IMG/VR virus record: IMGVR_UViG_3300021963_000022
Source: a virus
Taxonomy: Duplodnaviria; Caudoviricetes
Reading direction: 5' to 3' (one strand)
Length of the DNA stretch: 64,000 nt
The position numbers were made by a program, and so were the translations under genes. The notes under the pieces are model-generated. The model had not been told where the DNA came from, ran no database searches, and saw only the letters and a list, made by a program, of their open reading frames with translations. Positions 1 to 64,000 of the stretch are shown here, piece after piece. Numbering within the stretch: position 1 is the first letter of the stretch; each line of letters starts with the position of its first letter.

Positions 1-2471
1 ACAGGACTACTGCGAGTTACTACATCGTTTAGTCCTAACTGTCCGTAACTATTAGAGCCCCATGCCCACAATGTGCCATCTATTTTTTTAGCAAAAACAC
101 TACTACTAGCAACATCATCGCCACCTGTGCTAACATAATCCCAATTAGTATCAGTACCAATCTGGGTCGGACTTGATCGAGATACAGTAGAGATCAAACC
201 TAAAGGCGGTCCGCCATAGCCTGTAACCCATAGTGTACCATTTGTTTTAACAATGTACATGTTAACAATACCTGCTCTTAAATTTCTCCAGTCAGTATTA
301 CTACCAATTTGAGTTGGGCTACTACGATACACTTGATCGTTTAGTCCTAACTGTCCCCATGCATTGCTACCCCAGGTCCATAAACTACCATCTTTCTTGA
401 TTGCCGCGGCGTAGATGCCGGCCGACACAGTAATAGCTTCCCAATCAGAACCATTTCCTATTTGCACAGGGGCACTACGGTATATCGTATCACCCAAACC
501 CAGTTGACCTGAATCATTAGGACCCCAAGCCCATAATGTACCGTCAGTTAAAAGTCCTAATGACATAGCTTGTGTAGCATTTGGCCCGCCGCTTAATACA
601 GTTTTCCAACTTCTAAGCTGACCGACTTGTACCGGACTAGACCTGTTGATAGTGGAGTTTATACCTAGTTGCCCTTCTTGATTAGCACCTACTGAATATA
701 AATATAATTCAGGATTAGGAGTATCTACAGGTATAACACTATCACTTGCGCTACTTGGTGCACTAGTACCTATACTATTAGTTGCTGTTACTGTAAATGT
801 ATAACTTGTGCCTGGTATTAAGTTATTAACAATAATACCGCCACCACCTGACTTGTTAGATAGTGTACCTGTATATCCACCCGGTGTGCTTGTTGCAGTA
901 TATGTTACATAACTATATGTACCTGTAACAATTGGAGCCGCAAAGCTAACACGTACGCTAGTAGATGATACTGCTTCTACAGCTAATATAGTTGGTGCAC
1001 TTGGTGCAGTTTTACTACCATTAAGAGCCATGACATAATTTTCACCTGAACCAACACTATTAACCCAAGTTGTAGAACTACCCACTTGTACTGGACTACT
1101 ACGATATACTAAATCATTTTGTCCTAGTTCTCCTGTTTGATTTCCGCCCCAACTCCACAATGTGCCATCTGTTCTGTTTGCAATAGTAAATTGAGTAGAG
1201 GTAGTAGTTACTACTTTTCCGGCAGTAGTTATATTATTCCAGTTAGTATCTGTTCCTATTTGTACTGGACTACTTCTGTTAATAACAGTATTGTCACCCA
1301 CACTACCAAACTGATTATTACCCCAGCCCCATAGTGTACCATTAGTTTTTGTAGCAAATACACTAGTTTGTGTTGTAAAAAATCCACTAGACGATTTAAC
1401 AATCTTATACCAATTAGTTAGTCCTCCAATTTGTACTGGACTACTACGTAATATTACAGAATTAATACCTAACTCTCCGTTGCTGTTGTTACCCCAAGAC
1501 CAAAGTGTTCCGTTAGTACGAGTTGCCAATGCATTGTATGCCCCCCCACCTATATTAACCCAATCAGTATCATTTCCAACTTGTATAGGGCTATTGGCAC
1601 CAATTGGTGAATTTGTACCTAGTTGTCCATACGTATTATCACCCCATGCCCATAGAGAGTTATCTGTTTTTATGCCCAAACCAAAACTTTGAGTTTGAAA
1701 TATATCAACCCAATCAGTGTCTGATCCAATTAATACCGGACTAGATACTCCAAATAATAGTCCTATTGACGCTCCATTCAACGGTCCACTTCCAAATTGA
1801 CCCCATGACCAAAGAGTACCATCAGTTTTTATTGCAGTAGATGTATAGTAACCTACACCAACGTTATTCCATGTAGTTAATGCCCCAACTTGAATAGGGG
1901 AACTTACATAACTTACACCACTACCTAATCCAAATCCGCCATTATCAGCACGTCCACCCACAGCCCATAAAGTGCCATTATTTTTTGTTGCTAATGTATA
2001 TCTGTATCCTACAGCTAGCGTACTCCAATCTCCAGTTGATCCTATTTGTGTAGGACTACTTCTAGGTACGGTATCACTTAACGCTAATTGATAATATTGA
2101 TTTGTACCCCATGAATAAGGATTTATAGCAGGAGCACTTGTTGTAATGCTATTACTTGCACTACTTAAAGAACCACTACCTATACTGTTTGTTGCATATA
2201 CAGTAAATGTATAACTTGTGCTTGGTACTAATCCGTTTACTGTGATAGTACCAGAATCACTTTGTACTAATGTACCTGTGATATTGCCCGGTGTACTTAT
2301 TGCTGTATAGCTAATGATAGTACTATTACCGTTACTTGCAGGGGCAGTAAATGCTACCGTAGCACTATTTGCACCTGTTGCAGTTGCTGTACCTATAGTA
2401 GGTGCATCTGGCACATTAGTAGTAGGTAATGCGTTAAATCCGCCTGTAATCGTTATTCCGGTAAAATCCAT
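1..2471 (-). CDS. RCC1-repeat / fibronectin type III protein (partial, runs off the left edge; absent from ORF track)
   Basis: Manual translation from ATG at 2471 gives MDFTGITITGGFNALPTTNVPDAPTIGTAT. It has two FN3-like modules (e.g. SYTFTVTATNSIG) and many RCC1 repeats (DGTLWAWGxNxxGQLGLxDxxxRSSPxQIG). I saw no stop in the stretches I translated. An ATAAATA motif lies upstream. Confidence 0.85.
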   Translation of the reverse strand, partial: MDFTGITITGGFNALPTTNVPDAPTIGTATATGANSATVAFTAPASNGNSTIISYTAISTPGNITGTLVQSDSGTITVNGLVPSTSYTFTVYATNSIGSGSLSSASNSITTSAPAINPYSWGTNQYYQLALSDTVPRSSPTQIGSTGDWSTLAVGYRYTLATKNNGTLWAVGGRADNGGFGLGSGVSYVSSPIQVGALTTWNNVGVGYYTSTAIKTDGTLWSWGQFGSGPLNGASIGLLFGVSSPVLIGSDTDWVDIFQTQSFGLGIKTDNSLWAWGDNTYGQLGTNSPIGANSPIQVGNDTDWVNIGGGAYNALATRTNGTLWSWGNNSNGELGINSVILRSSPVQIGGLTNWYKIVKSSSGFFTTQTSVFATKTNGTLWGWGNNQFGSVGDNTVINRSSPVQIGTDTNWNNITTAGKVVTTTSTQFTIANRTDGTLWSWGGNQTGELGQNDLVYRSSPVQVGSSTTWVNSVGSGENYVMALNGSKTAPSAPTILAVEAVSSTSVRVSFAAPIVTGTYSYVTYTATSTPGGYTGTLSNKSGGGGIIVNNLIPGTSYTFTVTATNSIGTSAPSSASDSVIPVDTPNPELYLYSVGANQEGQLGINSTINRSSPVQVGQLRSWKTVLSGGPNATQAMSLGLLTDGTLWAWGPNDSGQLGLGDTIYRSAPVQIGNGSDWEAITVSAGIYAAAIKKDGSLWTWGSNAWGQLGLNDQVYRSSPTQIGSNTDWRNLRAGIVNMYIVKTNGTLWVTGYGGPPLGLISTVSRSSPTQIGTDTNWDYVSTGGDDVASSSVFAKKIDGTLWAWGSNSYGQLGLNDVVTRSSP

Positions 2472-2587
2472 ATGTGTTTATTCTATTAAAGAGTATTTAT
2501 CTCACTTAGGATTATATATTTGTATAGTAATCTTAGTTTAGCCTCATTATCTTGTATTTAGTTTAAGAAATAACGAGAGTTGAAATA

Positions 2588-3076
2588 TTATCTAAAAACA
2601 ATAGTTACTGTTGCTAACATCACAGGCACACCCATAGCCATACAACTTAGACCTATCAATACACGGTCAATCATATCAGCATGTGCCTTAGCAATTGTTT
2701 CTTTGCGTTTTTTCTCGGCTGCGGCACGTTCTTTATACATACGGACACGTTCAGCCATCATTTCATCCCATACATCTTTATTGCCAGACCATATTAATAA
2801 GTCTTTCAAATCTTTCTCTGCTTCTCTAAGTGCTTTACTATGCATAGCAATCTGCAAAGCGTGTGCTCGTATCTGACCATCAGTTAACATTGAATTATCA
2901 ATTTTTTCTTTTAAATCTGTACTAGCAGAATGCACTGTATCACAGTTTATAAAAAAACTACTAAATTGTTTATAAAGACTATTAACATCTTTACCCAAAG
3001 CTACAGCTTGTTTAATGTAGCCTACTGTTTTCTGTGCAGTTGCAAAAGCAATACCAATTGTGATAGGGTCAAGCAT
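2588..3076 (-). CDS. hypothetical protein with C-terminal transmembrane segment
   Basis: 162 aa ORF, coiled central part, hydrophobic C-terminus, tightly packed with neighbours. Confidence 0.75.
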   Translation of the reverse strand: MLDPITIGIAFATAQKTVGYIKQAVALGKDVNSLYKQFSSFFINCDTVHSASTDLKEKIDNSMLTDGQIRAHALQIAMHSKALREAEKDLKDLLIWSGNKDVWDEMMAERVRMYKERAAAEKKRKETIAKAHADMIDRVLIGLSCMAMGVPVMLATVTIVFR

Positions 3077-3230
3077 TTTTCTTAGGCTCCTTATTTTTTG
3101 GAGGAGGTTTATCCCATTCTAAACACACAACTCTACGGTTGTATACATCGCCAGTCCAAGTCCATCTTATACAACGAGGCTCTTTGGCTAGCATTCCTAC
3201 TAGCATCATTGAAGCAATAGCATTAACCAT
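3069..3230 (-). CDS. small hypothetical protein (53 aa)
   Basis: Manual translation MVNAIASMMLVGMLAKEPRCIRWTWTGDVYNRRVVCLEWDKPPPKNKEPKKNA; fills the gap with typical operon overlaps. Confidence 0.6.
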   Translation of the reverse strand: MVNAIASMMLVGMLAKEPRCIRWTWTGDVYNRRVVCLEWDKPPPKNKEPKKNA

Positions 3231-3231
3231 G

Positions 3232-4350
3232 TTATTGGCCCTGTGTTACTGTGATTTTAGCGCACCCACCTACTGTCGCACAGTTGAAATTGATTGAATA
3301 GAAGTTCTGAGTAGAACCACTCTGACTTAAACTTAAATCTGTAGTAGTACCTGATAATGTAACTTTAGCCATGTGACTAGCACTACCTTGTTGAAGTATG
3401 TCTACGTTTTTGCTTCCACCAAATAGACTAACATCAGCATAATGACTTCCGCTATCTTTCTGTTGAATTAACAATGTGTTATTATTGTTATTCACTGTAG
3501 CAAATATACCTTTGCCTCCACCGGTGCTTTGTTGTTGTAAATTTACATTGTTACTATTGCCAACGACTGAAGCATCTATATAATTTGCTTGTGTATTACT
3601 ATTACCTGATTGAGTAATTGTAATAGTATTACTACTACCATTACTGTAATATTTTGTATAGTTGTTTTTTGTACCTGTTTGATTGACAGTAATTGTATTT
3701 TGATTACCAAGTTGTTCTATATAAACCTGACTGTCTTGTGTTGTACGATTAATAAATGCTTGAACTTTTGCAGTATTATTAGGATCAGCACTAAATGCAG
3801 TAGAACTACCACCGCAACATAGACTCGGTGCAGCCGGTGCGGCTGTTTGTCCTGCGGCTAAAGGTTCAGTAGAATATGTTGCATTAGCATATGCATCTGC
3901 TTGTGCTATAGTAGGGTTCAATGTTCCAGTCCAAGATACACCACTAGTATTTGCCATTCCAGAACTACCACTAAACAATTGACCTGTATTGTTATCACTA
4001 CCTACAAAGAAAAAATAGTCAGGTCCCATGTTAACAATCTTACCGCTACCTAATGTAGCTTTTAGACTCCCTGCACTATTATATTGTTTTGCTGTATAGG
4101 GAAATGATGCATTGCCACTTAATTCAAACTTAACATAATCACCAGTAGCCCATTGCACTTGTCCACTAGTCCATGGTATCTTGTATGCGACACCGGGTTG
4201 TTTACTATATATTTGACAGGTAGTTGTATATAAACAAGCACTTACATTCCATTGACTATCAGCGATTTGGTATCTGCCAAATTTAACATCTGTTAAACTA
4301 GCAAAAGCATTACTACACAAAAATAATAGTAATAAGAATATCTTTTTCAT
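3232..4350 (-). CDS. secreted protein with C-terminal curlin-like repeats
   Basis: Signal peptide MKKIFLLLLFLCSNAFA; C-terminal IEQxGxxNxIxxxQxG-type repeats; lies in the csgFG operon. Confidence 0.7.
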   Translation of the reverse strand: MKKIFLLLLFLCSNAFASLTDVKFGRYQIADSQWNVSACLYTTTCQIYSKQPGVAYKIPWTSGQVQWATGDYVKFELSGNASFPYTAKQYNSAGSLKATLGSGKIVNMGPDYFFFVGSDNNTGQLFSGSSGMANTSGVSWTGTLNPTIAQADAYANATYSTEPLAAGQTAAPAAPSLCCGGSSTAFSADPNNTAKVQAFINRTTQDSQVYIEQLGNQNTITVNQTGTKNNYTKYYSNGSSNTITITQSGNSNTQANYIDASVVGNSNNVNLQQQSTGGGKGIFATVNNNNNTLLIQQKDSGSHYADVSLFGGSKNVDILQQGSASHMAKVTLSGTTTDLSLSQSGSTQNFYSINFNCATVGGCAKITVTQGQ

Positions 4351-4520
4351 TTGTTGTTTTTAACAAACCAATAATGTTTCTGTAACTCTCTAAGTACTTC
4401 GCTTTCCGGCTGCTTGAACTGTCTTGCCGCCATTTCAACAAAGTCTAACCATCTAAAATCATATTGTTCATTACCCTGGCACCATTGCTGATACATTAAT
4501 TGTAATTCTCTTCCCGTCAT
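4347..4520 (-). CDS. small hypothetical protein (57 aa)
   Basis: Manual translation MTGRELQLMYQQWCQGNEQYDFRWLDFVEMAARQFKQPESEVLRELQKHYWFVKNNK; ATGA overlaps on both sides. Confidence 0.6.
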   Translation of the reverse strand: MTGRELQLMYQQWCQGNEQYDFRWLDFVEMAARQFKQPESEVLRELQKHYWFVKNNK

Positions 4521-5611
4521 CTTTTTCTTATTCCTGAATTCTGTTTGATAAAGACCATATTACCTCCCGGTGATCCATCACCAATAAGTTCCGATGCTAA
4601 TGTATCGTTATGAATAATAGTAACTAATGTGTTTGAACTGTATCCCAGTGTTTTTACTTCAGCATAATGTTCATTCTCTGTATTACGATATGCCACACCC
4701 TTACCCCTACTTTGTATCTCTGATTCATTTTTTTCCCAGATGACGCAGACATTTGTAGCAGAATTACAATTCTTGTTTACAAACCCAGTAGTAAGATTTA
4801 ATATCCTTGCTTGTGTCTCATCACTATCTTTTTGTATAGCTTCATTTAACTTACGTGCTTGCTCTTGTTCTTCTTGTTCTTGTTCCATTTCTTTTTTGCT
4901 CTTACCATTTTGATTGTTAATAGCTTTAATAATTTCCAATGGCTTTGCAATAATCAAGTTGTTTGATATTTTTCTCTCAGTTATATTCATTACAACTGGT
5001 ATAGTAGGTGCTATATTATTACTTGTAACAAATGTACCATGAAATGCTTGATCCAATACAACTTTGCCAACCAATGTCTCTACTTCAATACTACCTACAC
5101 GGCATTTGTTTTCTTCTAATTCGTAATCTTTCACTTTTTCATCTTCTTTACAGCTAGGAACTAATACGATTAAGCTCTGTCCTGCTTCATCTACTGTCAT
5201 AGTGAAGTCAGTACCACGTACTGCAATACTTGCTGTTGGAGTTTTGATTGCTACTTGTTGACTATTTGTTTTAGCAATTTGTCCTGATGCATAGCGTACT
5301 GTACCCATACCAACTTTAAGTGCTAGTTTTCCTGCATCACTTTTATTGGGGTCAAACACAAAATCGTCTATAAGTAAACGACTATTCTCGGTTACTTTGA
5401 CTTTAGTATCATCTTTGAAAATTAATTGTACTGTGCCGTTTTTAGTAGAATAGATATCATTACTTTCGATACCAACACCTTTATTGCCTACAACTTTGTT
5501 TTTTCCACGAGTAATTTCACCAGGAGCACCTGTAAATTCCGATACGTTACCTATGTTAGCATTTGCTGTTATACATAATAGCAAAGACAACAATATGAAT
5601 AACTTACGCAT
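4517..5611 (-). CDS. FecR-domain secreted protein
   Basis: Signal peptide; FecR-like motifs VQLIFKDDTKVKVTENSRL and IKTPTASIAVRGTDF. Confidence 0.8.
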   Translation of the reverse strand: MRKLFILLSLLLCITANANIGNVSEFTGAPGEITRGKNKVVGNKGVGIESNDIYSTKNGTVQLIFKDDTKVKVTENSRLLIDDFVFDPNKSDAGKLALKVGMGTVRYASGQIAKTNSQQVAIKTPTASIAVRGTDFTMTVDEAGQSLIVLVPSCKEDEKVKDYELEENKCRVGSIEVETLVGKVVLDQAFHGTFVTSNNIAPTIPVVMNITERKISNNLIIAKPLEIIKAINNQNGKSKKEMEQEQEEQEQARKLNEAIQKDSDETQARILNLTTGFVNKNCNSATNVCVIWEKNESEIQSRGKGVAYRNTENEHYAEVKTLGYSSNTLVTIIHNDTLASELIGDGSPGGNMVFIKQNSGIRKR

Positions 5612-5613
5612 TA

Positions 5614-6411
5614 TTATCTCGGTACTGCTGTTCTTGGTGTTGATATTGTACTTGCGCTACTAGTTCTCACAGTAATAGTATTGTGATCACCCGTAGTTTT
5701 AATGTCAACAGTTGTATCATTTGTACCTTGTTGTTGAGTAATAATACTATTGTAGTTACCTGCAATAACTTGTTTCAAGTTATGGCCATTTGCACCACTA
5801 GCATCAAATTGTTCAATGTCAAGTTTGTTATTACTACCGGTGATACTGATATCACTTATACCAAAACTACTTTTTAAATCTTTAGTAATTTCATTAGTGC
5901 TACCTGTAATTAATAATGTGCTTTGAATATCACTACCAATTAAGTTTTGAATAACAGTATTATCGTTACCAGTAATTGTTTCAGTAATGATGTTACGTAA
6001 ATTACTTGCATTTTGTACATCACCAACTGTTAGTTTGGTCTTATTGTTGTTTCCAGTAACTGTACTAGTGTAGTCGTTGTTATTACCTTTAATGTTATAT
6101 TGACCTAAATTGTTGTCACCTTTTTGAATCATAGTAATAGTGTTGCTATTACCACTAATAGTGGCATAGTTAGTATTACTAGGTGTGGCATTATCTACCC
6201 CACCGATGTTGTTAGTTCCACCTGTTTGTTCAAGTGTGACTGTGTTGGTATTACCAACTTGTTCAATATAAACTTTATTAGGGCCTGTAGCGGCAGTTTG
6301 TACCTGCGCCATACTAGTTCCTGTTAGCAATGATAATGCTAATGCTGAAAGCACCGTCTTATAGTTTTTATAATGCTTCATTAAAATACAGTAATCAGTT
6401 GTCCTGATCAC
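5614..6411 (-). CDS. curlin-repeat (CsgA/CsgB-like) protein
   Basis: Signal peptide ending AQ; N/Q/G/T-rich repeats (IEQVGNTN, IQKGDNN, QQGTND); directly downstream of csgG. The true start may be at the internal Met (MKHYKNY). Confidence 0.7.
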   Translation of the reverse strand: MIRTTDYCILMKHYKNYKTVLSALALSLLTGTSMAQVQTAATGPNKVYIEQVGNTNTVTLEQTGGTNNIGGVDNATPSNTNYATISGNSNTITMIQKGDNNLGQYNIKGNNNDYTSTVTGNNNKTKLTVGDVQNASNLRNIITETITGNDNTVIQNLIGSDIQSTLLITGSTNEITKDLKSSFGISDISITGSNNKLDIEQFDASGANGHNLKQVIAGNYNSIITQQQGTNDTTVDIKTTGDHNTITVRTSSASTISTPRTAVPR

Positions 6412-6498
6412 GCTCCTTGGGTTTTACCCTTATTTTTATTACCTACTTCTTTTTAGATATTTGATAGACTGTAGGCTTTTTGGTCTACCAAACATTGT

Positions 6499-7497
6499 TT
6501 ATTCTTTTACTTCTTCTTTCTTTTTACTGAATTTGAATATGTTTGTGAATCCTTCTGAGACCTTATTCCAGAAACTTCTAATTTCGTTTCCTTTAATATC
6601 TTTTCCGTTGTCGGGCTTAGATGGTGCGGTTGTAATTTTGGGGGTGTCTTTAGGTGAGGCTTTCTCTTGAACCAACTCATTTTTTTTCTCCTCTTTTTTA
6701 AAATTCCAATGTCCCTTACGAGCACCTTCACGTATTGTATCTATGACGGCTGCTTGTATGGCCATACTTGTAGCCTTGTTAATGCTTTCATTAATACTAA
6801 CACCAACTTCAGCTTCAATACTACTTGTACCTTCACTAGCAAAACGTAATACGCCTGCTTTGTCCATATAACTTAATACGGTTTTAGTAACTGTTACACT
6901 AGTTAATACTTCGCCTGTGCTAACGCTTACTGTTCTTAAATTGATAGTTACTGTGTCTGACTGATATTGTGTGCTAGTCCCAATACCTAATACTCTGACA
7001 CCTGAACCACCTGTTAATGTGTTGCTATCATAACCAACAATACCACCTTCAACCAATACACCGGCAAACATCATTGGGGGTAATGGTTTAGCATCACGTC
7101 CTTGATATTGTTCACGCATCTGACGTATCATTTGACGTTCTTTGATTAAGTTATCTAATCCAACACGTTCTAATACAACAAACCACTTGCTCTCACCTAC
7201 ATCTTGTAATGCTTTAATCAAGTAGCTTTCTGCACCCTGTGTAACTGCTGAACTTAAGCTAGCAATATTCTGTGTACTTTTACGTTGTCCTGTTTTATCT
7301 GAAAACCCATAGACAGCAATAGTAATAGGACCATCATTTGGTGGCAGTAACTTATTGTTATCTTTTTTCATATAAACGTTTTGTTCTATAACAGGCTCAT
7401 CAAATTGTTTACCCGTGATTGCATTTCTAGTACTGCTACTGATGGCACAACCAGAAAGGATAAGCACGACCGATAATAATAGTAATAGTTTTTTCAT
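6499..7497 (-). CDS. csgG: curli production assembly/transport lipoprotein CsgG
   Basis: Lipobox LSGC; motifs VYGFSDKTGQRK, WFVVLERVGLDNLIKERQMIR, GGIVGYDSN. Confidence 0.92.
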   Translation of the reverse strand: MKKLLLLLSVVLILSGCAISSSTRNAITGKQFDEPVIEQNVYMKKDNNKLLPPNDGPITIAVYGFSDKTGQRKSTQNIASLSSAVTQGAESYLIKALQDVGESKWFVVLERVGLDNLIKERQMIRQMREQYQGRDAKPLPPMMFAGVLVEGGIVGYDSNTLTGGSGVRVLGIGTSTQYQSDTVTINLRTVSVSTGEVLTSVTVTKTVLSYMDKAGVLRFASEGTSSIEAEVGVSINESINKATSMAIQAAVIDTIREGARKGHWNFKKEEKKNELVQEKASPKDTPKITTAPSKPDNGKDIKGNEIRSFWNKVSEGFTNIFKFSKKKEEVKE

Positions 7498-7979
7498 TAG
7501 AAGTAAAATGTCCCCGCTGGTACCTTCATTGTTGTTGTTTGTGATGGGTTAGCATTGTTAACAATAGTGATAATGATTAAACCATTATCTGCTCCATCAC
7601 CTAATTTCCAACTGATAGTATTGCCACCTAAATCAGGAATAGTTCCACAAATTACACCTTTTGTAGTGCAAGTTGATCCTTCACCGAACATACTATCAGT
7701 CAACTGTTTGGCTAGTTGACTATAAATTCTTGACTCTAAATTAGCTAAAAATCTAGCTTGAGGTGTATTAAGGGCATCACTCTCTACCTTTGCTTTTAAT
7801 GCATCGGCTAATGCCTTATTCTTGTCTTTTTGTAGGTCTTCTAACTGTTTTAACGTTAGTACATGGCTACTATAACCCTGTCCGCTGAAACTAGGGCTAT
7901 TAAACTGATGCGTTAATTCAGCCGAATAGGCTAACACAGCGAGCATCATTAGGGTACTTACTGTTATACCTCTTATCAT
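7497..7979 (-). CDS. csgF: curli assembly protein CsgF-like
   Basis: Signal peptide followed by ELTHQFNSPSFSGQG and FLANLESRIYSQL; adjacent to csgG. Confidence 0.82.
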   Translation of the reverse strand: MIRGITVSTLMMLAVLAYSAELTHQFNSPSFSGQGYSSHVLTLKQLEDLQKDKNKALADALKAKVESDALNTPQARFLANLESRIYSQLAKQLTDSMFGEGSTCTTKGVICGTIPDLGGNTISWKLGDGADNGLIIITIVNNANPSQTTTMKVPAGTFYF

Positions 7980-8065
7980 TATCTGCTCCGATCCGATAAA
8001 TATTATATATATATATTTAGTTGATTTACATCAAAAGATATAGTGTAATACATAAAAGGATATTT

Positions 8066-8347
8066 ATGGGAGATATATTTAAGATTATAGGTGACTTAGG
8101 GTTTCCAATTGCGGTTGCCCTTGCCGGTGGTTACTTTGTTTATTTGACTATCAAACTACTATTACAGGGTGTTCTAGGGTCAATCAAAGGTATGGCCGGC
8201 ATCATTACTGCACTTGATAATCGTGTAAAAACTATGAACCATGATGTTATTCGCATTGATACCATTGTTAGTAATGCTCTAGGTTTACGTCCAGATGCGG
8301 AACGTATAGCCCGTGCTGATGGTAAAACTGATGCTCGGAGGGATTAA
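8066..8347 (+). CDS. small membrane protein, paralog of 9531-9851
   Basis: AGGA RBS then MGDIFKIIGDLGFPIAVALAGG; one TM helix plus coiled region. Confidence 0.75.
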   Translation: MGDIFKIIGDLGFPIAVALAGGYFVYLTIKLLLQGVLGSIKGMAGIITALDNRVKTMNHDVIRIDTIVSNALGLRPDAERIARADGKTDARRD

Positions 8348-8559
8348 TGATTCAATATTGCGTTTATACTAGAGATGACAAATTTTTAGAAGTTGCTAGT
8401 TGGATATCAACTAACAATATAAAGTTTGAACCTCACTTAAATCGTACAAGATTTTGGATTCCGGATGGTGTATTAATGACAGAATTTTTATTAAAGTATG
8501 GTGACATTTGTCCTAGAGTTATGGAGTCTTCGGAGGGATACACATATGCTACATTATGA
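8347..8559 (+). CDS. hypothetical protein
   Basis: 70 aa ORF with start/stop overlap. Confidence 0.6.
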   Translation: MIQYCVYTRDDKFLEVASWISTNNIKFEPHLNRTRFWIPDGVLMTEFLLKYGDICPRVMESSEGYTYATL

Positions 8560-8734
8560 TTACACATGGGATCTAAATCCGAATAGTTTAATTTTTGATA
8601 AAGAATTAGACGTAGATCGATTTGGATGGGAAGAAGGTGACTACTTTAAGCTAGTAGAAGATAGAGAACTAGGTATTAAAAAGTTAGTCAAAGTTGATGT
8701 ATTAGAAAAATTTATCCTACAGGGAAAAAAATGA
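8498..8734 (+). CDS. hypothetical protein
   Basis: ORF in tightly packed run; true start probably at MLHYDY. Confidence 0.55.
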   Translation: MVTFVLELWSLRRDTHMLHYDYTWDLNPNSLIFDKELDVDRFGWEEGDYFKLVEDRELGIKKLVKVDVLEKFILQGKK

Positions 8735-8979
8735 TTATCACTATAGACCTATCTTGGTTATTAAACATAGGACCAAGTTTATATGAATTACTACCGTATT
8801 TCTTATTAGGTCTAGGATTTGGTATGGCATTTTATTATATGTTCTATGATAAAAATTCAATGACCGATTTAGCTCGAAAAAAACACGACTTAGAAGTAAA
8901 AAAAGAATGGTTTCGTATGTTAGCCGAACAGCAAAAAGAGAAGGCTAAAAAAGAAAAATGGAAGAAAAGTTATTATTAA
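8731..8979 (+). CDS. small membrane protein
   Basis: Hydrophobic N-terminal half, basic tail. Confidence 0.6.
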   Translation: MIITIDLSWLLNIGPSLYELLPYFLLGLGFGMAFYYMFYDKNSMTDLARKKHDLEVKKEWFRMLAEQQKEKAKKEKWKKSYY

Positions 8980-8992
8980 AAGGAGAATAAAA

Positions 8993-9529
8993 ATGGCAGA
9001 AGTAAAAACATTATCACGTTCAGAACGTGAAGCACAGCTTAAAGATAGAGCAGGATGGGTCATTACCGTCATTGCACTACTATTAGCAATTACAACTTAC
9101 ATGGCTAGTGGATTTAGTAGCAAAATATTATCTAACACTATTAAAGCGAATGATACTTGGAATTTTTATCAGGCTAAGTCAATTAAGCAATCTATTGCTG
9201 AGGGTCAATTAGAAGCCACCGCAGATCCAAAACGTAGGGAACAACTACAAGCTAAGATTGACAGGTATGAATCCGAGCCTGATAAAGGTGAGGGTAAGAA
9301 AGAGTTGATGGCTAAAGCATTAAAGATTGAAGCAGAACGTGATGAAGCCAAAAAACATTCACCTTGGTTAACATTTGCGGCAATGGCATTTCAGTTAGCT
9401 ATTGTGCTATTATCAGCTAGTATTTTAGCTGTTGATAAACGTATGTTTTGGGGTAGTATTGGTGTTAGTATATTTGGTTCATTACTATTAGCCCAAGGAG
9501 TTTGGCTTTTAGTCCCGTTGGTGATATAA
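8993..9529 (+). CDS. DUF4337-like membrane protein
   Basis: AGGAG RBS; motif ANDTWNFYQAKSIKQ; three TM segments. Confidence 0.75.
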   Translation: MAEVKTLSRSEREAQLKDRAGWVITVIALLLAITTYMASGFSSKILSNTIKANDTWNFYQAKSIKQSIAEGQLEATADPKRREQLQAKIDRYESEPDKGEGKKELMAKALKIEAERDEAKKHSPWLTFAAMAFQLAIVLLSASILAVDKRMFWGSIGVSIFGSLLLAQGVWLLVPLVI

Positions 9530-9530
9530 T

Positions 9531-9851
9531 ATGGATGTAGTAGAACTAATTAATAAATATGGCTTCCCGATTGTTATGGCAGTTGGGATGGGCTTCATTA
9601 TCAAATATGTTTGGGAATGGGCCACAAAAGAAGTTAAGCCAGTTATTAGTGATGCTAACACTGTTCTTATTGCATTGATTGACCGTATCAGGATGTTAGA
9701 TAATGACTTGATACGTTTAAATCAAAAAGTTAATACTGTACTTCATTTACGTGGTAAAACAATTGAGTTTGAACGTGTAGAAGCAGAAAAGCAAATTAAC
9801 AATATTAAAAAAACTGAAGATGATAAGGCTGCAAGTAGCGGAGAAGGTTAA
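9531..9851 (+). CDS. small membrane protein, paralog of 8066-8347
   Basis: Shares GFPI(A/V) and AL(I)DxxRxxxxDxIR motifs with 8066-8347. Confidence 0.75.
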   Translation: MDVVELINKYGFPIVMAVGMGFIIKYVWEWATKEVKPVISDANTVLIALIDRIRMLDNDLIRLNQKVNTVLHLRGKTIEFERVEAEKQINNIKKTEDDKAASSGEG

Positions 9852-10414
9852 TGAAAATTATTGAAGACACAACTAAAAAAATTCCCCATCTATACCTAGA
9901 TATGGATGGAGTACAGGCTGACTTTTTTGGTGCTTGGGCAGATAAGCACGGTGTCTCTCATTGGAAAGCTATACAAGATAAAGAAGGCGAGATTGAAGAT
10001 TTAGCCAATAGTACAGCCGAACAAGTATATGATTTTTTCCGTAAACTCAAACCACTTAGTGGTGGTATGGAAGTTGTTCGTTGGGCACAGCAACACAATA
10101 TTCCATATACAGTCTTATCAGCTCCATTACGTGGACCATTTGCTGATGCAAGTAAACAAGCAAAAAAAGATTGGTTAGACACATATCATCCTGGTTCTAG
10201 TAGTAATGCAATCTTTACGTCAGCTAAGTTTAAATATGCAGTTAGTGATGGTGTAGCAAATGTATTAGTAGATGACTTTGGTCCATACATTCAGAAATGG
10301 ACTGATGCCGGTGGTATACCAGTTAAGCATGAAGATGAGTCAGAGGTATCAAGTGCGGCACAAGATACTATTAATAGACTAGAAAAAATCTACTCACCTT
10401 TTCTGACTAAATAG
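9851..10414 (+). CDS. HAD-family 5'(3')-deoxyribonucleotidase-like protein
   Basis: YLDMDGVQADFF motif I and LVDDFGPYI motif. Confidence 0.85.
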   Translation: MKIIEDTTKKIPHLYLDMDGVQADFFGAWADKHGVSHWKAIQDKEGEIEDLANSTAEQVYDFFRKLKPLSGGMEVVRWAQQHNIPYTVLSAPLRGPFADASKQAKKDWLDTYHPGSSSNAIFTSAKFKYAVSDGVANVLVDDFGPYIQKWTDAGGIPVKHEDESEVSSAAQDTINRLEKIYSPFLTK

Positions 10415-10479
10415 TATGTTGGTAAACTAATTTGCCCAATAAACTTTTAATAATACAAACTAACCTGCTATAATATTAC

Positions 10480-10662
10480 ATGGGCAAAAAATACGACAAT
10501 TCTAGGTATGAGGTCATTACTCAGGAAGATCCTGACTCGGGTGACTTAATGGTACCATTACCACCTGAGCTACTTAAACAGTTAGGTTGGATAGAAGGGG
10601 ATACTATCGATTTTTCAATTGATGATAAGGGTCGTTATGTTCTAAAGAAAATATCTAAATGA
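10480..10662 (+). CDS. AbrB/MazE-like DNA-binding protein
   Basis: LMVPLPPELLKQLGWIEGDTIDF pattern. Confidence 0.7.
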   Translation: MGKKYDNSRYEVITQEDPDSGDLMVPLPPELLKQLGWIEGDTIDFSIDDKGRYVLKKISK

Positions 10663-11102
10663 TAAATCCAAACGACTTATTCAACACAATGATGGGTAAT
10701 GTAACTGACACTACAACCATCACTTCCACTAGCCCAACATTTTCAATTACTGATAATACAGTCTCTAGTGGTCTATATTGGGGATTAAACGGGACGAGTG
10801 CTATCCCCGGACAAGTATTAACCACAGACAATACTTGGGGAAATATATCATTGGCTAATCCTAACTTAAACGGTGCAACACTTAGTGTTAAAGGTAATGC
10901 TGATTTTGAAGGTGAAGTAACTATTAAGGGAAAAAACCTATCTGATATGTTTCAAAAGATTGAAGAACGATTAGCTATTCTTCACCCAAACCCTGAACTA
11001 GAAGATAAATGGGATGAGTTAAAAGAATTGGGTAAACGCTATAAAGAACTTGAAGCCGAAATCATTGAAAAAGAGAAGATTTGGTCAATACTAAAGAAAT
11101 AA
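10659..11102 (+). CDS. hypothetical phage protein
   Basis: 147 aa ORF with C-terminal IEERLAILHPNPELE coiled region. Confidence 0.7.
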   Translation: MINPNDLFNTMMGNVTDTTTITSTSPTFSITDNTVSSGLYWGLNGTSAIPGQVLTTDNTWGNISLANPNLNGATLSVKGNADFEGEVTIKGKNLSDMFQKIEERLAILHPNPELEDKWDELKELGKRYKELEAEIIEKEKIWSILKK

Positions 11103-11105
11103 GAT

Positions 11106-11134
11106 TTGACAAATAATCCATATTACGCTATAAT
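11106..11134 (+). promoter_or_regulatory. sigma70-type early promoter
   Basis: TTGACA-17 nt-TATAAT. Confidence 0.9.
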
Positions 11135-11166
11135 AGAAACTGTTTACTAACTATGATCCTTACATT

Positions 11167-11562
11167 ATGACAATGCATCTAGCACATCCCGCACTAACTA
11201 TGGGCGGTAAACGCAAAGGCAAGATTAAATTCCGCAATAGTGCAGAAGCACAAAAAGCACGCCAACTTGATACTGAGTGGAAAGAACTACAGGCTAAGTG
11301 GGGTGTTGATGCAGAAGAAAAGAAACGCAAACGGGCATTAGCGGCAGAACCGTTATCATATACATTATCCGCACCTGCAGGTCGTGAGACCAAACGTATT
11401 GCTAGTTTAGATACTGGTCATTCGGGTGCTGTACGTACAAAAGATATCCCACAATATACCGGTACCAAGATTCTTGGTATTGGTACAATGCACAAAAGTA
11501 ACGCTGTCCCTATTTTCTCCGATGAGGAAGCTAAGGCAATCAGCACTATGCGTAGGAATTAA
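11167..11562 (+). CDS. hypothetical phage protein
   Basis: 131 aa ORF; C-terminal GIGTMHKSNAVPIF motif familiar from T4-like phages. Confidence 0.75.
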   Translation: MTMHLAHPALTMGGKRKGKIKFRNSAEAQKARQLDTEWKELQAKWGVDAEEKKRKRALAAEPLSYTLSAPAGRETKRIASLDTGHSGAVRTKDIPQYTGTKILGIGTMHKSNAVPIFSDEEAKAISTMRRN

Positions 11563-11583
11563 AAGGAGCTTAAAGCAAAACAC

Positions 11584-11799
11584 ATGGCAAAAGAAGAAGG
11601 TATTAAGATGGATGGTAGGGTAATCGATGTATTACCCAATGCCGTCTTTAGAGTCACTCTTACCAGTGGGCCCACTGTCACTGGTTACATATCAGGTAAA
11701 ATGCGTAAGCATGATATTAAAATTCTACTAGGTGATACAGTAGAGGTAGAATTCAGCCCATATGATTTGACAAAAGGTCGCATCACTCGCCGACGTTGA
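11584..11799 (+). CDS. infA: translation initiation factor IF-1
   Basis: [54 protein letters not shown]. Confidence 0.96.
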
Positions 11800-12365
11800 C
11801 TAAATACTCTACTATGTATGACGTTGTAGAGAAGATCACTGAATCCCAAAAAAGAAAAATAGAGATTGTATCACTCTCTTATTCCAGCACCGACCTCAAC
11901 CCTGTACTAAGCAAAAAGACAATGGACTATCACTACGGTGATTTAGCACATAAGTATGCTGAGAGATACAACAAGGGTGAGGGTGATAAAGACTTTAACT
12001 ATGCTGGTGCATTTTTACACAACATCTATTTCAGTCAATTCAGAAAGCCACAAGATAGTGGCACACCAAACGGTCCTGTACTTAATCTAATAAAACGTAA
12101 GTATGGCTGGTGGAAAGACTTCAAAGAACAATTCAAACTAGAAGCTATGAAGATACAAGGAAGTGGATGGATTTACATGTCCTTTTCCGGAGAAATAAAA
12201 ACTATACAAAATCATGAGGTACGTGATGATATATTGATATTAGTTGACTGGTGGGAACATGCCTGGGCACTTGACTACCAGGCTGACAAAAAGAAATATT
12301 TAGAGAACATTTGGAAAATAATGAATTGGAATGTCATTAATACCCGATGGGGTAAAAATTTATGA
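11796..12365 (+). CDS. Fe/Mn superoxide dismutase
   Basis: Metal-ligand motifs YHYG, FLHNIYF and DWWEHAW; QGSGW motif. Confidence 0.88.
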
Positions 12366-12380
12366 GAATAAGGAAACAAT

Positions 12381-12764
12381 ATGGCATACTCACAACAAGT
12401 TATAGATCACTATGAAAATCCCAGGAATGTTGGATCTTTTGACAAGACTGATACTGATATTGGTACTGGTATGGTTGGCGCGCCTGCATGCGGCGATGTT
12501 ATGAAATTACAAATAAAGGTTGACAATGTTACAGGTATTATTACAGATGCGAAATTTAAAACGTATGGCTGCGGATCGGCTATTGCGAGTTCAAGCCTCA
12601 TTACAGAATGGGTCAAAGGAAAAACACTTGACGAAGCCGGATCAATCAAAAACTCCGAAATCGCCGAAGAACTAGCATTGCCTCCGGTAAAGATACATTG
12701 TAGCATATTAGCTGAAGATGCCATCAAAGCCGCTGTAGAAGACTATAGAAAAAAAATAAAATGA
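12381..12764 (+). CDS. iscU: Fe-S cluster scaffold IscU
   Basis: VIDHYENPRNVG, GAPACGDVMKLQ, FKTYGCGSAIASSS, LPPVKIHCS. Confidence 0.98.
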   Translation: MAYSQQVIDHYENPRNVGSFDKTDTDIGTGMVGAPACGDVMKLQIKVDNVTGIITDAKFKTYGCGSAIASSSLITEWVKGKTLDEAGSIKNSEIAEELALPPVKIHCSILAEDAIKAAVEDYRKKIK

Positions 12765-13087
12765 TAACTCTTACTGAAAAAGCATATGATAAAGTAAAAA
12801 ATCAACTTAAAAAACGAGGTAAAGGAGTTGGGATTAGACTAGGTGTAAGGACTACTGGTTGCAGTGGGTTAGCATATACAATGGAATATGTTGATAATTA
12901 TGAAGCAGAAGTAGGAGTAATTAACTATTCACAAAAAGATTTTGTGATATTAGTGGATTTGAAAAGTGATGTGTACCTTAGGGGTCTCACAATGGATTGG
13001 GTTCGTAATGGACTTAATGAGGGATTTGATTTCAAAAACCCTAATGAAAAAGACCGCTGTGGTTGCGGGGAAAGTTTTAGAGTATGA
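12761..13087 (+). CDS. iscA: A-type Fe-S carrier IscA
   Basis: [12 protein letters not shown] and CGCGESF. Confidence 0.95.
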
Positions 13088-13407
13088 TAACAATAACAGA
13101 ATCAGCAAAAATAAAAATATTGGATCTTCTAGCTGAAGAAGGTAATCCCGATTTAAAATTACGTACATTCGTACAAGGTGGCGGGTGTTCAGGGTTTAGT
13201 TATGGTTTTACATTTGATGAGATAATGAATGAAGATGATTTTGAAATGCCGTTAGGTGACTCCAAAGTTCTAATCGATGCCATGAGTATGCAATATTTAC
13301 AAGGTGCAAGCATAGATTATAAAGAAGACCTACAAGGATCAGAATTTAAAATAACTAATCCAAATGCACAATCCACATGTGGATGCGGTAGCTCTTTTTC
13401 TGTTTAG
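13084..13407 (+). CDS. erpA: A-type Fe-S insertion protein ErpA
   Basis: [20 protein letters not shown] and [14 protein letters not shown]. Confidence 0.9.
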
Positions 13408-13422
13408 ATGAGGTAATAGTGT

Positions 13423-13831
13423 ATGAAGTCTAGAGAATTCATTACAGAAAAAATAAACCCAGACATACTTACTCTTAATTTTTACCATGAGCAAGAGATA
13501 GATGGCAAAGTATATAGTGCAAAGACAGTAAAAGAAGGTTGGAATAAACGCAACAAAGAGTTATATCTAAGCATAGAATGCAAAGATAATAACAAGATTA
13601 TTGCAGGTGCGCTTTTTCCTAATATTAAATATTAGGTCTAATCAGTGGTTAGAAAGTGTGGATACGTGGGTTAATGATGCATATAAACAATCCGGAATCG
13701 CTAGAACAATGTATGCTTATGCTAAAATGCTAGGAAATGATGTCCGTCCCAGTACTGTACAGACTCCTGACGGACAGGCTATGTGGAAGGCATGGAAAAA
13801 GTCCGGAGAAGCTAAACACCTTATAAGGTAG
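13423..13831 (+). pseudogene. GNAT-like gene frameshifted by a 7-bp tandem duplication
   Basis: AATATTA-AATATTA at 13621-13634; deleting one copy joins ORFs 13423 and 13601 in frame (..ALFPNIRSNQWLES..YKQSGIARTMY). Confidence 0.7.
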
Positions 13832-13869
13832 GACACTTTGCGATAAATACAAGATAAGGAAGATTAATC

Positions 13870-15339
13870 ATGGCAATCTCAGGACAAGAGACATTACAAA
13901 TAGGCGCACAAAATAGCCCCACTAATAGCGATTCATTGTGGGTAGCGTTTAATAAAACACAGAATAACTTTAGCACACTTTTTAGTCAGGCTAGTCCATA
14001 TGACATTTTTACTAGTCAAGCAGGTATATCAGTAACGTCTAACGCATCGACTGGTACAGTCACTATTACAAATACAGGTGTTCTTAATTTAATACAAGGT
14101 ACCGGCATCACATTATCGGGTGCAAATGGTAATATCGTTGTATCAGCTACAGGTGGAAACGGGACAAGTGGAGTAACGAGCGTAGGTATTAGTTCAAATT
14201 CACTATCAATAACAAATACTCCAATAGTAAGTTCCGGTGTCATTAGTGTTGATCTACCGGTTCAAACTAATATATTAGCAGGTAATTATATTGCGCCAAC
14301 TGTAACAATTGACCAATATGGTAGAATTACTAATATTGCAAATGCATCTTCATTCGGTACTGTAACAAGTGTAGCAGTTTCCGGTAGTGATGGTATTAGC
14401 GTAAGTGGTGGTCCTATAACTAGTAATGGAACTATTACTCTTACTAATACTGGTGTCACACGACTTACAGCTGGATCGGGTATTGTTTTAACTAGCAACA
14501 CAGGTAATATTACTATTACTTCTACCGCGGCAGGCGGAAGTGTGAATGCCGCGGGTAACACAAGTGAAATTCAATTTAACTTAACAGGAACATTTAGTTC
14601 TAGTGCTAATTTGACATATGATTCAAGTAATAACATATTACGTGTAGGTAATTTAGAATCTACCGGCGATTTATTACCTTCAGCTAATATTACATATGAT
14701 TTAGGTAGCCCAACAAAACGTTGGAAGGATCTATACCTAAGCAATAATTCTATTCTATTAGGTGAAAGTACAATAAGCGTTGATGATGGTGCATTGAAAG
14801 TTAATGGTAACCCACCTGATGCTGTATTTGAGTCATTACCGTTCGGAGAAGGTTCAGGTGTTAGTTGGGTTGCATGGGAAGGCGCCAATTTAACTGTACG
14901 TGGACCAAATGCTAGTATATTATCTACATTACAAAAAGTTGGTGTAGGTATGAAAATTAAACTACTAACACCACCAGCAGTAGCAGGTAACACTTTAACT
15001 ACTACAAGTAGATTAGAATTAACCAGTAATGCTACTCCTGGCTTTTATGAATATACATTTAATGTAGCAGAATCATCAGCTAATTTAGTATATATATACA
15101 GTGCCGAGATTGCATATACTAATACAGTATCTGTTGCATCAGATGGTAACATTGTGTTACCTGGATCAGATTCATCTATTACTTACATCGATGGGTCATT
15201 GGCTGCGCCACAAATTATCGGTGTACCTGCTAATGCTACGGCAAACGGAGTGCCCGGACAGACAGCGTTTGATTCTAATTACATATATATTTGTACTGCC
15301 GCAAATACATGGAAACGAGCGGCAATCGCTACGTGGTAA
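13870..15339 (+). CDS. tail fibre-like structural protein
   Basis: G/S/T/N-rich repeats (GVTxLxAGxGI), TVTIDQYGRIT, PxANITYDLGSPTKRWKDLYL; ATAAATA motif upstream. Confidence 0.75.
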   Translation: MAISGQETLQIGAQNSPTNSDSLWVAFNKTQNNFSTLFSQASPYDIFTSQAGISVTSNASTGTVTITNTGVLNLIQGTGITLSGANGNIVVSATGGNGTSGVTSVGISSNSLSITNTPIVSSGVISVDLPVQTNILAGNYIAPTVTIDQYGRITNIANASSFGTVTSVAVSGSDGISVSGGPITSNGTITLTNTGVTRLTAGSGIVLTSNTGNITITSTAAGGSVNAAGNTSEIQFNLTGTFSSSANLTYDSSNNILRVGNLESTGDLLPSANITYDLGSPTKRWKDLYLSNNSILLGESTISVDDGALKVNGNPPDAVFESLPFGEGSGVSWVAWEGANLTVRGPNASILSTLQKVGVGMKIKLLTPPAVAGNTLTTTSRLELTSNATPGFYEYTFNVAESSANLVYIYSAEIAYTNTVSVASDGNIVLPGSDSSITYIDGSLAAPQIIGVPANATANGVPGQTAFDSNYIYICTAANTWKRAAIATW

Positions 15340-15362
15340 AAAAAGCCCCTAGGGGCTTTTTT
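15339..15362. terminator. bidirectional intrinsic terminator
   Basis: Perfect palindrome AAAAAAGCCCCTAGGGGCTTTTTT between convergent genes. Confidence 0.85.
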
Positions 15363-15369
15363 ATTTAAA

Positions 15370-15591
15370 TTAACTTTTTCGAGTTTTTATTGTACGTTCA
15401 AGCATGAAGTCAGTAAACTTACTAGCGCACATTGCAGGAACATCAATGAACGGATCCTCAAGATAGAATGGGCAACCACTTTTCCATTTACCTTTATCCT
15501 TAAAATATTTCAATTCTATCAAATCCTCATTTCTAGCTGGATTGAATTCTCTACGTGGAGAAAACGTTCTTCGAAAAGTATTAAGTAACAT
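15370..15591 (-). CDS. hypothetical protein
   Basis: 73 aa ORF in packed early run. Confidence 0.65.
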   Translation of the reverse strand: MLLNTFRRTFSPRREFNPARNEDLIELKYFKDKGKWKSGCPFYLEDPFIDVPAMCASKFTDFMLERTIKTRKS

Positions 15592-15592
15592 A

Positions 15593-15781
15593 TTAGGTTC
15601 GTGGCATTTTAGAGGCTTCTGAGATAACTACAAATACATCATCTAATGTATTGCACATTACCTTGGCTGTTTTCCAGTCATCATTTGAGTCATTACCGGA
15701 CACTTCAACCATGAAGCCATTGTCGTAAAAATTAACAGTCAAGCTGTCATTACATTTTGATAGTTTATCTGATAGTTGCAT
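15593..15781 (-). CDS. hypothetical protein
   Basis: 62 aa ORF in packed early run. Confidence 0.6.
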   Translation of the reverse strand: MQLSDKLSKCNDSLTVNFYDNGFMVEVSGNDSNDDWKTAKVMCNTLDDVFVVISEASKMPRT

Positions 15782-15809
15782 ATATTGTATAGGGCCGTAG
15801 CCCTATTAA

Positions 15810-16193
15810 TTAGTTAGTGCTATTAACTGCTTCGAGCACTTGCTCGGCAGTAACTTCTTTTTTCTTGCCACGTGCTTTGATAGATTCCAAGCTTGGCTTA
15901 GCACTTTTAGAAGTCTTAACTTTGACTTCTCCCTTATTGGACTCTTTAGTGCGGTCCTCAATTGCATCACCAATCAATGATTGATCGGATGCTGACTGGA
16001 AATCTGCGTGAGTTTCCAAATACTTGAGTGCTTCAAGTTTAGTCATTTCTGTAGGCAACTCTACCAAGTCAATACGACTTGCGCCACCTTTAGAGAATTG
16101 TTTGATACGGCGTACCATGTCATCAGTAAAACGCACTTTAGCGTTACCGTTGTGAATAGTAATACCGGCGACTTTGAAAGTTTGATTAGCCAT
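15810..16193 (-). CDS. hypothetical early protein
   Basis: 127 aa ORF behind promoter at 16258-16286; basic C-terminus. Confidence 0.75.
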   Translation of the reverse strand: MANQTFKVAGITIHNGNAKVRFTDDMVRRIKQFSKGGASRIDLVELPTEMTKLEALKYLETHADFQSASDQSLIGDAIEDRTKESNKGEVKVKTSKSAKPSLESIKARGKKKEVTAEQVLEAVNSTN

Positions 16194-16452
16194 TTGAGTT
16201 TCCTTTGAAGTTTAAGCTAAGTTTAAAAATGTACTGATATTGCTCAGTACTGTTATAATGATAACACAAATGGAGTTTATTGTCAACCATGTGTGTTACC
16301 AAAATTAGTATGACTCACCCAATAATTGAGCACGTCCGATCGGGCTCATACCACGACCTAGGTTTTCCGCATCCCAGCAGGTATAGCCGGGAAGTTCAAT
16401 ATCATTCCAACGACTCTCTGATAAGAAAAGGCGCACACGAAACATTTTCATT

Positions 16453-16869
16453 TTATTTCTCCAAGATATAAGGTTTATCCCATTTGCCGATGTTAACATC
16501 AACATAGTAGGCAGTGTTGAAATAATCGGTCATTGCATCCGATTCGTCATACCAATCGGCAGCTTTTAATGCCTTGAATGCTTCGGTCAAGAATGCCTTA
16601 GCCTTGCCATCATAGTGATCTTGGAACCAGTAAGGGTTAACTTGATCATAGCCATTAGTATTGGGCTTGAATCCACGAGCTACTTGATAGTGGTCATTGC
16701 CACAAACACGATTGCTGTTACCGATAAAGTCAATAGCACCGGATTTGAGGGTTAAAACAATAGTCATGTGACTACGGACACTCAAGGATCCTTTAACTTT
16801 ATACTTAGCCAAGATTGGCTTGAGTGCTTGTGCAATCTTTGCTTTGCGTTCTTGATTCATGTAAGCCAT
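16453..16869 (-). CDS. hypothetical early phage protein
   Basis: 138 aa ORF behind promoter; C-terminal DYFNTAYYVDVNIGKWDKPY. Confidence 0.8.
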   Translation of the reverse strand: MAYMNQERKAKIAQALKPILAKYKVKGSLSVRSHMTIVLTLKSGAIDFIGNSNRVCGNDHYQVARGFKPNTNGYDQVNPYWFQDHYDGKAKAFLTEAFKALKAADWYDESDAMTDYFNTAYYVDVNIGKWDKPYILEK

Positions 16870-17422
16870 TTCGTATTCCTTTGTTTAACTGTTTAAGATT
16901 CTATTGTAGCACAATGCCCATTTATTGTCAAATTATTGTTCCATCGGATCACCAAGAAAATACTCGGTTACATAGGTGACAACAATGTCTTTGCCGGAAT
17001 GAATACGCAAGTACTCACCTAGAGCTTCTACATTGCGGAACAAATAACCATTTGCTTTGTACATTTCTTAGTCCTCTTTATCAGTTTCAATACAAGTATT
17101 GTAGCACAGGATCCATTTATTGTCAAATTTCACTAAATTCGCTAGAACTGTATCAGTATAGATTCCTGAGAATCCTAGCGATTTTGAAGCACCGGGACGG
17201 TGAAAATGAGTACTTTTGTATGCAAAAAAGTACTACGAAAGTACTAAAATTAGGGTCAACTATTGACGGTATTGTACGGGGTATAATCTTCTTCTAGGTC
17301 ATAAACCGCAGCCTGATACACCCAAGAAACCGGGATTTCTAGCATCCTAGCAATTGTTACAGGGTTAGTACCCACTAACAATAGGTTGCGGATTTCAATA
17401 TCCAAGTCTGCCATTTTACTCA

Positions 17423-17698
17423 TTACAAAACCTCCAACATGTTAGCGGGCACTTTCCAACTACGGAAGTTAGCCGGCTCATCTACAATAATAAATTTACG
17501 ATTGATTTTCTTTACAACACCGGAGATTGCACCGCGCTTTGAACTAGAGAATTTAACATTAGATCCAACTGTCAATGCCGATTTGTTACGCACCACTAAT
17601 TGGGCACGGGCAAAACGCATTGCATCACCGATGCTATTCAATTCTTCGTTAGTGAAGTCACCCTGCATGATAGCAGTATTAATTTGCTTGATGTTCAT
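17423..17698 (-). CDS. hypothetical early protein (SH3-like C-terminus)
   Basis: 91 aa ORF behind consensus promoter. Confidence 0.7.
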   Translation of the reverse strand: MNIKQINTAIMQGDFTNEELNSIGDAMRFARAQLVVRNKSALTVGSNVKFSSSKRGAISGVVKKINRKFIIVDEPANFRSWKVPANMLEVL

Positions 17699-17760
17699 TT
17701 GAACTCCTTTTGACTGAATAAGACTCTATTATATACCCAAACCGATTTATTGTCAACCTT

Positions 17761-18000
17761 TTATTGTTTGATGTTTTTCATTGCATTTTCCATGTCTTCC
17801 AGATGCTTGCGATACTGGATACGGCCAAGATTGATATTGTACATCACATAGACTAGTATTGCAATACAAAATGAGATTCCGATATATGGAATCGCTGTTG
17901 CGGGAATGAGGGTAAGCAAATAAACTGTAGCACACCCTGCTATTGCGGCGAGTGCAATTTCTTTTGCAGTTTGTGCGACTGCTTGTGTTTTATCTGACAT
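17761..18000 (-). CDS. small membrane protein
   Basis: Two hydrophobic segments; promoter and AGGA RBS upstream. Confidence 0.7.
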   Translation of the reverse strand: MSDKTQAVAQTAKEIALAAIAGCATVYLLTLIPATAIPYIGISFCIAILVYVMYNINLGRIQYRKHLEDMENAMKNIKQ

Positions 18001-18057
18001 GTTGAATTTCCTTTCTAAATTTCAATGCAAATATTATAGCACCAAAAGGATTTAATG

Positions 18058-18267
18058 TCAACCTTTTAGTTTATGAATTAGTTCATTGTAATAAGATCCG
18101 GGTAATTCTTGTAGTGCATCTAGGAGCAATGCTTCAATCCTTCCGGTAACATACAATGCCGCATCTATTCTATTGCCTGGACGGCGATCCAAACAAGACT
18201 TAAACTGCCTAGATATAAATTCATCTACCAGTTGTTTGTGTAGTTCTTTTTTGGTAACGTCTTTCAT
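18058..18267 (-). CDS. hypothetical protein
   Basis: 69 aa ORF overlapping the upstream ORF by ATGA. Confidence 0.65.
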   Translation of the reverse strand: MKDVTKKELHKQLVDEFISRQFKSCLDRRPGNRIDAALYVTGRIEALLLDALQELPGSYYNELIHKLKG

Positions 18268-18422
18268 ACAAGTACCTCTCGGTTTGGATGTTTGTCTTTA
18301 CGACGGTATTGTACTTTGGATTGTACAACCTTAGGTTTGAACGGAGTGTTGCTACAAAACAACACTTTGTGGGCCCGATGTTTGGGCTGTTCAATAGTGA
18401 ATGATATAGTTCTTCGTTTCAT
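18264..18422 (-). CDS. ArfA-like small basic protein (52 aa, not in ORF track)
   Basis: MKRRTISFTIEQPKHRAHKVLFCSNTPFKPKVVQSKVQYRRKDKHPNREVLV; perfect TTGACA-17-TATAAT promoter directly upstream. The ORF is well supported; the function is inferred. Confidence 0.55.
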   Translation of the reverse strand: MKRRTISFTIEQPKHRAHKVLFCSNTPFKPKVVQSKVQYRRKDKHPNREVLV

Positions 18423-18454
18423 AATGCGTATTATAGCATAGAAACATATTTATG

Positions 18455-19552
18455 TCAACTTTCGGAAATACCTTGGTAGTTCTGTAGTAGTTTTTGTATT
18501 GCTGAATTTGCATCAGTACCATTACGTAGAGCCTCTGCTACATCATCAATGAATTCTGTTTGGAAGTCTTGTTTTGTTTCTGGACTTAAGCTACGATATT
18601 TTGCGGCTACTGCACTATTTGCTGTCATATGTTTGTTCCACAATTCTTGTGCATGACCACTACTTTGTGACATTTGACTTTGTTGTTGCTGTTGTTGAGC
18701 CTGTTGTTCCTTATCCTGTTTTACTTTGTTTGCACGTTGAATATACTTAAAGCGATTAGGATCCTTCTTCTTCAAGTCAGTGCGGCTAGCATGGTACTTA
18801 TCTGTTACAGGTCTAAACTGCCCACCATATGGATTGAACAATAAGAACTCTGCATCCTCATCACTTAGATTGCCTATCCCCTTTTGTACATCACTTTGTA
18901 GTTGCTTGATGCCTTTATTATATGCATCATAGTCTGCACCTGTTAATGTATTTGCAGGGAAATCATTATCCATATCAATTTGTGGATAGTTGGCTGAATC
19001 TTTGCTATGTAAGTAGTTCATACCTTTAGCAGTAAATTGGTCTAGTATAAAAGCTCCCTTACCCGGACGTAAAAAGTATAATACCTTTGTAAAGAAACTT
19101 ACACCTAACCCAGGAAGTAATTGTAGTTTACGCAATCTTTGAATCAGGTCAAATGCTTGTGCATTTGTTAGATCACCAAAACGTATTTCGTTTAATGCAT
19201 TGTTGACTTGTCGTCTTGCTTCTTTGTCGTTCTTTAATTTCTTGTACAGTAGTTTGGGGTTGTTAGCACGATTGACCATACCGCCCCAGGCCATAATATA
19301 GAATAACAATTTTAAACTACTATTAGCTTTATCGGCAACCATTGCTTTAACTTCAGGCTTACTGTTTGTAGTAGTTGGATAGTTTTGTGGATTGTTCATT
19401 CCAGAAACAGATGCTAAACGACTAGGGTTATACTTTGCAGGTCCCCTGGCATCCATATATTTGTTACCTTGTGGATCGCTTTGTTGAAGCATTTTCCACT
19501 CGGCTTTTAATAATTTTAAATCTTGTTTGTCAAGCACTTCATTAATACGCAT
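18455..19552 (-). CDS. protein with 8-oxoguanine glycosylase (OGG)-like HhH region
   Basis: IMAWGG and LPGLGVSFFTKVLYF followed by ILDQ; Gln-rich C-terminal part. Confidence 0.6.
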   Translation of the reverse strand: MRINEVLDKQDLKLLKAEWKMLQQSDPQGNKYMDARGPAKYNPSRLASVSGMNNPQNYPTTTNSKPEVKAMVADKANSSLKLLFYIMAWGGMVNRANNPKLLYKKLKNDKEARRQVNNALNEIRFGDLTNAQAFDLIQRLRKLQLLPGLGVSFFTKVLYFLRPGKGAFILDQFTAKGMNYLHSKDSANYPQIDMDNDFPANTLTGADYDAYNKGIKQLQSDVQKGIGNLSDEDAEFLLFNPYGGQFRPVTDKYHASRTDLKKKDPNRFKYIQRANKVKQDKEQQAQQQQQQSQMSQSSGHAQELWNKHMTANSAVAAKYRSLSPETKQDFQTEFIDDVAEALRNGTDANSAIQKLLQNYQGISES

Positions 19553-19580
19553 ATAGTATTTATTCTACTATGTATTAATC

Positions 19581-19865
19581 CTATAGTAGTCTGAATAGGG
19601 CAACACTGTCTATGGTTGTAAGTAACAAATAATTTGCCAACATACCAAAACTGTTACGTGACCAAGCCGCCCAAGCATACATACCACAACTAGCAATAGT
19701 TAGTGTAAGATACCATATAAAAGGAACAGCAGGTACAGAACTTGCAAACCAAATTGCTGCACCTATGCTCATGGACCAAGCTAAGGTTTCTATTACAAAT
19801 CTAATTGGATTACTTTTCCAATCCTCTTTGATCCAATTAACTGTACCAGATAATATATTGGTCAT
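19581..19865 (-). CDS. membrane protein
   Basis: Three hydrophobic segments. Confidence 0.7.
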   Translation of the reverse strand: MTNILSGTVNWIKEDWKSNPIRFVIETLAWSMSIGAAIWFASSVPAVPFIWYLTLTIASCGMYAWAAWSRNSFGMLANYLLLTTIDSVALFRLL

Positions 19866-20161
19866 TGACTACAGGTTCGTTCTCTGTATAAACGACCATC
19901 TGCTGTTTGAATCTCTTTCCACTCAGTACAAATTAATGGCTGAGGTGATTGTTGAATGACAACAGGTTGTTGGACAACTATTGGTTGTTGACGTCCTAAT
20001 TCATAACTTATGGCACCAATTACTATAGGTGCTACCCACCAACCCATGCCCGGTCCACGATGATAGCCACCATGGTGACCGTGATGACGGAATCCATGAT
20101 GTTGTGCTACTGCTGAACCTGCTAATACTAATAGTGATATTGCTACTATAATTTTTTTCAT
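19862..20161 (-). CDS. secreted His/Gly-rich hypothetical protein
   Basis: Signal peptide, HHGFRHHGHHGG, terminal Cys pair. Confidence 0.7.
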   Translation of the reverse strand: MKKIIVAISLLVLAGSAVAQHHGFRHHGHHGGYHRGPGMGWWVAPIVIGAISYELGRQQPIVVQQPVVIQQSPQPLICTEWKEIQTADGRLYRERTCSQ

Positions 20162-20188
20162 AGTATTCTCCTATATATGTATAACGTA

Positions 20189-20389
20189 TTACTCAAGTGT
20201 TCCGTTGACTTTGTGTAAGTCAATTGCTTCTTGTAATACAAGTTCTACCATTTTATTTAGCGTAATGTCACGCTTGTGTGCTTCCATAGCTAACTGATAG
20301 ATGTCATGTTCATCTAAATTCAATTCGATTTCGACTCTATTATCTTCTTTTACTGGTTCTGTCATTTTTCTTCCTTGATTTTTTTGCAA
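20189..20389 (-). CDS. small ribbon-helix-helix/HicB-like hypothetical protein
   Basis: LAMEAHKRDITLNKMVE pattern. Confidence 0.55.
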   Translation of the reverse strand: MQKNQGRKMTEPVKEDNRVEIELNLDEHDIYQLAMEAHKRDITLNKMVELVLQEAIDLHKVNGTLE

Positions 20390-20582
20390 CCTCTACTAAA
20401 GGAGCAATGTTGTTGTCATAAATTTGAGCCATAGTTCTATATAACCCTGTGCGTTCTTGGGGCGTCATTCCAGCACACCAAGGTGGGTCATTCGGATCCC
20501 TGTCTAATCCATAATCATGTCTATATGTTAGACACATATCATGGATAATTTTCTCACGGTTATTGGAATCTATATTAATCAC
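20340..20582 (-). CDS. hypothetical protein
   Basis: 80 aa ORF. Confidence 0.6.
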   Translation of the reverse strand: MINIDSNNREKIIHDMCLTYRHDYGLDRDPNDPPWCAGMTPQERTGLYRTMAQIYDNNIAPLVEVAKKSRKKNDRTSKRR

Positions 20583-20711
20583 AATTTATGTAAAGCTAAG
20601 ATAACAAGTAGTGCCACCGTACAAATTATACTTTCAGGAACATACACACTTTTAATTATCATTTTCTTCTTTCATTTAAATTATTATACACATAAACTAA
20701 TATATTGTCAA

Positions 20712-20957
20712 CTAGTTTAACAATCTTTTGGGCATATTAGGATTTTCATCTTCTTCCAAAGCTTGGGCTAAAGTTTCCAAATCCTCATCTCCCAACTCAT
20801 CCAAATCAATTTCTAATGCTTCATCCATGAGTTCACCGGACTCAACTAGTCTAGTAAGTTCAGAAACAAGGTCGTCTAGTTCTTCCTGTGTTCCATCAAA
20901 GTTATCAAAGCACCCGGGTGCAAATTCAATCTTAAGAGGTTTCTTTTCTTCTGTCAT
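20712..20957 (-). CDS. acidic hypothetical protein
   Basis: FAPGCFDNFDGTQEELD; very D/E-rich. Confidence 0.7.
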   Translation of the reverse strand: MTEEKKPLKIEFAPGCFDNFDGTQEELDDLVSELTRLVESGELMDEALEIDLDELGDEDLETLAQALEEDENPNMPKRLLN

Positions 20958-20964
20958 AATCTAA

Positions 20965-21192
20965 TTATCTCCATGCGTTAAATAAACCTAATAAACAAGT
21001 GACAATAGCCACAATATTTACTACTAATTGTGGACGATTCTTTACACGTATAGTCCATATCATAAACATAATTGTACCTAATGTAAATGCTACAATGTTG
21101 TAGGGATAAACACTAGGTCCAATTGAATTACATACATGCCCAGCAATAATGAATACTGCACCTATCCATTGCAGGGTATCGTTTAATTTCAT
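20965..21192 (-). CDS. small membrane protein
   Basis: Three short TM segments. Confidence 0.7.
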   Translation of the reverse strand: MKLNDTLQWIGAVFIIAGHVCNSIGPSVYPYNIVAFTLGTIMFMIWTIRVKNRPQLVVNIVAIVTCLLGLFNAWR

Positions 21193-21407
21193 TCTTCAAT
21201 GCCTAAAATTTCTATAACTTCATCAATCTCTAACAGTTCAATATCATAATATTCAGTGGTAAAATTTGACTCCACGTCTGAATATAATTTCTTAGTCATT
21301 TCATTGCGGTACATTTCTAATGCATCTCTAATAATATTGCGGTTAGATACTGACAAGGTTATGTTTTTATAATCTTGTAATTCAAAAGAATATTGTGCTA
21401 TGTTCAT
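21189..21407 (-). CDS. hypothetical protein
   Basis: 72 aa ORF with overlaps. Confidence 0.6.
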   Translation of the reverse strand: MNIAQYSFELQDYKNITLSVSNRNIIRDALEMYRNEMTKKLYSDVESNFTTEYYDIELLEIDEVIEILGIEE

Positions 21408-21745
21408 TATTTTACTCCAAAAGTGTTTAATGCAGGTTGCATTGTGTTAATTAATTCTGTCTCACGGCTATGTGCTGGCTTCTTACCACGCACAACCTCG
21501 ATGACTCCAAATATAAAACTCTCGGCACCACGTTCACATAGGGCACGTGACAAACCCCAGTTTTTGTTCTCAGTCAAGGCACGTTGCATATGTTTTTGCA
21601 TACGACGGCGTAGTGTCAAAAACACATTGCCTTTATATGACAATGCAGTTAAGCCGATATAATACTCAAATGTTACAACATCTTGGATGTAGTAAATCAC
21701 TTGGTTACGATCGGTCCTACGTTTGCGGGTGCTTTTTGAGTTCAT
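21407..21745 (-). CDS. small GIY-YIG-like nuclease domain protein
   Basis: VIYYIQ..YYIGLT, R..KH, E..LI..MQPALN. Confidence 0.75.
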   Translation of the reverse strand: MNSKSTRKRRTDRNQVIYYIQDVVTFEYYIGLTALSYKGNVFLTLRRRMQKHMQRALTENKNWGLSRALCERGAESFIFGVIEVVRGKKPAHSRETELINTMQPALNTFGVK

Positions 21746-21781
21746 GTATGTATTGTAGCACCATTACGAATTATTGTCAAG

Positions 21782-22219
21782 TTAGTGGTGGCCAACTAAT
21801 TCCAATGCTTCTTTGAAGATTTTTTGTTGTCTATTTACAACATCTAATTCCCATGGTAGATTCTGATATTCCTCATAACTCATTTCTTCCGGAAGTTTCT
21901 TAGTATAGGGAATACCATGCCAATAACACATACCATTTTGTGCTATTCTCAATTTACCAGTATGTTTCTGATTAATATGTATTAACTCATGGGTTAATAC
22001 TTTAGGTAATGATTCATAACTAATATTATAGTTAATACCCAATCTATTATCTTTAAACTTATCTATTCCACCATATACATTATGTTCTAATGGATATAAA
22101 CAAACTTCTAATGATTCAGGTAATTCTATTATCTTTGATATTGCAGTAGCAAACGAGGTTATAATAACTTCGTGTTTATAGCTTTGCTGATTGTTTTTGT
22201 AAAAGAATCTAATATACAC
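21782..22219 (-). CDS. putative zinc metallopeptidase
   Basis: HELIH (HExxH) and downstream PWE motif. Confidence 0.7.
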   Translation of the reverse strand: MYIRFFYKNNQQSYKHEVIITSFATAISKIIELPESLEVCLYPLEHNVYGGIDKFKDNRLGINYNISYESLPKVLTHELIHINQKHTGKLRIAQNGMCYWHGIPYTKKLPEEMSYEEYQNLPWELDVVNRQQKIFKEALELVGHH

Positions 22220-22222
22220 AGA

Positions 22223-22690
22223 TTAGTTAGTATCTTCTGTTACTTTAAATCGGTTTGAATATTCATAGTTAACTGTATCTAGATTCTCACGGAAAACAAT
22301 AGCCCCATTACGTAAGTGAAATCTTCTAGCCATTTCAGTTTTAGGACTTAATGTAACAAATCTAGTAACACTAGGATATTCACGTTGAATGCCTTTTACT
22401 GCTTCAATTAATAACTCTTGACCTTTACCTGCTTTATAACTCCATATTGTGTAGAATACTGCAGTGGTCGGGACTGTTGCAGTAGTCTGCAAATCTGTAG
22501 TGTCTTGTGGTACAAAATCATGGAAACTAACACAAACCATCGCTTCTGGATTGTCTGCATTATCGTCGGTTAGTGCGGCAACCATTCTGCCGTTGCTGAC
22601 TCTAAAGTCAGTTGGTATTTCAGGCCGAACGGGATCGTCCTTAATGAAATCAAGTAGTTTATTAGTGAGGTCTTTGATGAAGTGGAGCAT
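22223..22690 (-). CDS. hypothetical protein (acyltransferase-like fold possible)
   Basis: 155 aa ORF; FYTIWSYKAGKGQELL. Confidence 0.65.
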   Translation of the reverse strand: MLHFIKDLTNKLLDFIKDDPVRPEIPTDFRVSNGRMVAALTDDNADNPEAMVCVSFHDFVPQDTTDLQTTATVPTTAVFYTIWSYKAGKGQELLIEAVKGIQREYPSVTRFVTLSPKTEMARRFHLRNGAIVFRENLDTVNYEYSNRFKVTEDTN

Positions 22691-22728
22691 AGTAAATGTA
22701 TTTAGTCATAGCGCATAAAATACATATA

Positions 22729-23493
22729 TTATGCACTATAAATTGTGTTTAAGAATTTTTCAACGATAATTTGTCGTTCTTTTTTAGTTTTAGCACCAAG
22801 CACAGTTATGTTATAAAGTTGGTTGTTTGATGTGACTAACAAAGTGATGCAGAATCCCGCTGCCTTAGTAAAGCCAGTTTTGATGGTGACAATACCCTCA
22901 CGTCCAGAGAATGTGCTAGTAGAATTGCTAGTAATCTTTAGTTGTTTCTTTCCCTTTGTAGTGTAAGCTGTAACTGATTTAACTTTTGCGGCATCTTTGA
23001 CTATATCGAACTCATATACTGCTTTGGTCAACAATACAATATCATTGATAGAACTATAGTTCATAGGACTTAACCCTGTAGGTTCAACAAATCTAGTATT
23101 GACCATGTTTAACTCTACTGTATGCTGATTCATTCTATTTATAAAATAGCTATATCCATACACAAAGTTTTCTGCTAGTGTTTGTGCCGCTAAGTTATCA
23201 CTTCCCACAAGTGCTAGATTAATCAAATCTAGTCTGGATAACGCTATTCCCTTGACTAATTTAGTATTGGGTGTAGTTTTACCAGTTACTGTAAGCTTTT
23301 CATGTAGGTCTTGATTCTCTTTAAGAACAGTATAAACCGTCATTAACTTGCTAATACTAGCAATACTCAGTTCATCATGGTCTAATGACCCTTCCACAAC
23401 ACGGTTGTTTGTTACGTCATACATCACCTTTGTAGTTGCGGAAAACGCAAATACGGGCAATAGTAAGAATAATGCTAGAATGATTTTGTTCAT
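22729..23493 (-). CDS. peptidase S11 D-Ala-D-Ala carboxy/endopeptidase (PBP5/PBP7-like)
   Basis: Signal peptide MNKIILALFLLLPVFAFSA; SISK (SxxK), SDN (SxN) and KTG motifs; start reassigned to 23493 behind a promoter. Confidence 0.9.
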   Translation of the reverse strand: MNKIILALFLLLPVFAFSATTKVMYDVTNNRVVEGSLDHDELSIASISKLMTVYTVLKENQDLHEKLTVTGKTTPNTKLVKGIALSRLDLINLALVGSDNLAAQTLAENFVYGYSYFINRMNQHTVELNMVNTRFVEPTGLSPMNYSSINDIVLLTKAVYEFDIVKDAAKVKSVTAYTTKGKKQLKITSNSTSTFSGREGIVTIKTGFTKAAGFCITLLVTSNNQLYNITVLGAKTKKERQIIVEKFLNTIYSA

Positions 23494-23558
23494 AATATAT
23501 TTAGTGTATCTTATTAAGTGCGAATTGTCAATAGATAAGGTTAAGAATAAATACATAT

Positions 23559-24458
23559 ATGAACAATTATGAGCATTTTTCAAAGCTATGTGAGAGCATA
23601 GTAACAGAGGTTAGTACTGCTATGGCTGAGTTTAAAGGGCCCGGGGCACAGGAAGTACTAAAGTATCTACATCAAAGTCAAGCTTTTGGGCATGATGTTG
23701 ATATCAGACCATTAGCTAGACCAAAGTGGGCAGACCTTAGAAGTCCAGACTATGCTGATTCATGGTTTTTAATTTCAGGTACTAAAGGGTTTGTAGCGGC
23801 AAAATTTGCAAAAGGATCTTATCGTAATACTGGGACATTTATGATATTTGCTAGTAATGGTACACCTGATCCTGAAGAGGGTAACATAGTATATTCTACT
23901 ACAATAGATTCAGCGGTAGAGGCTAACAATTATGTCAAGTCTTTTATCGGTGATGCTAAAAAATATTATATAGCCCGATCAGAATATTCAACAACTTTGC
24001 GTAATACACGAAAAGCAAATAAACCCACAGAGATAAGCGATATGCATGTGGTCAGTAACAAGCTAGTGCAAAGATTCAAGCCGTTGTTTAACAAAATATT
24101 AGTTGCATCTAGGGCTGATGTTAACGGTGTCATTAGTTCTATGGTAAAGAATGATGCACATCATCGTGCAGAAAAGAAGATTGAGCATTTAAATCTAATA
24201 GATAGAAGTATTGATGAATTACAAGACGGGCAAATATCAGATTTTCTTAAAGATGCTGTAGGTAATAGTTTAATGATGACAGCAAGATACTACTACCCCG
24301 ATAAAACAGGTAACATTAGTAGCTCATATGGATATCGCAATTATGCATACTCATCTGAAAGTTCCGAAGGTGTTAAACAAGTATTAAAAGACATTCAATC
24401 TGGTGATAGACAAAAACTAAGTGCCGTACTTGCCTATCTAAAGAGGAGTTTAATATAA
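23559..24458 (+). CDS. hypothetical protein, candidate virion internal protein
   Basis: 299 aa; ATAAATA upstream; N-terminus ends in LCES. Confidence 0.75.
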   Translation: MNNYEHFSKLCESIVTEVSTAMAEFKGPGAQEVLKYLHQSQAFGHDVDIRPLARPKWADLRSPDYADSWFLISGTKGFVAAKFAKGSYRNTGTFMIFASNGTPDPEEGNIVYSTTIDSAVEANNYVKSFIGDAKKYYIARSEYSTTLRNTRKANKPTEISDMHVVSNKLVQRFKPLFNKILVASRADVNGVISSMVKNDAHHRAEKKIEHLNLIDRSIDELQDGQISDFLKDAVGNSLMMTARYYYPDKTGNISSSYGYRNYAYSSESSEGVKQVLKDIQSGDRQKLSAVLAYLKRSLI

Positions 24459-25678
24459 TGAGAGCATTAGACTTTCTAAAAGAATCTATTGATGGGACTA
24501 CTATATTAAAGGATCCCAAAGTAGCAAAAATGTTAGCTATTGCTATCAGGCACGATAAATCATTCCCTAGGAATGATGTAGCAGATATGGGTCCTAGACC
24601 AACTGTTGGTGATTATGTTGGTGCATGGACTAGGTTAGTTAATAACACACTAGCTTCAAACAAGTACGGTGATCTAAGTAAAGACGGTAAGTTTGATAAT
24701 TGGTTATTAAGACTATATATGAATCATAGTTTAGACTATGAGGATTTAAACGGTGAGGGCGGTGATGCACTAGGTGCTTGGAAGGCATTAAGCACTAGAG
24801 GATTATTACAACCTAAGGATCAAGATTTTAACAAATTCTCTACATTACGTTCATTACAGCAGGCAATGCAGAAAAGAGAATATCGTAATACATTACAACG
24901 AATCAAAGATGCCGAAGAACTAGAAAAACACAAACGAACTAGAAAAGAAATTGTATTGATTGACAACAATAGATTTTATGTTATTATACCTTTAAACTAT
25001 GGTGCTTGTTATACATTTAATAATCAAACAGGACATATGAGTCAGTTCTGTACCGGTGGCTCTGGCGGATACAATTGGTTTAACAATTATGCACCACGTG
25101 GTCCTATCATTAGTATTGTTGACAAAAAGAATATGGATGACAAGGATGGTAAGTGGCAAATGCATGCCCCTACCAATCAGCTAGTAAACAGCACACAAGA
25201 CCAGCGTTATGCTAGAGGTGCAGGTGATCAAGATTTTGCGAAATTATTCCCTGGCTTAATGAAAGAAATTGTTAAGGGTATGCTATTAAAAGCAGACGAA
25301 ATAAGAACAGGAAGTAAAGAAATTGATCCTCCCAATGGATATGATGTTAGAGAAGCGGCTAAAGATATTGTAAGAACTTTCCCCATAAGCTATAAATCTC
25401 AACCCAGCGATAAAGTTATTGACATGCCAAGTAACACAACACCTGATAATGTATTTGTAAATCAACCACCACCAGAGCCTGTAGGTCCACCTCAACCAGC
25501 TGGTCCGTTAATAGATAACTGGTATATGTATGTTGCAGGTAGAAACTTGGGTATTGTACAAAATAAAACTAAAGATCAAGCACAACAATACTTGCAAAGT
25601 TATATACAAAAGAATAGAATTCCTCGAGGTCGTGCTTATATGAAGTCCGAGGGCAATGACACAATAGTTAGATTGTAA
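24458..25678 (+). CDS. hypothetical protein, candidate virion internal protein
   Basis: 406 aa; N-terminus MRALDFLKES. Confidence 0.75.
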   Translation: MRALDFLKESIDGTTILKDPKVAKMLAIAIRHDKSFPRNDVADMGPRPTVGDYVGAWTRLVNNTLASNKYGDLSKDGKFDNWLLRLYMNHSLDYEDLNGEGGDALGAWKALSTRGLLQPKDQDFNKFSTLRSLQQAMQKREYRNTLQRIKDAEELEKHKRTRKEIVLIDNNRFYVIIPLNYGACYTFNNQTGHMSQFCTGGSGGYNWFNNYAPRGPIISIVDKKNMDDKDGKWQMHAPTNQLVNSTQDQRYARGAGDQDFAKLFPGLMKEIVKGMLLKADEIRTGSKEIDPPNGYDVREAAKDIVRTFPISYKSQPSDKVIDMPSNTTPDNVFVNQPPPEPVGPPQPAGPLIDNWYMYVAGRNLGIVQNKTKDQAQQYLQSYIQKNRIPRGRAYMKSEGNDTIVRL

Positions 25679-25681
25679 TAG

Positions 25682-25705
25682 AAATAGACCCCGAAGGGTC
25701 TATTT
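25682..25705. terminator. bidirectional intrinsic terminator
   Basis: AAATAGACCC-CGAA-GGGTCTATTT between convergent genes. Confidence 0.85.
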
Positions 25706-26314
25706 TTACATTGCGGGTCCGTTCCCGTTTTTGAATCCTACTTCTCCACCTTCATCTTTGATTCGTTTAATAACATCTTCAAACAATATAGGTTTATAAT
25801 CAGTATGCTCAACACATACACAATGATAGCGAGGATCAATTACATGATCACCCCATACTTCAGTCATTACTCTATTAGCATGTAGGTGACCATGAATGTT
25901 AACACCAAATCTACCCAATGATTCAGTATGAATAGGTATATGACTTAATATCATACCATTCATCACGTGATAGGCACGTAGTTCACGGAAGTGTTCTCTA
26001 TACTCATTATCACGGAAGATATCATGGTTGCCACGAATCAATACTTTGTCACCGTTTAACCGACTCATAATCTTTAATGCTTTACGGTTGATAACAACAT
26101 CACCTAAGTGATATACTTTATCGTTTGGTCGTACTGTTTCGTTCCAACGCTTAACCATTTCTTCATCCATCTCATCGGCATTATCCCATGGGCGAAGTTT
26201 AGTCACTCCATCATTACGAGTGAATCTACATACTCCGGTATGTCCGAAGTGTGTGTCCGAAACTAAAAATACTGCTGGCATATTATACTCCGTTTTTTCT
26301 TGATATCCAACCAT
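25706..26314 (-). CDS. calcineurin-like metallophosphoesterase
   Basis: SDTHFGH, HLGDV, RGNHD, SHIP and HGHLH motifs; true start probably at MPAVF. Confidence 0.9.
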   Translation of the reverse strand: MVGYQEKTEYNMPAVFLVSDTHFGHTGVCRFTRNDGVTKLRPWDNADEMDEEMVKRWNETVRPNDKVYHLGDVVINRKALKIMSRLNGDKVLIRGNHDIFRDNEYREHFRELRAYHVMNGMILSHIPIHTESLGRFGVNIHGHLHANRVMTEVWGDHVIDPRYHCVCVEHTDYKPILFEDVIKRIKDEGGEVGFKNGNGPAM

Positions 26315-26480
26315 TGTAGTTAGGGTCTGTTACTTCATCAACCCCGAATCTACCCACAATCTCTGTTGTTCCATCTGTTATAGAGACAAACTCATTAACA
26401 AGTTTTGCCATTTCCATAGCAATAATCAGGTCTTTATTTTCACCCCTGACATGACCATTACTATCTTTTACTAACCACAT
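26283..26480 (-). CDS. hypothetical protein
   Basis: 65 aa ORF. Confidence 0.55.
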   Translation of the reverse strand: MWLVKDSNGHVRGENKDLIIAMEMAKLVNEFVSITDGTTEIVGRFGVDEVTDPNYNGWISRKNGV

Positions 26481-26489
26481 AATAATCCT

Positions 26490-26801
26490 TCAAGCTGTTA
26501 GCCAACCTATTTCATCTTTTGTTTCAACAGATTCGGCTCCGTCATACTCATTGATTTTAAACTCAGTGCCTTCAGGTACCCAAGCAACTTCTAAGTCCAT
26601 CATACCACCATCATATATTGCAGGGTACTTCAATGCCACATATGTTTGTAGTTCGTCAAATTTTTCGTCCAATACAAATTGTGCGATAGCAGGTTCAAAA
26701 ATAAGTTCAGGCATAGTAGGGTTCCAAGTGAACCATCCTGCACCAAAGCCAGGACTATATAATACAGCTACTTTCCCATTTCTAATTAGTTTGTTCATCA
26801 T
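26490..26801 (-). CDS. hypothetical phage protein
   Basis: VAVLYSPGFGAGWFTWN..INEYDGAESV; promoter upstream. Confidence 0.8.
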   Translation of the reverse strand: MMNKLIRNGKVAVLYSPGFGAGWFTWNPTMPELIFEPAIAQFVLDEKFDELQTYVALKYPAIYDGGMMDLEVAWVPEGTEFKINEYDGAESVETKDEIGWLTA

Positions 26802-26903
26802 ATTTTACCTCTGTGTGTATTATACATCTTTTGGGAATTATTGTCAAGCGCAGTAAAACACACCCTAGATGCGCTAAATGTATATTATAGTATTAAGATA
26901 AAG

Positions 26904-27173
26904 GAACGAGTCATTATGACTGTATGCGGTTGTTTGGCTAGGGGTGCAAGACTATTTAGCTTATAAATTTAGTGTGTCAGCTACTAGCACTACCAAGCCC
27001 TGACATGGGTTTAAGGTTCCGTCCTACATATCTACATTTAGACAGTTATGCTCTGCCTTAGTGATTTCTCAAATTGCCCCTAAATTGAAGCCTTGCAGTA
27101 GATCCTAAGCACTGTGCAGTTATCGTTACCGCAATTACGCCTTCGTTAACGGAGAAGAGTAACCCGAGTGTTC
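26904..27173. ncRNA. candidate structured non-coding RNA (~270 nt), family unknown
   Basis: ORF-free and more GC-rich than its flanks; nested long-range helices seen by eye (see findings). Confidence 0.55.
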
Positions 27174-27176
27174 TTA

Positions 27177-27968
27177 TTATAGTATAAATTGTCTTTGTTG
27201 TCTACTGTTTTTGGGCAAACTGTTATCTATATCTATATCAAAAATCCAACAGTCCATGACTTCATTTCGCATGTATTCAAAGGGCATGTAGCAGTATCCG
27301 TTAAGTCCCCAGTATTTTCCAAAACTATTTCTAACTAAAAATAATTTTTTGTTCAGGTCATAACCGACAAACGTCATAGCATGTGCTCCTAATAGAGCTT
27401 CATTTTTTTCTGGCATTTTTATAGTATTACCAGAATCATATAGGTCATCAAATGAGTTGTATACATGCATACTAAAAACTACAGGGTATTCTTTATTTAG
27501 TGCGTCTAATGTATCTTCTAGGGTAGAGATACGATAGTAATTTTTAATGGTTCTATTTTTAGCATCTTCATAGCATCTAACACTAGGAGGAACTGAAAAA
27601 TCTTCTATTAAGTATGGCCACAAATCTTCTTTGCATACACCATATTGTTGTACAGCTTTGATGGCATCACGCACGTATGCACCTACATCTTCACTAACAA
27701 CATCTTCAATCATTCGTGCATTGTAATACACAAACAATCTACTTAGGTCGACAAACTTACTAGGGTCTTGTTTGTTCATCATTAACTCATATGCACCCAC
27801 AACTGCTTGACCAGTACAACTTCCCAAATGACCTTGACTTTCAATAGGACTAGCCCATTTACGTAAGTCAACTACATCACGTAATGGTTCCCTTTTAAAG
27901 GTGTAAGGCAAGTCACGCCAATCGCTTGGGTCTTGCCTTACACGGTACTTAGATTTAAGTACTAGCAT
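27177..27968 (-). CDS. papain-family (C1A) cysteine protease
   Basis: QGHLGSCTG, GAHAM and RNSFGKYWGLNGY catalytic motifs. Confidence 0.92.
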   Translation of the reverse strand: MLVLKSKYRVRQDPSDWRDLPYTFKREPLRDVVDLRKWASPIESQGHLGSCTGQAVVGAYELMMNKQDPSKFVDLSRLFVYYNARMIEDVVSEDVGAYVRDAIKAVQQYGVCKEDLWPYLIEDFSVPPSVRCYEDAKNRTIKNYYRISTLEDTLDALNKEYPVVFSMHVYNSFDDLYDSGNTIKMPEKNEALLGAHAMTFVGYDLNKKLFLVRNSFGKYWGLNGYCYMPFEYMRNEVMDCWIFDIDIDNSLPKNSRQQRQFIL

Positions 27969-27974
27969 GTTTAA

Positions 27975-28319
27975 TTAAATTATACGCCATTGTCCTGCAC
28001 GGAAGACCACTGTTAAACTTGCGTTAGCAGTCAACTGCTTGAAAGGGCTACCATCAATAGTTTCAGCACCAGTACCTTGCACGTTTACTTTACCAGTACC
28101 GTTGCCACGTTCTTCTTTAATGATATACTGTCTGCCTGTTATACCTATGGGCAATGTAACAGTTACTAAACTAGTGCTATTTACTCCGATATATTCGTCT
28201 GTGGCTGTAGCAGTATAATTACTATACATCATGCAAGAATTACAGCAGCCTGTATCCTCACAAAACTCAGCATCATATCTTAATACTAACTCTCTACTTT
28301 TACTTATTGACTGATTCAC
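27975..28319 (-). CDS. hypothetical protein (tail/adhesin-like beta domain)
   Basis: DEYIGVNST..VTLP..GRQYIIKEE..ETIDG pattern. Confidence 0.6.
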   Translation of the reverse strand: MNQSISKSRELVLRYDAEFCEDTGCCNSCMMYSNYTATATDEYIGVNSTSLVTVTLPIGITGRQYIIKEERGNGTGKVNVQGTGAETIDGSPFKQLTANASLTVVFRAGQWRII

Positions 28320-28460
28320 AATATTTTCCCATTAATTAGTAGTACTAGTACTACCGTATATACTTACAAAATTGATAATTAAATTATCGCACAATTGTCT
28401 TTTTACATAAAGATATTAGGTTAAGAACTTACAACATATATTACCACAGTGGATATGGAA

Positions 28461-28490
28461 AAAGGTTAGAGTTTTTACACTCTAACCTTT
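28461..28490 (-). terminator. probable intrinsic terminator after rpoZ
   Basis: 11-bp stem AAAGGTTAGAG/CTCTAACCTTT followed by U residues on the minus strand. Confidence 0.65.
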
Positions 28491-28505
28491 ATTAAAACTT
28501 ATAAG

Positions 28506-28739
28506 TTATTTGTTTGGACGTAGATTTTCTCTAACTCTTTTTAAGTATTCACGACCAACTAATCCTGCTTCAATTTCTTGTAATGCAGTTACAGTTGGAC
28601 CTGCTTTAGTGTTAAGTGTAGAACGATGTCCACGTTTCAATTCTCTTACCCTTTGTGAGGCAATGAGAACTAAATCGAATCGATTGCCGATCATACTGGC
28701 GGCTTCTTCACTTGAATATCTTGCTCTAGATTCTGACAT
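28506..28739 (-). CDS. rpoZ: RNA polymerase omega subunit
   Basis: IGNRFDLVLIASQRVREL..ALQEIEAG signature. Confidence 0.9.
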   Translation of the reverse strand: MSESRARYSSEEAASMIGNRFDLVLIASQRVRELKRGHRSTLNTKAGPTVTALQEIEAGLVGREYLKRVRENLRPNK

Positions 28740-28741
28740 AT

Positions 28742-29278
28742 TTACCTTTTAATTCCATAAAAATACAAATCACAATGAGGTGAACCCACTTCAAATGTGT
28801 GCGAACTAAACATCTTATCAATGTCTAGGTTATCCCTGAAATCTTTTTCAGTTAGATTCTTGTAGTAGTCCCAACCTTTGTCTATAGTCAATGGACTATC
28901 GCTAGGTGATGTACGTGTAGTACCATGCTCGGGTCTACCTGTTGTAGCACATGTCATAAATATCAATCCACCTGGCTTTGTCATACGATGCATGTTTACA
29001 AATGTTTCTACCCAATAAGGATTGTGTTCAAAACATTCACAGCTACCCACTGTATCATATGTATTATCAGGATGATCTAAGGTTTGACCTTCACATACTA
29101 AATCAACATCTCTACCCTGTCCAACGTCAATACCTAAGTATTGGCAATGACTAAAAAACATTCGTATTGAGCCATTGATATTGAGACTACCTACTTCAAG
29201 TACATTGACATTAAAAAAATGTGTAGGGTACAGAAGTTTTAGTTTTTGTATATAGTTAAATTGTTGTTGATGTGCCAT
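28742..29278 (-). CDS. class I SAM-dependent methyltransferase
   Basis: VLEVGS motif I, LGID, CECFEH. Confidence 0.85.
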   Translation of the reverse strand: MAHQQQFNYIQKLKLLYPTHFFNVNVLEVGSLNINGSIRMFFSHCQYLGIDVGQGRDVDLVCEGQTLDHPDNTYDTVGSCECFEHNPYWVETFVNMHRMTKPGGLIFMTCATTGRPEHGTTRTSPSDSPLTIDKGWDYYKNLTEKDFRDNLDIDKMFSSHTFEVGSPHCDLYFYGIKR

Positions 29279-29288
29279 TAAAATTCCT

Positions 29289-29364
29289 TGGAGCGGGCGA
29301 AGAGGCTCGAACTCTCGACATTTACCTTGGCAAGGTAATGCTCTACCAACTGAGCTACGCCCGC
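29289..29364 (-). tRNA. tRNA-Gly(GCC)
   Basis: Cloverleaf, loop TT-GCC-AA, encoded CCA. Confidence 0.95.
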
Positions 29365-29365
29365 A

Positions 29366-29515
29366 TTAACTTGGAATAACATGTGGTATATATGGTACAT
29401 TACGTGGTCCATGTCGTTGTTCAAAAAGCTTTTTAGCTTCTTGTACGGTCGGTGCATACACACGATCTTTAGTATCACCTTGTGGTGTTCTAACTGTTGT
29501 TTCATACATTGGCAT
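29366..29515 (-). CDS. small hypothetical protein (49 aa)
   Basis: MPMYETTVRTPQGDTKDRVYAPTVQEAKKLFEQRHGPRNVPYIPHVIPS with AGGA RBS. Confidence 0.65.
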   Translation of the reverse strand: MPMYETTVRTPQGDTKDRVYAPTVQEAKKLFEQRHGPRNVPYIPHVIPS

Positions 29516-29529
29516 ATATTATTCCTATT

Positions 29530-29604
29530 TGGTACATCGACACGGTTTCGAACCGCGGACCCTCTCCGTGTAAAGGAGACGCTCTACCCCTGAGCTATCG
29601 ATGC
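29530..29604 (-). tRNA. tRNA-Val(TAC)
   Basis: Cloverleaf, loop TT-TAC-AC, CCA. Confidence 0.95.
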
Positions 29605-29614
29605 CTTATTCTAT

Positions 29615-29794
29615 TTAACCACCCTGTGTGCTATCTTTAACTTTTGTTTCACTAACAATACGTTCAAATTCATCATCTTCGTTTTTGTGATCCTCAACAA
29701 TTCTTGGATCAGGCTTACGAAAGATTAAGTCAAAGTTACTATCAAATGTCTTTAATGGGACACTAAATGGTCTTGGACTAGAACCCTTACTCAT
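29615..29794 (-). CDS. small hypothetical protein (59 aa)
   Basis: MSKGSSPRPFSVPLKTFDSNFDLIF.. Confidence 0.6.
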   Translation of the reverse strand: MSKGSSPRPFSVPLKTFDSNFDLIFRKPDPRIVEDHKNEDDEFERIVSETKVKDSTQGG

Positions 29795-29955
29795 TTGTTA
29801 TTAGTCTTTCCAGAACCACGTGAATTACTTTGTTCAATCACAGCAAAACTGCGAATGAATGCACCACGTTCATGTGCGTCACGAATTTTTGCCGCGGCAC
29901 GTTTAACTGTCTTTGAAACTTTCACTGCTTTCGCATCATATCCTCTGCATGTCAT
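29791..29955 (-). CDS. small basic hypothetical protein (54 aa)
   Basis: AAGGA RBS; MTCRGYDAKAVKVSKTVKRAAA.. Confidence 0.6.
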   Translation of the reverse strand: MTCRGYDAKAVKVSKTVKRAAAKIRDAHERGAFIRSFAVIEQSNSRGSGKTNNK

Positions 29956-29977
29956 AATATTTCCTTTTTAATTAAAT

Positions 29978-30055
29978 TGGTCGGAATGGTGGGATTCGAA
30001 CTCACGACCCTCTGCTCCCAAAGCAGATGCGCTAACCAGACTGCGCTACACTCCG
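29978..30055 (-). tRNA. tRNA-Pro(TGG)
   Basis: Cloverleaf, loop TT-TGG-GA, CCA. Confidence 0.95.
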
Positions 30056-30062
30056 AATATTC

Positions 30063-30383
30063 TTACCAGTAGTACCAGTGTGGCTTACGGCTCACACTAG
30101 GGTAATCAATGATATCCAAATCATTGATATCTACATTCAATACAATTTTCTCCCACTGACGACCTTTTGCTCGTTGTGGTTGATTCATCATTTCACGAAC
30201 CCACCACATGGGAGTGCTCATCCAGTGATACTCTGTATCAACTTTTTTTTTCTTTTTTGTTAAAACCCCGGGGTATTGTAAATAGTCAATATACTTACGA
30301 TTACCAATGAGGTAATATTTGTAATCCCAATCTTCTTCAGGGAATCTGAGTTTACTGGGACGATCTTTGTACGTTCTAGACAT
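30063..30383 (-). CDS. hypothetical protein
   Basis: AGGAG RBS, 106 aa. Confidence 0.75.
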   Translation of the reverse strand: MSRTYKDRPSKLRFPEEDWDYKYYLIGNRKYIDYLQYPGVLTKKKKKVDTEYHWMSTPMWWVREMMNQPQRAKGRQWEKIVLNVDINDLDIIDYPSVSRKPHWYYW

Positions 30384-30432
30384 AAAGTTCTCCTTATCTA
30401 AAATCGCATATTGACCTCGCTTTCTTAATGGT

Positions 30433-30507
30433 TGGTTGCGGGGGACGGATTCGCACCGCCGATCTTCAGCTTATGAGACTGATGAGTTACTACTTCTCCA
30501 CCCCACG
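30433..30507 (-). tRNA. tRNA-fMet-like (CAT)
   Basis: C1:A72 mismatch, loop CT-CAT-AA, CCA. Confidence 0.85.
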
Positions 30508-30530
30508 GTATATATTGTTATGATGTGAAT

Positions 30531-30722
30531 TTATGCTACAATAGGACGAAACTCAACCTTGAGTCCGTCTTCAACGTTGAAGTCTGATAGCAAACCGTTT
30601 GCTTTGGCAATATTTATTTCTTGCCAATAGTCTTTGGGTTGATAGCTATCACCCGTAACAGTTATTGTTTTATAAATTTTATCATTTATTAAAATTTTTA
30701 CTCGCATAATACTATTTATCAT
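30531..30722 (-). CDS. small hypothetical protein
   Basis: 63 aa ORF between tRNAs; ATAAATA upstream of internal Met. Confidence 0.55.
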   Translation of the reverse strand: MINSIMRVKILINDKIYKTITVTGDSYQPKDYWQEINIAKANGLLSDFNVEDGLKVEFRPIVA

Positions 30723-30725
30723 ATC

Positions 30726-30801
30726 TGGTGGAGGATACAGGGATCGAACCTGCGACCTATTGCTTGCAAAGCAACCGCTCTCCCAACTGAGCTAATCCCC
30801 C
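30726..30801 (-). tRNA. tRNA-Ala(TGC)
   Basis: Cloverleaf, loop TT-TGC-AA, CCA. Confidence 0.95.
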
Positions 30802-30806
30802 TAATT

Positions 30807-30891
30807 TGGTACGAGTGGCCGGAATCGAACCGGCACACCTTTCGGCGAGAGATTTTAAGTCTCTTGTGTCTACCTATTTCACCACACTCGC
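30807..30891 (-). tRNA. tRNA-Leu(TAA)
   Basis: Long variable arm, loop CT-TAA-AA, CCA. Confidence 0.95.
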
Positions 30892-31062
30892 ATTATCTCA
30901 CAAATGCCTGAAAGTAATATGTAGTTGGGTTTAATGCATACCAACTACGAACCACACTGACACCACCTTGCGGTTGCCAGCCTTCAGACAATAATTCTGC
31001 TACTAGTTTATGAAATTCATCATAACTAGCATTTATAACCTTATACTCTGTTATCATAACTT

Positions 31063-31147
31063 TGGTGCTCCAGGTCGGACTCGAACCGACACGCCTTTCG
31101 GCACTGGCTTCTAAGACCAGCGTGGCTACCAATTACACCACCAGAGC
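31063..31147 (-). tRNA. tRNA-Leu(TAG)
   Basis: Long variable arm, loop CT-TAG-AA, CCA. Confidence 0.95.
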
Positions 31148-31279
31148 AATTAAACTTTTTAAAGAACATACATAGTATATAACAATAATCATATACTGTC
31201 AAACATTTTGGGTTAGAAGAACTCAGACGTATAATAATCATTTACCGGTTAGTTATCACAGAGGTCCAAGCCTTGTTAT

Positions 31280-31355
31280 TGGAGCGGGAGGCGAGAGTCG
31301 AACTCGTCTATTTCTGCTTGGAAGGCAGACGTGTAACCAAAAACACTTCACCCGC
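31280..31355 (-). tRNA. tRNA-Gly(TCC)
   Basis: Loop CT-TCC-AA, CCA; 5' end overlaps the stop of the GIY-YIG gene. Confidence 0.9.
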
Positions 31356-31890
31356 GTTGATCCTTTTCTTGCCATTTTTTCTTAATAGCATCTGATATCT
31401 TTCTTTTATGTTCTTCTGACTTTGGTGGTCTTGATTTATATTTTGTACCTAATTTAGATTCTGAAATATTCATACGAACTTCATCGGTCATTTTAGGTGC
31501 TGTACCATTCTTACGTCTTGCAATCAAGACTTCTGACAACCTATCTCTGGTTTCTTGACTATGGTGTTTACCTAACATCTTAGGCATACCCGACTTGTTT
31601 ATATAATCGAAGCCACCAAAACCACCTCTACGAATATTGTAAACATCTTCCCTTAATAGGAATTCATCATTTACAAGTTCTTTTTCCCTAGCAAACATTT
31701 CTTCTGCTGTATCAAAATATTCTAAAATATCTTTTTTAAAATTTTCAATTCCATATTTGTCTTTTGCATAATTTAAGATTTTACCGGATCCCATGTAACC
31801 ATCATTTAAATTCTTAGTTTTATGAGTGCCTATATAAATTTTGTTGTCTAACAAATTAGTAATTTGGTATATGTAATAATAGTATTTCAT
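31348..31890 (-). mobile_element. free-standing GIY-YIG homing endonuclease with NUMOD3-like motif
   Basis: YIYQITNLLDNKIYIG; NUMOD3-like GKHHSQETRDRLS; ATAAATA upstream. Confidence 0.9.
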
Positions 31891-31913
31891 ACATTTATTT
31901 ATCAATAATGTGT

Positions 31914-31944
31914 AATCTGCTGTTTTACCACTATACGAACCCCG
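31914..31944 (-). pseudogene. 5' fragment of a tRNA-Gly-like gene
   Basis: GCGGGTTCGTATAGTGGTAAAACAGCAG; acceptor 5' strand plus D-arm-like sequence only. Confidence 0.55.
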
Positions 31945-32125
31945 CTCATAAATACTTTATGCATACATATGACGCTATCACAGCTACGGGATTATTGATA
32001 CACTTATCAATGACCGACGATGCTGTGTGTTACATCCTTGTACACAATTTACAATCCAATACAACTGTAATAAAATTTTTTACCAATATTGAACCGGCAT
32101 TAGATTTTATTCATTCATTGTAATT

Positions 32126-32202
32126 TGGTGCGCCCACCTGGATTTGAACCAGGGACCAACGGCTTATGAGGCCGCTGCTACTAACCACTGAGCTATAAGC
32201 GC
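32126..32202 (-). tRNA. tRNA with CAT anticodon, Ile2-like body
   Basis: Loop CT-CAT-AA; D- and T-arm sequence resembles E. coli tRNA-Ile2; isotype not certain. Confidence 0.85.
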
Positions 32203-32245
32203 ATGTTCTTATTATATATCAATTAAGATATGTTGTCAATTTATT

Positions 32246-32338
32246 TGGTACCCCCGCCGAGAGTCGAACTCGGATGAACCAATTATCTGTTGCTTACGGG
32301 ATATAAATCCGCCGTTTTAACCATTAAACTACAGGGGC
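32246..32338 (-). tRNA. tRNA-Ile(TAT)-like with long variable region (93 nt)
   Basis: Acceptor GCCCCTG/CGGGGGT, loop TT-TAT-AT, ~22-nt variable region, canonical T arm, CCA. Confidence 0.75.
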
Positions 32339-32343
32339 AATTA

Positions 32344-32826
32344 TTACTTCATAGATTGTACAAATTCAGTAGAACCTATCGTATACCATGCACCATCTAC
32401 TTGCCATCTTACGTTTGGTATCTTTCCTTGCAGGTATTGCATTATAATATAAGACAATAGTTTTGAATCCATCTTTTGACCCATTTCTATAAGATTGAGA
32501 AAATAGTGTCCATGCTGTTCACTAACATTCATCAATACTTTAGATTGACTAGGTTTCATCCATTCAGGAAATATTTCTGGATGCATTAACCATGCACATT
32601 TATAAGATACGCAAGGATTTTCAGGTCTATCATTGTATATTGTACAGCCATTACTACCTTTGTAATGGCAAGGCATTCCGTTAAAAAAATGGTGACCGTA
32701 TGCTTCACCGCTTAACCAACCTTCACAACATGCGGTACAACCATCACATTTTCTATCTATAACAGGTTTAGTTTTCTCTAAAGTGTTAGCATCAACTATG
32801 GGAATTGTTTTCTTTTTTTTAGACAT
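32344..32826 (-). CDS. YkgJ-like Cys-cluster (Zn/Fe-S) protein
   Basis: CDGCTACC and CTIYNDRPENPC..C motifs. Confidence 0.75.
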   Translation of the reverse strand: MSKKKKTIPIVDANTLEKTKPVIDRKCDGCTACCEGWLSGEAYGHHFFNGMPCHYKGSNGCTIYNDRPENPCVSYKCAWLMHPEIFPEWMKPSQSKVLMNVSEQHGHYFLNLIEMGQKMDSKLLSYIIMQYLQGKIPNVRWQVDGAWYTIGSTEFVQSMK

Positions 32827-32862
32827 GCATTATTTATATAGTGCAAGCATGCCTGATAATTT

Positions 32863-32936
32863 TGGCATCCCCCCAAGGACTCGAACCTTGACTAACGGTT
32901 TTGGAGACCGGTATGCTGCCATTACATTAGGGAGAT
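32863..32936 (-). tRNA. tRNA-Trp(CCA)
   Basis: Loop CT-CCA-AA, G73, CCA. Confidence 0.9.
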
Positions 32937-32940
32937 AAGT

Positions 32941-33129
32941 TTATGATTTTGTATCTATGTTTTGACCTTTACTATGAGTAGGTTCTATTTCACCTACTAT
33001 ATTGTACAGATATTGTACAACTTCAATAATTTGTTTATTAGTTACAGGATCATTTATATCTTTATATACAGTAAGTCTCTGTTGGTTATTAACCATGTCC
33101 CAAGCTGTAGATATACTTTGTACTATCAT
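32941..33129 (-). CDS. small hypothetical protein
   Basis: 62 aa ORF between tRNAs. Confidence 0.5.
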   Translation of the reverse strand: MIVQSISTAWDMVNNQQRLTVYKDINDPVTNKQIIEVVQYLYNIVGEIEPTHSKGQNIDTKS

Positions 33130-33147
33130 ACAACTATTTATATAATT

Positions 33148-33225
33148 TGGAGCATCGGGTCAGATTTGAACTGACGATTTTACGGATTTGCAATCCGTTG
33201 CATTTGACCACTCTGCCACCGATGC
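33148..33225 (-). tRNA. tRNA-Cys(GCA)
   Basis: Loop TT-GCA-AA, U73, CCA. Confidence 0.93.
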
Positions 33226-33230
33226 ATATT

Positions 33231-33428
33231 GCTCTGCATCCCCCGGCGGTAATTATAGAGTATCAAGATATGACGCTATCATACCCATCACACACTCCTT
33301 CCACCCGCTTCCCGACAGGGACCGTTCTCGCACTGCCAGCGGCCTTTCGGTTTAAAGACTACCACCCGTAGTTGTCACACTACTTCTCATCGTGTGGGTC
33401 ACACTATCCGGAGACACCCGGAACGTTC
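33231..33428 (-). ncRNA. candidate structured RNA between tRNA-Ser(GCT) and tRNA-Cys
   Basis: GC-rich; at least six helices visible, including a long-range one. Confidence 0.65.
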
Positions 33429-33516
33429 TGGTGGAGAGTGTGGGATTCGAACCCACGCACCCATTTCTGGATGACAGATTAGCAATCTGCTGGTTTAACC
33501 ACTCACCCAACTCTCC
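33429..33516 (-). tRNA. tRNA-Ser(GCT)
   Basis: Long variable arm, loop TT-GCT-AA, CCA. Confidence 0.95.
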
Positions 33517-33523
33517 TAATACT

Positions 33524-33600
33524 TGGCGCACCGTAGGGGACTCGAACCCCTGACCCCCGCCGTGACAGGGCGGTGCGCTAACCAACTGCGCTAACGGTGC
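33524..33600 (-). tRNA. tRNA-Asp(GTC)
   Basis: Loop CT-GTC-AC, G73, CCA. Confidence 0.95.
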
Positions 33601-33673
33601 ATAAGTAGAATAGGACACCCCTTTGGCCTAGGTCGATTAAGAGTACGCCTGCCCAGCGACTCTCCTATATTCT

Positions 33674-33758
33674 TGGTGGAGATTACTGGGATCGAACCAG
33701 TCGTGCCATAAGGCGGCGGATTTACAGTCCACTGCATCACCATTGATGCTTCATCTCC
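33674..33758 (-). tRNA. tRNA-Tyr(GTA)
   Basis: Long variable arm, loop CT-GTA-AA, CCA. Confidence 0.95.
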
Positions 33759-33889
33759 AAGATGAGTTACGGTTGCAAGACCTAGTGTCTCATTACTGAG
33801 AGAAGTGTCAGGGCGATGTAACTCAAAAATTAGTATAACATAGATGTGTATAATATTAGGGTTGTTGTATACATCTATGTTATGTATTA

Positions 33890-34078
33890 GTATAAGCTAC
33901 TGGTTTCCATGCCAGCCCTTAATTGAGCGGTTACTCTGTCCATCTCTTTTATTCTAACGTCTGTGTGCAGAGAGATACTGCCTATCAGATTCAGAGTAAT
34001 TAACTCGCTAACGGTCTTCTGCCACCGGATCTCTATCATTAATCAAACGCTATTTTAACGAAAATAGTAACGGGATTC
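33890..34078 (-). ncRNA. candidate structured RNA downstream of tRNA-Glu
   Basis: Multiple helices (TTACTCTG/CAGAGTAA, CTATTTT/AAAATAG, ATCTCT/AGAGAT); no ORF in track. Confidence 0.55.
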
Positions 34079-34080
34079 TT

Positions 34081-34155
34081 TGGAAGAGCATAGGAGAATC
34101 GAACTCCTCTTCTTAGGATGAAAACCTAATGTCCTAACCGATAGACGAATGCTCC
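34081..34155 (-). tRNA. tRNA-Glu(TTC)
   Basis: Loop TT-TTC-AT, CCA. Confidence 0.93.
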
Positions 34156-34157
34156 AT

Positions 34158-34283
34158 GTTATTAGTTTTGCTGACGCACTATTTGCTATGCTCAACGGAA
34201 TTGCCAGCTGGACGTACCGTTTATATACATAGTTACTTAGAGTTGACGTTTACTCAATGGCTTACATCAGCAAAACTAATAAC
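34158..34283 (-). ncRNA. candidate RNA closed by a perfect 17-bp stem
   Basis: GTTATTAGTTTTGCTGA (34158-34174) / TCAGCAAAACTAATAAC (34267-34283). Confidence 0.55.
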
Positions 34284-34294
34284 ACACTATATGA

Positions 34295-34535
34295 AAACAC
34301 ACTATGGGAACTATTAAACAAATAATCAGTACCGTCTACTGATGCAATGTCATTCGTCATTACTGCCTAACTGCCCGTCACGTTAAACAATATTGCTATT
34401 GTCGGTACGCTTCTTGTACTCTATGCGAAGCCAGTCCGTCAACTGGTTATGCTTCCATAGAGTACCTAACGGATCAGGTAACCCTTAATATGTTTACATA
34501 TAGTCCCTGTAACTTAAACAGGGCTATATGAAAAA
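34295..34535 (-). ncRNA. candidate multi-hairpin RNA at the start of a promoter-driven unit
   Basis: 10-bp GTACTCTATG/CATAGAGTAC helix, ACAATA-GCAA-TATTGT GNRA hairpin, 5' 13-bp hairpin. Confidence 0.55.
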
Positions 34536-34738
34536 TTAAATTTTAAAGAACTTTGTTGATTAGTGCGATGACTTTTTCAACTCATGCTATGATTGTATCA
34601 TAACTACCATTTATTGTCAAATTCTTTTTTGTGTCTCTGTTTCCAAGAACTTGTTCAATCAATCTATACATAGAGTATAGCAGATTGAGGATTTATTGTC
34701 AAATTTACGATTTTAGTACTTAATACTACATAAAATAC

Positions 34739-35356
34739 TTGATGATAAATATTCTTATGGAACAACCTACCTTATATGATGAACTAAAATTACCCAAAAA
34801 TTGTACGTCTGAAGAAATCAAACAAAAATACAAAATTTTAGCACAATTACATCATCCTGATAAAGGAGGAGATGTGGAAAAGTTCAAACAAATTAAATTC
34901 GCATATGAAGTGTTGAGTGATCCAATTAAACGTAAACACTATGATTCAACCGGCGATCATTACAATAATATTAACATCGACAGTGAAGTTATGGGCAGAT
35001 TATCTGTTATGGTTTCACATTTTATTCAACATATTAATCCAGAGTTTGATGATTTAATATTAAAAATGAAAATTGAGATCCGTGCATTACATCAACTGAC
35101 AACAGATGCTATTGTAGAATGTAATGAATTAATCGCCAAATATAATATTATTTCTAACAAGATTAGATTAAAAAAAGAAGGCGAGAACTTACTAAAGTTG
35201 GTTGTTGATAAACAAGTATTAGGACTTCATAATGAAGTAATTAACCACAAAAGAGGTTTAATAGTTTTTTCTAGAATGTTAGAAGTATTAGACGATTACC
35301 ACTACAGTAGTGATGAATGGCGATTACTACTAGAAAATGTTGATGGTCCGGCGTAG
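34739..35356 (+). CDS. DnaJ-domain protein
   Basis: J-domain with HPD (LHHPDKGGD..FKQIKFAYEVLSDP); antisense to the tRNA array; ATAAATA upstream. Confidence 0.88.
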   Translation: MMINILMEQPTLYDELKLPKNCTSEEIKQKYKILAQLHHPDKGGDVEKFKQIKFAYEVLSDPIKRKHYDSTGDHYNNINIDSEVMGRLSVMVSHFIQHINPEFDDLILKMKIEIRALHQLTTDAIVECNELIAKYNIISNKIRLKKEGENLLKLVVDKQVLGLHNEVINHKRGLIVFSRMLEVLDDYHYSSDEWRLLLENVDGPA

Positions 35357-35418
35357 AGGAATCGAACCTCTATTGATAGCTTAGAAGGCTACTGTATGAT
35401 CCATTATACTAACGCCAG
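35344..35418 (-). tRNA. tRNA-Arg(TCT)
   Basis: Loop CT-TCT-AA, CCA; 3' end overlaps the DnaJ stop on the opposite strand. Confidence 0.92.
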
Positions 35419-35428
35419 AGTATTTGAT

Positions 35429-35504
35429 TGGCTCCCCTACGTGGGCTCGAACCACGGACATTTTGATTAACAGTCAAACGCTCTACCGACTGAGCTATAG
35501 GAGA
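35429..35504 (-). tRNA. tRNA-Asn(GTT)
   Basis: Loop CT-GTT-AA, G73, CCA. Confidence 0.95.
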
Positions 35505-35511
35505 ATAATTT

Positions 35512-35586
35512 TGGTGCCGACTATCGGATTCGAACTGATGACCTATCGCTTACAAGGCGATTGCACTACCACTGTGCTAAGTCGGC
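35512..35586 (-). tRNA. tRNA-Thr(TGT)
   Basis: Loop CT-TGT-AA, CCA. Confidence 0.95.
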
Positions 35587-35633
35587 ATATTTTATTTAAG
35601 CGTATTGTATCATAGGAAAACTTTTATGTCAAC

Positions 35634-36221
35634 CTAATTCTGCCAAATCCTAGAATGTTTGGGTACTCCTGCTAACAAATATTCCATTTGGTCAGCAAGT
35701 ATTGTTCTATGTTGTAATATCATATTTTCATAATGTGAAGGTACGTACGGAGAATAAAGCAATTCCATACGTACTTCTTTTAAACTTTTATGACCTTTTT
35801 TGCTGTTACAATCTTTACAAGCAGTAACAACATTCATCCAAGTGTTTTCACCACCTTTGCTTTTTGGAACAATATGGTCTCTACTTAACATATGATAGTT
35901 AGGAAAGTGTTCACCGCAGTATGCACATACATGACGGTCACGACCGAACAATGTTTTATTGCTTAATGCTACACATGCATGTTTGTATGGATTAAATCCG
36001 TGACCTTTGATAGCGATGATACTAGATGCTTCTAAGTAGCTTAATGTACCGTCGTTTTGTATACCACCGCGATATTTAGCCACAATATTACCCATTGACC
36101 ATGCTATGGCATCTTTTGCTTTATAGGTAATTGCGTCATCATTTGATATCCATTGCCGGGGAACTCCCGAGATATCTAGTGCTAGAACAGCCATGTAGTA
36201 CTCCTTTTCTGTTATTATCAC
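35634..36221 (-). CDS. HNH endonuclease
   Basis: RDRHVCAYCG, DHIVPKSKGG, NVVTACKDCNSKK; true start probably 36194 (MAVLALD). Confidence 0.9.
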   Translation of the reverse strand: MIITEKEYYMAVLALDISGVPRQWISNDDAITYKAKDAIAWSMGNIVAKYRGGIQNDGTLSYLEASSIIAIKGHGFNPYKHACVALSNKTLFGRDRHVCAYCGEHFPNYHMLSRDHIVPKSKGGENTWMNVVTACKDCNSKKGHKSLKEVRMELLYSPYVPSHYENMILQHRTILADQMEYLLAGVPKHSRIWQN

Positions 36222-36241
36222 TAATTGTATTTAATGCCATA

Positions 36242-36316
36242 TGGCGGGTCCTGCAGGAATTGAACCTACATCCCGAAGTTCGAAGCATCGTATTCTATCC
36301 ATTGAACTAAGGACCC
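36242..36316 (-). tRNA. tRNA-Arg(TCG)
   Basis: Loop CT-TCG-AA, one mismatch in anticodon stem, CCA. Confidence 0.88.
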
Positions 36317-36321
36317 TATAA

Positions 36322-36473
36322 AGGTGGGAGCCTAACTATCTTATTGTTAATAAGCCTCGTTAGATTGTCTCGTATAGGCAAGTTTACACACCCGTCAATC
36401 ATACTATAGTGTCATCACAGTTAACCCCACTGTGACTAGATTGACAGGGACTCAAACCTATCGTCTATCCCAT
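36322..36473 (-). ncRNA. candidate multibranch RNA between tRNA-Gln and tRNA-Arg(TCG)
   Basis: Closing TGGGA/TCCCA; 10-bp helix with a U-G wobble that pairs only on the minus strand; further hairpins. Confidence 0.6.
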
Positions 36474-36476
36474 AAC

Positions 36477-36550
36477 TGGCAGAGGGTACAAGAATCGAAC
36501 TTGTGATCTCGGAATCAAAATCCGATGTTATGCCATTTAACTAACCCCCA
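36477..36550 (-). tRNA. tRNA-Gln(TTG)
   Basis: Loop TT-TTG-AT, G73, CCA. Confidence 0.93.
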
Positions 36551-36557
36551 ATAAATC

Positions 36558-36634
36558 TGGTAGCCTCACTGTGACTCGAACACAGGACCCCCGCCTTATC
36601 AAGACGGTGCTCTAACCAACTGAGCTATGAGGCT
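36558..36634 (-). tRNA. tRNA-Ile(GAT)
   Basis: Loop TT-GAT-AA, CCA. Confidence 0.95.
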
Positions 36635-36638
36635 ATAA

Positions 36639-36713
36639 TGGTGGATGTAAGTAGATTTGAACTACTGACCTATTCCGTATGAAGGAATTGCACTACCGCT
36701 GTGCTATACATCC
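36639..36713 (-). tRNA. tRNA with CAT anticodon (probable elongator Met)
   Basis: Loop TT-CAT-AC, fully paired cloverleaf, CCA. Confidence 0.85.
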
Positions 36714-36792
36714 TGGTACCCCTGATCGGGTTTGAACCGACAACTGGCGCTCTCTCTTGAAGAACCGACTTTTCCTATTTGTCTACAGGGGC
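36714..36792 (-). tRNA. atypical tRNA, Leu-like D-arm, ambiguous anticodon (CAA or AAG register)
   Basis: Acceptor GCCCCTG/CAGGGGT, T arm and CCA intact; anticodon arm GGTTCTTCAAGAGAGAGC is non-canonical. Confidence 0.6.
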
Positions 36793-36798
36793 ATTACT

Positions 36799-36875
36799 TG
36801 GGGTGCTTGATGGGATTCGAACCCACGTATATCGGAATCACAATCCGAGGTCTTAACCGCTTGACGACAAGCACC
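36799..36875 (-). tRNA. tRNA-His(GTG)
   Basis: G-1:C73, loop TT-GTG-AT, CCA. Confidence 0.95.
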
Positions 36876-36876
36876 A

Positions 36877-36888
36877 TGGTGGAAACGG
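36877..36888 (-). pseudogene. orphan tRNA 3' end (CCGTTTCCACCA)
   Basis: Acceptor strand CGTTTCC is exactly complementary to GGAAACG at 37497-37503. Confidence 0.7.
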
Positions 36889-36978
36889 TGGAGGAAGATA
36901 ACAGAATCGAACTGTCACCTATTCATCATAAGTGGGACGGTTTTCAAGACCGTGTCCGCGCCATGCAGCCTATCTTCC
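36889..36978 (-). tRNA. tRNA-Ser(TGA)
   Basis: Loop CT-TGA-AA, long variable arm, atypical D-arm, CCA; 5' end overlaps the HNH stop. Confidence 0.88.
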
Positions 36979-37422
36979 ATTGTTTCTATTTTTAGACTTA
37001 TATGTAGGGAGTTGCGAATCGCAATTACTACACACAAATCTTAAATTTTCTAAACGATTGTCATTATTAATCCCGTTAATATGGTCAAGTATTAACGGCA
37101 TTGGTTTATCTTGCCATTCAGGTCCTATATTACAGCAAGCACATTTGTACTCTATTAAGTTTTTTGATTTTATTCTTGCTTTAATACTATGCCGTGCATA
37201 TGTAGAATTTTCACAAAACACCTCTGCATCGGGATATAATATATCCCATTTAGCATGACGCCCTAATTTTTTACCTGTATTCCAAGCAATATGTCCTTTT
37301 TGTGCTCCTGCTTTAGCTGAATGCTTGTGTTTAATTTTATTTGGATTACTATGACATGACATTTCATGTGCTTTTAGCGATCCTTTGTTATTTATTTCTC
37401 TGTTACAATGTGGGCAGTTCAT
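36970..37422 (-). mobile_element. free-standing HNH homing endonuclease
   Basis: CPHC zinc knuckle; LILDHINGINNDNRLENLRFVCSNCDSQ HNH motif; ATAAATA and AGGA upstream. Confidence 0.9.
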
Positions 37423-37473
37423 AATAGTTTCCTTACTCTTATTTATGCTTTATAGCAATAATTTGACATTTTG

Positions 37474-37503
37474 ATGCTATAAACCTGACTCTGCCACGTT
37501 TCC
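37474..37503 (-). pseudogene. 5' fragment of a tRNA-Ser-like gene
   Basis: GGAAACGTGGCAGAGTCAGGTTTATAGCA: acceptor strand plus Ser-type D-arm, then sequence breaks off. Confidence 0.7.
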
Positions 37504-37509
37504 ATAATA

Positions 37510-37586
37510 TGGTAGAAGCAGTGGGATTCGAACCCACGACTCTCGGATTAAAAGTCCGATACTCTAGCCAACTGAGTTATGCTTCC
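37510..37586 (-). tRNA. tRNA-Lys(TTT)
   Basis: Loop CT-TTT-AA, CCA. Confidence 0.95.
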
Positions 37587-37592
37587 ATATAT

Positions 37593-37669
37593 TGGTGCGA
37601 CCGGAAGGACTTGAACCTCCGACTCCCTGTTTCGTAGACAGGTACTCTAATCCACTGAGTTACGGTCGC
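37593..37669 (-). tRNA. tRNA-Arg(ACG)
   Basis: Loop CT-ACG-AA, CCA. Confidence 0.95.
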
Positions 37670-37734
37670 ATTCTAAAACATACTTTGGGGATTTCACTTA
37701 ACGCCTCCCTAACTCAAAGTATGTTTTAGAATGC
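37668..37734. repeat. perfect 20-bp inverted repeat abutting the first tRNA of the array
   Basis: GCATTCTAAAACATACTTTG (37668-37687) / CAAAGTATGTTTTAGAATGC (37715-37734). Confidence 0.9.
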
Positions 37735-38088
37735 CGTGTATCTCTACACGACACGATAGGGTTATACCCTACCCAGTAGTCTTACTCTTTGTGTTATCGC
37801 CACAAATTTCATATATACTGTCCGCCCATTCTATACATTTTGCGCTGTATCACGGCTCTCGTTGCCTGTTCACGCTGTCTATCAAGTGATACCAGTCTGC
37901 TCGTTAGCTTTCTTAGTAGCCATATGATAGATCCTAGCACGGTCGATTTTATTCTGTATCAACTGTGCTAAATCTTCCTTTGTCAAAACATGATTGCTAA
38001 ACCAATCTCGTTTGTCTTCAGAAGTTTTGTATTGTATCTCTTTGTCCATTTATTGTCAAATTTCCTTTTGTTGTATTTTTACAACGCT

Positions 38089-38124
38089 AACAAAAAACCC
38101 TGAGAGTCTTTCGATTCCCAGGGT
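38089..38124 (-). terminator. intrinsic terminator upstream of the tRNA array (attenuator terminator)
   Basis: ACCCUGGGAAUC-GAAA-GACUCUCAGGGU followed by UUUUUGUU. Confidence 0.85.
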
Positions 38125-38153
38125 CTTGATAATGTCGTTATGATGTTAACTTG

Positions 38154-38288
38154 TTACCTAGGCCCCGGGCTATACTCTAGTGTATCATTGCCGCGAATAC
38201 TTGTTGGATATACTGGTGCAAAGGATACTGTGGCGATTGACTGCCATTGTCCCATATGCTTCAGCGATTTACAAGTTTTATTCATCAT
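38154..38288 (-). CDS. candidate leader peptide (44 aa) containing all 20 amino acids
   Basis: MMNKTCKSLKHMGQWQSIATVSFAPVYPTSIRGNDTLEYSPGPR; stop codon lies inside a predicted antiterminator arm. Confidence 0.6.
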   Translation of the reverse strand: MMNKTCKSLKHMGQWQSIATVSFAPVYPTSIRGNDTLEYSPGPR

Positions 38289-38343
38289 AGTCTTTTATTT
38301 AGTCCTGGTTGTAAATTAGTGCTAAATTGCACTTTTTCAATTC

Positions 38344-39984
38344 ATGCTGAAGTATAACAGACTATTGATTAAACGTCAACCTTTAGTTTACCCAAATAGT
38401 TATACAGCTACAACAACAGTCACTAAATATTTCATGCTATTCATACCTACTAACTACGAAACCGTCTTCCTTAGCTATGACGAACCAAATTGCGAAAGTA
38501 ATTACAAACGTCTATTAGAACTATGTCCAACTGCTAAAAGAGTACACGGAGTCAAGGGATCTGATACTGCACACAAAAAAGTAGCTGAACTATGTACAGG
38601 TGATCGTGTTAACATCATCGACGGTGATAACTATGTGCGGTCTGACTTCTTTACAAACGAGTATAACATAGATGACTTTAATTGTAAAGTTGTTAGCTTT
38701 AGTACTAGAAATCATATCAACGGACTACAATATGGAAACGGTAGTATCAAATCATGGCCCGTTACTCTACTAAAAGAAATGCGTACCCATGAAAATACAA
38801 ATAGTAATACTACATTAGTAGACTTTGACTTTGGTAACTATCTGCAGGTTAACACTCTAGGTAGCTGTGTTATTAACAACGGTAGCCCATTACAAGCGTG
38901 GCGTGCTGGATTCCGTGAAGGTGTTAAACTATGTATGAGGAATGGATTAGTTGTATCTAGTCTAGAGGAAATCGACTGGCGTAACTTTGATAGACTATGG
39001 AACTGGATGCACATAGGCAGTGATGTAGTCAACGGACTATGGGCTATACACGGGGCACGTTTTGGATGCTGGCAAGCATTACTTAACTTCGACTTGAAAA
39101 ATCTACATGACTTTAACTATATAGATAATATGTTCTATGACCTTACGTTTAGCGATTCAAAATTTAGAGATAGATTAGAAACAGAATGTAACAGAATTGG
39201 TCAACTAATTCGTGTAAAAACAAACGACCGTAGAATAAAAAACGTATACAGCAATGGAGATAGCAAACTGTACAAGGAACAAGTAAAACCTATATTACGC
39301 TGTCCTGACAACAAACCATATGACATTGTATTCATTAGCTATAATGAACTCAATTGTGACAAAAACTACAAACTTTTGTTAACAAGATTCCCTAGAGCTA
39401 AACGCATACATGGAGTCAAGGGAATACACAATGCACACATAGAAGCGGCAAAACTGTGTGATACTGATTACTTTTGGGTAGTTGATGGTGATGCTGAAAT
39501 TGTAGATGACTTTAAGTTTGACTATGTTGTACCTTTCTATGATAACTTATGTACACGTGTTTGGAGAGCAAAGAATCCAGTCAATGACTTGGTATATGGA
39601 TATGGTGGAGTAAAACTATTACCCAGAACAGCAACGGTACGAATGAATACAGACAGACCTGATATGACTACAAGCATATGTAAGAACTATGAACCCATAA
39701 TGGTTGTTAGTAACATAGCACAATTTAATACTGACCCATTCAATACATGGAGATCGGCATTCAGAGAATGTACTAAACTAAGTAGTCAGGTCATACCCGG
39801 ACAAATTGATGACGAAACAAAGAAACGATTAGACATATGGTGTACAACGGGTACTGACAGTTATGCAATCGATGGTGCTATCAAAGGACGTGAGTACGGT
39901 GAACAGCATAGACATAATATGAATATGCTACAAAAGATAAATGACTTTGTGTGGATGAAGGAACAGTATGACAGATTTCACTGA
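38344..39984 (+). CDS. tandem two-domain glycosyltransferase-like protein
   Basis: Two internally homologous halves (VFxSYxExN..NYKxLL..PxAKRxHGVKG, DGD, AWRxxFRE); true start probably 38434. Confidence 0.65.
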   Translation: MLKYNRLLIKRQPLVYPNSYTATTTVTKYFMLFIPTNYETVFLSYDEPNCESNYKRLLELCPTAKRVHGVKGSDTAHKKVAELCTGDRVNIIDGDNYVRSDFFTNEYNIDDFNCKVVSFSTRNHINGLQYGNGSIKSWPVTLLKEMRTHENTNSNTTLVDFDFGNYLQVNTLGSCVINNGSPLQAWRAGFREGVKLCMRNGLVVSSLEEIDWRNFDRLWNWMHIGSDVVNGLWAIHGARFGCWQALLNFDLKNLHDFNYIDNMFYDLTFSDSKFRDRLETECNRIGQLIRVKTNDRRIKNVYSNGDSKLYKEQVKPILRCPDNKPYDIVFISYNELNCDKNYKLLLTRFPRAKRIHGVKGIHNAHIEAAKLCDTDYFWVVDGDAEIVDDFKFDYVVPFYDNLCTRVWRAKNPVNDLVYGYGGVKLLPRTATVRMNTDRPDMTTSICKNYEPIMVVSNIAQFNTDPFNTWRSAFRECTKLSSQVIPGQIDDETKKRLDIWCTTGTDSYAIDGAIKGREYGEQHRHNMNMLQKINDFVWMKEQYDRFH

Positions 39985-40945
39985 TATACCATTTGAACGA
40001 ATAGTTAAGTTTGGTCAGGCTACAATGCTTGATTCTAACCTATTCAGTATCAGTTGGATATTAGGTAGATTCTGTAACTATAGTTGTAGCTATTGCTGGC
40101 CCTATGCTAACAGTCAAACACCAGACTATAAAGAGTTTGAAGTCTATACTAGAGCTATTGATAGTATCAAAAAACAAGCAAGACATAACGGATTCACTAA
40201 GTTTCATTGGAGCTTAAGTGGCGGTGAACCTACCGCTTATAAGCAATTGAATGAACTTGTAGCACACTTGGGCGTTGAAGATTATCAAAGTATTCACATG
40301 ACTACTAACTTAAGTCCCGGTATCAAATGGTGGGAACGATGGTTAGAGAATACAAAATACATGCAACGCCGTAGTATTACTGCTAGCTTTCACCATGAGT
40401 TTGCAGATGAAGTAGAGTTTGGTGATAAGATATTATTCTTAATGAATAACCAGGTGTTCGTAACAATTAATCAAGTTATGGTTCCTGAACAGTTTGAACA
40501 ACTATATGATAGATGCAAACGATTTAATGATAGGGGTATCAACGTTACACTAAAGCCTCAAAGTGACCCTACAGCTAGCAGAGTAGTTGATGGATATACT
40601 GATGACATGCTATATCGTATGCGTACAGGGTTCCCACAACAACTAAATCAACAAGACCTATATCAAGTTAAGTTAATAGATGATACTAACAAAGTATGGT
40701 ATCTGGATCAAGCTGAACGCTTTAATAGTTTTGGATTCAACAACTTTAAAGGATGGATGTGCAATAGTGGTTATCAGGGTATAGTAATTAGAGAGAATGA
40801 AGTTAAACGTAGCTATAGTTGTATGGATCAACCAATTGGTACACTAGATAACTTTACAATATTCACTGAACCAAAAGTCTGTATATCAACCGCATGTGTC
40901 AGTTCAGCCGATAGTAAATTACCAAAAGTAAAATGTATAAACTAA
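39968..40945 (+). CDS. radical SAM protein with SPASM/twitch-like tail
   Basis: CNYSCSYC, SGGEPT, C-terminal Cys cluster. Confidence 0.92.
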   Translation: MTDFTDIPFERIVKFGQATMLDSNLFSISWILGRFCNYSCSYCWPYANSQTPDYKEFEVYTRAIDSIKKQARHNGFTKFHWSLSGGEPTAYKQLNELVAHLGVEDYQSIHMTTNLSPGIKWWERWLENTKYMQRRSITASFHHEFADEVEFGDKILFLMNNQVFVTINQVMVPEQFEQLYDRCKRFNDRGINVTLKPQSDPTASRVVDGYTDDMLYRMRTGFPQQLNQQDLYQVKLIDDTNKVWYLDQAERFNSFGFNNFKGWMCNSGYQGIVIRENEVKRSYSCMDQPIGTLDNFTIFTEPKVCISTACVSSADSKLPKVKCIN

Positions 40946-41916
40946 ACAATATCAAAGAGATTCATTTAGAAATAACAAGCAAATGTCAAGCACGTTGCCC
41001 AATGTGCCCTAGACGACCTCATGGTGGACCACTCAACCCATATATTGAACTCAATGAAATTACATTAGAAACATTTAAAGAATGGTTCAATGTTGACTTT
41101 GTGAAACAACTATCACGGTTGTTTATGTGTGGTAACTTAGGCGACCCTATTGTTGCTAAAGATACACTAGAAATCTATCAATACCTACGTGAATCCAATC
41201 CCAATATTACGCTATCAATGAACACAAACGGTAGTGCTAAAGATACAGAATGGTGGAAGAAACTAGCTAAACTAAATGTCAGAGTTATATTTGGAATCGA
41301 CGGACTAGCTGACACTCATCAATTATATCGTGTATCTACTGATTACCATAAGATTATAGATAATGCAAAAGCTTTTATTAGTGCGGGTGGCAGTGCTGAG
41401 TGGCATATGCTAGCATTTAAACATAATGAACATCAAATAGAAAGTTGTGAACAACTTAGTAAAACACTAGGCTTTAACAAGTTTGAAGTTAAACACACTT
41501 CACGCTTTCAAAAAGATAATCTACCAGTAATAGATAATGACGGTAAGACTGTTCATATCATTGAACCCACACAACGTAGTAAAGAACTACGTGACAGTGT
41601 ATTGTCAGCTATCACAATAGACAGACCACAAATACTATGCAAAGCACAGAAGTATAGTCAGTTGTATATAGGTAGTGACGGAACTGTTAGCCCATGCTGT
41701 TGGTTAGATGTTAACTGGTTCGCACCCATGAACGAATCACGAATAGATTACATGGATCAGATCGGTGAGTTCCCTAATCTAAACAACAATACCCTAGAAG
41801 AAATCTTTGAATCACAATATTTCAATAAGATAGAAAACACATGGAATAACAATTCATTAAAAGAATGTAGCAAACAATGCGGTGTGTTTGATAAGTTTGG
41901 AGAACAGTTTAAATGA
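40933..41916 (+). CDS. radical SAM protein with twitch domain
   Basis: CQARCPMC, CGNLGDP, DGTVSPCC, C..CG. Confidence 0.92.
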   Translation: MYKLNNIKEIHLEITSKCQARCPMCPRRPHGGPLNPYIELNEITLETFKEWFNVDFVKQLSRLFMCGNLGDPIVAKDTLEIYQYLRESNPNITLSMNTNGSAKDTEWWKKLAKLNVRVIFGIDGLADTHQLYRVSTDYHKIIDNAKAFISAGGSAEWHMLAFKHNEHQIESCEQLSKTLGFNKFEVKHTSRFQKDNLPVIDNDGKTVHIIEPTQRSKELRDSVLSAITIDRPQILCKAQKYSQLYIGSDGTVSPCCWLDVNWFAPMNESRIDYMDQIGEFPNLNNNTLEEIFESQYFNKIENTWNNNSLKECSKQCGVFDKFGEQFK

Positions 41917-42518
41917 AAATTGATTTAGAACATTTACACTACTGGATGCAAGCTATTAGAAATAGCGAGAACCAAATGCGAACCATGGATGCATTTTGGA
42001 GTGGACAACTTAAAAGTAAAGAATGGTTAATAGATAGCTTAGAGTTTGTTGTCCGTCCATATATTAACAAAACAAAACTAGCAGTAGACATTCACGGTGG
42101 ATGGGTAGGGGTATTGGCTAGTATGTTATTTCAAAGTAATTTACATATATCATCTATACGTAGTGTTGATATAGACCATACTTGCGAATCAATTGCTAAT
42201 ATGATGAACCGTAAAGAAGAATTAGAGAATAGATTTAGAGCAGTAACATATGATATGTGTGACATTAGATCCGATGCTGATATCATTATTAATACAAGCT
42301 GTGAACATATTACACAGGATCAATATGATTTGTGGTTAAGTGGGCTACCACACAATAGTTTAATCGTGTTACAAAGCAATAACTATGACATACCAGAACA
42401 TGTTAGAATCTGTAATGATTTACAGGACTTTAAGAGTCAAAGCAGCTTAAAAGTCCTGTTTCAAGGAGAGTTACAATTACCGTTGTACTCTCGTTATATG
42501 CTAATTGGTAAGTTATAA
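41913..42518 (+). CDS. SAM-dependent methyltransferase-like protein
   Basis: IHGGWVGVL Gly-rich motif, SVDID, INTSCEH. Confidence 0.7.
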   Translation: MKIDLEHLHYWMQAIRNSENQMRTMDAFWSGQLKSKEWLIDSLEFVVRPYINKTKLAVDIHGGWVGVLASMLFQSNLHISSIRSVDIDHTCESIANMMNRKEELENRFRAVTYDMCDIRSDADIIINTSCEHITQDQYDLWLSGLPHNSLIVLQSNNYDIPEHVRICNDLQDFKSQSSLKVLFQGELQLPLYSRYMLIGKL

Positions 42519-43238
42519 GTTTCTAACTAGTTTACCTGCTTGGGCATCAGCAATTGTAGCATCACTTGCGGCATTTTTAGGTATAGTAACTAATTGACCT
42601 TCAAGTGTAAGATATTGGTAGTTATCATCAACTAATGTTAATGAATCAAAAACATTGTTGCTCACAAAGAAATTAATAGTAACATAACGTGTAGCTGTTG
42701 AATTATACTTTGCCCACGTAACATTTGATGTAGGGCAATACATGCTAGCTGTATTATACTGATTAGTAACCGTTGCATTCTCAGACTCTGGGTCATTGGA
42801 TTTATATAGCACGGTTTCTATATTAATGTTTGGTGTCATAAACGAAACAATGTTACATACTTTGTCAATTGCACTATCATTAATATACGGAAATATATGA
42901 TTGGGTGCTATTACACTAAATGAAGGTACACACATAACACTAGAATAATTTCTATGATTTGGATACTTGGTAAAAATATTACTAAGATTATCTAGTATAG
43001 ACTCATTTGCTTCTGAAATAAGGTCAAACGCTTCTTGGCCAATAGCATCTTTGGCATCATATATAGATATATTAGTCAAACCATCATACGTTTCGGTAGG
43101 ATTTAAAGTGGCTAATAGCCCTTGAATTCCTTCGGTAATTTTGGTGTGTGCATCAGTTTCAAAAAAACCAGAAACGCTTTGGTGAGACCATGGAGTCGTC
43201 TGAATTGGGGAGTTGAGTAGGTTATTAATGTTAAACAT
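42513..43238 (-). CDS. hypothetical protein, degenerate 2OG-Fe(II) oxygenase-like
   Basis: PWSH start motif and DSBH-like C-terminus; canonical HxD..H ligands not evident. Confidence 0.5.
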   Translation of the reverse strand: MFNINNLLNSPIQTTPWSHQSVSGFFETDAHTKITEGIQGLLATLNPTETYDGLTNISIYDAKDAIGQEAFDLISEANESILDNLSNIFTKYPNHRNYSSVMCVPSFSVIAPNHIFPYINDSAIDKVCNIVSFMTPNINIETVLYKSNDPESENATVTNQYNTASMYCPTSNVTWAKYNSTATRYVTINFFVSNNVFDSLTLVDDNYQYLTLEGQLVTIPKNAASDATIADAQAGKLVRNL

Positions 43239-43305
43239 AGTATTGTATTTATCACTGGAAATAAGGTTTATTAAAAGGACATGCTATAACTCAATAAATA
43301 TTCTT

Positions 43306-44484
43306 ATGAAAATAATTCAAAATCAGCAAGAAATCAACATTACATCTCATGTTAAACTGGCTGAAACACAATTAAAGGATAGTAAAATATACGTAGTTAA
43401 TACGCAAAATTATATTGAACACATTGCGGCTTACATAGCTTGGACTAAAGTGGGTGGCAACATCTTTGTTAAATCTACTCTATTACCCGAGAAGCAATCA
43501 GAAATACTAGACGAAAAGATTAGTAACTACAGTTACGAAAACTCTATATGCTTTCATACTAGCGGAACTACGGGTGTACCTAAATTAGTAGTACACACCA
43601 AAGAACAAATGGACAGTATCGCACTTATGGCAACTAAGCATATGCGTTGGGAAGAGAACACTAGATTTTTGAATTTTTTTCCCGCGTCAACATCTGGGTT
43701 CTGGCATATTGTACTTGCCCCTGCATTATATAACAATTCAACAATTGTATTAGGGTCACGTGAAACATTGATAGAAAACCTCAATGAGGATGTTAATTAC
43801 ACTATATTAGTACCATCATTAATTGATATGATTCGTATGAACAACATGCCAGTTGATTTATCTAGGGTTAAACGAGTGGGTACAGGAGCTTCTGCTGTAT
43901 CTAAAAGACATGCTGAAATATTGTTCAGTCTGGGTGCTACTGAAGTTAATCAGTTGTACGGTGCCACTGAGATAGGTTCTCCTTCATTGTACAAGAGTAG
44001 CACTTCAATAGATGACTATCCAGACTATTTAGAATTAAAGAATACAGATATTAGTGAGTTTAAATTAGTCAATAATGAACTATATGTCAAGAGTAAAACA
44101 TTATGTGTGAACTATAAAGATTTTTCGTCAGACGGAGAATGGTTTAAGACAAATGATTTATGGGAACAGAAAGGAAACTTAGTCAAATTTGCTGGACGAT
44201 CTAATGACATTGTGAAACTAAACGGATATCAATGCAGTTTATTATTAATTGAATCTACTATTGAGAATAATACAAACCTGGGTGAAGTCTTAGCTATCCC
44301 TAGAAATAAAATGGGCACTGATTACATTGAAGTAGCTTACACTAATAACACTATTATTAATAAACAAACACTAAATTCTATGCTAGAAACACATGTTCCT
44401 GTTTATAGCATACCAAGAAAATATACATATGTCGAATCTTTACCCAAGACTTCACTAGGAAAAAAGATTAGAAATGTACTTTAA
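43306..44484 (+). CDS. AMP-dependent synthetase/ligase (ANL superfamily)
   Basis: HTSGTTGVPK, YGATE, GRSND, LPKTSLGK; start placed after ATAAATA. Confidence 0.9.
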   Translation: MKIIQNQQEINITSHVKLAETQLKDSKIYVVNTQNYIEHIAAYIAWTKVGGNIFVKSTLLPEKQSEILDEKISNYSYENSICFHTSGTTGVPKLVVHTKEQMDSIALMATKHMRWEENTRFLNFFPASTSGFWHIVLAPALYNNSTIVLGSRETLIENLNEDVNYTILVPSLIDMIRMNNMPVDLSRVKRVGTGASAVSKRHAEILFSLGATEVNQLYGATEIGSPSLYKSSTSIDDYPDYLELKNTDISEFKLVNNELYVKSKTLCVNYKDFSSDGEWFKTNDLWEQKGNLVKFAGRSNDIVKLNGYQCSLLLIESTIENNTNLGEVLAIPRNKMGTDYIEVAYTNNTIINKQTLNSMLETHVPVYSIPRKYTYVESLPKTSLGKKIRNVL

Positions 44485-45055
44485 ACAAATATACAAAGAT
44501 GACCCACTATTACCCGACTTCATTGTACGGTGTTCAACATATGGATATAACAATAACTCTACACTAGATAAGATTAAGTTTGATTACTTTGAACATTCTG
44601 CATTCTTTGCAGGGATAGAAGATGACAAAATTAAAGTATTCAGCGGGGTACATAACTTTGAATATGATAACAAACAATATTGGCGTGTAGGATTTAGAGC
44701 CGTAACTCTCTATGATGACAAGTTTAAACCAAAACCATCTAATAACTTTAGAAAAATATCATACAGCGCCGGTGTGCTTTTCACATTAGAAATGAAATGG
44801 GTAGAACATAACTACGGTACGGGTACGTTTATTATAACCAGCAACGACAATCAAAATAAAGTTGATACCGCAGGACGTAGTCGTATGTTTGATACTATCG
44901 CTAAACGTAATAGAGTAAGTGGATGTACATTATTATACGATAAAATTACATACTTAAACACTGTTCAGAACGTTTGGTTGCTTGACAGAGATTTATGGTT
45001 TAGTGACTATCAAAAGTATTACGAGGGTAACATAGATGTTAGACTATCTTTCTAA
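44474..45055 (+). CDS. hypothetical protein (GNAT-like fold possible)
   Basis: 193 aa ORF in operon. Confidence 0.6.
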   Translation: MYFKQIYKDDPLLPDFIVRCSTYGYNNNSTLDKIKFDYFEHSAFFAGIEDDKIKVFSGVHNFEYDNKQYWRVGFRAVTLYDDKFKPKPSNNFRKISYSAGVLFTLEMKWVEHNYGTGTFIITSNDNQNKVDTAGRSRMFDTIAKRNRVSGCTLLYDKITYLNTVQNVWLLDRDLWFSDYQKYYEGNIDVRLSF

Positions 45056-45728
45056 TCTGATAGAGAATTACAAGTATGAGAATGTGAAACAATTTCACAA
45101 TATACCACTACCATATAGTTATGATAGCAAATATACATGGAGTCATAATGATACAGGATATACCGTTAATAACGAATATACCAGTTGCTATATAGATAAA
45201 GCAACAGGCTTTGTATATAAACTAAGCTGTTTGTACCGTAATGACGACTTTGATAAGCACAAACTGTTATATAGATTAACAGAGAAATACAACTATAGGA
45301 TAGAAATACCACGACATTCTGAGACTGTTATAATCAATGACAAACAATACTTATACACCGTAGTTCAACGCCCAAACAATCAGATAGGAATTGATTACCA
45401 TTTAGATATAGTAAACAATAGGGTGAATAATGATTACTTCATAGAGTTTATTGACTCAACTGTACCATTGTTTAAAGCACTGTTTGAGGTTGATAGTGTG
45501 TTTAAAACAGGATTACCCAGCGTCTTTATACTACCAACAAAACGATTGCGTGATGATATAGGCTATTTCTACTTTGATTTTAAAAAGTGGCATCACCCTA
45601 AAAATAAATACATGTTAGATAATAGCAATAACTTATTGTATCAGATTAATTACTGCAACAATAACGGTATCAAACTTGATACAGAGTATTTAAAACAACA
45701 TATTGAAAACACATGGACGATAGAATAG
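45036..45728 (+). CDS. hypothetical protein
   Basis: 230 aa ORF in operon. Confidence 0.65.
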   Translation: MLDYLSNLIENYKYENVKQFHNIPLPYSYDSKYTWSHNDTGYTVNNEYTSCYIDKATGFVYKLSCLYRNDDFDKHKLLYRLTEKYNYRIEIPRHSETVIINDKQYLYTVVQRPNNQIGIDYHLDIVNNRVNNDYFIEFIDSTVPLFKALFEVDSVFKTGLPSVFILPTKRLRDDIGYFYFDFKKWHHPKNKYMLDNSNNLLYQINYCNNNGIKLDTEYLKQHIENTWTIE

Positions 45729-45895
45729 CTACAGTACACGTGTACAAAGATACTGAGTTACTATTAACTACTCAAATATTCGGACAATGGTTAAATCTAA
45801 TAACTGATGTGTACTTAGATTGGGAAGACAGTCCCTACAATCTAGTTATTGAATACGACAGTAAAACACTTAAGGTAAACAATGCAGGTAGTTGA
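45713..45895 (+). CDS. small hypothetical protein
   Basis: 60 aa ORF with overlaps. Confidence 0.45.
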   Translation: MDDRIATVHVYKDTELLLTTQIFGQWLNLITDVYLDWEDSPYNLVIEYDSKTLKVNNAGS

Positions 45896-46319
45896 TATTA
45901 TATACGATAAATCTAACTTGAATTTAGGGTTAGACCATATACAACATAACACTACCCCTGTATCATATAGCAACGGTGATCTATTAGAATATAATGTTAG
46001 TAAAAATCGTTTTGAAACTAACATTGACTATAAGTATTCCTGCTATGGTGTTACACAAAGTGACACACTACCTATGCATACAGACGAAGGACGCAATAGT
46101 ACAATCATTTTACCTATAGATACGGACAATACAACACTATTATATGGTAACAATTCGGTAATTATTGACAAACCATTTGTATTAGATACGTCAATATTGC
46201 ATGGGATCAATGGAATAAAGGGCTTTAGTTTTCTAGCATTAGACTTTGAATTAGTGTATAATGATGTAGTAGAGTACCTAAAAGATAAAACAAACTTATA
46301 TATTAAATATGTCGGATAA
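45882..46319 (+). CDS. 2OG-Fe(II) oxygenase-like protein
   Basis: LPMHTD..LHG (HxD..H triad). Confidence 0.65.
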   Translation: MQVVDIIYDKSNLNLGLDHIQHNTTPVSYSNGDLLEYNVSKNRFETNIDYKYSCYGVTQSDTLPMHTDEGRNSTIILPIDTDNTTLLYGNNSVIIDKPFVLDTSILHGINGIKGFSFLALDFELVYNDVVEYLKDKTNLYIKYVG

Positions 46320-47577
46320 AAGTAAAACATTCTGTATGCACCCATTTACAGGTTTAGCTACAAGAGAAGACGGGGCAATTAAGATATGCTGTCGCAGTCT
46401 GCCTATCGGATGGATTCAAAACGAATCATTAGAATCCGCATGGAACAATGATAAGATGCTTAGTGTACGTAAGCAAATACTAAATGACGAACGCCCTGAC
46501 GTATGTACACCCTGCTTTGACTTAGAAGATCAGGGTGTTGAAAGCTTGCGACAACGACATATACAACCCAGACTCCCTGAGAGCAGAATTGTATTGTATC
46601 CAAATCAATTAAATCAATTAAATGATGACTATTCAATGCCCTTTGAATTCCCTACAATGGAGATTAAACTAAACAATCTGTGCAATTTACGCTGTAGAAT
46701 GTGTAACCCACTAGATAGTACAAGCTGGCAAGACTGGAATAGTATCGTTGAATTCTATAAGAAAGAAAACAATTACTTAGTTCCTACGGTAGAGAAGTTA
46801 GTGGATAAGCCCGGACAATATATAGGTCCGTTTGATGATAGTGACAATTGGTGGAATAGCTTTGAGAAACTAATCCCACACTTTAAACGTGTAGAGTTTG
46901 CTGGTGGTGAACCCTTAATGGATCCTCAACACTATAAGATACTAGATATGCTTAAGCCCTACGCTAAGAATATTGAAATCAAATATGCTACAAACGGTAC
47001 AACATTGGGTATTAGTAAGAATAGAACAATCTTTGACTACTGGCCTCACTTCCGTAGTGTTGCGGTTAACGTATCTATAGACGGAATACATGATGTATAT
47101 GAACATATTAGAGGTAACGGTGACTTTAGTGAAGTTGTTAGAAATGTACAAGAGATTAAAAAATTACCTAATATCAGTAGAATCGTGGGGGCATTTACTG
47201 CACAAGCGGGCAATATGTTACAAATGGCTGATTGTATCAGATATTTCTTAGATGACTTAGGTATATACTTCTACAGTCATCGTGTTAGCTATCCTAAACT
47301 ACTATCTGCACAAGTATTACCCCAACCATTAAAAGACTTATGTATTGAACGATTAACTAATTTGTATAATAATATTGATACAATTAAGAACATTGACTTT
47401 AGTGCATACAGTCGTGGCATTACATTACAGCAAATCAATGACAATATCAACTACTTAAAAGCTGTTGACCAAAACAATTTGTGGAGTGATTACATAGAGT
47501 TTAATCGTAGATTAGATGACAGTAGAAAGTGCAAAACACTATTAGAAGTTGTACCGGAGTTTAAACCATATGTATAA
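46309..47577 (+). CDS. radical SAM protein with N-terminal twitch domain
   Basis: FCMHPF..GAIKICC..C..C; CNLRCRMC; AGGEPL. Confidence 0.92.
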   Translation: MSDKSKTFCMHPFTGLATREDGAIKICCRSLPIGWIQNESLESAWNNDKMLSVRKQILNDERPDVCTPCFDLEDQGVESLRQRHIQPRLPESRIVLYPNQLNQLNDDYSMPFEFPTMEIKLNNLCNLRCRMCNPLDSTSWQDWNSIVEFYKKENNYLVPTVEKLVDKPGQYIGPFDDSDNWWNSFEKLIPHFKRVEFAGGEPLMDPQHYKILDMLKPYAKNIEIKYATNGTTLGISKNRTIFDYWPHFRSVAVNVSIDGIHDVYEHIRGNGDFSEVVRNVQEIKKLPNISRIVGAFTAQAGNMLQMADCIRYFLDDLGIYFYSHRVSYPKLLSAQVLPQPLKDLCIERLTNLYNNIDTIKNIDFSAYSRGITLQQINDNINYLKAVDQNNLWSDYIEFNRRLDDSRKCKTLLEVVPEFKPYV

Positions 47578-48478
47578 GGTACAGGGTATTTGGGGACACG
47601 AAAATAGCGTTAAGATTGAATGGAATTTAGGTAAACGCTGTAACTACGATTGTAGCTATTGCCCAAGCATTATACACGATAACACCAGCCCACACACTGA
47701 TATTGAACTATTAAAGAGTACGGTAGATAAACTGTTGTCTATCAATAAGCCATTACGTATTAGCTTTACTGGTGGTGAACCTACTGTACATCCTAAGTTT
47801 GAAGAATTAATAGAGTACTGTAATAGTAAAGATGTAAAGTTTATTAGTGTTACTACTAATGCTACACGGAAACCTTTGTACTATAAGCAATTAAAACTTA
47901 ACCAATTAGTGTTTAGTTTGCACTTTGAATATGAATGGGAACGTTGTTTAGACACTATTATCAAAACAATAGCCAGTGACAGTGATGAGAAAGACTATCA
48001 GAAACACTGTTTAGTACATGTCATGGCGCACCATAACTATATGGCTCAAGTTAAAGAAACCGTAGAAAGATTAGATTTCTACCATATTCCATATAATATA
48101 CGTAGAGTTCGTTGGAGTGATAATATAGACCATGATATCTTTGACGATTTACGCTATGACCAAAAAGACTTAGATTGGATATTAAAAAAAGCTAGCACAG
48201 TTATGCCCAATGTAAGAATAGATAATAGCAAGACCTATCATGCTAATGATGTGATTAAATTGCATCTAAACAAGTATAAGGGTTGGACTTGCAATGCGGG
48301 ACTTGAGAGTTTAATGATTAATTGGGACGGTGAGGTACATCGTGCTACATGCCGTGTTGGTGGAAGCTTGGGTAATATCTACTCTAGTGATTTTACTCTT
48401 CCCGTAGAGCCAATTGTATGTGATAGAAACTTCTGTACTTGCGCCGCAGATATACCATTAACGAAAGAATTATTATGA
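47549..48478 (+). CDS. radical SAM protein with SPASM/twitch-like tail
   Basis: CNYDCSYC, TGGEPT, CNAG..C..C.C. Confidence 0.92.
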   Translation: MYRSLNHMYKVQGIWGHENSVKIEWNLGKRCNYDCSYCPSIIHDNTSPHTDIELLKSTVDKLLSINKPLRISFTGGEPTVHPKFEELIEYCNSKDVKFISVTTNATRKPLYYKQLKLNQLVFSLHFEYEWERCLDTIIKTIASDSDEKDYQKHCLVHVMAHHNYMAQVKETVERLDFYHIPYNIRRVRWSDNIDHDIFDDLRYDQKDLDWILKKASTVMPNVRIDNSKTYHANDVIKLHLNKYKGWTCNAGLESLMINWDGEVHRATCRVGGSLGNIYSSDFTLPVEPIVCDRNFCTCAADIPLTKELL

Positions 48479-49056
48479 GATTAGTAACATTTGGATGTAG
48501 CTTAACATATGGTGACAGCTTACCTGACAATAAATCAGCATGGCCCTATTTAACTAGTAAACATCTTAATATTCCCTGTGATAATCAAGGACAACGTGGC
48601 GTTAGCAATCATAAAATATTGTACAATATTCTGAACTATAAGTTTAACCCAGACGATATTGTAGTAATCATGTGGACGTATGTTACTAGAGAGATGCGTT
48701 TACAAATTGATGGTACTAGCGAATTGTTTGGACCATGGGATAAGGGTGGCATTGAAAGACCGTGGGTTGAATTCGCAGAACCCTATGATTATAGCGTTAA
48801 AACACTAATCAATATACATCATGCTAAACTACACCTAAACTCACTAAACATGAAACATATACACTTTAAAGCTGATAACAGCACAGAGTTACCTTTAGCA
48901 ATGGATAAGTGTACGTTTATCAACAATGTTTTTGACTTCGATGTGAGTAAGGTTGACCCAGTAGACTATGGATTAGATAATAGTCATCCGGGCCCCAAAA
49001 CGCATGAACTGTTTTCTCTTACAGTAAGTGACTTAATTCGGGAAAAGTTTCTTTAA
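48439..49056 (+). CDS. SGNH/GDSL hydrolase-like protein
   Basis: TFGCSLTYG, G..N block II, DNSHPG. Confidence 0.75.
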   Translation: MRRRYTINERIIMRLVTFGCSLTYGDSLPDNKSAWPYLTSKHLNIPCDNQGQRGVSNHKILYNILNYKFNPDDIVVIMWTYVTREMRLQIDGTSELFGPWDKGGIERPWVEFAEPYDYSVKTLINIHHAKLHLNSLNMKHIHFKADNSTELPLAMDKCTFINNVFDFDVSKVDPVDYGLDNSHPGPKTHELFSLTVSDLIREKFL

Positions 49057-50425
49057 GGTTAAGCTTACGCTGACTATCAATGTGACTTATATATTCACTG
49101 AACGCGGGCAATAGATGGGTATCATCACTGCCGTCCATAAACTTTAATACAGCTTCATATCGTTTCCAACCATATGGATTCTTATGCCAGAACTCATCTG
49201 ATTGTGTATAATTATTCCATAGCCAGTCTTTCAACTCACTAAACAATTGATGTACTTCTTGCTTATCTACTTCAGGTAACACACGTAAGCTAAGATATGT
49301 AGGAATATACAGTAGATGAAAGTTAATTAATCCGCCACCGTACTGAGTATTTCCTGGACCATATCCTAAATTAACCTTTCTAAACTTACTATTGACTTTC
49401 CATTTAATAAATTCAGGTAAATGTTTAATGTTTAATACTTGTATAGCGGTAGCAATACTTACTTCAATGTTGTCCGGTGTATTGTCTAACTTATGTAAGT
49501 TCTTTTCAACTGTAGCCCAGTCACTAGGATAACGTATATAGTAGTTACGTTGGTCAGTACCATCTAAACTAAAGCCAAACTTTACTTTCTTAAAGTGTTT
49601 CCATAAGTCTATAATATCATCATCTACTAATAGTCCATTGCTATTGTATCTTAATAGTATACGATCCTGGTATCCCTGTCTAATGATTTCTTCAATAAAC
49701 ATCTTATGTTCTTTAATCATTAATGGCTCGCCACCGGCAAAATATACTTGTTTTAAGTTAGGTATTTGCTTGTACATTTCAGCCCAAAAATCTGGGTTCT
49801 CATGCCAATAATTATTAAATGATTGCTCATCCCAACCCATTTGCCGTTTTAATTCATCATTCTTATATAGATTGATAACCTTCTTATACTCTGTAACCCA
49901 CTTACTACTATCATGTGGGCTACACATAACGCATTTTAATTGACAAGTATGTCCTAATCGTAAGTCTAAGTACACTAATTCTTCGGGGATGGTTCCGTCT
50001 TCTTGTGTTTGTTTAATTAGTTCTTCTACATCTATATCTTCTTGCATCCACGTGTATGTTTCCCATAACCTTTTACTACTAACACCTTGTGATTCTTCAT
50101 TAAAGCATTTAGTACAGCTTTTAGGTATCTTACCATCAAGCATCGTAGTTCTAACACTACGCATGTATTCATTATTCCAAGCACTCATGGGTGTTTCACG
50201 ACCGAAGTTAGCTGGCTGTCCACTCTCATTCTTAACTAATCCTATAGTATGGTCACCACCTGCGCCACTAGCATTACTACTACAGCATAGACGCATATCA
50301 CCGTTAGGACGTGTAGCAAAGTGTATCCAGGGTAATACACAGAATGTATCTACTTTTGCTTGATTTTTAATCTGTTGTTGAAAGTTTCCAACTGGGGAAT
50401 CTTCTGGTTGAATCCAATATGTCAT
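49019..50425 (-). CDS. radical SAM protein with N-terminal twitch domain
   Basis: FCVLPW..GDMRLCC..C..C; CQLKCVMC; AGGEPL. Confidence 0.92.
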   Translation of the reverse strand: MTYWIQPEDSPVGNFQQQIKNQAKVDTFCVLPWIHFATRPNGDMRLCCSSNASGAGGDHTIGLVKNESGQPANFGRETPMSAWNNEYMRSVRTTMLDGKIPKSCTKCFNEESQGVSSKRLWETYTWMQEDIDVEELIKQTQEDGTIPEELVYLDLRLGHTCQLKCVMCSPHDSSKWVTEYKKVINLYKNDELKRQMGWDEQSFNNYWHENPDFWAEMYKQIPNLKQVYFAGGEPLMIKEHKMFIEEIIRQGYQDRILLRYNSNGLLVDDDIIDLWKHFKKVKFGFSLDGTDQRNYYIRYPSDWATVEKNLHKLDNTPDNIEVSIATAIQVLNIKHLPEFIKWKVNSKFRKVNLGYGPGNTQYGGGLINFHLLYIPTYLSLRVLPEVDKQEVHQLFSELKDWLWNNYTQSDEFWHKNPYGWKRYEAVLKFMDGSDDTHLLPAFSEYISHIDSQRKLNLKETFPELSHLL

Positions 50426-51021
50426 TAATATAGTCCTGGTAATATTGTGCCGATACCATCATTGATTCTATGATTACCCGGCTGTTTGTATTGTACACTA
50501 AGTTCTTTAATATAAGGTTTGTCAATCATAAACTTAACATTCTTTATAACATCATCTAATGCTAATGTATTTAAGTGTTCGTAATGCTTATGTATATCAA
50601 CGCTAATCTCTTGTAAATGCCCTAAATTAATCATATAACTGTCTAGGTAATTGTTATGGAACATACGTGCAAACGCTATTTTTCTATGTGTAAACTTTAA
50701 ACTAGCTTTCTCTACATCATAACTACTGTAGGGATTGTTCAATAATAACGTATTAACATAGCTTCCTATATTAATAACCTTGTGCTGTATCTTATTATGA
50801 TAGCAATGTTTATCTAAATTAGCTAACAGTTTCACTTGTCCAAACTGCATGGCCCTAGTGAAGTTAATTGTATAATCATAGTTTGGTGTATCTAGTAAGA
50901 AATTAGTTATATCGCCGTGTAGGTCAAACCCATTGCGTCTACTGTAATAAGTTAAATCAAATAGTGTACTAAATCGTTGTCCTAACGGATGTGATTCGTC
51001 ACACGTTATTCTAGCTTTCAT
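50425..51021 (-). CDS. short-chain dehydrogenase-like protein
   Basis: VINIGS and Y..K (YDVEK) motifs; degenerate N-terminal nucleotide-binding loop. Confidence 0.55.
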   Translation of the reverse strand: MKARITCDESHPLGQRFSTLFDLTYYSRRNGFDLHGDITNFLLDTPNYDYTINFTRAMQFGQVKLLANLDKHCYHNKIQHKVINIGSYVNTLLLNNPYSSYDVEKASLKFTHRKIAFARMFHNNYLDSYMINLGHLQEISVDIHKHYEHLNTLALDDVIKNVKFMIDKPYIKELSVQYKQPGNHRINDGIGTILPGLY

Positions 51022-51931
51022 AATATATCCTTGTGTATGGTAATAGTGTTATGTTCTTTGTTATACATAGTTCATCTATTAATATGTAGCGTTCTTTACT
51101 GTAATCATTTAATGATGTGATATAATGATATACATTGCTGATCCAGAGTGTTGAGCCGTTTGGAATAACATCTAATAAACGTTTTATATCTTTTGTATTC
51201 CGCATATCAATTAGCTCGAATCCAACATTAATTGTTCTAAGATAATCATAGTACGTGTTTAGTTTAATAAAGTCAATACCATTAATATCGTCTATTGTAG
51301 CAGGATTAAACCCTGTTGTCAATAGTCCTAGATACTTGACATATGTGTCATATCGGTTGTTTGAATGTAATAACTCTTGTTGGAAGCTTAAGCTATCATT
51401 ACTGTAGTCATAATAGATAACACTTTCCAGCATGTTTTCATATGCTAATTGTGCTAAATGTGACCCACTACTAAGTCCTGCAAGTGCCACAGTATCGGTA
51501 ATGATGGGCAATGGTTCTGTGTTTATAGCGTACACTTTCCTATCATTCTCGTATGTGTTAATGATATCCGTAATAATATTACGGTCTGTTGTATTATAGA
51601 GGTCGTATACGTTATCAGTGAATGTTGTTATAACTGTATTATCGGTTGATTTTTTTAATACAAGTTTACCATTCTTATATACTTCCACGTTGGGTAGTTT
51701 ACGTATCTTATTGTTTAAGTCTGGGTGACAAATTATACCCTCATCTATCAGATAATAGGGTTTAGTATATGTCCCAATATTGGGCTTAACTGTGTTAATT
51801 TTGTCGTTCTGTAACAATATACCATAATGCACTAGGCTTTGGGCAGTGTATATGTTTTGTTTATTGTTTAAATATAGATGGTAATCTAGCATGAGATAAA
51901 TATTTAGTTCATAAATAAGCACCCAATGCAA
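51011..51931 (-). CDS. hypothetical protein
   Basis: ~290-306 aa ORF; true start probably at MLDYHL after ATAAATA. Confidence 0.65.
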   Translation of the reverse strand: MHWVLIYELNIYLMLDYHLYLNNKQNIYTAQSLVHYGILLQNDKINTVKPNIGTYTKPYYLIDEGIICHPDLNNKIRKLPNVEVYKNGKLVLKKSTDNTVITTFTDNVYDLYNTTDRNIITDIINTYENDRKVYAINTEPLPIITDTVALAGLSSGSHLAQLAYENMLESVIYYDYSNDSLSFQQELLHSNNRYDTYVKYLGLLTTGFNPATIDDINGIDFIKLNTYYDYLRTINVGFELIDMRNTKDIKRLLDVIPNGSTLWISNVYHYITSLNDYSKERYILIDELCITKNITLLPYTRIYYES

Positions 51932-52780
51932 AAGTATACACCAACTGAGAATGCATTAGTCCCATACGTATTCCCCGAAATATCTGAGTTATTTAAAAAT
52001 AACATAGAGTTACCTCATTGGGATACCCGCCATGACATATTAAACAACTACCGTACTGAATGTCTTAATTGGTTGCAAAATGGTAATAGTACTATAATCC
52101 GTGGCTTAGAACGTTTCAAGTATGTTTATGTATTATATGGTGGCAGTCAGTATATTGATGATTTAGTTAAGTTTGAAGACCGTCACATAGAATTACATAA
52201 GCATGAATATGTAGCATATAGAACACTATTAGACTTACATAATATGAAATTTACCCAGCATGATTCATTTGATACTATGGGTAAGGATTCAGATAAGTTA
52301 GTGATAGTTAGTTATCCGTTCAGTTTAAACGGGAACAGGGATGTTGATATAGAGAAACTATTAACTGAATCTACTAGTAAAATCACACTGGACAGCGTAT
52401 TCTTAGGTACTAATATGTTCCCTATTACATTAGACTTTAATAAATTATCTAACGTTGAAAGTTTTGTATTCAGTTTTAGTAAAGGGTTTGGATTAAGATA
52501 TTCTAGGATTGGGATTATGTTTACAGATAAATTCATTCCGGAGTATGACATATATCATAAGTATGCTTATTTAAATCTATATTCTTGCCAGATTGCACGT
52601 GAGTTAATGAGTAAATACAATATAGATTACTTTACAGAGAAGTATAAATCTGTGCAGGAAGAAGCCTGCAAATTATTAAACGTGGCTACATCAGATTGTT
52701 TACATTTGGGTATTGATACTAATACAGACTATCCTGATAAGAAAGTTAGAATCACACATTTATTTGACAAATTATGCTAA
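51926..52780 (+). CDS. PLP-dependent aminotransferase-like protein
   Basis: LDSVF, FSFSKGFGLRYSRIG (SxSK..G.R.G). Confidence 0.75.
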   Translation: MQKYTPTENALVPYVFPEISELFKNNIELPHWDTRHDILNNYRTECLNWLQNGNSTIIRGLERFKYVYVLYGGSQYIDDLVKFEDRHIELHKHEYVAYRTLLDLHNMKFTQHDSFDTMGKDSDKLVIVSYPFSLNGNRDVDIEKLLTESTSKITLDSVFLGTNMFPITLDFNKLSNVESFVFSFSKGFGLRYSRIGIMFTDKFIPEYDIYHKYAYLNLYSCQIARELMSKYNIDYFTEKYKSVQEEACKLLNVATSDCLHLGIDTNTDYPDKKVRITHLFDKLC

Positions 52781-53262
52781 TAGAAAAGACAGATATCAGA
52801 ATAGACCTAGAGGGTTTACGCAAACATTATTTAAATAATGTACAGAACTGGCCCCAACATAAGAGTAGAATATGTTTGAATAACCATGATGACTCAGAGG
52901 ATTACGTACTAAATGCAGGGCAACGATTGATTTATACTGAGTTCAAGTATATGAATAGTATATTCAAAGATACTATATGGGAAGACACATTAAAGATTAT
53001 TCCAGGGAAGATTGGACGTGCTAGAATAATGAATATGGGCCCAGCTAAGTTATTAACAATGCATAGAGATACTGAAGCACGGTGGCATATTGCGTTATTT
53101 ACTGATCCTAGCTGTGTTGCATATGATTTAGAAACTAATCAAGCATTCCATATACCAAGTGACGGATACTTATATAAATTGAATGCAAGAAGATTACATA
53201 CTGTGTTTAACAGTAGTAACAATGTAACCCGTACTCATTTAGTAGTGTGTGAATATGTATAA
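52774..53262 (+). CDS. aspartyl/asparaginyl beta-hydroxylase-like 2OG-Fe(II) oxygenase
   Basis: MHRD..WHIAL..HTVFN..RTHLV. Confidence 0.75.
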   Translation: MLIEKTDIRIDLEGLRKHYLNNVQNWPQHKSRICLNNHDDSEDYVLNAGQRLIYTEFKYMNSIFKDTIWEDTLKIIPGKIGRARIMNMGPAKLLTMHRDTEARWHIALFTDPSCVAYDLETNQAFHIPSDGYLYKLNARRLHTVFNSSNNVTRTHLVVCEYV

Positions 53263-53539
53263 GAACTATTTTAAAATACATATTGGGGACAAAGAATTAT
53301 TCAAAGATATATTGCCCAATACATCTTGGCAAGAGAAAGACATATTAGGTAAACTAATGGCTGACTATATCCCGTTAAGATTACATGAAATGATACCCGT
53401 TAGTGAGTATTATGAATGTAGATGGGATAGTATTGATAGTTACAATGAAGTTATCAATACTATTGAGTATAGTCAGATAATAAACAAGCTATTAGAGTAT
53501 TCAGCTAACGTTGAGTGGTTTGAGTTTCTGCCAAGCTAA
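53249..53539 (+). CDS. hypothetical protein
   Basis: 96 aa ORF. Confidence 0.55.
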   Translation: MNMYKNYFKIHIGDKELFKDILPNTSWQEKDILGKLMADYIPLRLHEMIPVSEYYECRWDSIDSYNEVINTIEYSQIINKLLEYSANVEWFEFLPS

Positions 53540-54025
53540 GTTTTCTACACTATTATCTCTTATTTCATAGTTTTCTAATGTGGGGTAGAGCCAAATATTA
53601 TCTACTAGATTGTTCTTATCAAATGTATTGATAATATCTGCTACTTTAACAGGATCTATTTGTTTATGCATATACAGATAGATTGTAGTATAAACCTTTA
53701 AGCTATCAGTAAATCCGCTTTCAATCATTTTAGATAGTCCTATACCAGTATTAGTAGTATATCCCTCTAGACTCTCAATGGGCATTAACATGATAACTTT
53801 ATTGCCTATAATGTCTTTAGTGTAGTCATCACCGATGTTACTGACAATTGTATAATCTATTTCATTTAGATTATTGCGTACAATGTTATTGTACTCACAG
53901 TTGTTGCCGATAAAGTTCATATTCCTTGTTCCATATTGAGTTGTATTCAGTATTTTTATAGTTCGTAAACCATGGACCACCGTCAGTATAATGTAAAGCT
54001 TTAGGTGTTCCGGTACAATACCCAA
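53501..54025 (-). CDS. hypothetical protein
   Basis: ORF in track; true start probably 53920 (MNFIG). Confidence 0.5.
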   Translation of the reverse strand: MGIVPEHLKLYIILTVVHGLRTIKILNTTQYGTRNMNFIGNNCEYNNIVRNNLNEIDYTIVSNIGDDYTKDIIGNKVIMLMPIESLEGYTTNTGIGLSKMIESGFTDSLKVYTTIYLYMHKQIDPVKVADIINTFDKNNLVDNIWLYPTLENYEIRDNSVENLAWQKLKPLNVS

Positions 54026-54554
54026 CTAAGTGATTCCAAGCAGTGTCTATTGATCCTATATGTTTATCGTCTAACCATTTAAATTGATGTAGATAATTTG
54101 GTTCCATATTGTTTACGTCTATATTTCTATTTAATATGTGTTCACAGTTGAATAGAATAAGACTAGACCAATTCTTTCTAGGATAAGAATATTGTGTTTT
54201 GTTATCCATTTTAATTGATGTTTTTGGTGTGTAGGCGTGTTTGACTACCATAACAGCATAGTCGTTATTAACTGTGTTGAATAGTTCATTTACATCAGTT
54301 AAGAACAAGAAATCGCAGTCGCAGAACAATGCCCAGCCAGTATATTTATTAAGTAATGGCACCGTGAATCTAGTTAATGTAAATTCTGTACTAGCCTTAT
54401 CGTCTATGGGCCTGGTGTAGATATGTTTGTCTCGTAGTTCCTGTTGAACTATGGGTAATACATTTACATTGCTATGTCGTAAGATGCTGTGTTTACATAC
54501 TTCATAAACGTTATTAAGCCTAGAATCATATCCAACATATACGTTATTTGTCAT
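53895..54554 (-). CDS. GT-A glycosyltransferase (GT8-like)
   Basis: YVGYD, STEFTLTRF, DCDFLF (DxD), RKNWSS, HYTDGGPW. Confidence 0.85.
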   Translation of the reverse strand: MTNNVYVGYDSRLNNVYEVCKHSILRHSNVNVLPIVQQELRDKHIYTRPIDDKASTEFTLTRFTVPLLNKYTGWALFCDCDFLFLTDVNELFNTVNNDYAVMVVKHAYTPKTSIKMDNKTQYSYPRKNWSSLILFNCEHILNRNIDVNNMEPNYLHQFKWLDDKHIGSIDTAWNHLVGYCTGTPKALHYTDGGPWFTNYKNTEYNSIWNKEYELYRQQL

Positions 54555-55104
54555 CTACCACTATCCAGCCTAGTTTTAGTAAGTCTTCTCTAATTTCGTC
54601 TGTTACCGCACTTTCGGGAACAAAATTCTTACCTTGTATATAGTATTCTTGTTGTTCTTTAGTTAAGCTATTGAATTCATCGTCATCTAATATTTTACTA
54701 TCTCTAATCCCAGAACAATACCAATCAATGTAATCACCCTTCTCTTGCATGTCGGCAATAATACCGCCGGCATGTCTCCAACTGCAACTCCATTTCTTTT
54801 CAGTCAGTATGGGCCATACATCATTCTTAGTAAAGTCATTGTTACACATAGAAGCATAAAGATGTTGTGCGTACACATTGTCTTTTTTGACTTTATCAAC
54901 AATCCATTGAGTACTACGCAAGTCGTACTCCATGTTGTCTATTTTCCATTCATATGTTTCTTCAAGGTCAAGCTGCCGTTGATGAGAACTTTTATAAAAG
55001 TCAATCATTTCTTCTGCTGATTCCACAGTTTTCTCACCCAGTTTAACTTTCTCAACTAGATTTTTTATTTGAAATGTCCCACGTTCTTTGCTTCTTACTA
55101 TCAT
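54544..55104 (-). CDS. hypothetical phage protein
   Basis: 186 aa; YASMCNN, CSWRHAGG, YIDWYCSG. Confidence 0.75.
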   Translation of the reverse strand: MIVRSKERGTFQIKNLVEKVKLGEKTVESAEEMIDFYKSSHQRQLDLEETYEWKIDNMEYDLRSTQWIVDKVKKDNVYAQHLYASMCNNDFTKNDVWPILTEKKWSCSWRHAGGIIADMQEKGDYIDWYCSGIRDSKILDDDEFNSLTKEQQEYYIQGKNFVPESAVTDEIREDLLKLGWIVVDDK

Positions 55105-55649
55105 TTTTTATAAATCTTACTATAGAATATATGGTTACCGATCTCTGCTACTTTACGATATGGCCAATTAGGTTGTACAGTGGTGTTATGAAAGAACAAG
55201 GTACTACGAGGTACAACATCTTTATACATACCCAGTACCATTACTTCATATGCTGTTTGTAACGATTTAATGTATCGTGCATCACGTTTATTGGGTGGTG
55301 CTTTGTTCTCACATACCCAACTAAACTGACAGATTTTCTTATTGTCTATATTTGTAACTTGATTGATTACTTTACATGGGTTAGCACCAAAGCCATGACG
55401 CACTCTGTTTAATACTACATGTGCTACGGCTGCTTGTCCTTTAAGTGGTTCACTGCCTGCTTCAAAGAATATGTTATTAGCCATGCATATTAGTTGTTTC
55501 ATATCTACCATTTTGTTAGACAGAGAATTTTGCATGACGGGGACTACTGTTGTTTTGGGAAGTAATGTTCCAAGTAAAAGAATGGACATTACGATTAAAA
55601 ACTTAAAGTTCTCTAATAGAGAAGTTTTCATATTATTCCTTTCGTTCAT
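55101..55649 (-). CDS. cell wall hydrolase (SleB/Hydrolase_2)
   Basis: CMANNIFFEAGSE, VVLNRV, CQFSW, IGNHIFY. Confidence 0.92.
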   Translation of the reverse strand: MNERNNMKTSLLENFKFLIVMSILLLGTLLPKTTVVPVMQNSLSNKMVDMKQLICMANNIFFEAGSEPLKGQAAVAHVVLNRVRHGFGANPCKVINQVTNIDNKKICQFSWVCENKAPPNKRDARYIKSLQTAYEVMVLGMYKDVVPRSTLFFHNTTVQPNWPYRKVAEIGNHIFYSKIYKK

Positions 55650-55697
55650 ATAGTATACACTATATGTGATAAGTACACAACCTTAGTTTAACCGAAT

Positions 55698-57686
55698 TTA
55701 TAGGTTATCCCAGCAGTCGCAGTTACATCTAATAACATCATCGATTGCTTCTAAAGGTGTATAGATTGATGGTATCACAGTAGTTGGAGCATATGTATAC
55801 ACATCAAGATTTTCGGGTATTAAGTTAGTTTCAGGGCTACCAGCTAAACTTCCCGGTATAGCTACCCCTGTCAATTTTGGTATACCCAAATTGTTTACAA
55901 ACGTAATCGATAGCTTATTGTCAATATCATTATCTAATATGCCGCCGGCTAACATAATACGTTGTGCGTTGCGAATTTCTCGCATTAATCCTATGATACT
56001 TCTACCACCAACGGTAGTAATGTCAGAGATTTTTTCCAATACATCAACACTCATTTCTGCTTGAGTTTCTGTTGCATATTGGTTAATCATATCTACAAAA
56101 CTGTAGATATCAGCTAATGCGCCCACTGTATCCACTGATATAGTGTCGCTTCTAAGATCAATTTCTTTTTGAAGTTGTGTTCCTAGATCGTTCCATAATG
56201 TATTCAAGTATGCGGCATCAGTTGGGTTATTAGTCATGATAGCGGCTACTTCTGTATTTGCATCATTTATTAAACCTTGTAATGCTGTATATGGACCTGC
56301 AGTTAATAATAAACTATTAATGTTAGCATATATTGTTGTTAGGTTAGATGATTGTAGTTTAAGAATATATGTTTGTATCTCATCTAATTTGTATGCATTA
56401 CCCACTAATGCACCAAAGAAGTCATACATAGTATACGTACCACTATCACCTGATCCATTTGCTATTTGTGCTAATGCAGGTGCTACAAGTGTTTGATTTG
56501 TTGGTACATCAGTATTATTAAGATTCAAGTCTTTCAATGTTTCCATATTAGCTACAACTTGTGCTAATTTTTGTACGTCCATTGAAGCAATATTTTTAAT
56601 CTGTTGTATCGTTGTACTAAACGCATCACAGGCGGCTGCTATATCACTAGGAATAACATTGTTTAATCTTGTGCCATATGATAGTAATTGACTGTTTACT
56701 CCAGTGCCTTCATATATCAAATAGTATGTTTTACTATTAGTAGGTAAATCTATTGAGTTGTATTTAGGTACGGTCAATGTTGAGTAACTGTTGGGGAATA
56801 TCTTAATAGGGTTTAACAAATCTGCAAGAGTGTTTAATCCTTTTGTTTGACAGTTTAAAGGTATCAATACATTTTCTAAGTCAGTACCCATTATAATCTT
56901 ATATGCTGTATAGATTTTCTTTTGTTGTTCTATAGTAGCGGGTGTAGTAGCTGTTAGAATACTTAATATTTCAGGAGAGGTTAGTCCTGTAGCTAGTAAA
57001 GCCAATGATACAGCTTTAGTGAATGCGTTATTAGCTTGTAGAGTTAGTAGCAAGTCAGCCGGGTTACCAAACGTTGCTATTTTCTTTAAGTCTAAAGCAC
57101 GACCTAAGTTAATTAGATCCTGTCCCCAATATATTGTAGATAGACTGACACCGGTAACGTCTCCGGTTACCAGATCATCCATGTTACTATATGCGCCTTT
57201 TAAGAAGTCTGCGCTATTGACCATGCTACTAATAACATCATTGTTGCTGTTTACATAGTTATGACATACCATATAGCTATTAACAAAGTCAGCATATGTT
57301 CCACCATTTGGGTGTAGTTCGTTATATGCTTGAATAGCTAATTGTGCAATAAATCCAAACTTATTATGAGTAGTAGATATTGATGTAGTGTAAGTAGTTG
57401 GTGGGGTATTACCTAATGCACGTATAGATCCTGCACCTATACTGATTAGATTATCATATGTACCTTGAGTTATACCTGATCCAATTTTGCCCTGTGCATA
57501 TATTGCTGAGAGCATAAGATTTAGCAAGCAAGTTGCACCAACTATACTTCCATAACTATATGTAGTAGGTGGTGTATAACCACCGGCATAGTCAGAGCTA
57601 TACTGACCCTGCTTGAATCCTATGCTTTGCATTAATGAGCTTAAAACATTAAGACTCAGTGGAGTTTGTTTACCTGCTAGACTCAT
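55698..57686 (-). CDS. hypothetical 662 aa protein, probably tail/baseplate associated
   Basis: Long ORF directly downstream of the PAAR gene. Confidence 0.65.
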   Translation of the reverse strand: MSLAGKQTPLSLNVLSSLMQSIGFKQGQYSSDYAGGYTPPTTYSYGSIVGATCLLNLMLSAIYAQGKIGSGITQGTYDNLISIGAGSIRALGNTPPTTYTTSISTTHNKFGFIAQLAIQAYNELHPNGGTYADFVNSYMVCHNYVNSNNDVISSMVNSADFLKGAYSNMDDLVTGDVTGVSLSTIYWGQDLINLGRALDLKKIATFGNPADLLLTLQANNAFTKAVSLALLATGLTSPEILSILTATTPATIEQQKKIYTAYKIIMGTDLENVLIPLNCQTKGLNTLADLLNPIKIFPNSYSTLTVPKYNSIDLPTNSKTYYLIYEGTGVNSQLLSYGTRLNNVIPSDIAAACDAFSTTIQQIKNIASMDVQKLAQVVANMETLKDLNLNNTDVPTNQTLVAPALAQIANGSGDSGTYTMYDFFGALVGNAYKLDEIQTYILKLQSSNLTTIYANINSLLLTAGPYTALQGLINDANTEVAAIMTNNPTDAAYLNTLWNDLGTQLQKEIDLRSDTISVDTVGALADIYSFVDMINQYATETQAEMSVDVLEKISDITTVGGRSIIGLMREIRNAQRIMLAGGILDNDIDNKLSITFVNNLGIPKLTGVAIPGSLAGSPETNLIPENLDVYTYAPTTVIPSIYTPLEAIDDVIRCNCDCWDNL

Positions 57687-57964
57687 GGGACGAATACATC
57701 AGGACTACCTTTTACGATACTATGACCGCAACTATTTCCTGACCCCACTCTGAGTACAGGTGAGCCTTCACAGAATACTGTTGGGCTACCTGATGTAGTA
57801 GTTGCGGCTCTATGAGGAGGGTGTGATCGACCCCATGGTGAGTGGGGTGTCATAGTACTAACGTGTAGTCCTACTTTGATACCATTAGCAAATACAGTAG
57901 AAGCACCTCTGACGATACCTCCACCTGCTTGATTCTGATCACCTACCCTACTCAATTTTGCCAT
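57683..57964 (-). CDS. PAAR-like spike tip protein
   Basis: LSRVGD..GASTVFANG..GSPTVFCEG..RVG..CGH..GSPDVF. Confidence 0.88.
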   Translation of the reverse strand: MAKLSRVGDQNQAGGGIVRGASTVFANGIKVGLHVSTMTPHSPWGRSHPPHRAATTTSGSPTVFCEGSPVLRVGSGNSCGHSIVKGSPDVFVP

Positions 57965-57965
57965 A

Positions 57966-58271
57966 TTAACCTAATATTAGTTTTTTATCAGGAATCTTAA
58001 TTCCTGTTGTTGCTTCAATGTATTTCATCTTAATGCTATCTTCAGTCTCAGCATACATTGTAACGTTATTAGTATTTAGTCTGAATTCACCCTTCGGTTC
58101 TGCAGTAAATACGCTAGGAATCATTTGCATACCCTGTTGCATAGGTGCAATAGAGACTGGTTCTTCAATTTCAATAAAGTCTCCACCGGATTGGATAACT
58201 TTAGCGATAAGTTCTTCTCCTGAGTTAAGTTTAAATGTATATACTTGATTTTGTTTTAGTGTTATTTGCAT
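57966..58271 (-). CDS. hypothetical phage protein (Sm-like)
   Basis: FKLNSGEELIAK motif. Confidence 0.75.
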   Translation of the reverse strand: MQITLKQNQVYTFKLNSGEELIAKVIQSGGDFIEIEEPVSIAPMQQGMQMIPSVFTAEPKGEFRLNTNNVTMYAETEDSIKMKYIEATTGIKIPDKKLILG

Positions 58272-58501
58272 TAATTGCTTTCTATTAGTTTTTGTTTAAG
58301 TTCGGTGAATCCACCGATCAATTCTCCATCTAAGAAGATTTGTGGTACTGTACGAGCAGTTGGCACTGCTTCTAATAATTCTTCTTTAGTGTATCCGTCA
58401 CCGATCTTCTTTTCTTCAAATTCGATGCCTTTTTGTTTTAATAATGCCTTTGCTTGATCGCAATAAGGGCAGTGGTATTTACTCCATACGATTGCTTTCA
58501 T
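58271..58501 (-). CDS. glutaredoxin
   Basis: CPYC active site, RTVPQIF, IGGF; start reassigned to MKAIV. Confidence 0.93.
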   Translation of the reverse strand: MKAIVWSKYHCPYCDQAKALLKQKGIEFEEKKIGDGYTKEELLEAVPTARTVPQIFLDGELIGGFTELKQKLIESN

Positions 58502-58509
58502 ATTACCTC

Positions 58510-58653
58510 TTATTTCCAAAAGAATAATATTGCTTTTAGTTTATCAATATACTTTTGTAAGTATTTTGTTTGAATGTCTTTTGCGTATTGTGGTTGAGAG
58601 AAGTTCCAACCTATAAATGCACCTACTACTATATAAAATAATGTTTCTAACAT
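58510..58653 (-). CDS. small membrane protein (47 aa)
   Basis: AGG RBS; MLETLFYIVVGAFIGWNFSQPQYAKDIQ.. Confidence 0.65.
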   Translation of the reverse strand: MLETLFYIVVGAFIGWNFSQPQYAKDIQTKYLQKYIDKLKAILFFWK

Positions 58654-58665
58654 ACCTTTTCTCCT

Positions 58666-59103
58666 TTATTGTTGTCCTAATAGTTTTTTCATTGTTCTTA
58701 CGTGTACCCTATCTTTTTCTTTTTCTTCTTCAGGAAGTTGTTCATAAGGTACATGTTGTGCGGCATTGTAATCTTGTTTGGGATTACGTCTCATCCATTG
58801 AATATGTATATATTCGCTAGCTTGTTCTTCATCATTAGGAAACTGTTTAACTGCTTCTAATGCGGCTTGACCGGCAGCTAAGTTTTCTTTCTGCCAATCA
58901 GGATGAATTTTGTTAAACGATTGATTGATATCACCTTCAGTACCATCACTATTCTTTTTAATTCTAGGCTTTGTACCGGTAGGATCATAATTCTTACGCC
59001 ATTCTTCATGCGCTAAACTAGCAAATTTTGTGACTGGATCTTCATTAATTTGCATAGATTCATTAATCATGTTTAATTGTTTTCTAATATCTTTTTCTAT
59101 CAC
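58666..59103 (-). CDS. hypothetical protein with RyR-repeat-like motif
   Basis: HEEW..; VPYEQLPEEEKEKDR. Confidence 0.6.
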   Translation of the reverse strand: MIEKDIRKQLNMINESMQINEDPVTKFASLAHEEWRKNYDPTGTKPRIKKNSDGTEGDINQSFNKIHPDWQKENLAAGQAALEAVKQFPNDEEQASEYIHIQWMRRNPKQDYNAAQHVPYEQLPEEEKEKDRVHVRTMKKLLGQQ

Positions 59104-60200
59104 AGTACTGGTAACTCCTCATAGTTAACTACATCTGACATAACGCCAATAACGTAGTTAGTAGATTCGTTTTCTTGTAACGCTGTTTGTTTCTTGTTAA
59201 TGTTTACGTGCTTGTTGAACCATGGAATAGGACTAGACCTAGGATGATTCTCCGCATACTTAATACCTATTTCTTTTAGTTTAATAAATGCAGTATGGTC
59301 TACAAAGTCTTGTAAGATTTCTGCATTCAACCCAATTACTACACCTTTACTGAATAAGTATGTTGCCCATTCTTTTTCTTCTCTGATGACTTCCATATAT
59401 AAACTATATACTTCTTTTTGCATTTCATTTGAAATTTGTACAAACTCGTTATCGTCTTTTGTAACATTATTAATTAACCATGCTGTCCATTCTGAGTGAA
59501 GCAACTCATCTTGCAGGATCAAAGAGATAATGTTTCCGTTACCAATGTAAATCTTGTTCTCTACCATAGCAAGACTTGTTGCAAAACTAACCATAAAGCG
59601 TAATGCTTCTAATGCATAACTTGCATGTAGAGCCATCCAAATAGCTTTTTTATGTTCGTGTAGGTCTACTTCTATCCCTAATTCTTTCTTACAGTTAAGT
59701 TGATGTAGTGCTTCATAGTGACGACCTATGTTAGCTGCCATTCCCACAATCTCTGTAGTATCATGTATCTTATTAAATTCTTCTTTAGGCACTCCGTATA
59801 CATTACGAATGATGTGGCTATAACTCTTACTATGAATGCTTGTTTCAAAGAATCCCCAAGTAAGAGTTAACGCTTCGAGTTCCGGGATACTACACACAGG
59901 ACCGAATACTTGGCTTGGGGCTCTACCTTGAATGCTATCAAGTGCCGTTTGACGTAACAGATTTGAAGTAAAAATATGTTTAATGGCATCACTTGATTCC
60001 TTATGGTCAATTTTATCTTTTGTCAGACTAATCTCTTCCGGTACCCAAAAGAAACCACGTGCTGTTTCTTCATACTTTTGTAATTTAGGATACTTTACTT
60101 CTTCGAATCTCTGTACTGTAACTGGGCCGGCTGGGTCCAAAAACATCTTACGTGACAGATAGTCTGTCTTTGTTGTTAAATTATATTGACTGGTGCTCAT
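59100..60200 (-). CDS. nrdB: class Ia ribonucleotide reductase beta subunit
   Basis: FFWVPEEISL, LDSIQG, E..HSKSY (Tyr radical), EALRF, DELLH. Confidence 0.96.
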   Translation of the reverse strand: MSTSQYNLTTKTDYLSRKMFLDPAGPVTVQRFEEVKYPKLQKYEETARGFFWVPEEISLTKDKIDHKESSDAIKHIFTSNLLRQTALDSIQGRAPSQVFGPVCSIPELEALTLTWGFFETSIHSKSYSHIIRNVYGVPKEEFNKIHDTTEIVGMAANIGRHYEALHQLNCKKELGIEVDLHEHKKAIWMALHASYALEALRFMVSFATSLAMVENKIYIGNGNIISLILQDELLHSEWTAWLINNVTKDDNEFVQISNEMQKEVYSLYMEVIREEKEWATYLFSKGVVIGLNAEILQDFVDHTAFIKLKEIGIKYAENHPRSSPIPWFNKHVNINKKQTALQENESTNYVIGVMSDVVNYEELPVL

Positions 60201-60781
60201 TTTTTACCTTTTGTTTGTATTTTATTTTCAAAAACATTAGGTGCTGCTACGGGGTGTTTCGCACATGCTTTTGGATCTCCCTGTCCTGCTTCAGTTAAGA
60301 AATCAACTCCTTTTTGAATTTGATTGATTGGGCATTTGCAACTAGCTGTTTGTGTTCCATTGATAGTTTTATCATATGTACATACCATACTCCAGCAATT
60401 TGTGCTACCGGCTGCTAACTCTCCAGGACATGATTGAACAGTGGCTCTAGTTGCACTCTTTGGCTTTTGTACAAAGTTACTTGCTTCTTGTGGATAGAAT
60501 ACTTTAGGTGCAAACAAACTCCATACGCTGTTAGCATCAGGGGCGGCACAACTACCCTTCATATTTCCACCTGTCAAATCAGCAATAGCCAAACCTTCAA
60601 GTACAGGACATGTACAACTTACTTCAGGCCATACTTGTCCGTCATTGGTTGTAATAGTTTTTCCAGTAGTTTTACAAGTAGAGGCTGCACATAGTGCATA
60701 CTTACCGTTACACAATGCAATTTCTTGTGCTTGTGCATTACCGAATATAAAAAGTGATAAGATTAATAATAGTTTTTTCAT
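60197..60781 (-). CDS. secreted Cys-rich hypothetical protein
   Basis: Signal peptide and about 11 Cys. Confidence 0.7.
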   Translation of the reverse strand: MKKLLLILSLFIFGNAQAQEIALCNGKYALCAASTCKTTGKTITTNDGQVWPEVSCTCPVLEGLAIADLTGGNMKGSCAAPDANSVWSLFAPKVFYPQEASNFVQKPKSATRATVQSCPGELAAGSTNCWSMVCTYDKTINGTQTASCKCPINQIQKGVDFLTEAGQGDPKACAKHPVAAPNVFENKIQTKGKK

Positions 60782-60790
60782 GTTTTTCCT

Positions 60791-63118
60791 TTATAGAACG
60801 CAACTTTCGCAATATTCTTCATCTTCAATTGCATCTAATTTAATGAAGGGTATTACATTATTTTCTTCAGATAGAGCAGCCTTTGAACCCATTTTGTTAA
60901 TCAAGCTGTAGTATACCGTTTTAATACCCCACTTATAAGCAAGCATTAAGTTCTTGCTAATCAATGTACCGGGTACTTTACCTTTATCAAAGAATGCAGG
61001 GTTATAGAATGTGTTAGTACTAATCGATTGGTCGATGTATGCTGCCAGTACTGCCGCAGTTTTTAAATATTCTACACAATCTTTTTGATCCCACATCAAC
61101 TGATAGCGGTTCTTTAATCTTTTGTATTCTGGAACAACTTGTACAAAACTACCTGCTTTAGATTCTTTTACACTAATCATTTCCATTGGCATCTCAATGC
61201 CATTTGTTGAGTTTAATACTACTGAGCTAGATTCAACAGGTGCTATAGCCATTAGTGTAGCATTACGGATACCATGTTTCAGTAGTTTTTGACGAAGTAG
61301 TTCCCAATCCATACTAGGTGTAAAGTCTGTTAGTTCATCTACACCTTTGTTTCTACGTTCCCAGGGAAATATACCTTTGCCATAATATGTTTGTGCAGAC
61401 TTCTCACAAGCACCTTTTTCTTCTGCTAACTCTACTGATGTTTCAGTTAGATAGAATGCCTGATGTTCCATCCAACGTTTAACTTCTGCTAGTGCTTCTT
61501 TCTCACCGTATTTGTAATTACGTTTTGCATGCCAGTAAGCTAAATTAGTAATACCAACTCCTAAAGGCTCAAAGTCTAGATTAGCTAGTTTACTTTGAAC
61601 GCTCAAGAAGTCTTGGTAACTTAGGAGATTGCTTAGTGAACGTACTAATACTCTACAAGCCTTACGCATCTCTTGTGGTGTTCTAAATGCACCCCAGTTA
61701 ATGCTACCCAATGTACATAGGGCTATGCGTCCTGTCTCGTCTTCAATTCGCTGAAAAGGCTTAGTAGGTAATAGTATCTCTTGGCACAAGTTACTTTGAT
61801 AAATCGGATCAACGGTTGTATCAAACGGTCCTTGATTGATAACGTTATCAATGTTAACCATATAGATACGACCAGTATCTGTTCTTTCTTTAAGAATACC
61901 ATTCTTAAAAATCTCTACTGCCGATATCGTTTTCTTTTTGATACCACGCTTGTGTTCGTACATAGTGTATAGTTTTTCAAACTCAGCACTATCTCTGTAA
62001 TATGCTTCATATAGATCAGGTACTTCATGTGGATCAAACAATGTCATATTCTCATTGTTACGATAACGATTCCAGAACATCTTATTGACTACAACACTAT
62101 AGTCCATTTGACGTACACGTGTTTCTTCTGTACCTTGATTGTTCTTCAATACAATTAAATCTTCAAACTGATAGTGCCATACTGGGAATGTAACTGTGCA
62201 ACTTGCATTACGTACACCACCTTGACTGCAACTACGTAGATCACCAAACCATTTCTTCAAGAAAGGAATCATGCCTGTATGTTTGATTTCTCCGTTACGA
62301 ATAGGTGAGCCTAGTGGGCGAATGCGCCCAATCTCTAATCCTATGCCAGCACGTTTGCTAGCATACTTTGCCATCATTTCACCAGCCGCAAAAATACTAT
62401 CGAGAGTATCATCACTAGAAATAAGAACACAGGAACTAAACTGCTTGGTAGTAGTACCGAGACCAGCAAGAACTGGAGTAGCGAGGGTAAAATGACCATC
62501 GCTCGCACATTCATAATATTCTTTAACATATTTTAGTCTCTTTTCTATTGGTTCATTGTGGAATGCCGTTGCGGCTGCTATTGCATAACGAATCTGAGGA
62601 GTCTCATAAATTTGACCAGTAGCACGGTTCTGTACTAAGTACTTTTCTGCTAGTTGAGCGATAGCCGCATAGGTGTAATTTTCGTCCTTACTATGGTCTA
62701 TAAACAAATCAATGATATCCCATTCCTCTTTAGTATACCATTTTAATAGTTCATCAGTGTACATACCTAATTCTATATTCTTTTTAACAATTTCATATAG
62801 CGCTGGAGGTGTGTAATTACCGTATACTTCTTTACGTAGCATAGAGACCTTTTGTCTACCTGCTACATATTGATAGTTAACGTTGTTAATGTCTGGGTTT
62901 TCTGTTTCATCAATCAAGTTTACCATTGCTTTAAGCAATAGTTCATCGATTGTTTTTGTGCTCATTCCATCATGTAATTCTATTTGAGCTTTGATTTCTA
63001 TCATGCTAGGGCTTACGTTATCTATGCCTTTGCATCCAAAACTTACTTGTCTTTGTATTTTACTAATATCTAGTGGTACTATTTTGCCGTTACGTTTAAC
63101 TACATTTATGTTGTTCAT
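60791..63118 (-). CDS. nrdA: class Ia ribonucleotide reductase alpha subunit with ATP cone
   Basis: VVKRNG cone, QFSSC, SNLCQE, APVESSS, C-terminal CESC; no intron or intein. Confidence 0.97.
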   Translation of the reverse strand: MNNINVVKRNGKIVPLDISKIQRQVSFGCKGIDNVSPSMIEIKAQIELHDGMSTKTIDELLLKAMVNLIDETENPDINNVNYQYVAGRQKVSMLRKEVYGNYTPPALYEIVKKNIELGMYTDELLKWYTKEEWDIIDLFIDHSKDENYTYAAIAQLAEKYLVQNRATGQIYETPQIRYAIAAATAFHNEPIEKRLKYVKEYYECASDGHFTLATPVLAGLGTTTKQFSSCVLISSDDTLDSIFAAGEMMAKYASKRAGIGLEIGRIRPLGSPIRNGEIKHTGMIPFLKKWFGDLRSCSQGGVRNASCTVTFPVWHYQFEDLIVLKNNQGTEETRVRQMDYSVVVNKMFWNRYRNNENMTLFDPHEVPDLYEAYYRDSAEFEKLYTMYEHKRGIKKKTISAVEIFKNGILKERTDTGRIYMVNIDNVINQGPFDTTVDPIYQSNLCQEILLPTKPFQRIEDETGRIALCTLGSINWGAFRTPQEMRKACRVLVRSLSNLLSYQDFLSVQSKLANLDFEPLGVGITNLAYWHAKRNYKYGEKEALAEVKRWMEHQAFYLTETSVELAEEKGACEKSAQTYYGKGIFPWERRNKGVDELTDFTPSMDWELLRQKLLKHGIRNATLMAIAPVESSSVVLNSTNGIEMPMEMISVKESKAGSFVQVVPEYKRLKNRYQLMWDQKDCVEYLKTAAVLAAYIDQSISTNTFYNPAFFDKGKVPGTLISKNLMLAYKWGIKTVYYSLINKMGSKAALSEENNVIPFIKLDAIEDEEYCESCVL

Positions 63119-63128
63119 TTTTTACCTG

Positions 63129-63563
63129 TTATAATTTTTTATGCAATTCAGCAACGCTAATTCGGCGTTTGATTGTAAAATCTGTTGAATTTATATTTAC
63201 TACCATATCGGGCCAGTAATTAAGTACATATTTTGCACTATCAACCAAGACTAATACTACATCTTCTCCACTTAAATCTGTTGCTTCTGCTATTTCAATG
63301 TCGGAAATTCCTATCAATAACAGAGTATAACACATTCCTAGTGCTCTTGCAACAGTACAATAGGTGTTTTCTACCAAAAGATCCCATGGTCCGGGCCACC
63401 GATCACTATCAAATAAATGCAAATGGTGATTGACTAATGGGGCATTTTGCCACCATTTGTCCACTTCTATACATTTAGTCTTAACATCACTATCTTCTAG
63501 TTTTTCTCTTAATTTGTACCAGTCGCTGAGCCTGGTATCATAATTCAATTGGAATACATTCAT
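63129..63563 (-). CDS. hypothetical phage protein
   Basis: 144 aa; WPGPWDLL..YC..ALG. Confidence 0.75.
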   Translation of the reverse strand: MNVFQLNYDTRLSDWYKLREKLEDSDVKTKCIEVDKWWQNAPLVNHHLHLFDSDRWPGPWDLLVENTYCTVARALGMCYTLLLIGISDIEIAEATDLSGEDVVLVLVDSAKYVLNYWPDMVVNINSTDFTIKRRISVAELHKKL

Positions 63564-63590
63564 TAGATAACTACTTATCTAAATTAAAAA

Positions 63591-64000
63591 TTAGTTGATG
63601 TTTTCTTGTTTCATATAACTATGTACCGTATCTAATGAGGAGCTAATAGCCATATGCATATCAATGTATACGTACATTCCACAACGTCCAATAAACGTAT
63701 TCTTTGGATTCTCTATCTCTCTATACTTCTTATATAAATCTCTATACGTGTCAATCGGGTAATAACGTTCATTGTTGTTATCTTTGTAATCACATGGTTC
63801 TTCAAACGTCAAAGTAGTATTACCGGTCTTAATATTATTGGGTAACTTATTCCATTCAGTCATTCTAGTAAACGACCCATTATCAGTAAAGTTAACTACA
63901 GTAGTGGGCAACAAATTTGGTAACGGGAATGTTATAGAATGAAACTTGATAGACCTATATGGTAATTCTCCATGCACAAAATCATAATAAACATCAATGG
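63591..64000 (-). CDS. glf: UDP-galactopyranose mutase, C-terminal part (runs off the right edge)
   Basis: In-frame extension (P)IDVYYDFVHGELPYRS, RMTEW, YYP, FIGRCGMYVYIDMHMAI. Confidence 0.85.
   Translation of the reverse strand, partial: IDVYYDFVHGELPYRSIKFHSITFPLPNLLPTTVVNFTDNGSFTRMTEWNKLPNNIKTGNTTLTFEEPCDYKDNNNERYYPIDTYRDLYKKYREIENPKNTFIGRCGMYVYIDMHMAISSSLDTVHSYMKQENIN

What the first reader, a model, noticed from the sequence alone, without database searches (positions are those of the whole stretch)
18264..18458. Unannotated early peptide resembling ribosome-rescue factor ArfA
Seen in sequence: a 52-aa basic ORF sits behind a perfect TTGACA-17-TATAAT promoter. Its segment TPFKPKVVQSKVQYRRKDKHPNR parallels E. 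coli ArfA [27 protein letters not shown] but lacks the GKGS stretch. Established: ArfA recruits RF2 to ribosomes stalled on non-stop mRNA. Inference: this is a phage ribosome-rescue or mRNA-channel-binding factor that could offset host mRNA- or tRNA-cleaving defences. It fits with IF-1, the tRNA array and the attenuator.
Basis: partly seen in the sequence, partly recalled or inferred. Interest (0 to 1): 0.7.

Follow-up and report, generated by a model that had tools for sequence, protein, structure and literature searches.

The report
Phage ArfA-like ribosome rescue peptide
A giant uncultured lake phage carries a tiny early gene whose product looks like a stripped-down bacterial ArfA, the peptide that frees ribosomes stuck on broken messages, so the phage probably brings its own tool for keeping host ribosomes usable.

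Summary
A 52-codon ORF lies on the minus strand (18264-18422) behind a perfect extended sigma-70 promoter. It is a real gene: about 194 relatives in IMG/VR, 57 clusters at 50% identity, and in-frame pN/pS of 0.25.

The ArfA resemblance passes profile tests.
- hhalign of the family against ArfA gives probability 88% and P 3e-6. 400 column shuffles reached at most half that score.
- The family HMM's only hit in five whole bacterial genomes is arfA in four and a DUF7230 gene in the fifth.
- A 51-aa phage protein annotated as ArfA (Pseudoalteromonas phage J2-1) passes both the ArfA and the DUF7230 Pfam thresholds. It matches the window peptide at residues 28-49.

The peptide is not a Pfam-level ArfA. 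It lacks KGKGS and ArfA's N-terminal minidomain.

Unlike bacterial ArfA, it ends at a true stop codon near the length of active, truncated ArfA. In 81 of 81 loci the -10 box sits 6-9 nt before the ATG with no Shine-Dalgarno, so the mRNA is probably leaderless.

Best reading (0.6): an unregulated, release-factor-dependent ribosome rescue peptide. Function is untested. GenBank already annotates ArfA in a few phages.

This scan noted the same stretch once before, in an overlapping window of the same genome, not on other DNA.

The parts
18453..18458 (-). -35 hexamer TTGACA. It contains the TGA stop codon (18457-18455) of the upstream 365-aa OGG-like gene.
18430..18438 (-). Extended -10 element: TG at 18438-18437, C, then TATAAT at 18435-18430.
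   Evidence: Conserved as TATAAT or TATACT in 81/81 loci, with TGn in 78.
18422..18429 (-). 7-nt gap (ACGCATT) with no Shine-Dalgarno, then the A of the ATG at 18422. This A is the predicted transcription start, giving a leaderless mRNA.
   Evidence: The gap is 6, 7 or 9 nt in 81/81 loci, with no SD-like word in any. The start site itself is inferred, not mapped.
18264..18422 (-). 52-codon ORF plus stop: the ArfA/DUF7230-like peptide.
18339..18380 (-). Residues 15-28, the hydrophobic mid-region. L21 and F22 align with ArfA L19 and L20, and F28 with ArfA F25. In ArfA this is the patch that contacts RF2 Trp319.
   Evidence: hhalign alignment; ArfA residue roles from PMC5378476; invariant or near-invariant columns
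18279..18338 (-). Residues 29-48, the basic tail. Y39, R41, K42, K44, H45, N47 and R48 are identical to E. coli ArfA at the same residue numbers. In ArfA, residues 31-48 lie in the mRNA tunnel.
18264..18267 (-). ATGA overlap: the TGA stop of the peptide gene and the ATG of the next 69-aa gene (18058-18267).
   Evidence: The 69-aa gene follows in only 7/80 relatives, always with this overlap.

Best explanation
The ORF is a real early gene of a family of uncultured freshwater T4-like giant phages. It encodes a divergent, 'pre-truncated' member of the ArfA/DUF7230 group of small rescue peptides.

Shown here by computation:
- The gene is conserved under purifying selection.
- Its residues 15-50 are homologous to ArfA 13-50, and its tail also to DUF7230.
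- It ends at a genuine stop codon at about the length of active ArfA.
- It lacks the in-ORF hairpin that puts bacterial ArfA under tmRNA control.
- In every relative it sits 6-9 nt behind a consensus extended sigma-70 promoter without a Shine-Dalgarno.

Inferred:
- Host RNA polymerase makes a leaderless mRNA right after infection.
- The basic tail (residues 29-48) threads into the empty mRNA tunnel of ribosomes stalled at the 3' end of broken messages.
- The F-K-P-K-V-V strand and the L21/F28 patch hold a host release factor (RF2, possibly RF1) in the A site, so the peptide is released without a stop codon.
- This returns ribosomes to the pool while host mRNA is being degraded by the phage or by defence nucleases.
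For: Gene reality:
- 35 close homologues with 13 invariant columns.
- 57 representatives at 50% identity and 194 IMG/VR relatives.
- pN/pS 0.25 in frame.

Homology:
- Pfam DUF7230 hits the window peptide at E 2.7e-4, 21.4 bits. 33 of 35 relatives hit DUF7230 and 7 of 35 hit ArfA.
- hhalign against 31 diverse ArfAs gives probability 87.7, P 3.4e-6, 35 columns. 400 column shuffles averaged a score of 9 with a maximum of 19.5, and reversed ArfA scored 13.5.
- A second hhalign gives probability 79.3.
- The family HMM searched in six frames against five whole genomes gives one hit each. It falls on arfA in 4/4 ArfA genomes and on the DUF7230 gene in the fifth (coordinates checked).
- The Pfam DUF7230 model's only hit in the E. 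coli genome is arfA.
- The phage J2-1 protein annotated as ArfA passes both Pfam cut-offs: ArfA 41.3 bits and DUF7230 28.6 bits. It matches the window peptide at 28-49 = 28-49, 55% identity.

Functional residues:
- ArfA L19 and F25 (RF2 Trp319 patch), strand 25-29 and tunnel segment 31-48 (PMC5378476) align with conserved L21, F28, F-K-P-K-V and the Y..RK.KH tail.
- ArfA still works when truncated at N47, and the conserved part here ends at R48.
- KGKGS is not essential for ArfA (PMC6299226).

Support for a rescue role of the wider group:
- 13 of 13 extracted bacterial DUF7230 genes carry a long perfect-looking hairpin inside the ORF just after RKxKH, well before the stop, as arfA does.
- DUF7230 is in 80/151 Methylococcales genomes where ArfA is in 0/151.
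- ArfA is in 44/151 and DUF7230 in 3/151 Enterobacterales genomes, and no genome has both.

Expression signal and context:
- The promoter architecture is present in 81/81 loci.
- IF-1 and 27 tRNA genes are in the window.
- A beta-type tmRNA is present in two complete relatives.
Against: - The window peptide gets no hit at all from Pfam's ArfA model and is below the DUF7230 cut-off (21.4 against 27 bits). NCBIfam gives nothing.
- Residues 1-14 have no counterpart in ArfA. ArfA's N-terminal minidomain (residues 2-16, with Ile11 packed on Ala18) is what switches RF2 to its active form.
- The position of ArfA A18 holds Val here, and A18T inactivates E. coli ArfA.
- ArfA L24 is replaced by an invariant Pro.
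- KGKGS is missing.
- The aligned stretch is short and basic, so convergence on an rRNA-binding motif cannot be fully excluded.
- The host and its release factors are unknown.
- No experiment on any phage ArfA was found in the searched literature.
Confidence: 0.6

Rival explanations
1. The peptide uses the ArfA-type tail to sit in the empty mRNA tunnel or A site, but its different N-terminus does not activate a release factor. It would then act as a blocker or gatekeeper. For example, it could keep host tmRNA-SmpB, ArfB or A-site mRNA-cutting toxins off stalled ribosomes, or steer rescue towards the phage's own tmRNA.
For: Homology is strongest in the tunnel-binding tail. The N-terminal 14 residues are unrelated to ArfA's RF2-activating minidomain, and the A18 position is Val. 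Relatives encode a tmRNA of their own.
Against: The RF2-contacting strand and two of the three patch residues are conserved. These would be unnecessary for a pure plug. All characterised relatives (ArfA, ArfT, BrfA) recruit release factors.
Confidence: 0.15
2. The peptide is a small basic nucleic-acid-binding early protein with another target, such as host DNA, RNA polymerase or an RNA. The likeness to ArfA would then be convergence of short lysine/arginine-rich motifs.
For: Only about 35 residues align. Scores are modest (19.5 bits or less per genome; below Pfam cut-offs). The PDB profile search found nothing.
Against: Column shuffles that keep composition never came close to the real score. 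The top hit is arfA in 4 of 4 genomes, each among millions of six-frame positions. Non-basic positions match too (L, F, V, Y, H, N). A natural intermediate passes both Pfam models.
Confidence: 0.12
3. The ORF is only a short leader or upstream ORF whose translation regulates the downstream 69-aa gene, and the peptide itself has no function.
For: The stop codon overlaps the next start (ATGA).
Against: The 69-aa gene follows in only 7 of 80 relatives, while the peptide sequence is conserved in all. pN/pS is 0.25 with pS 0.54. There are 57 diverged clusters.
Confidence: 0.03

Closest known systems
E. coli ArfA (YhdL; Pfam PF03889), the RF2-dependent alternative ribosome rescue factor
   Same: - The size matches the active form (52 aa against 52-55 aa).
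- The hydrophobic L-L/L-F pair is followed by an F-basic-x-basic-V strand.
- The Y39, R41, K42, K44, H45, N47, R48 tail is identical at the same residue numbers.
- The profile-profile and genome-wide reciprocal hits agree.
   Different: - There is no Pfam ArfA hit.
- Residues 1-14 are unrelated to ArfA's N-terminal minidomain.
- KGKGS is deleted, L24 is replaced by Pro and A18 by Val.
- The gene has a true stop codon and no RNase III-type or terminator hairpin in the ORF, so no tmRNA-dependent control.
- It has a leaderless promoter arrangement.
- It is phage-encoded.
ArfA homologues already present in cultured phages: Pseudoalteromonas phage J2-1 (ATN93434.1, annotated ArfA), Citromicrobium phage RXM g10 (annotated ArfA, PMC8953757), Pseudomonas phage pf16, Salmonella phage Arash, Ralstonia phage RsoM2USA
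   Same: All are phage-borne and short (40-60 aa), with genuine stop codons soon after the basic tail. The J2-1 tail lacks KGKGS and matches the window peptide at 55% identity over residues 28-49.
   Different: They pass Pfam's ArfA cut-off and keep the ArfA N-terminal motif; the window family does not. They have ordinary Shine-Dalgarno sequences. tblastn with the window peptide does not find them. None has been tested experimentally as far as the searched papers show.
DUF7230 (Pfam PF23876), an uncharacterised small protein of Methylococcales and other Gammaproteobacteria
   Same: They share the D/S-K-x-x-Y-x-R-K-x-K-H tail (hhalign probability 88.6, P 2.7e-6). It is the best Pfam hit of the window peptide.
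   Different: The DUF7230 N-terminal N-P-V-A-K-H-A motif is absent here. The bacterial genes are chromosomal, longer, and carry an in-ORF hairpin. The window peptide scores below the cut-off.
ArfT (Francisella) and BrfA (Bacillus), other release-factor-dependent rescue peptides
   Same: They are small basic peptides thought or shown to sense the empty mRNA channel and recruit RF1 or RF2.
   Different: No sequence similarity was detected here. The PDB profile search, which covers the BrfA and ArfA chains, gave no hit. ArfT has a KKGGSTNKK tail.
Leaderless mRNAs such as lambda cI from PRM (from my own knowledge)
   Same: The AUG lies at or within 2 nt of the expected transcription start, with no Shine-Dalgarno.
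   Different: Here the arrangement belongs to a strong consensus early promoter and is conserved across 81 loci. The start site is unmapped.

Membership tests
ArfA (PF03889) | Scores above the Pfam gathering threshold (25.5 bits) | tested here: not met
   No ArfA hit for the window peptide at E up to 10. 7 of 35 relatives hit, with best E 0.014.
ArfA (PF03889) | Basic C-terminal segment (residues 31-48) that occupies the mRNA tunnel, with the Y-x-R-K-x-K-H core | tested here: met
   The sequence motif is present and near-invariant. Actual tunnel binding is not testable with these tools.
ArfA (PF03889) | KGKGS motif | tested here: not met
   There is a 3-residue gap opposite G35-K36-G37. Some relatives keep K-K-G. 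The motif is reported as not essential (PMC6299226).
ArfA (PF03889) | Mid-region: strand 25-29 pairing with RF2 213-217, and hydrophobic patch L19/L24/F25 contacting RF2 Trp319 | tested here: inconclusive
   L21 and F28 align with L19 and F25 and are conserved, and F-K-P-K-V aligns with F-R-Q-R-V. L24 is replaced by an invariant Pro.
ArfA (PF03889) | N-terminal minidomain (residues 2-16) that orders on the ribosome and activates RF2 | tested here: not met
   The hhalign alignment starts at residue 15 = ArfA 13. Residues 1-14 show no similarity.
ArfA (PF03889) | Made from a non-stop mRNA: a hairpin or terminator inside the ORF, with a hydrophobic C-terminal extension | tested here: not met
   The ORF has a true TGA stop at codon 53 and no long 3' hairpin. 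Other phage ArfAs show the same.
ArfA (PF03889) | Reciprocal best match in whole genomes | tested here: met
   The family HMM's single hit is arfA in 4/4 ArfA-bearing genomes.
ArfA (PF03889) | RF2-dependent peptidyl-tRNA hydrolysis on non-stop ribosomes | not testable with these tools
DUF7230 (PF23876) | Scores above the Pfam gathering threshold (27 bits) | tested here: not met
   21.4 bits, E 2.7e-4, for residues 28-50 only. Two close relatives carry the precomputed Pfam label.
DUF7230 (PF23876) | N-terminal N-P-V-A-K-H-A...F-N-K-A motif | tested here: not met
   The alignment of bacterial members shows the motif. The phage family has P-K-x-R-A-H-x-V-L-F instead.
Leaderless mRNA | Transcription start at or next to the A of the AUG, with no Shine-Dalgarno | tested here: inconclusive
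   The promoter geometry fits in 81/81 loci. The 5' end is not mapped; the RNA contigs laid did not cover the ORF.

The most novel reading that the evidence does not exclude
The peptide is half of a virus-encoded ribosome rescue kit, working beside the phage's own tmRNA. Its new N-terminal module would change which factor is recruited or how it is activated (RF1 as well as RF2, or a partner other than a release factor). Its leaderless mRNA would let it be made on 70S ribosomes in the first moments of infection, even when normal initiation or mRNA integrity is under attack by host defence nucleases. The family would also be the evolutionary bridge showing that DUF7230 is the missing ArfA-type factor of Methylococcales and other bacteria.
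Probability: 0.2. Interest if true: 0.75.

Novelty: new variant of a known kind. Interest (0 to 1): 0.55.

Why it matters
Release-factor-dependent rescue peptides (ArfA, ArfT, BrfA) are known only as bacterial back-ups to tmRNA. No phage copy has been studied.

A widespread phage family that keeps the tunnel-binding tail and the RF2-facing strand, but drops the tmRNA-linked control and swaps the N-terminus, would show which parts of ArfA are the minimal working core. It would also show that giant phages manage stalled ribosomes themselves, alongside the tRNA and IF-1 genes in this window and the tmRNA found in relatives.

It also gives a testable function to Pfam DUF7230, a family present in about half of the sampled Methylococcales genomes. 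Those genomes lack ArfA by Pfam.

Tried and rejected
- Megablast of 1.9 kb and tblastn of the peptide against 50,697 phage records found no relative.
- NCBIfam gave nothing. PHROGs gave only weak hits to families of unknown function.
- The profile search of PDB chains gave no hit at E up to 10.
- Rfam found nothing in 16500-20500.
- No whole genome is held for the window.
- RNA runs: four metatranscriptomes hold small parts of the stretch. Their contigs cover neighbouring genes (17404-17858, 18789-18999, 19285-19525) but not the ORF. Nothing can be said about its expression or 5' end.
There is no result.
- The AlphaFold2 monomer has mean pLDDT 78 and pTM 0.24. It is an extended chain with one short helix at 19-22. 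There is no fold to search, so no fold search was run.
- The RF-1 domain was not found in five relatives' records. These phages apparently bring no release factor, though three of the records are fragments.
- S21 was not found in the window by tblastn with E. coli S21.
- A class-wide ArfA sample gave only 3/201 hits, so I moved to order-level samples.
- I rejected the idea that the peptide is functionally tied to the adjacent OGG-like gene (present in 1/80 relatives) or to the 69-aa gene (7/80).

Full report
**1. What is there**

The finding's coordinates hold a 52-codon ORF on the minus strand, 18264..18422. The E. coli segment it quoted is residues 22-48 of ArfA as translated from NC_000913.3.

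Upstream lies a 12/12 sigma-70 promoter: TTGACA at 18458-18453, a 17-nt spacer ending in TGn, and TATAAT at 18435-18430. It is one of four perfect promoters within 10 kb, all on the minus strand, in a run of small ORFs. That is the look of a T4-type early region.
- The -35 hexamer contains the stop codon of the upstream 365-aa gene, which has an OGG-like domain.
- The peptide's TGA overlaps the ATG of a 69-aa gene.

**2. It is a gene**

- The word-indexed search found 35 homologues at 66-100% identity with 13 invariant columns.
- The exhaustive phmmer search found 57 representatives of 50%-identity clusters.
- IMG/VR holds 194 confirmed relatives, of which 80 were fetched.
- Over the first 36 codons of 49 distinct sequences, pS is 0.54 and pN 0.13 (ratio 0.25) in the ORF frame. 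The ratio is 0.52-1.80 in the other five frames.
- The neighbourhood is conserved: a 94-aa membrane protein in 70/80 loci, a 91-aa ProQ-C-like protein in 67/80 and a 66-aa protein in 73/80.
- The directly adjacent OGG-like gene (1/80) and 69-aa gene (7/80) are variable. The peptide gene is therefore a module of its own and not a leader for its neighbour.

**3. Expression signal**

All 81 loci (51 distinct upstream sequences) show the same architecture:
- TTGACA, then 17 or 18 nt, then TATAAT or TATACT.
- TGn is present in 78 loci.
- Only 6, 7 or 9 nt separate the -10 box from the ATG, and no Shine-Dalgarno-like word lies in that gap.

With the usual start about 7 nt after the -10 box, the transcript begins at or within two bases of the AUG, so the mRNA would be leaderless. 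This is inferred from geometry and not mapped.

Two other genes in the window share the arrangement, with ATGs at 21745 and 23493. Earlier notes of this scan describe it as common in this genome.

**4. Is the ArfA likeness real?**

Pfam gives DUF7230 (PF23876) at E 2.7e-4, 21.4 bits, below the 27-bit cut-off, and no ArfA hit. Among 35 relatives, 33 hit DUF7230 and 7 hit ArfA weakly.

I built a diverse ArfA set from 31 Enterobacterales genomes and compared profiles.
- hhalign gives probability 87.7, P 3.4e-6 and a score of 36.4. It aligns residues 15-50 with ArfA 13-50, with one 3-residue gap opposite G-K-G.
- Two hundred shuffles of all ArfA columns and 200 of the core columns gave a mean score of 9, SD 2 and a maximum of 19.5. 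The reversed alignment gave 13.5. Composition therefore does not explain the match.
- A second comparison with different alignments gave probability 79.3.

Unbiased reciprocal tests agree.
- The Pfam DUF7230 model searched against the whole E. coli genome in six frames has one hit, inside arfA (compare).
- The phage-family HMM searched against five whole genomes has one hit per genome. It falls inside arfA in all four ArfA-bearing genomes and inside the DUF7230 gene in the fifth (coordinates compared).

**5. Natural intermediates**

tblastn with E. coli ArfA finds ArfA homologues in several cultured phages. They are pf16 (not annotated), Arash (labelled ribosomal protein L2), J2-1 and RXM (both annotated ArfA; RXM is mentioned in PMC8953757) and RsoM2USA.

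The 51-aa J2-1 protein passes both Pfam cut-offs: ArfA 41.3 bits over residues 7-46 and DUF7230 28.6 bits over residues 26-50. It aligns with the window peptide at residues 28-49 = 28-49 with 55% identity. Its tail lacks KGKGS just as the window peptide does.

RsoM2USA shows the opposite mix: a DUF7230-like N-terminus with a KGKGS tail.

Against bacterial DUF7230, the phage family scores probability 88.6 but only over the tail. DUF7230 against ArfA directly is weak, at probability 6. The phage family thus sits between the two. It resembles ArfA over a longer stretch that includes the RF2-facing mid-region.

**6. What the aligned residues do in ArfA** (PMC5378476)

- Residues 31-48 lie in the mRNA tunnel.
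- Truncation at N47 keeps activity; truncation after M40 kills it.
- The backbone of residues 25-29 pairs with RF2 213-217.
- L19, L24 and F25 form the patch that binds RF2 Trp319.
- The N-terminal minidomain (residues 2-16, with Ile11 packed on Ala18) orders when RF2 opens. A18T is inactive.

In the phage family, L21, F28, the F-K-P-K-V strand, Y39, R41, K42, K44 and H45 are invariant or nearly so. The conserved part ends at R48.

Against membership: residues 1-14 are unrelated to ArfA, L24 is Pro, A18 is Val and KGKGS is absent. KGKGS is reported as non-essential.

The AlphaFold2 monomer is an extended chain with a short helix at 19-22. That is compatible with a peptide that folds only on its target, but it is not diagnostic.

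**7. Regulation differs from bacterial ArfA**

The phage gene has a true stop codon and no long hairpin near its 3' end. The other phage ArfAs are likewise 40-60 aa with real stops. The phage versions are thus born at the length that bacterial ArfA reaches only after its mRNA is cut, and they should escape tmRNA control.

**8. Side result that supports the reading**

All 13 bacterial DUF7230 genes extracted from the Methylococcales sample, and five of the ten from the class-wide sample, have a long stem inside the ORF right after the R-K-x-K-H motif. The stems are roughly 13-33 bp, and two of them are terminator-like with a U-run. They lie 10-30 codons before the stop in most genes; in two class-sample genes (L197, L198) the stop codon lies inside or just after the stem. 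This is the hallmark of arfA.

The distribution of the two families is complementary.
- DUF7230 is in 80 of 151 sampled genomes of the order of Methylotuvimicrobium buryatense (Methylococcales). Pfam ArfA is in 0 of those 151.
- In the Enterobacterales sample, ArfA is in 44 of 151 genomes and DUF7230 in 3 of 151. No genome has both.

The complementary pattern is confounded by phylogeny, so it is only suggestive.

**9. Context**

- The window has 27 tRNA genes.
- It has an IF-1 gene at 11584-11793, 60% identical to E. coli IF-1.
- Two complete relatives (524 kb and 367 kb) carry a beta-type two-piece tmRNA, at 95 and 44 bits, and no RF-1-domain protein.
I could not check that, because no genome is held for the window.

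**10. Verdict**

Release-factor-dependent rescue is the most likely function (0.6), but it rests on inference. The main rival is a tunnel or A-site binder that does not activate a release factor.

The case is a new variant of a known kind. ArfA-type peptides are known, and a few phage copies are already annotated. This widespread family is different in four ways:
- no curated model recognises it as ArfA;
- it has a different N-terminus;
- it lacks KGKGS;
- it has a conserved leaderless, unregulated expression mode.

RNA contigs did not cover the ORF.

Noticed in passing
L196-L234 (bacterial genomes, e.g. L196:1471-1683): Bacterial DUF7230 genes (Methylotuvimicrobium and other Methylococcales) carry a long stem inside the ORF just after the R-K-x-K-H motif, as arfA does. 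DUF7230 and Pfam ArfA were never found in the same sampled genome (80/151 against 0/151 in Methylococcales; 3/151 against 44/151 in Enterobacterales). DUF7230 looks like an unrecognised ArfA-type rescue factor.
   Followed up: partly
L239:395-538 (Pseudomonas phage pf16) and L240:398-541 (Salmonella phage Arash): Clear ArfA homologues (72 and 70 bits to Pfam ArfA). In pf16 the ORF is unannotated and a hypothetical gene is called on the opposite strand. In Arash it is labelled 'ribosomal protein L2'.
   Followed up: partly
window 11584-11793 (+): IF-1 homologue, 60% identical to E. coli IF-1 over 70 residues (tblastn E 8e-25).
   Followed up: partly
window 21745 and 23493 (minus strand ATGs): Two more genes (112 aa and 254 aa) have TTGACA-N17-TAnnnT only 6 or 9 nt before the ATG. 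The leaderless-type arrangement is therefore not unique to the peptide gene.
   Followed up: partly
window 18455-19552 (-): This is a 365-aa protein with an OGG-like glycosylase domain (Pfam PF21790, E 1.9e-16) and a poly-Gln stretch. It is present at this position in only 1 of 80 relatives, so it is probably a recent insertion between conserved early genes.
   Followed up: no
L112 and L159 (both in IMGVR_UViG_3300027749_002876, 524 kb): One IMG/VR record holds two copies of the peptide gene about 336 kb apart. The record may join two related phage genomes, or the gene may be duplicated.
   Followed up: no
L243:434-556 (Ralstonia phage RsoM2USA): A 40-aa unannotated ORF combines a DUF7230-like N-terminus (N-V-V-A-K) with an ArfA-type KGKGS tail. 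This is the reverse mix of phage J2-1's protein, which suggests the two families exchange halves.
   Followed up: no
window 18343-18366 (-), codons 20-27 of the peptide gene: A 9-bp hairpin lies in the middle of the ORF. The whole mRNA folds with z = -2.5 against shuffles. I did not check whether it is conserved or incidental.
   Followed up: no

Follow-up and report, generated by a model that had tools for sequence, protein, structure and literature searches.

A family of pseudoknotted RNAs in uncultured phages, encoded near tRNA genes and genes for a predicted Ro60-fold protein

Particles of Ro60 and Y RNA have been described in animals, in some bacteria and in a small number of phages. The tRNA cluster of bacteriophage T4 encodes two small stable RNAs that are not tRNAs, C and D (species 1 and 2), which are approximately 120-140 nt long, are released by tRNA-processing enzymes and have no known function. 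We know of no link between these two RNAs and a Ro60-like gene. Bacterial and phage Ro60 proteins (Rsr) bind Y RNAs encoded beside their genes, such as YrlA/YrlB and Yrn1 (Chen et al., 2014, PMC4201824), and the Ro60-binding part of Y RNAs is a bulged helix with a GNCGAA-type motif in the stem of the 5' and 3' ends (PMC4201824). The Ro60 protein of Thermus phage phiLo binds two adjacent Y-like RNAs (Yrl1 and Yrl2) as well as the host PNPase, and hijacking of PNPase is the proposal made so far for the use of Ro60 and Y RNA by phages (PMC12135203).

The RNA described here is encoded in a stretch of 64 kb from an uncultured phage (the window), which carries 27 tRNA genes on the minus strand. As in Ro60/Y RNA systems, a small structured RNA is found beside, and on the same strand as, the gene of a ring protein with a predicted Ro60 fold (in the relatives, not in the window), and there are ties to tRNA genes and tRNA-processing enzymes. 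As in Y RNAs, a constant module is combined with a variable body, which is tRNA-like in one chimeric member. Unlike in the described systems, however, the neighbouring protein is DUF2828/DUF7788 and not Pfam TROVE, and unlike Y RNAs (approximately 100 nt) the RNA is about 210 nt long, has at least two pseudoknots and lacks a stem of the 5' and 3' ends, its last hairpin (H_f) being local. Neither Y_RNA nor YrlA (RF00019, RF02553) was matched in the Rfam search, and no GNCGAA-type motif was seen in the members read by eye. The copies in tRNA arrays can be likened, without sequence comparison, to T4 RNAs C and D as non-tRNA RNAs within a phage tRNA operon, although the RNA of about 210 nt is longer. 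With 6S RNA (RF00013 and related families) it shares its non-coding nature and similar length, but in 6S RNA the paired 5' and 3' ends close an extended, irregular duplex that opens into a central bubble, whereas the phage RNA consists of hairpins in series with pseudoknots. Like tmRNA, which some phages encode, it contains a series of pseudoknots in one molecule; unlike tmRNA it has neither a tRNA-like acceptor/T-arm domain nor a tag reading frame.

The RNA gene and its family

A sequence-only reading of the window had proposed a structured RNA of approximately 270 nt, standing alone outside the tRNA array, in an ORF-free and GC-enriched gap that follows a papain gene and lies close to a phage rpoZ gene. 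The features of the region are as follows.

27177-27968, minus strand: papain-family cysteine protease gene, upstream of the RNA
27204-27176, minus strand: predicted sigma-70 promoter P1 (TAGACA, 17 nt, TATAAT; 11 of 12 consensus positions)
~27172 to ~26963, minus strand: RNA gene, ~210 nt (covariance model R1, 184 bits, E ~1e-58)
26855-26950, minus strand: conserved trailer module (~100 nt), separate from the RNA family
26847-26819, minus strand: predicted promoter P3 for the next gene (TTGACA, 17 nt, TATAAT; 12/12)
26490-26801, minus strand: 103-aa gene, downstream of the RNA, no Pfam match
28506-28739: omega-subunit-like (rpoZ-like) gene, match to RNA_pol_Rpb6
33880-34083, minus strand: distant paralogue of the RNA family (R1, 24.1 bits, E 2e-7, full model length)

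The gap extends over 375 nt (26802-27176) between two minus-strand genes and is free of ORFs as described: the longest stop-to-stop frames in the gap and its immediate edges encode 47 aa (minus strand) and 58 aa (plus strand), and all ATG-started minus-strand frames in the gap, read by eye, have at most nine codons. Both neighbouring genes were correctly named (Pfam Peptidase_C1, E 1.1e-16, for the papain gene; RNA_pol_Rpb6, E 1.7e-11, for the rpoZ-like gene, 1.3 kb upstream of the RNA). The GC enrichment of the gap turned out to be marginal (0.39-0.42 vs. 0.33-0.40 in the neighbours). That the gap holds a real structured RNA gene is almost certain: the gene is conserved, has its own predicted promoter and displays strong covariation, and it does stand alone, outside the tRNA array. 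Its extent had been overestimated, as the conserved RNA comprises about 210 nt and the homologues end near the equivalent of position 26963. The conserved part starts at ACACUCGG (27171) and ends a few bases past the hairpin UGUCAG...CUGACA (26975), and the DNA 3' of it varies by locus (tRNAs, promoters or other DNA).

Promoter P1 overlaps the stop codon of the papain gene, and the RNA begins 4-7 nt past this promoter. Since P1 directly abuts the RNA, it would fire into the candidate, with a predicted start at approximately 27170-27172, between AAGAAC and ACUCGG. We infer transcription and the exact ends of the RNA; for the 5' end we rely on P1 and on copies beginning 1-4 nt behind a tRNA, and for the 3' end on copies with 0-3 nt left to the following tRNA. 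Host RNA polymerase would transcribe a stable RNA of about 210 nt from this near-consensus sigma-70 promoter of its own. The same arrangement, TAGACA-17-TATAAT, is found in front of the copy in L044/L092, and P1 is homologous to the promoter that precedes candidate handle RNAs and the DUF2828 gene in L031 and L035. A window-wide scan revealed that the 16-39 kb part of the minus strand is dense in P1-type promoters; one of them (32239-32211) immediately precedes tRNA-Met and, like P1, continues with AAGAACA past its -10 box. Four metatranscriptome runs did not cover the RNA and are uninformative either way.

Just 5' of the -35 box of the promoters driving these RNA genes there is a motif, GTTT[GA]CCCAAA (window 27205-27220, minus strand; L031 ~4748-4765; L035 ~5262-5280; L044 ~28-43), possibly an UP element or the site of a regulator.

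The first relative, L035, was found by an 18-mer from the region and showed which stretches are conserved. Pattern scans (including a metagenome scan), nhmmer and the Infernal covariance model R1 then yielded 35 distinct full-length members in uncultured phage contigs, and 31 further copies were found behind DUF2828 genes. The contigs of the relatives are 110-364 kb in size and originate from lake and estuary samples. In addition, the tRNA array of the window contains the distant paralogue at 33880-34083, which is flush with the 3' end of tRNA-Glu and has the H_a loop CGUUA and the 3' module (GGACAG..., GGGCU...AGUAGC) in common with the RNA. The gap between tRNA-Ala and tRNA-Met (30508-30725, minus strand) is occupied by a 63-codon ORF in the window and by a member of the RNA family in a close relative (L019).

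Other searches were negative. The RNA was absent from 33 loci fetched via the two flanking proteins, which had only promoter and trailer pieces. Two early DNA patterns had no matches and another had three of four matches by chance; a 19-mer scan of bacterial genomes gave only chance coding matches, e.g., in a conserved Bacteroidota gene. There was no match in a blastn search of the region against GenBank phages, and none of R1 beside the DUF2828 genes of six cultured phages, whose DUF2828 proteins are ~45% identical (Citrobacter Ci1, Stenotrophomonas DLP_6, Synechococcus BUCT-ZZ01, Aeromonas Ahp1, Ralstonia RSP15 and Serratia BF). Rfam gave no match at the gathering score, none at E <= 10 on 26700-27300 and none at E <= 1 for six other members. 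The family was thus found neither in Rfam nor in the literature searched. The earlier failure to recognize tmRNA, RNase P or SRP signatures was borne out, as neither ARAGORN (tmRNA) nor Rfam gave a match. The segments ACAGAAC ... GGCUU of the RNA had been taken by us to resemble RNase P; that reading was dropped, there being no Rfam match and the candidate P4 pairing being in conflict with covarying pairs.

Fold and covariation

The fold consists of six hairpins and two pseudoknots with good support, plus a third, tentative one (PK1). All elements are on the minus strand.

27166-27165 with 27151-27150: PK1, tentative tail-to-loop contact of 2 bp
27159-27154/27143-27138: H_a, covariation
27133-27129/27119-27115: H_b, covariation; UGCGG with CUGCA, double changes in 5/5 pairs
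27114-27110/27100-27096: H_c, covariation
27107-27102 with 27065-27059: PK2, H_c loop with the strand just before H_e
27095-27088/27079-27070: H_d, covariation; includes GGGC (27079-27076) with GCUU (27091-27088)
27058-27053/27045-27040: H_e, AGGCAG/CUGUCU, covariation
27051-27047 with 27030-27026: PK3, H_e loop with the strand just after H_e
27020-27019/27009-27008: mini-hairpin of 2 bp (clamp), covariation
27005-26994/26987-26975: H_f, covariation; invariant loop GUAGUG (GUNGUG across the family)

On its own the 270-nt stretch folds no better than shuffled sequences (-60.0 kcal/mol; z +0.70 for the minus and +1.10 for the plus strand). Covariation among the collected relatives, in turn, is pronounced. 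RNAalifold on 12 sequences found compensatory changes in 17 of 36 pairs. In the alignment of all 35 members, which was fitted to the covariance model and so favours the nested-helix counts, the six nested helices have 92.1% of cells paired (74.5% when shuffled), double changes in 28/37 pairs and a covariation score of 0.491 vs. 0.185, reached by none of 500 shuffles; controls with slid registers gave 0.055-0.088. PK2, PK3, PK1, the clamp and an extension of H_d by four further pairs were revealed by a mutual-information scan of the alignment. The pseudoknot columns lie outside the model and hence were not fitted to it. Nested helices, pseudoknots and the H_d extension together make up 56 pairs, of which 89.5% are paired (72.4% shuffled), with a score of 0.474 vs. 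0.188 that was again reached by 0/500 shuffles.

Both well-supported pseudoknots are formed by different bases in different members. PK2 occurs as CACGAU/AUCGUG, UAAGAC/GUCUUA, UACGAU/AUCGUA and UAGGAU/AUCCUA, and as UAG-GAU with AUC-A-CUA in the window; PK3 as ACUUA/UAAGU, ACUUG/CAAGU and UGUUAU/AUAACA, and as GCAUA/UAUGU in the window. The strands pair better with their own partners than with those of other members (-4.83 vs. -2.35 kcal/mol for PK2 and -3.94 vs. -1.54 kcal/mol for PK3), and better than with shuffled ones. In PK1 the columns 10/28 are C-G 27 times, A-U six times and G-C once, and the self-versus-cross difference (-2.91 vs. -2.15) is weak and not significant. The clamp alternates between G-C and A-U in at least two lineages. 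For pairing of the 5'-terminal CACU with the GUNGUG loop there is one compensatory case only (L113). A closing helix UUAC/GUAG suggested by RNAalifold for 12 sequences did not hold in the wider family, and a scan of every column pair for covariation revealed no helix between the two ends of the RNA.

Both internal hairpins of the sequence-only reading are real and covary, AGGCAG/CUGUCU as H_e and UGUCAG/CUGACA (27005-27000 with 26980-26975) as part of H_f. The three nested long-range pairings, on the other hand, did not survive, all of them using 26904-26960, outside the conserved RNA. The partners given to UGCGGU (27133-27128, with ACCGCA) and to UAGGGG-CAA (27082-27074, with 26949-26939) are contradicted by covariation, since bases of both segments belong to local covarying helices, UGCGG to H_b and GGGC to H_d. 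The CACCCCUAG segment has its partner in the separate trailer module. The rod-like fold for which a 6S-like decoy had been suggested gives way to the chain of hairpins, which leaves no room for a central bubble of the 6S type. Such a decoy would mimic an open promoter and sequester RNA polymerase in connection with the phage omega subunit. The size of the RNA, roughly that of 6S RNA, and the rpoZ-like gene close upstream would suit it, but there is neither a rod with a central bubble nor a covariation-supported terminal stem, no 6S family was matched at E <= 10, and the neighbours that recur among relatives are the Ro60-like DUF2828 gene and tRNAs, so that this explanation is extremely improbable.

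The 3' part of the RNA forms a module of GGAC.G, the 2-bp clamp and a bulged hairpin with the loop GUNGUG. L105 and L118 retain this module with a different 5' body. In the chimeric L105 (1085-1304, minus strand), a tRNA-Gly(UCC)-like cloverleaf, enclosed by an 11-bp extension of the acceptor stem, stands in place of the 5' body, and the H_e/PK3 part is retained along with the 3' module; copies of this chimera are present in L125, L130 and L133.

Neighbouring genes and the history of the window locus

Among the members found through the RNA, 14 of 35 are preceded on the same strand by a DUF2828+DUF7788 gene, which is 3-83 nt away in 12 cases and ~700-750 nt away in two. To remove sampling bias, 80 DUF2828/DUF7788 loci (69-100% identity) were sampled via the protein alone. 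R1 matched in 31 of these, always on the same strand and 1-200 nt past the stop codon. As many as 21 of the 31 copies have no tRNA within 1.2 kb downstream, and the adjacency to DUF2828 is thus not a by-product of tRNA arrays. The other 49 loci lack the RNA; some have another conserved element and others a terminator only. Most of the remaining members found through the RNA reside in tRNA arrays, flush (0-4 nt) with tRNAs of the same strand. In L113 one tRNA ends at 940 and the next begins at 1162, and the RNA takes up exactly the interval in between; L116 is alike. Such exact boundaries imply that a discrete RNA is released from the arrays by tRNA processing. Five large contigs that carry the RNA in tRNA arrays (110-259 kb, 31-73% complete) gave no match to DUF2828, DUF7788 or TROVE, so the RNA can occur where no Ro60-like gene is close by.

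Several copies start 3-13 nt past the DUF2828 stop codon and are probably co-transcribed with that gene. This could point to a cis-acting element that serves the upstream gene as a structured 3' UTR, stabiliser or terminator or forms a long leader for the downstream one, and the terminator-like trailer and next gene that follow the RNA in the window would fit. We consider it very improbable, because the flanking genes vary (papain, DUF2828, tRNAs and others) while the RNA is constant, the RNA has its own promoter in the window and in L044, the full-consensus P3 separates it from the next gene, and array copies would be excised by tRNA processing.

In the 500 nt upstream of the DUF2828 gene, 12 of 13 loci have one to three copies of the heptamer ACAGCAA, on the DUF2828 strand and in ORF-free DNA behind a strong promoter (e.g., L035 5300-5800 and L031 4800-5340). 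These elements appear to be candidate handle RNAs, distinct from the downstream RNA of ~210 nt. They are another candidate partner of the protein, so that the ~210-nt RNA need not be its ligand.

In ten loci (L144, L152, L153, L159, L160, L175, L176, L178, L206 and L210) the first ~130 nt past the DUF2828 stop codon hold another conserved non-coding element in place of the RNA. It reads GCUGACCC.CAC ... CAGCGUCCGC ... CGAAA ... GGGAUGGGCUG ... CCUGACACA, followed by a terminator hairpin, and is probably a second RNA family.

The calcineurin-like metallophosphoesterase gene of the window (25706-26314, minus strand; Pfam Metallophos, E 5.5e-6) has a counterpart directly behind the RNA in L039, and in Serratia phage BF an RNA ligase gene adjoins the DUF2828 gene. 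These neighbours hint at an RNA-repair context.

The trailer that follows the RNA in the window is conserved in L035, L043, L087, L044 and L031, and also in L156, L163, L164, L173 and L182. It occurs with or without the RNA; L031 has the trailer but not the RNA. In the window CACCCCUAG (26947-26939) pairs with CUAGGGUG (26872-26865), and a U-rich run follows. Across loci the cassette consists of ACACCCUAG and CUAGGGUGU at a distance of ~65-75 nt, the U-run and a consensus promoter, P3 also being conserved in relatives. The stem is present in the minimum-free-energy fold (z only 0.10), and its invariance leaves no covariation to draw on. The trailer looks like a terminator with a large, conserved loop, and the cassette like a terminator-promoter junction.

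Neither a Ro60-like (DUF2828) gene in the 64-kb window (tblastn) nor an ACAGCAA cluster at the window locus was found, and in L190, L192, L194 and L195 a homologue of the 103-aa gene follows DUF2828 directly. The gene orders compare as follows.

L031: papain, P1-homologous promoter, ACAGCAA RNAs, DUF2828, trailer, P3
L190-L195: DUF2828, terminator, promoter, homologue of the 103-aa gene
Window: papain, P1, RNA, trailer, P3, 103-aa gene

These orders suggest a deletion at the window locus. Judged from this comparison, the window appears to have lost the DUF2828 gene and the upstream handle RNAs and to have retained the promoter and the RNA, and the module promoter (P1) would now be fused to the RNA. 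The absence of the protein gene and of the ACAGCAA RNAs, which flank the family in relatives, raises the question of whether the RNA is a decaying, non-functional remnant. This is highly unlikely: the copy scores 184 bits over the full model and is abutted by a promoter with 11/12 consensus positions, PK2 and PK3 pair through compensating bases of its own, and only three helix positions are non-standard, the two outer ones of H_a and one in H_d.

The DUF2828 protein and possible roles of the RNA

A total of 710 cultured phage records and over 6000 sequence clusters contain relatives of the DUF2828 protein. A literature search on DUF2828 returned only unrelated plant and tardigrade papers, and none on RNAs of these relatives. 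Pfam TROVE does not match the protein, its domains being DUF2828/DUF7788, and phmmer against PDB gave nothing meaningful. An AlphaFold2 model from the single sequence was unusable (pLDDT 42), and one built with an alignment of 89 diverse relatives reached a pLDDT of 91.4 and a pTM of 0.91. In a Foldseek search of PDB with the latter model, the best 13 matches were all Ro60, Rsr or phage Ro60, aligned over their full length (E 3.8e-8 to 3.5e-6, TM 0.47-0.63, 500-579 aligned columns), including those of Xenopus, human, Deinococcus (Rsr) and Thermus phage phiLo. The next matches were generic vWA domains (E ~5e-3). The best matches of a sequence profile against PDB were likewise Ro60/TROVE, and weak. 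The assignment of a Ro60 fold, i.e., a HEAT-repeat ring with a C-terminal vWA domain, thus holds for the modelled protein.

The gene neighbourhoods are the best clue to function. By analogy with the described particles, we tentatively suggest as the most likely role of the RNA that of a Y-RNA-like, protein-binding partner of the Ro60-like DUF2828/DUF7788 ring protein. The RNA, folded into six hairpins tied by at least two pseudoknots, each between a hairpin loop and a neighbouring single strand, would play the part of a Y RNA for the phage ring protein, to which we infer that it binds; possibly it ties the protein to host RNA-processing enzymes that act on tRNA-like transcripts. The same-strand position behind DUF2828 genes, the Ro60 fold of the protein, the described Ro60/Y RNA pairs and the modular handle, i.e., the constant 3' module with a swapped 5' body, speak for this partnership. 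Against it speak the lack of Y-RNA hallmarks, the 49 of 80 DUF2828 loci without the RNA, the six cultured phages without a match, and the window and five large contigs in which no Ro60-like gene was found.

Some of the same observations would suit a stable tRNA-operon RNA whose function does not require a Ro60-like protein, DUF2828 being merely a frequent neighbour and both genes lying at the head of tRNA arrays. Such an RNA could act as a ribozyme or as a decoy for tRNA-targeting host nucleases, or could serve tRNA transcripts of the phage or the host as a chaperone or scaffold. Many members are flush between same-strand tRNAs, the tRNA array of the window has a second, diverged copy, the five large contigs carry array copies with no Ro60-like match, and in the window the RNA was retained though DUF2828 is gone. 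In addition, the invariant junction and loop nucleotides and the pseudoknots suggest a precise tertiary fold, as in ribozymes and ligand-binding RNAs. The prevalence of DUF2828-linked copies without a nearby tRNA (21/31) argues against this explanation. No catalytic motif or known ribozyme family was matched and no substrate is evident, and we regard the explanation as somewhat unlikely.

The partnership with the ring protein could also be extended. The RNA might be part of a second kind of Ro/Y-type RNP, found in large phages and built on the DUF2828 ring protein, in which the three-pseudoknot body itself is active on transcripts of the tRNA operon, for example as a new ribozyme or an adaptor for a tRNA enzyme. 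This is a speculative and rather unlikely scenario; if true, an activity of its own would explain why the RNA is retained in tRNA arrays, or under its own promoter, without the protein gene.

Studies on how phages use Ro60 and Y RNA are just beginning, and a pseudoknotted RNA family tied to the DUF2828 protein and to tRNA arrays provides a concrete ligand to test. The family is also a good target for structural work. The RNA gene of the window illustrates that real RNA genes, missed by annotation, lie in the long gaps of phage tRNA regions.

Follow-up and report, generated by a model that had tools for sequence, protein, structure and literature searches.

In the tRNA array of an uncultured phage, a homing endonuclease gene is joined to a divergent tRNA-Gly(UCC) gene immediately behind the broken-off start of an older tRNA-Gly gene. 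We consider it likely that the endonuclease gene and its tRNA together form a mobile cassette, which would cut a tRNA gene and bring along a spare to replace it. The window analysed here, a stretch of 64,000 nt, comes from an uncultured freshwater (lake) jumbo phage; among the contigs that carry an identical nuclease gene, the longest has 347,736 bases, and a megablast search against cultured phages returned one tRNA-Leu match only. Every element of the originally predicted layout is present, on the minus strand: a 5' fragment of tRNA-Gly (hereafter the stump), an ORF with GIY-YIG and NUMOD3 domains, and a complete tRNA-Gly(UCC).

The minus strand of the window holds 27 tRNA genes, and perfect or near-perfect sigma-70 consensus promoters split the array into units. 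One such promoter (TTGACA-17-TATAAT, 12/12 consensus match, 32239-32211) heads the unit formed by tRNA-Met(CAU) (32202-32126), a spacer of about 180 nt (31946..32125), the stump, the endonuclease gene and the new tRNA-Gly. The neighbouring gene, also on the minus strand, encodes a protein of 160 aa (32826-32344). The next sigma-70-like promoter (11/12, 31174..31202, minus strand) heads tRNA-Leu(UAG) and is also found in the related contig L243; it forms the right edge of the disturbed region.

The ORF encodes 180 aa and is intact. It matches the GIY-YIG domain PF01541 (28.2 bits, cut-off 22.6), and after the catalytic domain the NUMOD3 motif PF07460 (27.6 bits, cut-off 20.4); it also matches PHROG 314, 'homing endonuclease', with an E-value of 2.5e-47. 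In an alignment of 12 sequences that included homologs, the YIY...KIYIG motif, one Glu and one Asn were invariant, and the window ORF keeps the motif residues. The best matches from cultured phages, 43-46% identical, bear annotations as SegD, as Seg-like or simply as homing endonuclease. On both sides the ORF adjoins tRNA sequence and no protein gene, and it is a predicted free-standing Seg-like GIY-YIG homing endonuclease gene. As originally predicted, its end overlaps the new tRNA by 8 nt (ATG at 31890, stop ending at 31348, tRNA at 31355-31280, minus strand), and the UGA stop codon occupies tRNA positions 6-8.

The distance from the stump to the ATG is just 23 nt. The conserved left-end motif ACACAT (31913-31908, minus strand) is followed by GATAAATA (31896..31903, minus strand), which is TATAAATA with one mismatch and ends 5 nt 5' of the ATG. 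A T4-late-promoter-like motif is kept at the position of GATAAATA in every cassette copy, and the left-end motif (CACA..., then TATAAATA) is also common to members of the nuclease family that follow complete tRNAs. TATAAATA itself is depleted in the window, where 13.9 copies would be expected and 4 occur. Of these, the copies at 32831-32838 and 33135-33142 (minus strand) precede the start codons (ATG at 32826 and 33129) of two small ORFs by 5-6 nt, and GATAAATA is similarly placed before the endonuclease gene. This arrangement suggests that TATAAATA may be a T4-late-type promoter that gives near-leaderless mRNAs.

The stump was present on the minus strand as predicted, with a corrected start: it begins at 31945 instead of 31944 and reads GCGGGG TTCG with four G, one of which had been dropped earlier. 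It spans the acceptor strand, the D arm and the 5' strand of the anticodon stem (31912..31945), and matches intact tRNA-Gly alleles through tRNA position 33 (31914), positions 34-35 (31913-31912) being ambiguous. The generic Rfam tRNA model, run on the stump in context or on a range cut at the stump end, gave no match at E-values up to 10. A tRNA-Gly profile built from 21 distinct intact alleles was run over the 64 kb window, and its positions 1-34 matched 31945-31912 with 30 of 34 bases identical and an E-value of 2.3e-6, the second-best match in the 64 kb, which excludes chance as the source of the stump. The expectation that the fragment would align to tRNA-Gly models therefore held for a tRNA-Gly-specific profile and failed for the generic one, which misses this 34-nt piece. 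On the new tRNA the same profile reached positions 48-74 only (E 0.041), so the stump and the new tRNA are not copies of each other.

Intact alleles of the stump type are common. The intact allele was predicted as an exact 21-mer (end of the D arm, anticodon stem and UCC anticodon), and a scan of metagenome contigs placed this 21-mer in at least 120 stretches; among the matches listed, nearly all were intact 74-nt phage tRNA-Gly(UCC) genes of one family. Exact-pattern scans of IMG/VR for the stump, for the 3' end of tRNA-Met and for the 3' remnant of the related locus L020 (described below) returned 0 matches each.

Relatives with the same gene order were found through homologs of the neighbouring 160-aa protein (79% identical), which led to contigs L243 and L242. 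L243 has the order tRNA-Trp, 160-aa gene (79% identical aa), 93-nt tRNA-Ile(UAU), tRNA-Met, spacer of about 180 nt, tRNA-Gly(UCC), promoter and tRNA-Leu(UAG). It lacks the endonuclease gene, and the intact tRNA-Gly(UCC) at L243:2183-2256 begins at the first base of the stump and is identical to it over nt 1-21 (alignments A3 and A4). The prediction that an endonuclease-free relative would carry an intact tRNA-Gly at this locus was thereby borne out at the exact position, and the nuclease gene shows a presence/absence polymorphism in which the contig without it has an intact candidate target. In L242 (1756-2430) the same spacer is followed by a stump ending at position 33, by CATAAATA, by an unrelated 190-aa ORF with a weak PD-(D/E)XK match (E 0.11), and by a different tRNA-Gly(UCC) that the ORF end overlaps by 15 nt. 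Conservation of the spacer in L243, which has no endonuclease, and in L242, which has another putative nuclease, anchors the synteny; in alignment A3 nearly all of the 85 columns preceding the tRNA-Gly start are conserved between the window and the syntenic relatives. Three allelic states can be assigned to this one site: empty, occupied by the GIY-YIG cassette, and occupied by a cassette with another putative nuclease.

L243 is a relative at 79% identity and lies outside the population of the window phage. Every contig with an identical 160-aa neighbour carries the nuclease gene, and none within the population has the empty allele; the nuclease is fixed in its own population, so ongoing homing is not seen there. 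BLAST of the window's array against the 120 metagenome tRNA-Gly loci listed found shuffled tRNA order and no syntenic site, and IMG/VR scans with the neighbouring 160-aa and 546-aa proteins yielded distant loci or short ones that end before the site.

Other features of the array were also conserved or variable among these contigs. The spacer of about 180 nt is noncoding yet strongly conserved in L242 and L243, and may be one of the array's conserved non-tRNA RNAs. The 93-nt tRNA-Ile(UAU) (window 32246-32338, minus strand), with an insertion of about 20 nt in its variable region, is kept in both relatives. Contigs L011-L018, otherwise near-identical, carry an extra 143-aa ORF between tRNA-Leu(UAG) and tRNA-Leu(UAA), near 30892-31062; the ORF is absent from the window and represents another presence/absence polymorphism in the tRNA array.

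The window arrangement was recovered in at least 23 independent contigs (ENA, JGI, NCBI) and is not an assembly artefact for that reason. Nucleases 85-89% identical to that of the window stand beside different tRNAs in L020, L021/L022, L157/L158 and L159-L162, and each of these loci has the stump, ACACAT, ATAAATA, the ORF and the same overlapping tRNA. The unit of stump, leader, ORF and tRNA therefore occurs in at least five unrelated tRNA-array contexts. When segments of the window were compared with L020, L021, L157 and L159, identity was 81-93% for stump plus leader, 85-87% for the ORF and 99% for the tRNA (86% in L161, with compensatory changes), and dropped to 45-56%, the random level, in the 60-100 nt of flank on either side. 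More distant members (L153-L156 and L163/L164, 68-73% identical aa) keep the layout with a canonical-looking replacement tRNA-Gly and a junction one or two bases later. The L021 copy has lost its ATG (ATA), indicating that some cassette copies are decaying.

The layout extends to other isotypes. At 80 IMG/VR loci that encode homologous nucleases, about 30 of the ORFs end 1-51 nt inside a downstream tRNA, which may be Gly-UCC, Gly-GCC, Asp, Asn, Trp, Val, Gln, Thr or Arg. Firmly matched stumps agree with the downstream isotype in five of five anticodon classes: Gly-UCC (many loci), Gly-GCC (L167, L190, L206), Asp (L171), Trp (L179) and Val (L186). The best matches off isotype were both weak, that of L153 to tRNA-Thr through a shared D arm and that of L173 to tRNA-Ile with an E-value of 0.007; by eye, both stumps are tRNA-Gly-like. 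In a quick tree of the nucleases, a clade of 10 that includes the window's (SH-aLRT 95) consists entirely of Gly-UCC cassettes with stump and overlapping tRNA.

Nucleases of other families stand in the same kind of arrangement, in agreement with the suggestion of a recurrent strategy. Inspection by eye of another part of the window (36889-37505, minus strand) shows a tRNA-Ser-like 5' fragment, an HNH gene (37422-36970) with CATAAATA upstream of it, and a tRNA-Ser(UGA) that the HNH gene overlaps by 9 nt. The 190-aa putative nuclease of L242 is a further case, beside the stumps for five anticodon classes.

Two loci from the wider search are recorded here for their own sake. An unannotated homolog (45% identical aa) in Aeromonas phage Ah1 (L239:1196-1886; MG250483.1), a cultured member of the Straboviridae, has an ORF that ends inside tRNA-Gly(UCC), and no stump; this phage could serve as a laboratory model. 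At L070:3015-3090 lies a hybrid pseudo-tRNA in which the common tRNA-Gly(UCC) makes up the first two-thirds and, from the T loop on, tRNA-Pro provides the 3' end; this hybrid is a recombination scar at the site that SegB-type enzymes are known to cut, and an intact T4-like tRNA-Gly lies 220 nt downstream.

The recurrence of the whole block bears on a rival reading, which we judge unlikely: an ordinary free-standing Seg endonuclease sits between tRNA genes, the stump is an unrelated recombination scar, and the downstream tRNA belongs to the phage and is not cargo. A chance neighbourhood of this kind does not explain why stump, leader, ORF and tRNA are conserved as a unit in unrelated contexts with a sharp drop in identity at both ends, why the junction falls at the same tRNA position across copies, or why each detectable stump matches the isotype of the downstream tRNA; nor does it account for L243, where exactly one intact tRNA-Gly replaces the entire block. 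The reading takes its strength from the heavy shuffling of tRNA arrays, where further scars occur (the tRNA-Gly/tRNA-Pro hybrid in L070 is one), from the many homologs that follow complete tRNAs with no stump, and from the unusual tRNA type found without a nuclease. SegB itself promotes tRNA gene rearrangement and amplification, according to one study (PMC13096335).

The replacement tRNA (31280..31355, minus strand) scored 44.5 bits against Rfam RF00005 (gathering score 29) and was called Gly(tcc) by ARAGORN. The odd D loop and stem mismatches noted at the outset were confirmed: it has A8/U14, a GUGU-ACAC D stem, a U-rich D loop, and non-standard pairs at 6:67 (U6:U67) and 49:65 (A49:C65), and so has neither the canonical U8/A14 nor fully paired acceptor and T stems. 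A8 and A49:C65 are traits of its whole family; U6:U67 is confined to the window's subclade, and relatives pair U6 with A67. T67 is present in the common old allele, and the U6:U67 mismatch may be a recombination scar.

Across cassette copies the tRNA is 99% conserved against 86% for the ORF, and within the new-tRNA family compensatory double changes affect 10 of the 20 predicted pairs. Taken together these two patterns argue for a working tRNA, and they indicate that it is under purifying selection. Contigs from four metatranscriptome runs cover the stump and spacer, the ORF, the ORF end with the tRNA, and the tRNA; as RNA-library contigs, with no joints, they show neither transcription nor transcript ends.

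Members of the new-tRNA family also occur with no adjacent nuclease (L225, L206, L187, L207), so the tRNA type is not exclusive to the cassette. At L184:1600-2533, a decayed piece of the nuclease (aa 48-102, 76% identical) lies upstream of a tRNA-Gly(UCC) of the unusual family, a case of nuclease loss after fixation. The nuclease-free tRNAs and this decayed piece fit the usual gain-and-decay cycle of homing genes.

The overlap of the two genes involves the tRNA core. A8 is the third base of the nuclease stop codon, U6-G/A7-A8 giving UGA or UAA (window 31348-31355; L182, L225 and others); cassettes with the canonical type of tRNA have their stop at U8-A9-A10 or later. The tRNA core may have been shaped by the gene overlap.

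The stump had been described as an old 5' fragment; it is local sequence in its first part only. Its nt 1-21 equal the local allele, which is intact in L243 and L070, and its nt 17-33 equal the common L116/L021-type allele, which was found in more than 100 contigs and is also the stump type of L021 and L159; the stump of L021 is exactly the first 33 positions of this common allele. The switch between alleles in the window stump starts from the GGTAA of the D loop that both share. Two allele types therefore meet in the D loop of the window stump, which makes it a chimera: its remainder comes from the tRNA-Gly type of another phage, and the left crossover of the window cassette fell in the D loop. 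It follows that the cassette brought along a portion of a stump formed earlier in a different phage.

The stump might serve a function: within the tRNA precursor it could direct the processing of the endonuclease mRNA or stabilise it, or it could act as a decoy. Such a function might be read from the 100% stump identity between the window and L020, whose ORFs differ by 14%, and from the D-arm part that stays intact even in decayed stumps such as that of L153. Conserved source alleles and gene conversion during homing would explain this identity equally well. Stump length also varies from 21 to 35 nt, internal deletions or duplications occur in L163, L180, L186, L190 and L242, and the predicted fold of stump plus leader is unremarkable (z -0.04). 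We find it improbable, to a slightly greater degree than an ordinary Seg neighbourhood, that the stump is kept for a function; that it is what remains of a displaced gene is the reading followed below.

The 3' end of the displaced gene is clearest in L020, where the new tRNA is followed by a clean remnant of 26 nt, 26/26 identical to the 3' end of the intact allele in L070; the acceptor strand of this remnant pairs perfectly with the L020 stump. The original prediction had found no 3' remnant in the window. No clean one exists there, and the 75 nt that follow the new tRNA (31279-31205, minus strand) are tentatively assigned as what is probably a heavily decayed one. This tail is not in L243 and is homologous to the tail of L242 (no shuffle reached the score). 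The L242 tail is collinear with old tRNA positions 18-67 (shuffle p 0.001); compared alone with the old tRNA, the window tail gave a shuffle p of 0.8. An unusual fold of the tail 31279-31205 was not found. As two unrelated nucleases share both the tail and the stump site, one cassette may have replaced another at an already occupied site.

In most loci the last tRNA position kept in the stump is 33-35, and the L020 remnant resumes at 46-49, so that positions of about 36-45 are always lost. This interval brackets the putative cut and points to the anticodon arm. We also rejected a variant in which the nuclease provides only a new 5' half that is joined to the old 3' half: the 3' strand of the new tRNA's anticodon stem pairs with its own 5' strand and not with that of the stump.

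A junction in the anticodon loop is also the classic site of bacterial tRNA group I introns, and the automatic JGI name of the homologs is 'group I intron endonuclease'; the endonuclease could on this account reside in a self-splicing intron, with the stump as exon 1. We regard this as very improbable. A ribozyme core would not fit into the 23 nt from stump to ATG, after which the ORF continues into the next tRNA; no intron family matched the nuclease region at E-values up to 10, nor did any group I intron or ribozyme in 31000-32400 at the same limit. A 3' exon that pairs with the stump is absent, and the L020 remnant lacks positions 36-45. The RNA contigs, being without joints, speak weakly in the same direction. 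Insertion by an integrase was rejected as well: the sole ORF in the insert is the GIY-YIG gene, and the stump and the new tRNA are dissimilar, with no identical att duplication.

We favour the following course of events for the cassette. Its starting point is a free-standing GIY-YIG gene of the Seg type, which has a late-type promoter motif of its own and is physically fused to a divergent tRNA-Gly(UCC), such that the ORF ends within the tRNA. The most likely target of the enzyme would be the tRNA-Gly(UCC) gene that phages ordinarily carry, cleaved in the anticodon arm or close to it, and repair of the break would copy the cassette in, leaving the first 33-35 nt of the old gene as a dead stump. 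The cassette's own tRNA, presumably uncut, would restore the supply of tRNA-Gly(UCC). Phage tRNAs are conserved in sequence but not in their order within the array, and for this reason the stump, together with any 3' remnant, could then serve as a short portable homology arm for entry into tRNA-Gly genes in unrelated arrays.

Homing endonucleases are thought to persist in needed genes by means of self-splicing introns or inteins, or to reside between genes. The locus would represent a third route for an RNA gene, in which the target is destroyed and a replacement, presumably resistant, is delivered. At this site free-standing homing would take a new structural form, and the empty allele, the two different filled ones and clear footprints of transfer document it. 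The three natural allelic states offer a testable model for the reshuffling of tRNA arrays, for the divergence of phage tRNAs from the canonical form, and for a minimal natural cleave-and-rescue drive.

Whether the locus stands for something wider is a more tentative matter. It is possible, at somewhat less than even confidence on our part, that phage tRNA arrays harbour a general and so far undescribed class of natural 'home-and-rescue' gene drives, made up of endonuclease-plus-spare-tRNA cassettes. If so, GIY-YIG, HNH and PD-(D/E)XK-like nucleases would be rivals for a given tRNA site and displace each other there; tRNA stumps used as portable homology arms would make homing independent of genomic context; and the turnover and diversification of phage tRNAs would be driven by these cassettes, including the A8 that forms the nuclease stop codon.

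Several known systems resemble parts of this arrangement. One of the closest is SegB of T4, a GIY-YIG homing endonuclease encoded in a tRNA cluster, which cuts tRNA genes at the T-loop motif GGTTCRANTCC and ensures that its tRNA region is inherited (PMC2330249). According to a 2026 study, SegB homologs are statistically over-represented in the 1 kb around tRNAs, and this holds for many isotypes; the study also notes microhomology between the 3' end of segB and the 5' end of a tRNA, and a search of it for pseudogenes or isotype-matched fragments turned up neither stumps nor same-isotype replacement (PMC13096335). A literature search for truncated tRNAs or tRNA pseudogenes combined with homing endonucleases returned nothing relevant. 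The association of SegB with tRNAs is already published, and the layout of stump, nuclease and replacement was not found in the literature searched; our analysis extends the reported clustering of SegB homologs and tRNAs (PMC13096335) with its fine structure and a proposed mechanism. Like SegB of T4 and T6, the window nuclease belongs to the GIY-YIG family and is free-standing within a phage tRNA array, and it is 43-46% identical to the Seg proteins of cultured T4-like phages. SegB carries neighbouring tRNA genes along by co-conversion. Unlike segB, the window gene is nested in a broken tRNA gene, of which it leaves a stump of the same isotype, and is fused by overlap to a divergent replacement tRNA with the same anticodon.

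Integrase-type elements also enter tRNA genes and restore the gene from the attachment site, and a recombinase element of Caldiarchaeum lies beside a 5' fragment of tRNA-Thr (PMC3293823). These share with the cassette a mobile element in a tRNA gene, a fragment beside a functional copy, and a junction in or near the anticodon loop. The only protein of the cassette is a homing-type nuclease, with no integrase or recombinase, and the cassette supplies a complete and very different tRNA where integrase elements supply an identical duplicated segment. Homing endonucleases encoded by group I introns are known from bacterial tRNA genes (PMC3984707); they likewise occupy the anticodon-loop region and leave tRNA function intact. 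In the cassette, which has no ribozyme match, function would be kept by a spare gene instead of by RNA splicing.

The mORFs of fungal mitochondria, first described for atp6 of Allomyces macrogynus, carry a replacement gene end (PMC3630166). As described there, they too are intron-less endonuclease insertions into a needed gene that bring a foreign, divergent copy of the displaced part and reduce the native part to a decaying duplicate; what they replace is limited to the 3' ends of protein genes and is joined in frame. The cassette of the window differs in belonging to a phage, in supplying a whole RNA gene downstream, and in leaving the 5' end as the surviving piece of the displaced gene. The mORFs are the nearest conceptual precedent for the phage cassette.

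Follow-up and report, generated by a model that had tools for sequence, protein, structure and literature searches.

What occupies the long spacers of a phage tRNA array, and does it function as RNA? The window, a 64,000-nucleotide stretch of DNA from a large uncultured phage, carries an array of 28 tRNA genes at 29289-37669, all on the minus strand (ARAGORN and Rfam), and every one of the 28 encodes the 3' CCA. ARAGORN called 27 of them; Rfam added a minus-strand tRNA-Tyr(gta) at 33677-33758 (RF00005, 36 bits), whose tail reads TCTCCA followed by a CCA reaching 33674, and at the homologous place in the relative L003 ARAGORN does call a tRNA-Tyr. In up to 23 relatives the array spacers match the tRNAs in degree of conservation, and two array ORFs have no match in the relatives examined. 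The initial annotation had described at least eight ORF-free spacers with closed-end folds at 33231-37734. This part of the array has eight gaps longer than 20 nt, but they include protein genes and a tRNA-Ser fragment, so that only five ORF-free spacers are left; the closed structures themselves are real and amount to about nine modules.

Three long spacers were rejected as RNA genes, their contents being two HNH endonucleases and one opposite-strand J-domain gene. The J-domain gene (34739-35356, plus strand; Pfam DnaJ, E = 3e-19) is conserved in relatives and is separate from the RNA set. A resident HNH endonuclease of 195 aa (35604-36221, minus strand; PHROG and Pfam HNH) lies in the gap at 35587-36241, and its ORF is conserved in 18 loci. 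At 36877-37503 (minus strand), an HNH homing endonuclease and a replacement tRNA-Ser(tga) are inserted in an older tRNA-Ser, the remnants of which, a 5' half at 37474-37503 and a 3' end at 36877-36888, were recognized by aligning them with the unbroken tRNA-Ser(tga) genes found in L001 and L003. The homing endonuclease ORF (36970-37422) matches an HNH PHROG and is absent from relatives. The gap at 36979-37509 thus consists of this ORF and the tRNA-Ser fragment and holds no RNA gene, and the "structure" at 37474-37503 was rejected as one, since it is half of the tRNA-Ser split by the HNH insertion.

Six of the remaining modules, S1, S2a, S2c, S3b, S3c and S4, are conserved and covarying; the number of related IMG/VR phage contigs that carry them ranges from 12 to more than 120. 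Their compensatory base-pair changes lie well above those of shuffled and slid controls, and none of 500 shuffles reached the covariation score of any of the six. As the initial annotation had noticed, G-U pairs and GNRA loops favour the tRNA (minus) strand: the loops GAGA, GCAA and GUAA are correct only when read on that strand, and the folding energy agrees, the alifold energies of the tested spacers and modules being lower for the minus strand every time. Selection acts to keep the structure of these six modules as read on the tRNA strand, where all modules described below lie.

S1 (33226-33428, about 203 nt, 53% GC) fits exactly between the CCA of tRNA-Ser(gct) and tRNA-Cys. It has several covarying hairpins and an invariant core of about 35 nt, UCGGGAAGCGGGUGGAAGG ... 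CUAUAAUUACCGCC, as well as two CGGGUGG(U/A)A boxes, in which UGGN is complementary to the NCCA ends of tRNAs. The S1 model (R1) scores 100-250 bits and finds a single copy at each locus. S1 is present in more than 120 IMG/VR viral contigs, many of them 200-520 kb long; Rfam has no match. Among 58 pairs, 31 are changed on both sides, and the covariation score is 0.303, as against 0.131 for shuffled and 0.04-0.07 for slid controls, in which pairing drops to 37-55%. Depending on the phage, S1 directly follows a Tyr, Ser, Asp, Asn or Arg tRNA and precedes a Cys, Ala, Asp, Gln or Leu tRNA. The median gap on its 5' side is about 2 nt; only about one-third of the copies adjoin the next tRNA, with a median 3' gap of about 120 nt.

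The spacer between tRNA-Glu and tRNA-Tyr (33759-34080) holds three modules. S2a (33890-34080, about 190 nt) begins at the CCA of tRNA-Glu, and in 89% of loci its 5' end is at most 3 nt from a tRNA 3' end; 28 unique sequences from 41 loci give compensatory changes in 10 of 45 pairs. S2c (33763-33830, about 68 nt) is closed by a stem of 8 bp and includes a hairpin with a GUAA cap. It ends 4-9 nt ahead of a tRNA, which is tRNA-Glu, tRNA-Tyr or tRNA-Ser depending on the phage, and shows compensatory changes in 10 of 18 pairs among 15 unique sequences. Between them, S2b (33833-33885) is a 19-bp near-perfect palindrome (inverted repeat I6) followed by a U-run, found in only 5 loci and gained or lost as a whole unit among relatives, as an indel in the alignment. 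It looks like a terminator; this terminator-like hairpin sits in the middle of the unit, which counts against the main explanation given below, that the spacers are RNA genes of the tRNA operon. The spacer between tRNA-Tyr and tRNA-Asp (33601-33676), 95-97% identical and always directly 5' of tRNA-Asp, gave no structural support (z = -0.46, 0 compensatory pairs). S4 (36317-36476, about 160 nt) starts at the CCA of tRNA-Gln and stops some 10 nt short of tRNA-Arg(tcg); its 12 unique sequences are 63-96% identical, with compensatory changes in 8 of 38 pairs, and its flanking tRNAs vary among phages.

The gap at 34156-35343 contains, besides the J-domain gene, tandem promoters and the 430-nt leader of tRNA-Glu (z = -7.3), which comprises S3a, S3b and S3c. 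S3a (34505-34585), a 5' leader that immediately follows the transcription start and forms two small hairpins, is near-invariant in 23 contigs, and its hairpin stems covary (e.g., CCCUG/CAGGG versus AUUGC/GCAAU). S3b (34286-34504, about 215 nt) is enclosed by a closing helix (I2), some 20 bp long and including G-U pairs, has conserved motifs including GACGG in hairpin loops, and shows compensatory changes in 9 of 57 pairs; in L001, L002, L014 and L017 the closing helix is retained and the cargo is exchanged. S3c (34157-34285), with a closing helix of 18-22 bp (inverted repeat I3), ends 2-5 nt before tRNA-Glu and is found 5' of tRNA-Glu, tRNA-Lys or tRNA-Tyr across relatives; 16 of its 37 pairs show compensatory changes, some of them in the closing helix. 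A comparable architecture recurs in S5a (37668-37790), in the spacer that extends upstream of tRNA-Arg(acg) from 37670 onwards, where two short hairpins, one GAGA-capped, accompany a perfect 20-bp helix (37668-37734, I1) that encloses a 27-nt cargo and ends within the first two bases of tRNA-Arg(acg). S5a folds with z = -6.2 to -7.2, and its architecture is common to L001 and L003, there with a different 62-nt cargo. With relatives too few for a covariation test, S5a is placed outside the covariation-backed set.

The expected proximity of module ends to tRNA boundaries was also borne out, with gaps of 0-10 nt in the window and in relatives: S1, S2a and S4 begin at the base following a CCA, S2c, S3c and S5a stop 0-9 nt short of the next tRNA, and the median gap to tRNA ends is 0-11 nt for S2a, S2c, S3c and S4. 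The tRNA neighbours differ from phage to phage and the modules are always on the tRNA strand; in these respects the modules behave as cassettes. The polycistronic arrangement proposed earlier is likewise supported. A promoter scan gave six matches at 11 or more of 12 positions, all on the minus strand and all in spacers, and sigma70-type promoters are located at 38059-38031, 35632-35604 (11/12 positions, between the resident HNH gene and tRNA-Thr), 34702-34674 and 34620-34592. The last two form the tandem pair (34592-34702; TTGACA-17-TATACT, and TTGACA-17-TACAAT with TG) that would drive transcription of S3, tRNA-Glu and the region beyond. Both agree with the consensus at 11 of 12 positions and are invariant in relatives. 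Apart from the terminator-like hairpin and U-run of S2b, the consensus scan revealed no minus-strand terminator. Modules and tRNAs have promoters and transcription units in common, and the borders of the modules match those of the tRNAs.

We estimate a probability of about 60% that these ORF-free spacers are small structured RNA genes, carried as cassettes of the tRNA operon, processed free and acting in trans. Host RNA polymerase would start at the sigma70-type promoters and produce long precursors in which tRNAs alternate with cassette RNAs. Host tRNA-processing enzymes would then free the cassettes, RNase P cutting at the 5' end of the following tRNA and RNase E or exonucleases acting at the encoded CCA of the preceding one; the coincidence of module ends with tRNA ends in many phages is the pattern that release by tRNA processing predicts. 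Against this explanation count the S1 copies, about 25%, in which one flank holds no tRNA within 450 nt, and also the Tyr-Asp spacer and S5a, both outside the covariation-backed set. The closing helices of S3b, S3c and S5a (18-23 bp) suggest double-strand-specific cleavage of the RNase III type beside RNase P, and may provide an added cleavage or stabilising site as in rRNA precursors. RNase III processing stems are known from rRNA operons and phage early transcripts; here, too, helices bracket a cargo in a polycistronic non-coding precursor, with the cleavage putative and the cargo being small RNAs instead of rRNA. No phage RNase III gene was found in five near-complete relatives, so this step would depend on the host. 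Once released, the compact folded RNAs would be stable and persist. They would act in trans via the invariant cores, the likeliest partner being a conserved factor, from host or phage, with a part in RNA or translation metabolism.

The modules might instead serve the tRNAs in cis. They could be ribozymes that cut themselves, or folded leaders and trailers whose task is to define cleavage sites, to keep neighbouring tRNAs from misfolding or to shield the ends of transcripts. The module boundaries, which start after a CCA (S1, S2a, S4) or end 0-9 nt before a tRNA (S2c, S3c, S5a), would suit such devices, and there is a precedent: theta ribozymes, HDV-like minimal double pseudoknots of gut phages, cleave 1-5 nt from phage tRNA 3' ends (PMC10879173), and S1, S2a and S4 are similarly non-tRNA elements starting at such ends. 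However, only 4.5% of theta-associated tRNAs encode CCA (PMC10879173), compared with 28 of 28 here, the elements in the window are larger, and no HDV-like, hammerhead, twister, pistol or hatchet family matched in Rfam at E values up to 5. Moreover, invariant cores of about 35 nt and multi-helix folds of 160-200 nt exceed the needs of an insulator, and one module serves many different tRNAs. We consider the cis roles possible but unlikely.

Very unlikely, in our view, are cis-regulatory leaders (attenuators, riboswitches or T-box-like tRNA sensors) controlling read-through to the downstream tRNAs. S3 does lie directly behind the tandem promoters. Two CAUAUAG copies around CUAUAUG allow S3a and S3b to pair in mutually exclusive ways, and the two S1 CGGGUGG copies could compete for a single ACCGCC. 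Against this stand the movement of the modules among tRNA contexts, the lack of an intrinsic terminator 3' of S1, S3 or S4, and the lack of a riboswitch or T-box match in Rfam.

Degenerate or DNA-level features without RNA function, such as tRNA pseudogene remnants, homing-endonuclease scars or mobile palindromes, have some points in their favour: the "structure" at 37474-37503 is half of a tRNA-Ser, the S2b palindrome is present or absent as a unit, and an 11-nt direct repeat, TTTTCATATAG, stands on both sides of S3b. As a general explanation this is highly improbable and, for S1, S2a, S2c, S3b, S3c and S4, largely refuted, since these six modules show pairing-preserving compensatory changes, their G-U pairs and GNRA loops work on a single strand, and the cores are near-invariant although a neighbouring protein is only 70% identical between phages. 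We give almost no weight to Y-RNA-like partners of a phage Ro60/Rsr protein: Y RNAs (YrlA, Yrl1, Yrl2) are, like the modules, structured RNAs in or near phage tRNA clusters, and Y-like RNAs occur with phage Ro60 in other phage tRNA arrays (PMC12135203), but the TROVE domain, and with it a Ro60 gene, was found in none of five near-complete (92-100%) related genomes, whereas control genomes matched, and Rfam gave no YrlA match.

Returning to the reading as trans-acting cassette RNAs, we asked which known RNAs the modules resemble. A search of Rfam assigned the spacers to no known family: at the gathering threshold, only tRNAs were found in the whole window. With Rfam 15 at E values up to 5, the spacers within 28500-38500 gave only chance-level matches (mir-19 at 23.6 bits, MIR7993, and a permuted tmRNA at 18.4 bits over tRNA-Asp), and no match that reached or approached the gathering score for GOLLD, ROOL, HEARO, tmRNA, RNase P, SRP, 6S, riboswitch, T-box or small ribozyme families. 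The RF00005 cloverleaf scored above 29 bits only at the known tRNAs and the tRNA-Tyr at 33677-33758, and at none of S1-S5. The six covarying modules matched no Rfam family, GenBank phage or T4 RNA C/D, and have no counterpart in Rfam or the literature searched. They would thus represent at least six candidate RNA families without an Rfam entry.

The earlier comparisons with T4 RNA C/D and GOLLD/ROOL are fair analogies. T4 RNA C (species 1) and RNA D (species 2) are small stable RNAs read from the same strand as the tRNAs and located 1-6 nt after tRNA-Arg, and they accumulate without a known role; the modules of the window are also on the tRNA strand, adjoining tRNAs and inside the tRNA transcription unit, and both clusters carry a homing endonuclease (segB in T4). 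The similarity goes no further in sequence, as blastn of T4 rnaC and rnaD gave only 9-15-nt words in tRNA T-loops. T4 has two RNAs at the cluster end, whereas the window has at least six families between tRNAs, with RNAs of up to 215 nt that, unlike RNA C and D, are reshuffled as cassettes in more than 100 phages. GOLLD and ROOL, phage or prophage RNAs without known function, are often beside tRNA islands, GOLLD sometimes with an internal tRNA; they are 580-800 nt long, in contrast to 70-215 nt for the modules.

A bolder, quite doubtful proposal is that the tRNA operon carries a phage RNA toolkit, with S1 as a new large ribozyme or tRNA-3'-end binder and the closing helices as a cargo socket. 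If true, S1 would act on the tRNA pool during infection, and the helices would be a general socket for expressing interchangeable RNA cargo. The non-tRNA RNAs so far described in phage tRNA clusters are few (T4 RNA C/D, GOLLD/ROOL, theta ribozymes and Y RNAs), and the majority are without known function. To these, the window and its relatives add at least six covariation-backed candidate families absent from Rfam, including S1 in more than 120 giant-phage contigs, and phages exchange these cassettes in the same manner as tRNA genes. RNA biologists thereby gain targets defined by size, ends, core motif and alignments. Taken together, the findings suggest that the tRNA operons of giant phages may be a general expression platform for small RNAs, an idea relevant to the question of why large phages have such arrays at all.

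Database matches of this large, uncultured phage to PHROG and Pfam include tail-associated proteins, ribonucleotide reductase, a radical SAM protein and homing endonucleases, and database comparison found no close GenBank phage. ARAGORN placed 27 minus-strand tRNAs at 29289-37669, and Rfam added a 28th, tRNA-Tyr(gta) (33677-33758); all 28 encode their 3′ CCA. Read along the minus strand, the interval at 33231-37734 opens with the three hairpins of S5a (37790-37668), followed by tRNA-Arg(acg), tRNA-Lys, the 5′ half of an old tRNA-Ser (37503-37474), an HNH endonuclease ORF (37422-36970), a replacement tRNA-Ser(tga), the 3′ end of the old tRNA-Ser (36888-36877) and the tRNAs His, Leu, Met, Ile and Gln. 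The module S4 (36476-36317) separates tRNA-Gln from tRNA-Arg(tcg), after which come a second HNH ORF (36221-35634) and a consensus promoter (35632-35604) ahead of the tRNAs Thr, Asn and Arg(tct). A plus-strand J-domain gene (34739-35356) then precedes tandem minus-strand promoters (34702-34592) and a 430-nt leader comprising S3a, S3b and S3c (34585-34157), which leads into tRNA-Glu. S2a, S2b and S2c (34080-33763) lie between tRNA-Glu and tRNA-Tyr, a spacer of 73-76 nt on the minus strand between tRNA-Tyr and tRNA-Asp, and S1 (33428-33226), after tRNA-Ser(gct), directly before tRNA-Cys.

The initial annotation had counted at least eight structured ORF-free spacers here. Only five lack ORFs, and these five carry about nine closed modules; a further three long spacers were rejected as RNA genes, two being HNH genes and one the J-domain (DnaJ) gene by PHROG and Pfam. 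The J-domain gene, which runs against the minus-strand tRNA operon from a position midway along it, is conserved in relatives and shares 13 nt at its 3′ end with tRNA-Arg(tct). The Lys-HNH spacer was likewise rejected, as a broken tRNA-Ser: the HNH gene and the divergent replacement tRNA-Ser(tga) are inserted in the older tRNA-Ser (36877-37503, minus), both pieces of which align to an intact gene in two relatives (L001 and L003). The Tyr-Asp spacer is conserved, with structural evidence absent by both shuffle z-score (−0.5, the same as shuffles) and covariation.

Single-sequence folding was strongest for the leader before tRNA-Glu, at −137.6 kcal/mol versus −97.1 ± 5.5 in dinucleotide shuffles (z = −7.3) and only −110.6 kcal/mol on the plus strand, and for the S5a hairpins (z = −6.2 to −7.2). 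The z-scores of the Glu-Tyr spacer (−2.6), S4 (−2.1) and S1 (−1.3) were weaker. Four helices of 18-23 bp stood out, at 37668-37734, 34286-34504, 34157-34284 and 33835-33883.

We evaluated the proposed structures by covariation among related phage contigs. In the first 26 loci, RNAalifold gave compensatory pairs on the minus strand in S1 (18/59), the Glu-Tyr spacer (17/61), S3b (7/55) and S4 (8/38), with a lower consensus energy on that strand in every case; sliding the partners by 1-3 columns reduced the compensatory pairs to 0-4 and pairing to 30-50%. With all loci included, the counts were 10/45 for S2a (28 unique sequences), 10/18 for S2c, 16/37 for S3c, whose closing helix is kept by compensatory changes, 9/57 for S3b and 8/38 for S4. 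None of 500 shuffles of the 3′ partners reached the observed score in any of S1, S2a, S2c, S3b, S3c and S4, bearing out the structure of these six. In addition, the modules contain many G-U pairs, and their GNRA loops (GAGA, GCAA and GUAA) are correct only when read on the minus strand, confirming the strand preference noted initially; such pairs and strand-specific loops are features of RNA, not of DNA. We regard the six covarying elements as genuine RNA genes, and put at about 0.9 or more the probability that selection acts on their RNA structure.

The later counts for S1 rest on R1, a purpose-built covariance model, which found exactly one S1 per locus: there were 86 matches, scoring 78-250 bits, and a single weak, partial one. 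The weak match, of 20.5 bits, lies at L010:1409-1529 (plus), some 500 nt before the true S1 in that relative, upstream of it, and may be a degenerate partial copy. In the R1 alignment, 94.2% of cells were paired, and 31 of 58 pairs and 364 cells were changed on both sides; the covariation score was 0.303, compared with 0.131 ± 0.004 for shuffles (0/500 reached 0.303) and 0.04-0.07 for slid partners. The automatic consensus structure of R1 was partly wrong, in helices 2 and 8. An SRP-helix-8-like reading of S1 was rejected: it required a local UCCC/GGGA hairpin, which never covaries, whereas the competing long-range GUCCC/GGGAU helix becomes, for example, GAAUC/GAUUC or UUCUUU/AAAGAA and covaries, as does a local 5′ hairpin. 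Rfam gave no SRP match for S1 at E up to 5. At positions ~61-70 and ~122-131, S1 (33226-33428, minus) also holds two copies of CGGGUGG(U/A)A and a single complementary UUACCGCCG, which could form a pseudoknot or a conformational switch; since none of the three segments varies, covariation gives no indication of which pair forms.

The modules behave as cassettes, and they lie close to tRNA boundaries, as the initial annotation had described. In 89% of loci no more than 3 nt separate the start of S2a from a tRNA 3′ end, and the median distance from the module's 3′ end to the following tRNA is 9 nt for S2c, 5 nt for S3c and 11 nt for S4. The 5′ end of S1 directly follows a tRNA CCA, its motif beginning 113-115 nt past the tRNA end in most loci; the next tRNA starts 82-90 nt past the motif where it directly abuts (about one-third of loci), the overall median being 119 nt. 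Module and flanking tRNA were on the same strand in every tallied case. The neighbours themselves vary by phage, with Tyr, Ser, Asp, Asn, Arg, Glu, Cys or Gly upstream and Cys, Ala, Asp, Gln, Leu, Tyr, Ile or Thr downstream. The closing helix of S3b is kept while the RNA that it encloses is exchanged for at least two unrelated inserts, and in L001 and L003 the helix before tRNA-Arg(acg) is kept but encloses another cargo, of 62 nt. A box shared by closing helices, GTRTGTTTTM, was too weak to claim (5 matches versus 1.3 expected, equalled by 2 of 100 shuffles). An 11-nt direct repeat, TTTTCATATAG, brackets the S3a hairpin and the S3b module (34286-34530, minus), and its copies permit two mutually exclusive pairings with the intervening CTATATG; the repeat may be the scar of an insertion, or it may serve as a folding switch.

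Three relatives were located among IMG/VR contigs through the J-domain protein and 23 contigs were matched by a 23-nt word from the promoter and leader, which are near-invariant even where the adjacent J-domain protein is only 70% identical. The conservation map matched the ORF-free spacers in as many relatives as the tRNAs, and the ORFs at 30063-30383 and 32344-32826 and the 150-aa HNH in none. A 19-nt core of S1 occurs in at least 120 contigs, many of those listed being 200-520 kb, and was absent from 185,579 prokaryote species genomes apart from 17 chance matches of 19-38 nt with no tRNA context. Only the tRNAs and the HNH gene matched GenBank phages by megablast and blastn.

Comparison with Rfam 15 returned only tRNAs at gathering thresholds and, for the spacers, only chance-level matches at E up to 5, with none to GOLLD, ROOL, HEARO, YrlA, RNase P, SRP, 6S, T-box, riboswitch or small-ribozyme families. 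GOLLD and ROOL commonly lie close to tRNA islands, in agreement with the precedent cited at the outset for large motifs beside phage tRNAs. The T4 precedent held as well: RNA C and RNA D of the T4 tRNA cluster accumulate with no known role, and the layout there resembles that of the window, tRNA-Arg being followed 1 nt later by RNA D and then, after 6 nt, by RNA C; the cluster also includes segB. The window RNAs share no sequence similarity with T4 rnaC/rnaD.

Elsewhere in the array, conserved spacers at 28540-28741, 29365-29529 and 29605-29977 were rejected as RNAs since they hold small ORFs; those within 29366-29955 (minus) carry ORFs preceded by ribosome-binding sites and encoding 49, 54 and 59 aa, and no structured RNAs. 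One of the small ORFs, of 77 aa and just downstream of the array (28506-28739, minus), has a Pfam match to the RNA polymerase omega/Rpb6 family (PF01192, E = 1.7e-11); its conservation at about 20 related loci suggests that the phage encodes an omega-like subunit. Inside the array, a gene for a GIY-YIG/NUMOD3 (SegB/SegE-like) homing endonuclease (31348-31905, minus) abuts tRNA-Gly(tcc). The tRNA-Ile with anticodon tat (32246-32338, minus) is, at 93 nt, unusually long for an Ile tRNA; of the first 26 relatives, only one had a match to it.

Within 10 kb, the six strongest sigma70-type matches (11-12 of 12 positions) all fall on the minus strand, each in a spacer that precedes a tRNA or a module. 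A predicted 55-aa ORF (37882-38049, minus) has its start in the array promoter (38059-31), between its −35 and −10 boxes; the region is 80-84% conserved and may be either coding or part of the RNA leader. A consensus scan found no minus-strand terminator; S2b, a palindromic hairpin followed by a U-run and present in some relatives only, could be an optional one. The decoy or sensor role suggested initially is neither favoured nor contradicted by these results. The main rival explanation gives the elements a cis-acting role in tRNA maturation, possibly that of ribozymes. HDV-like theta ribozymes do adjoin the 3′ ends of phage tRNAs, but an encoded CCA is rare in those tRNAs (PMC10879173), unlike the tRNAs of the window, all of which do. 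Neither an RNase III gene nor a Ro60/TROVE gene was found in five near-complete relatives. The best-supported mechanism, which the anatomy of the array and the T4 precedent make moderately probable, is that the RNAs would be co-transcribed with the tRNAs and freed by the tRNA-maturing enzymes, the long closing helices offering extra processing or stabilising sites for double-strand-specific enzymes.
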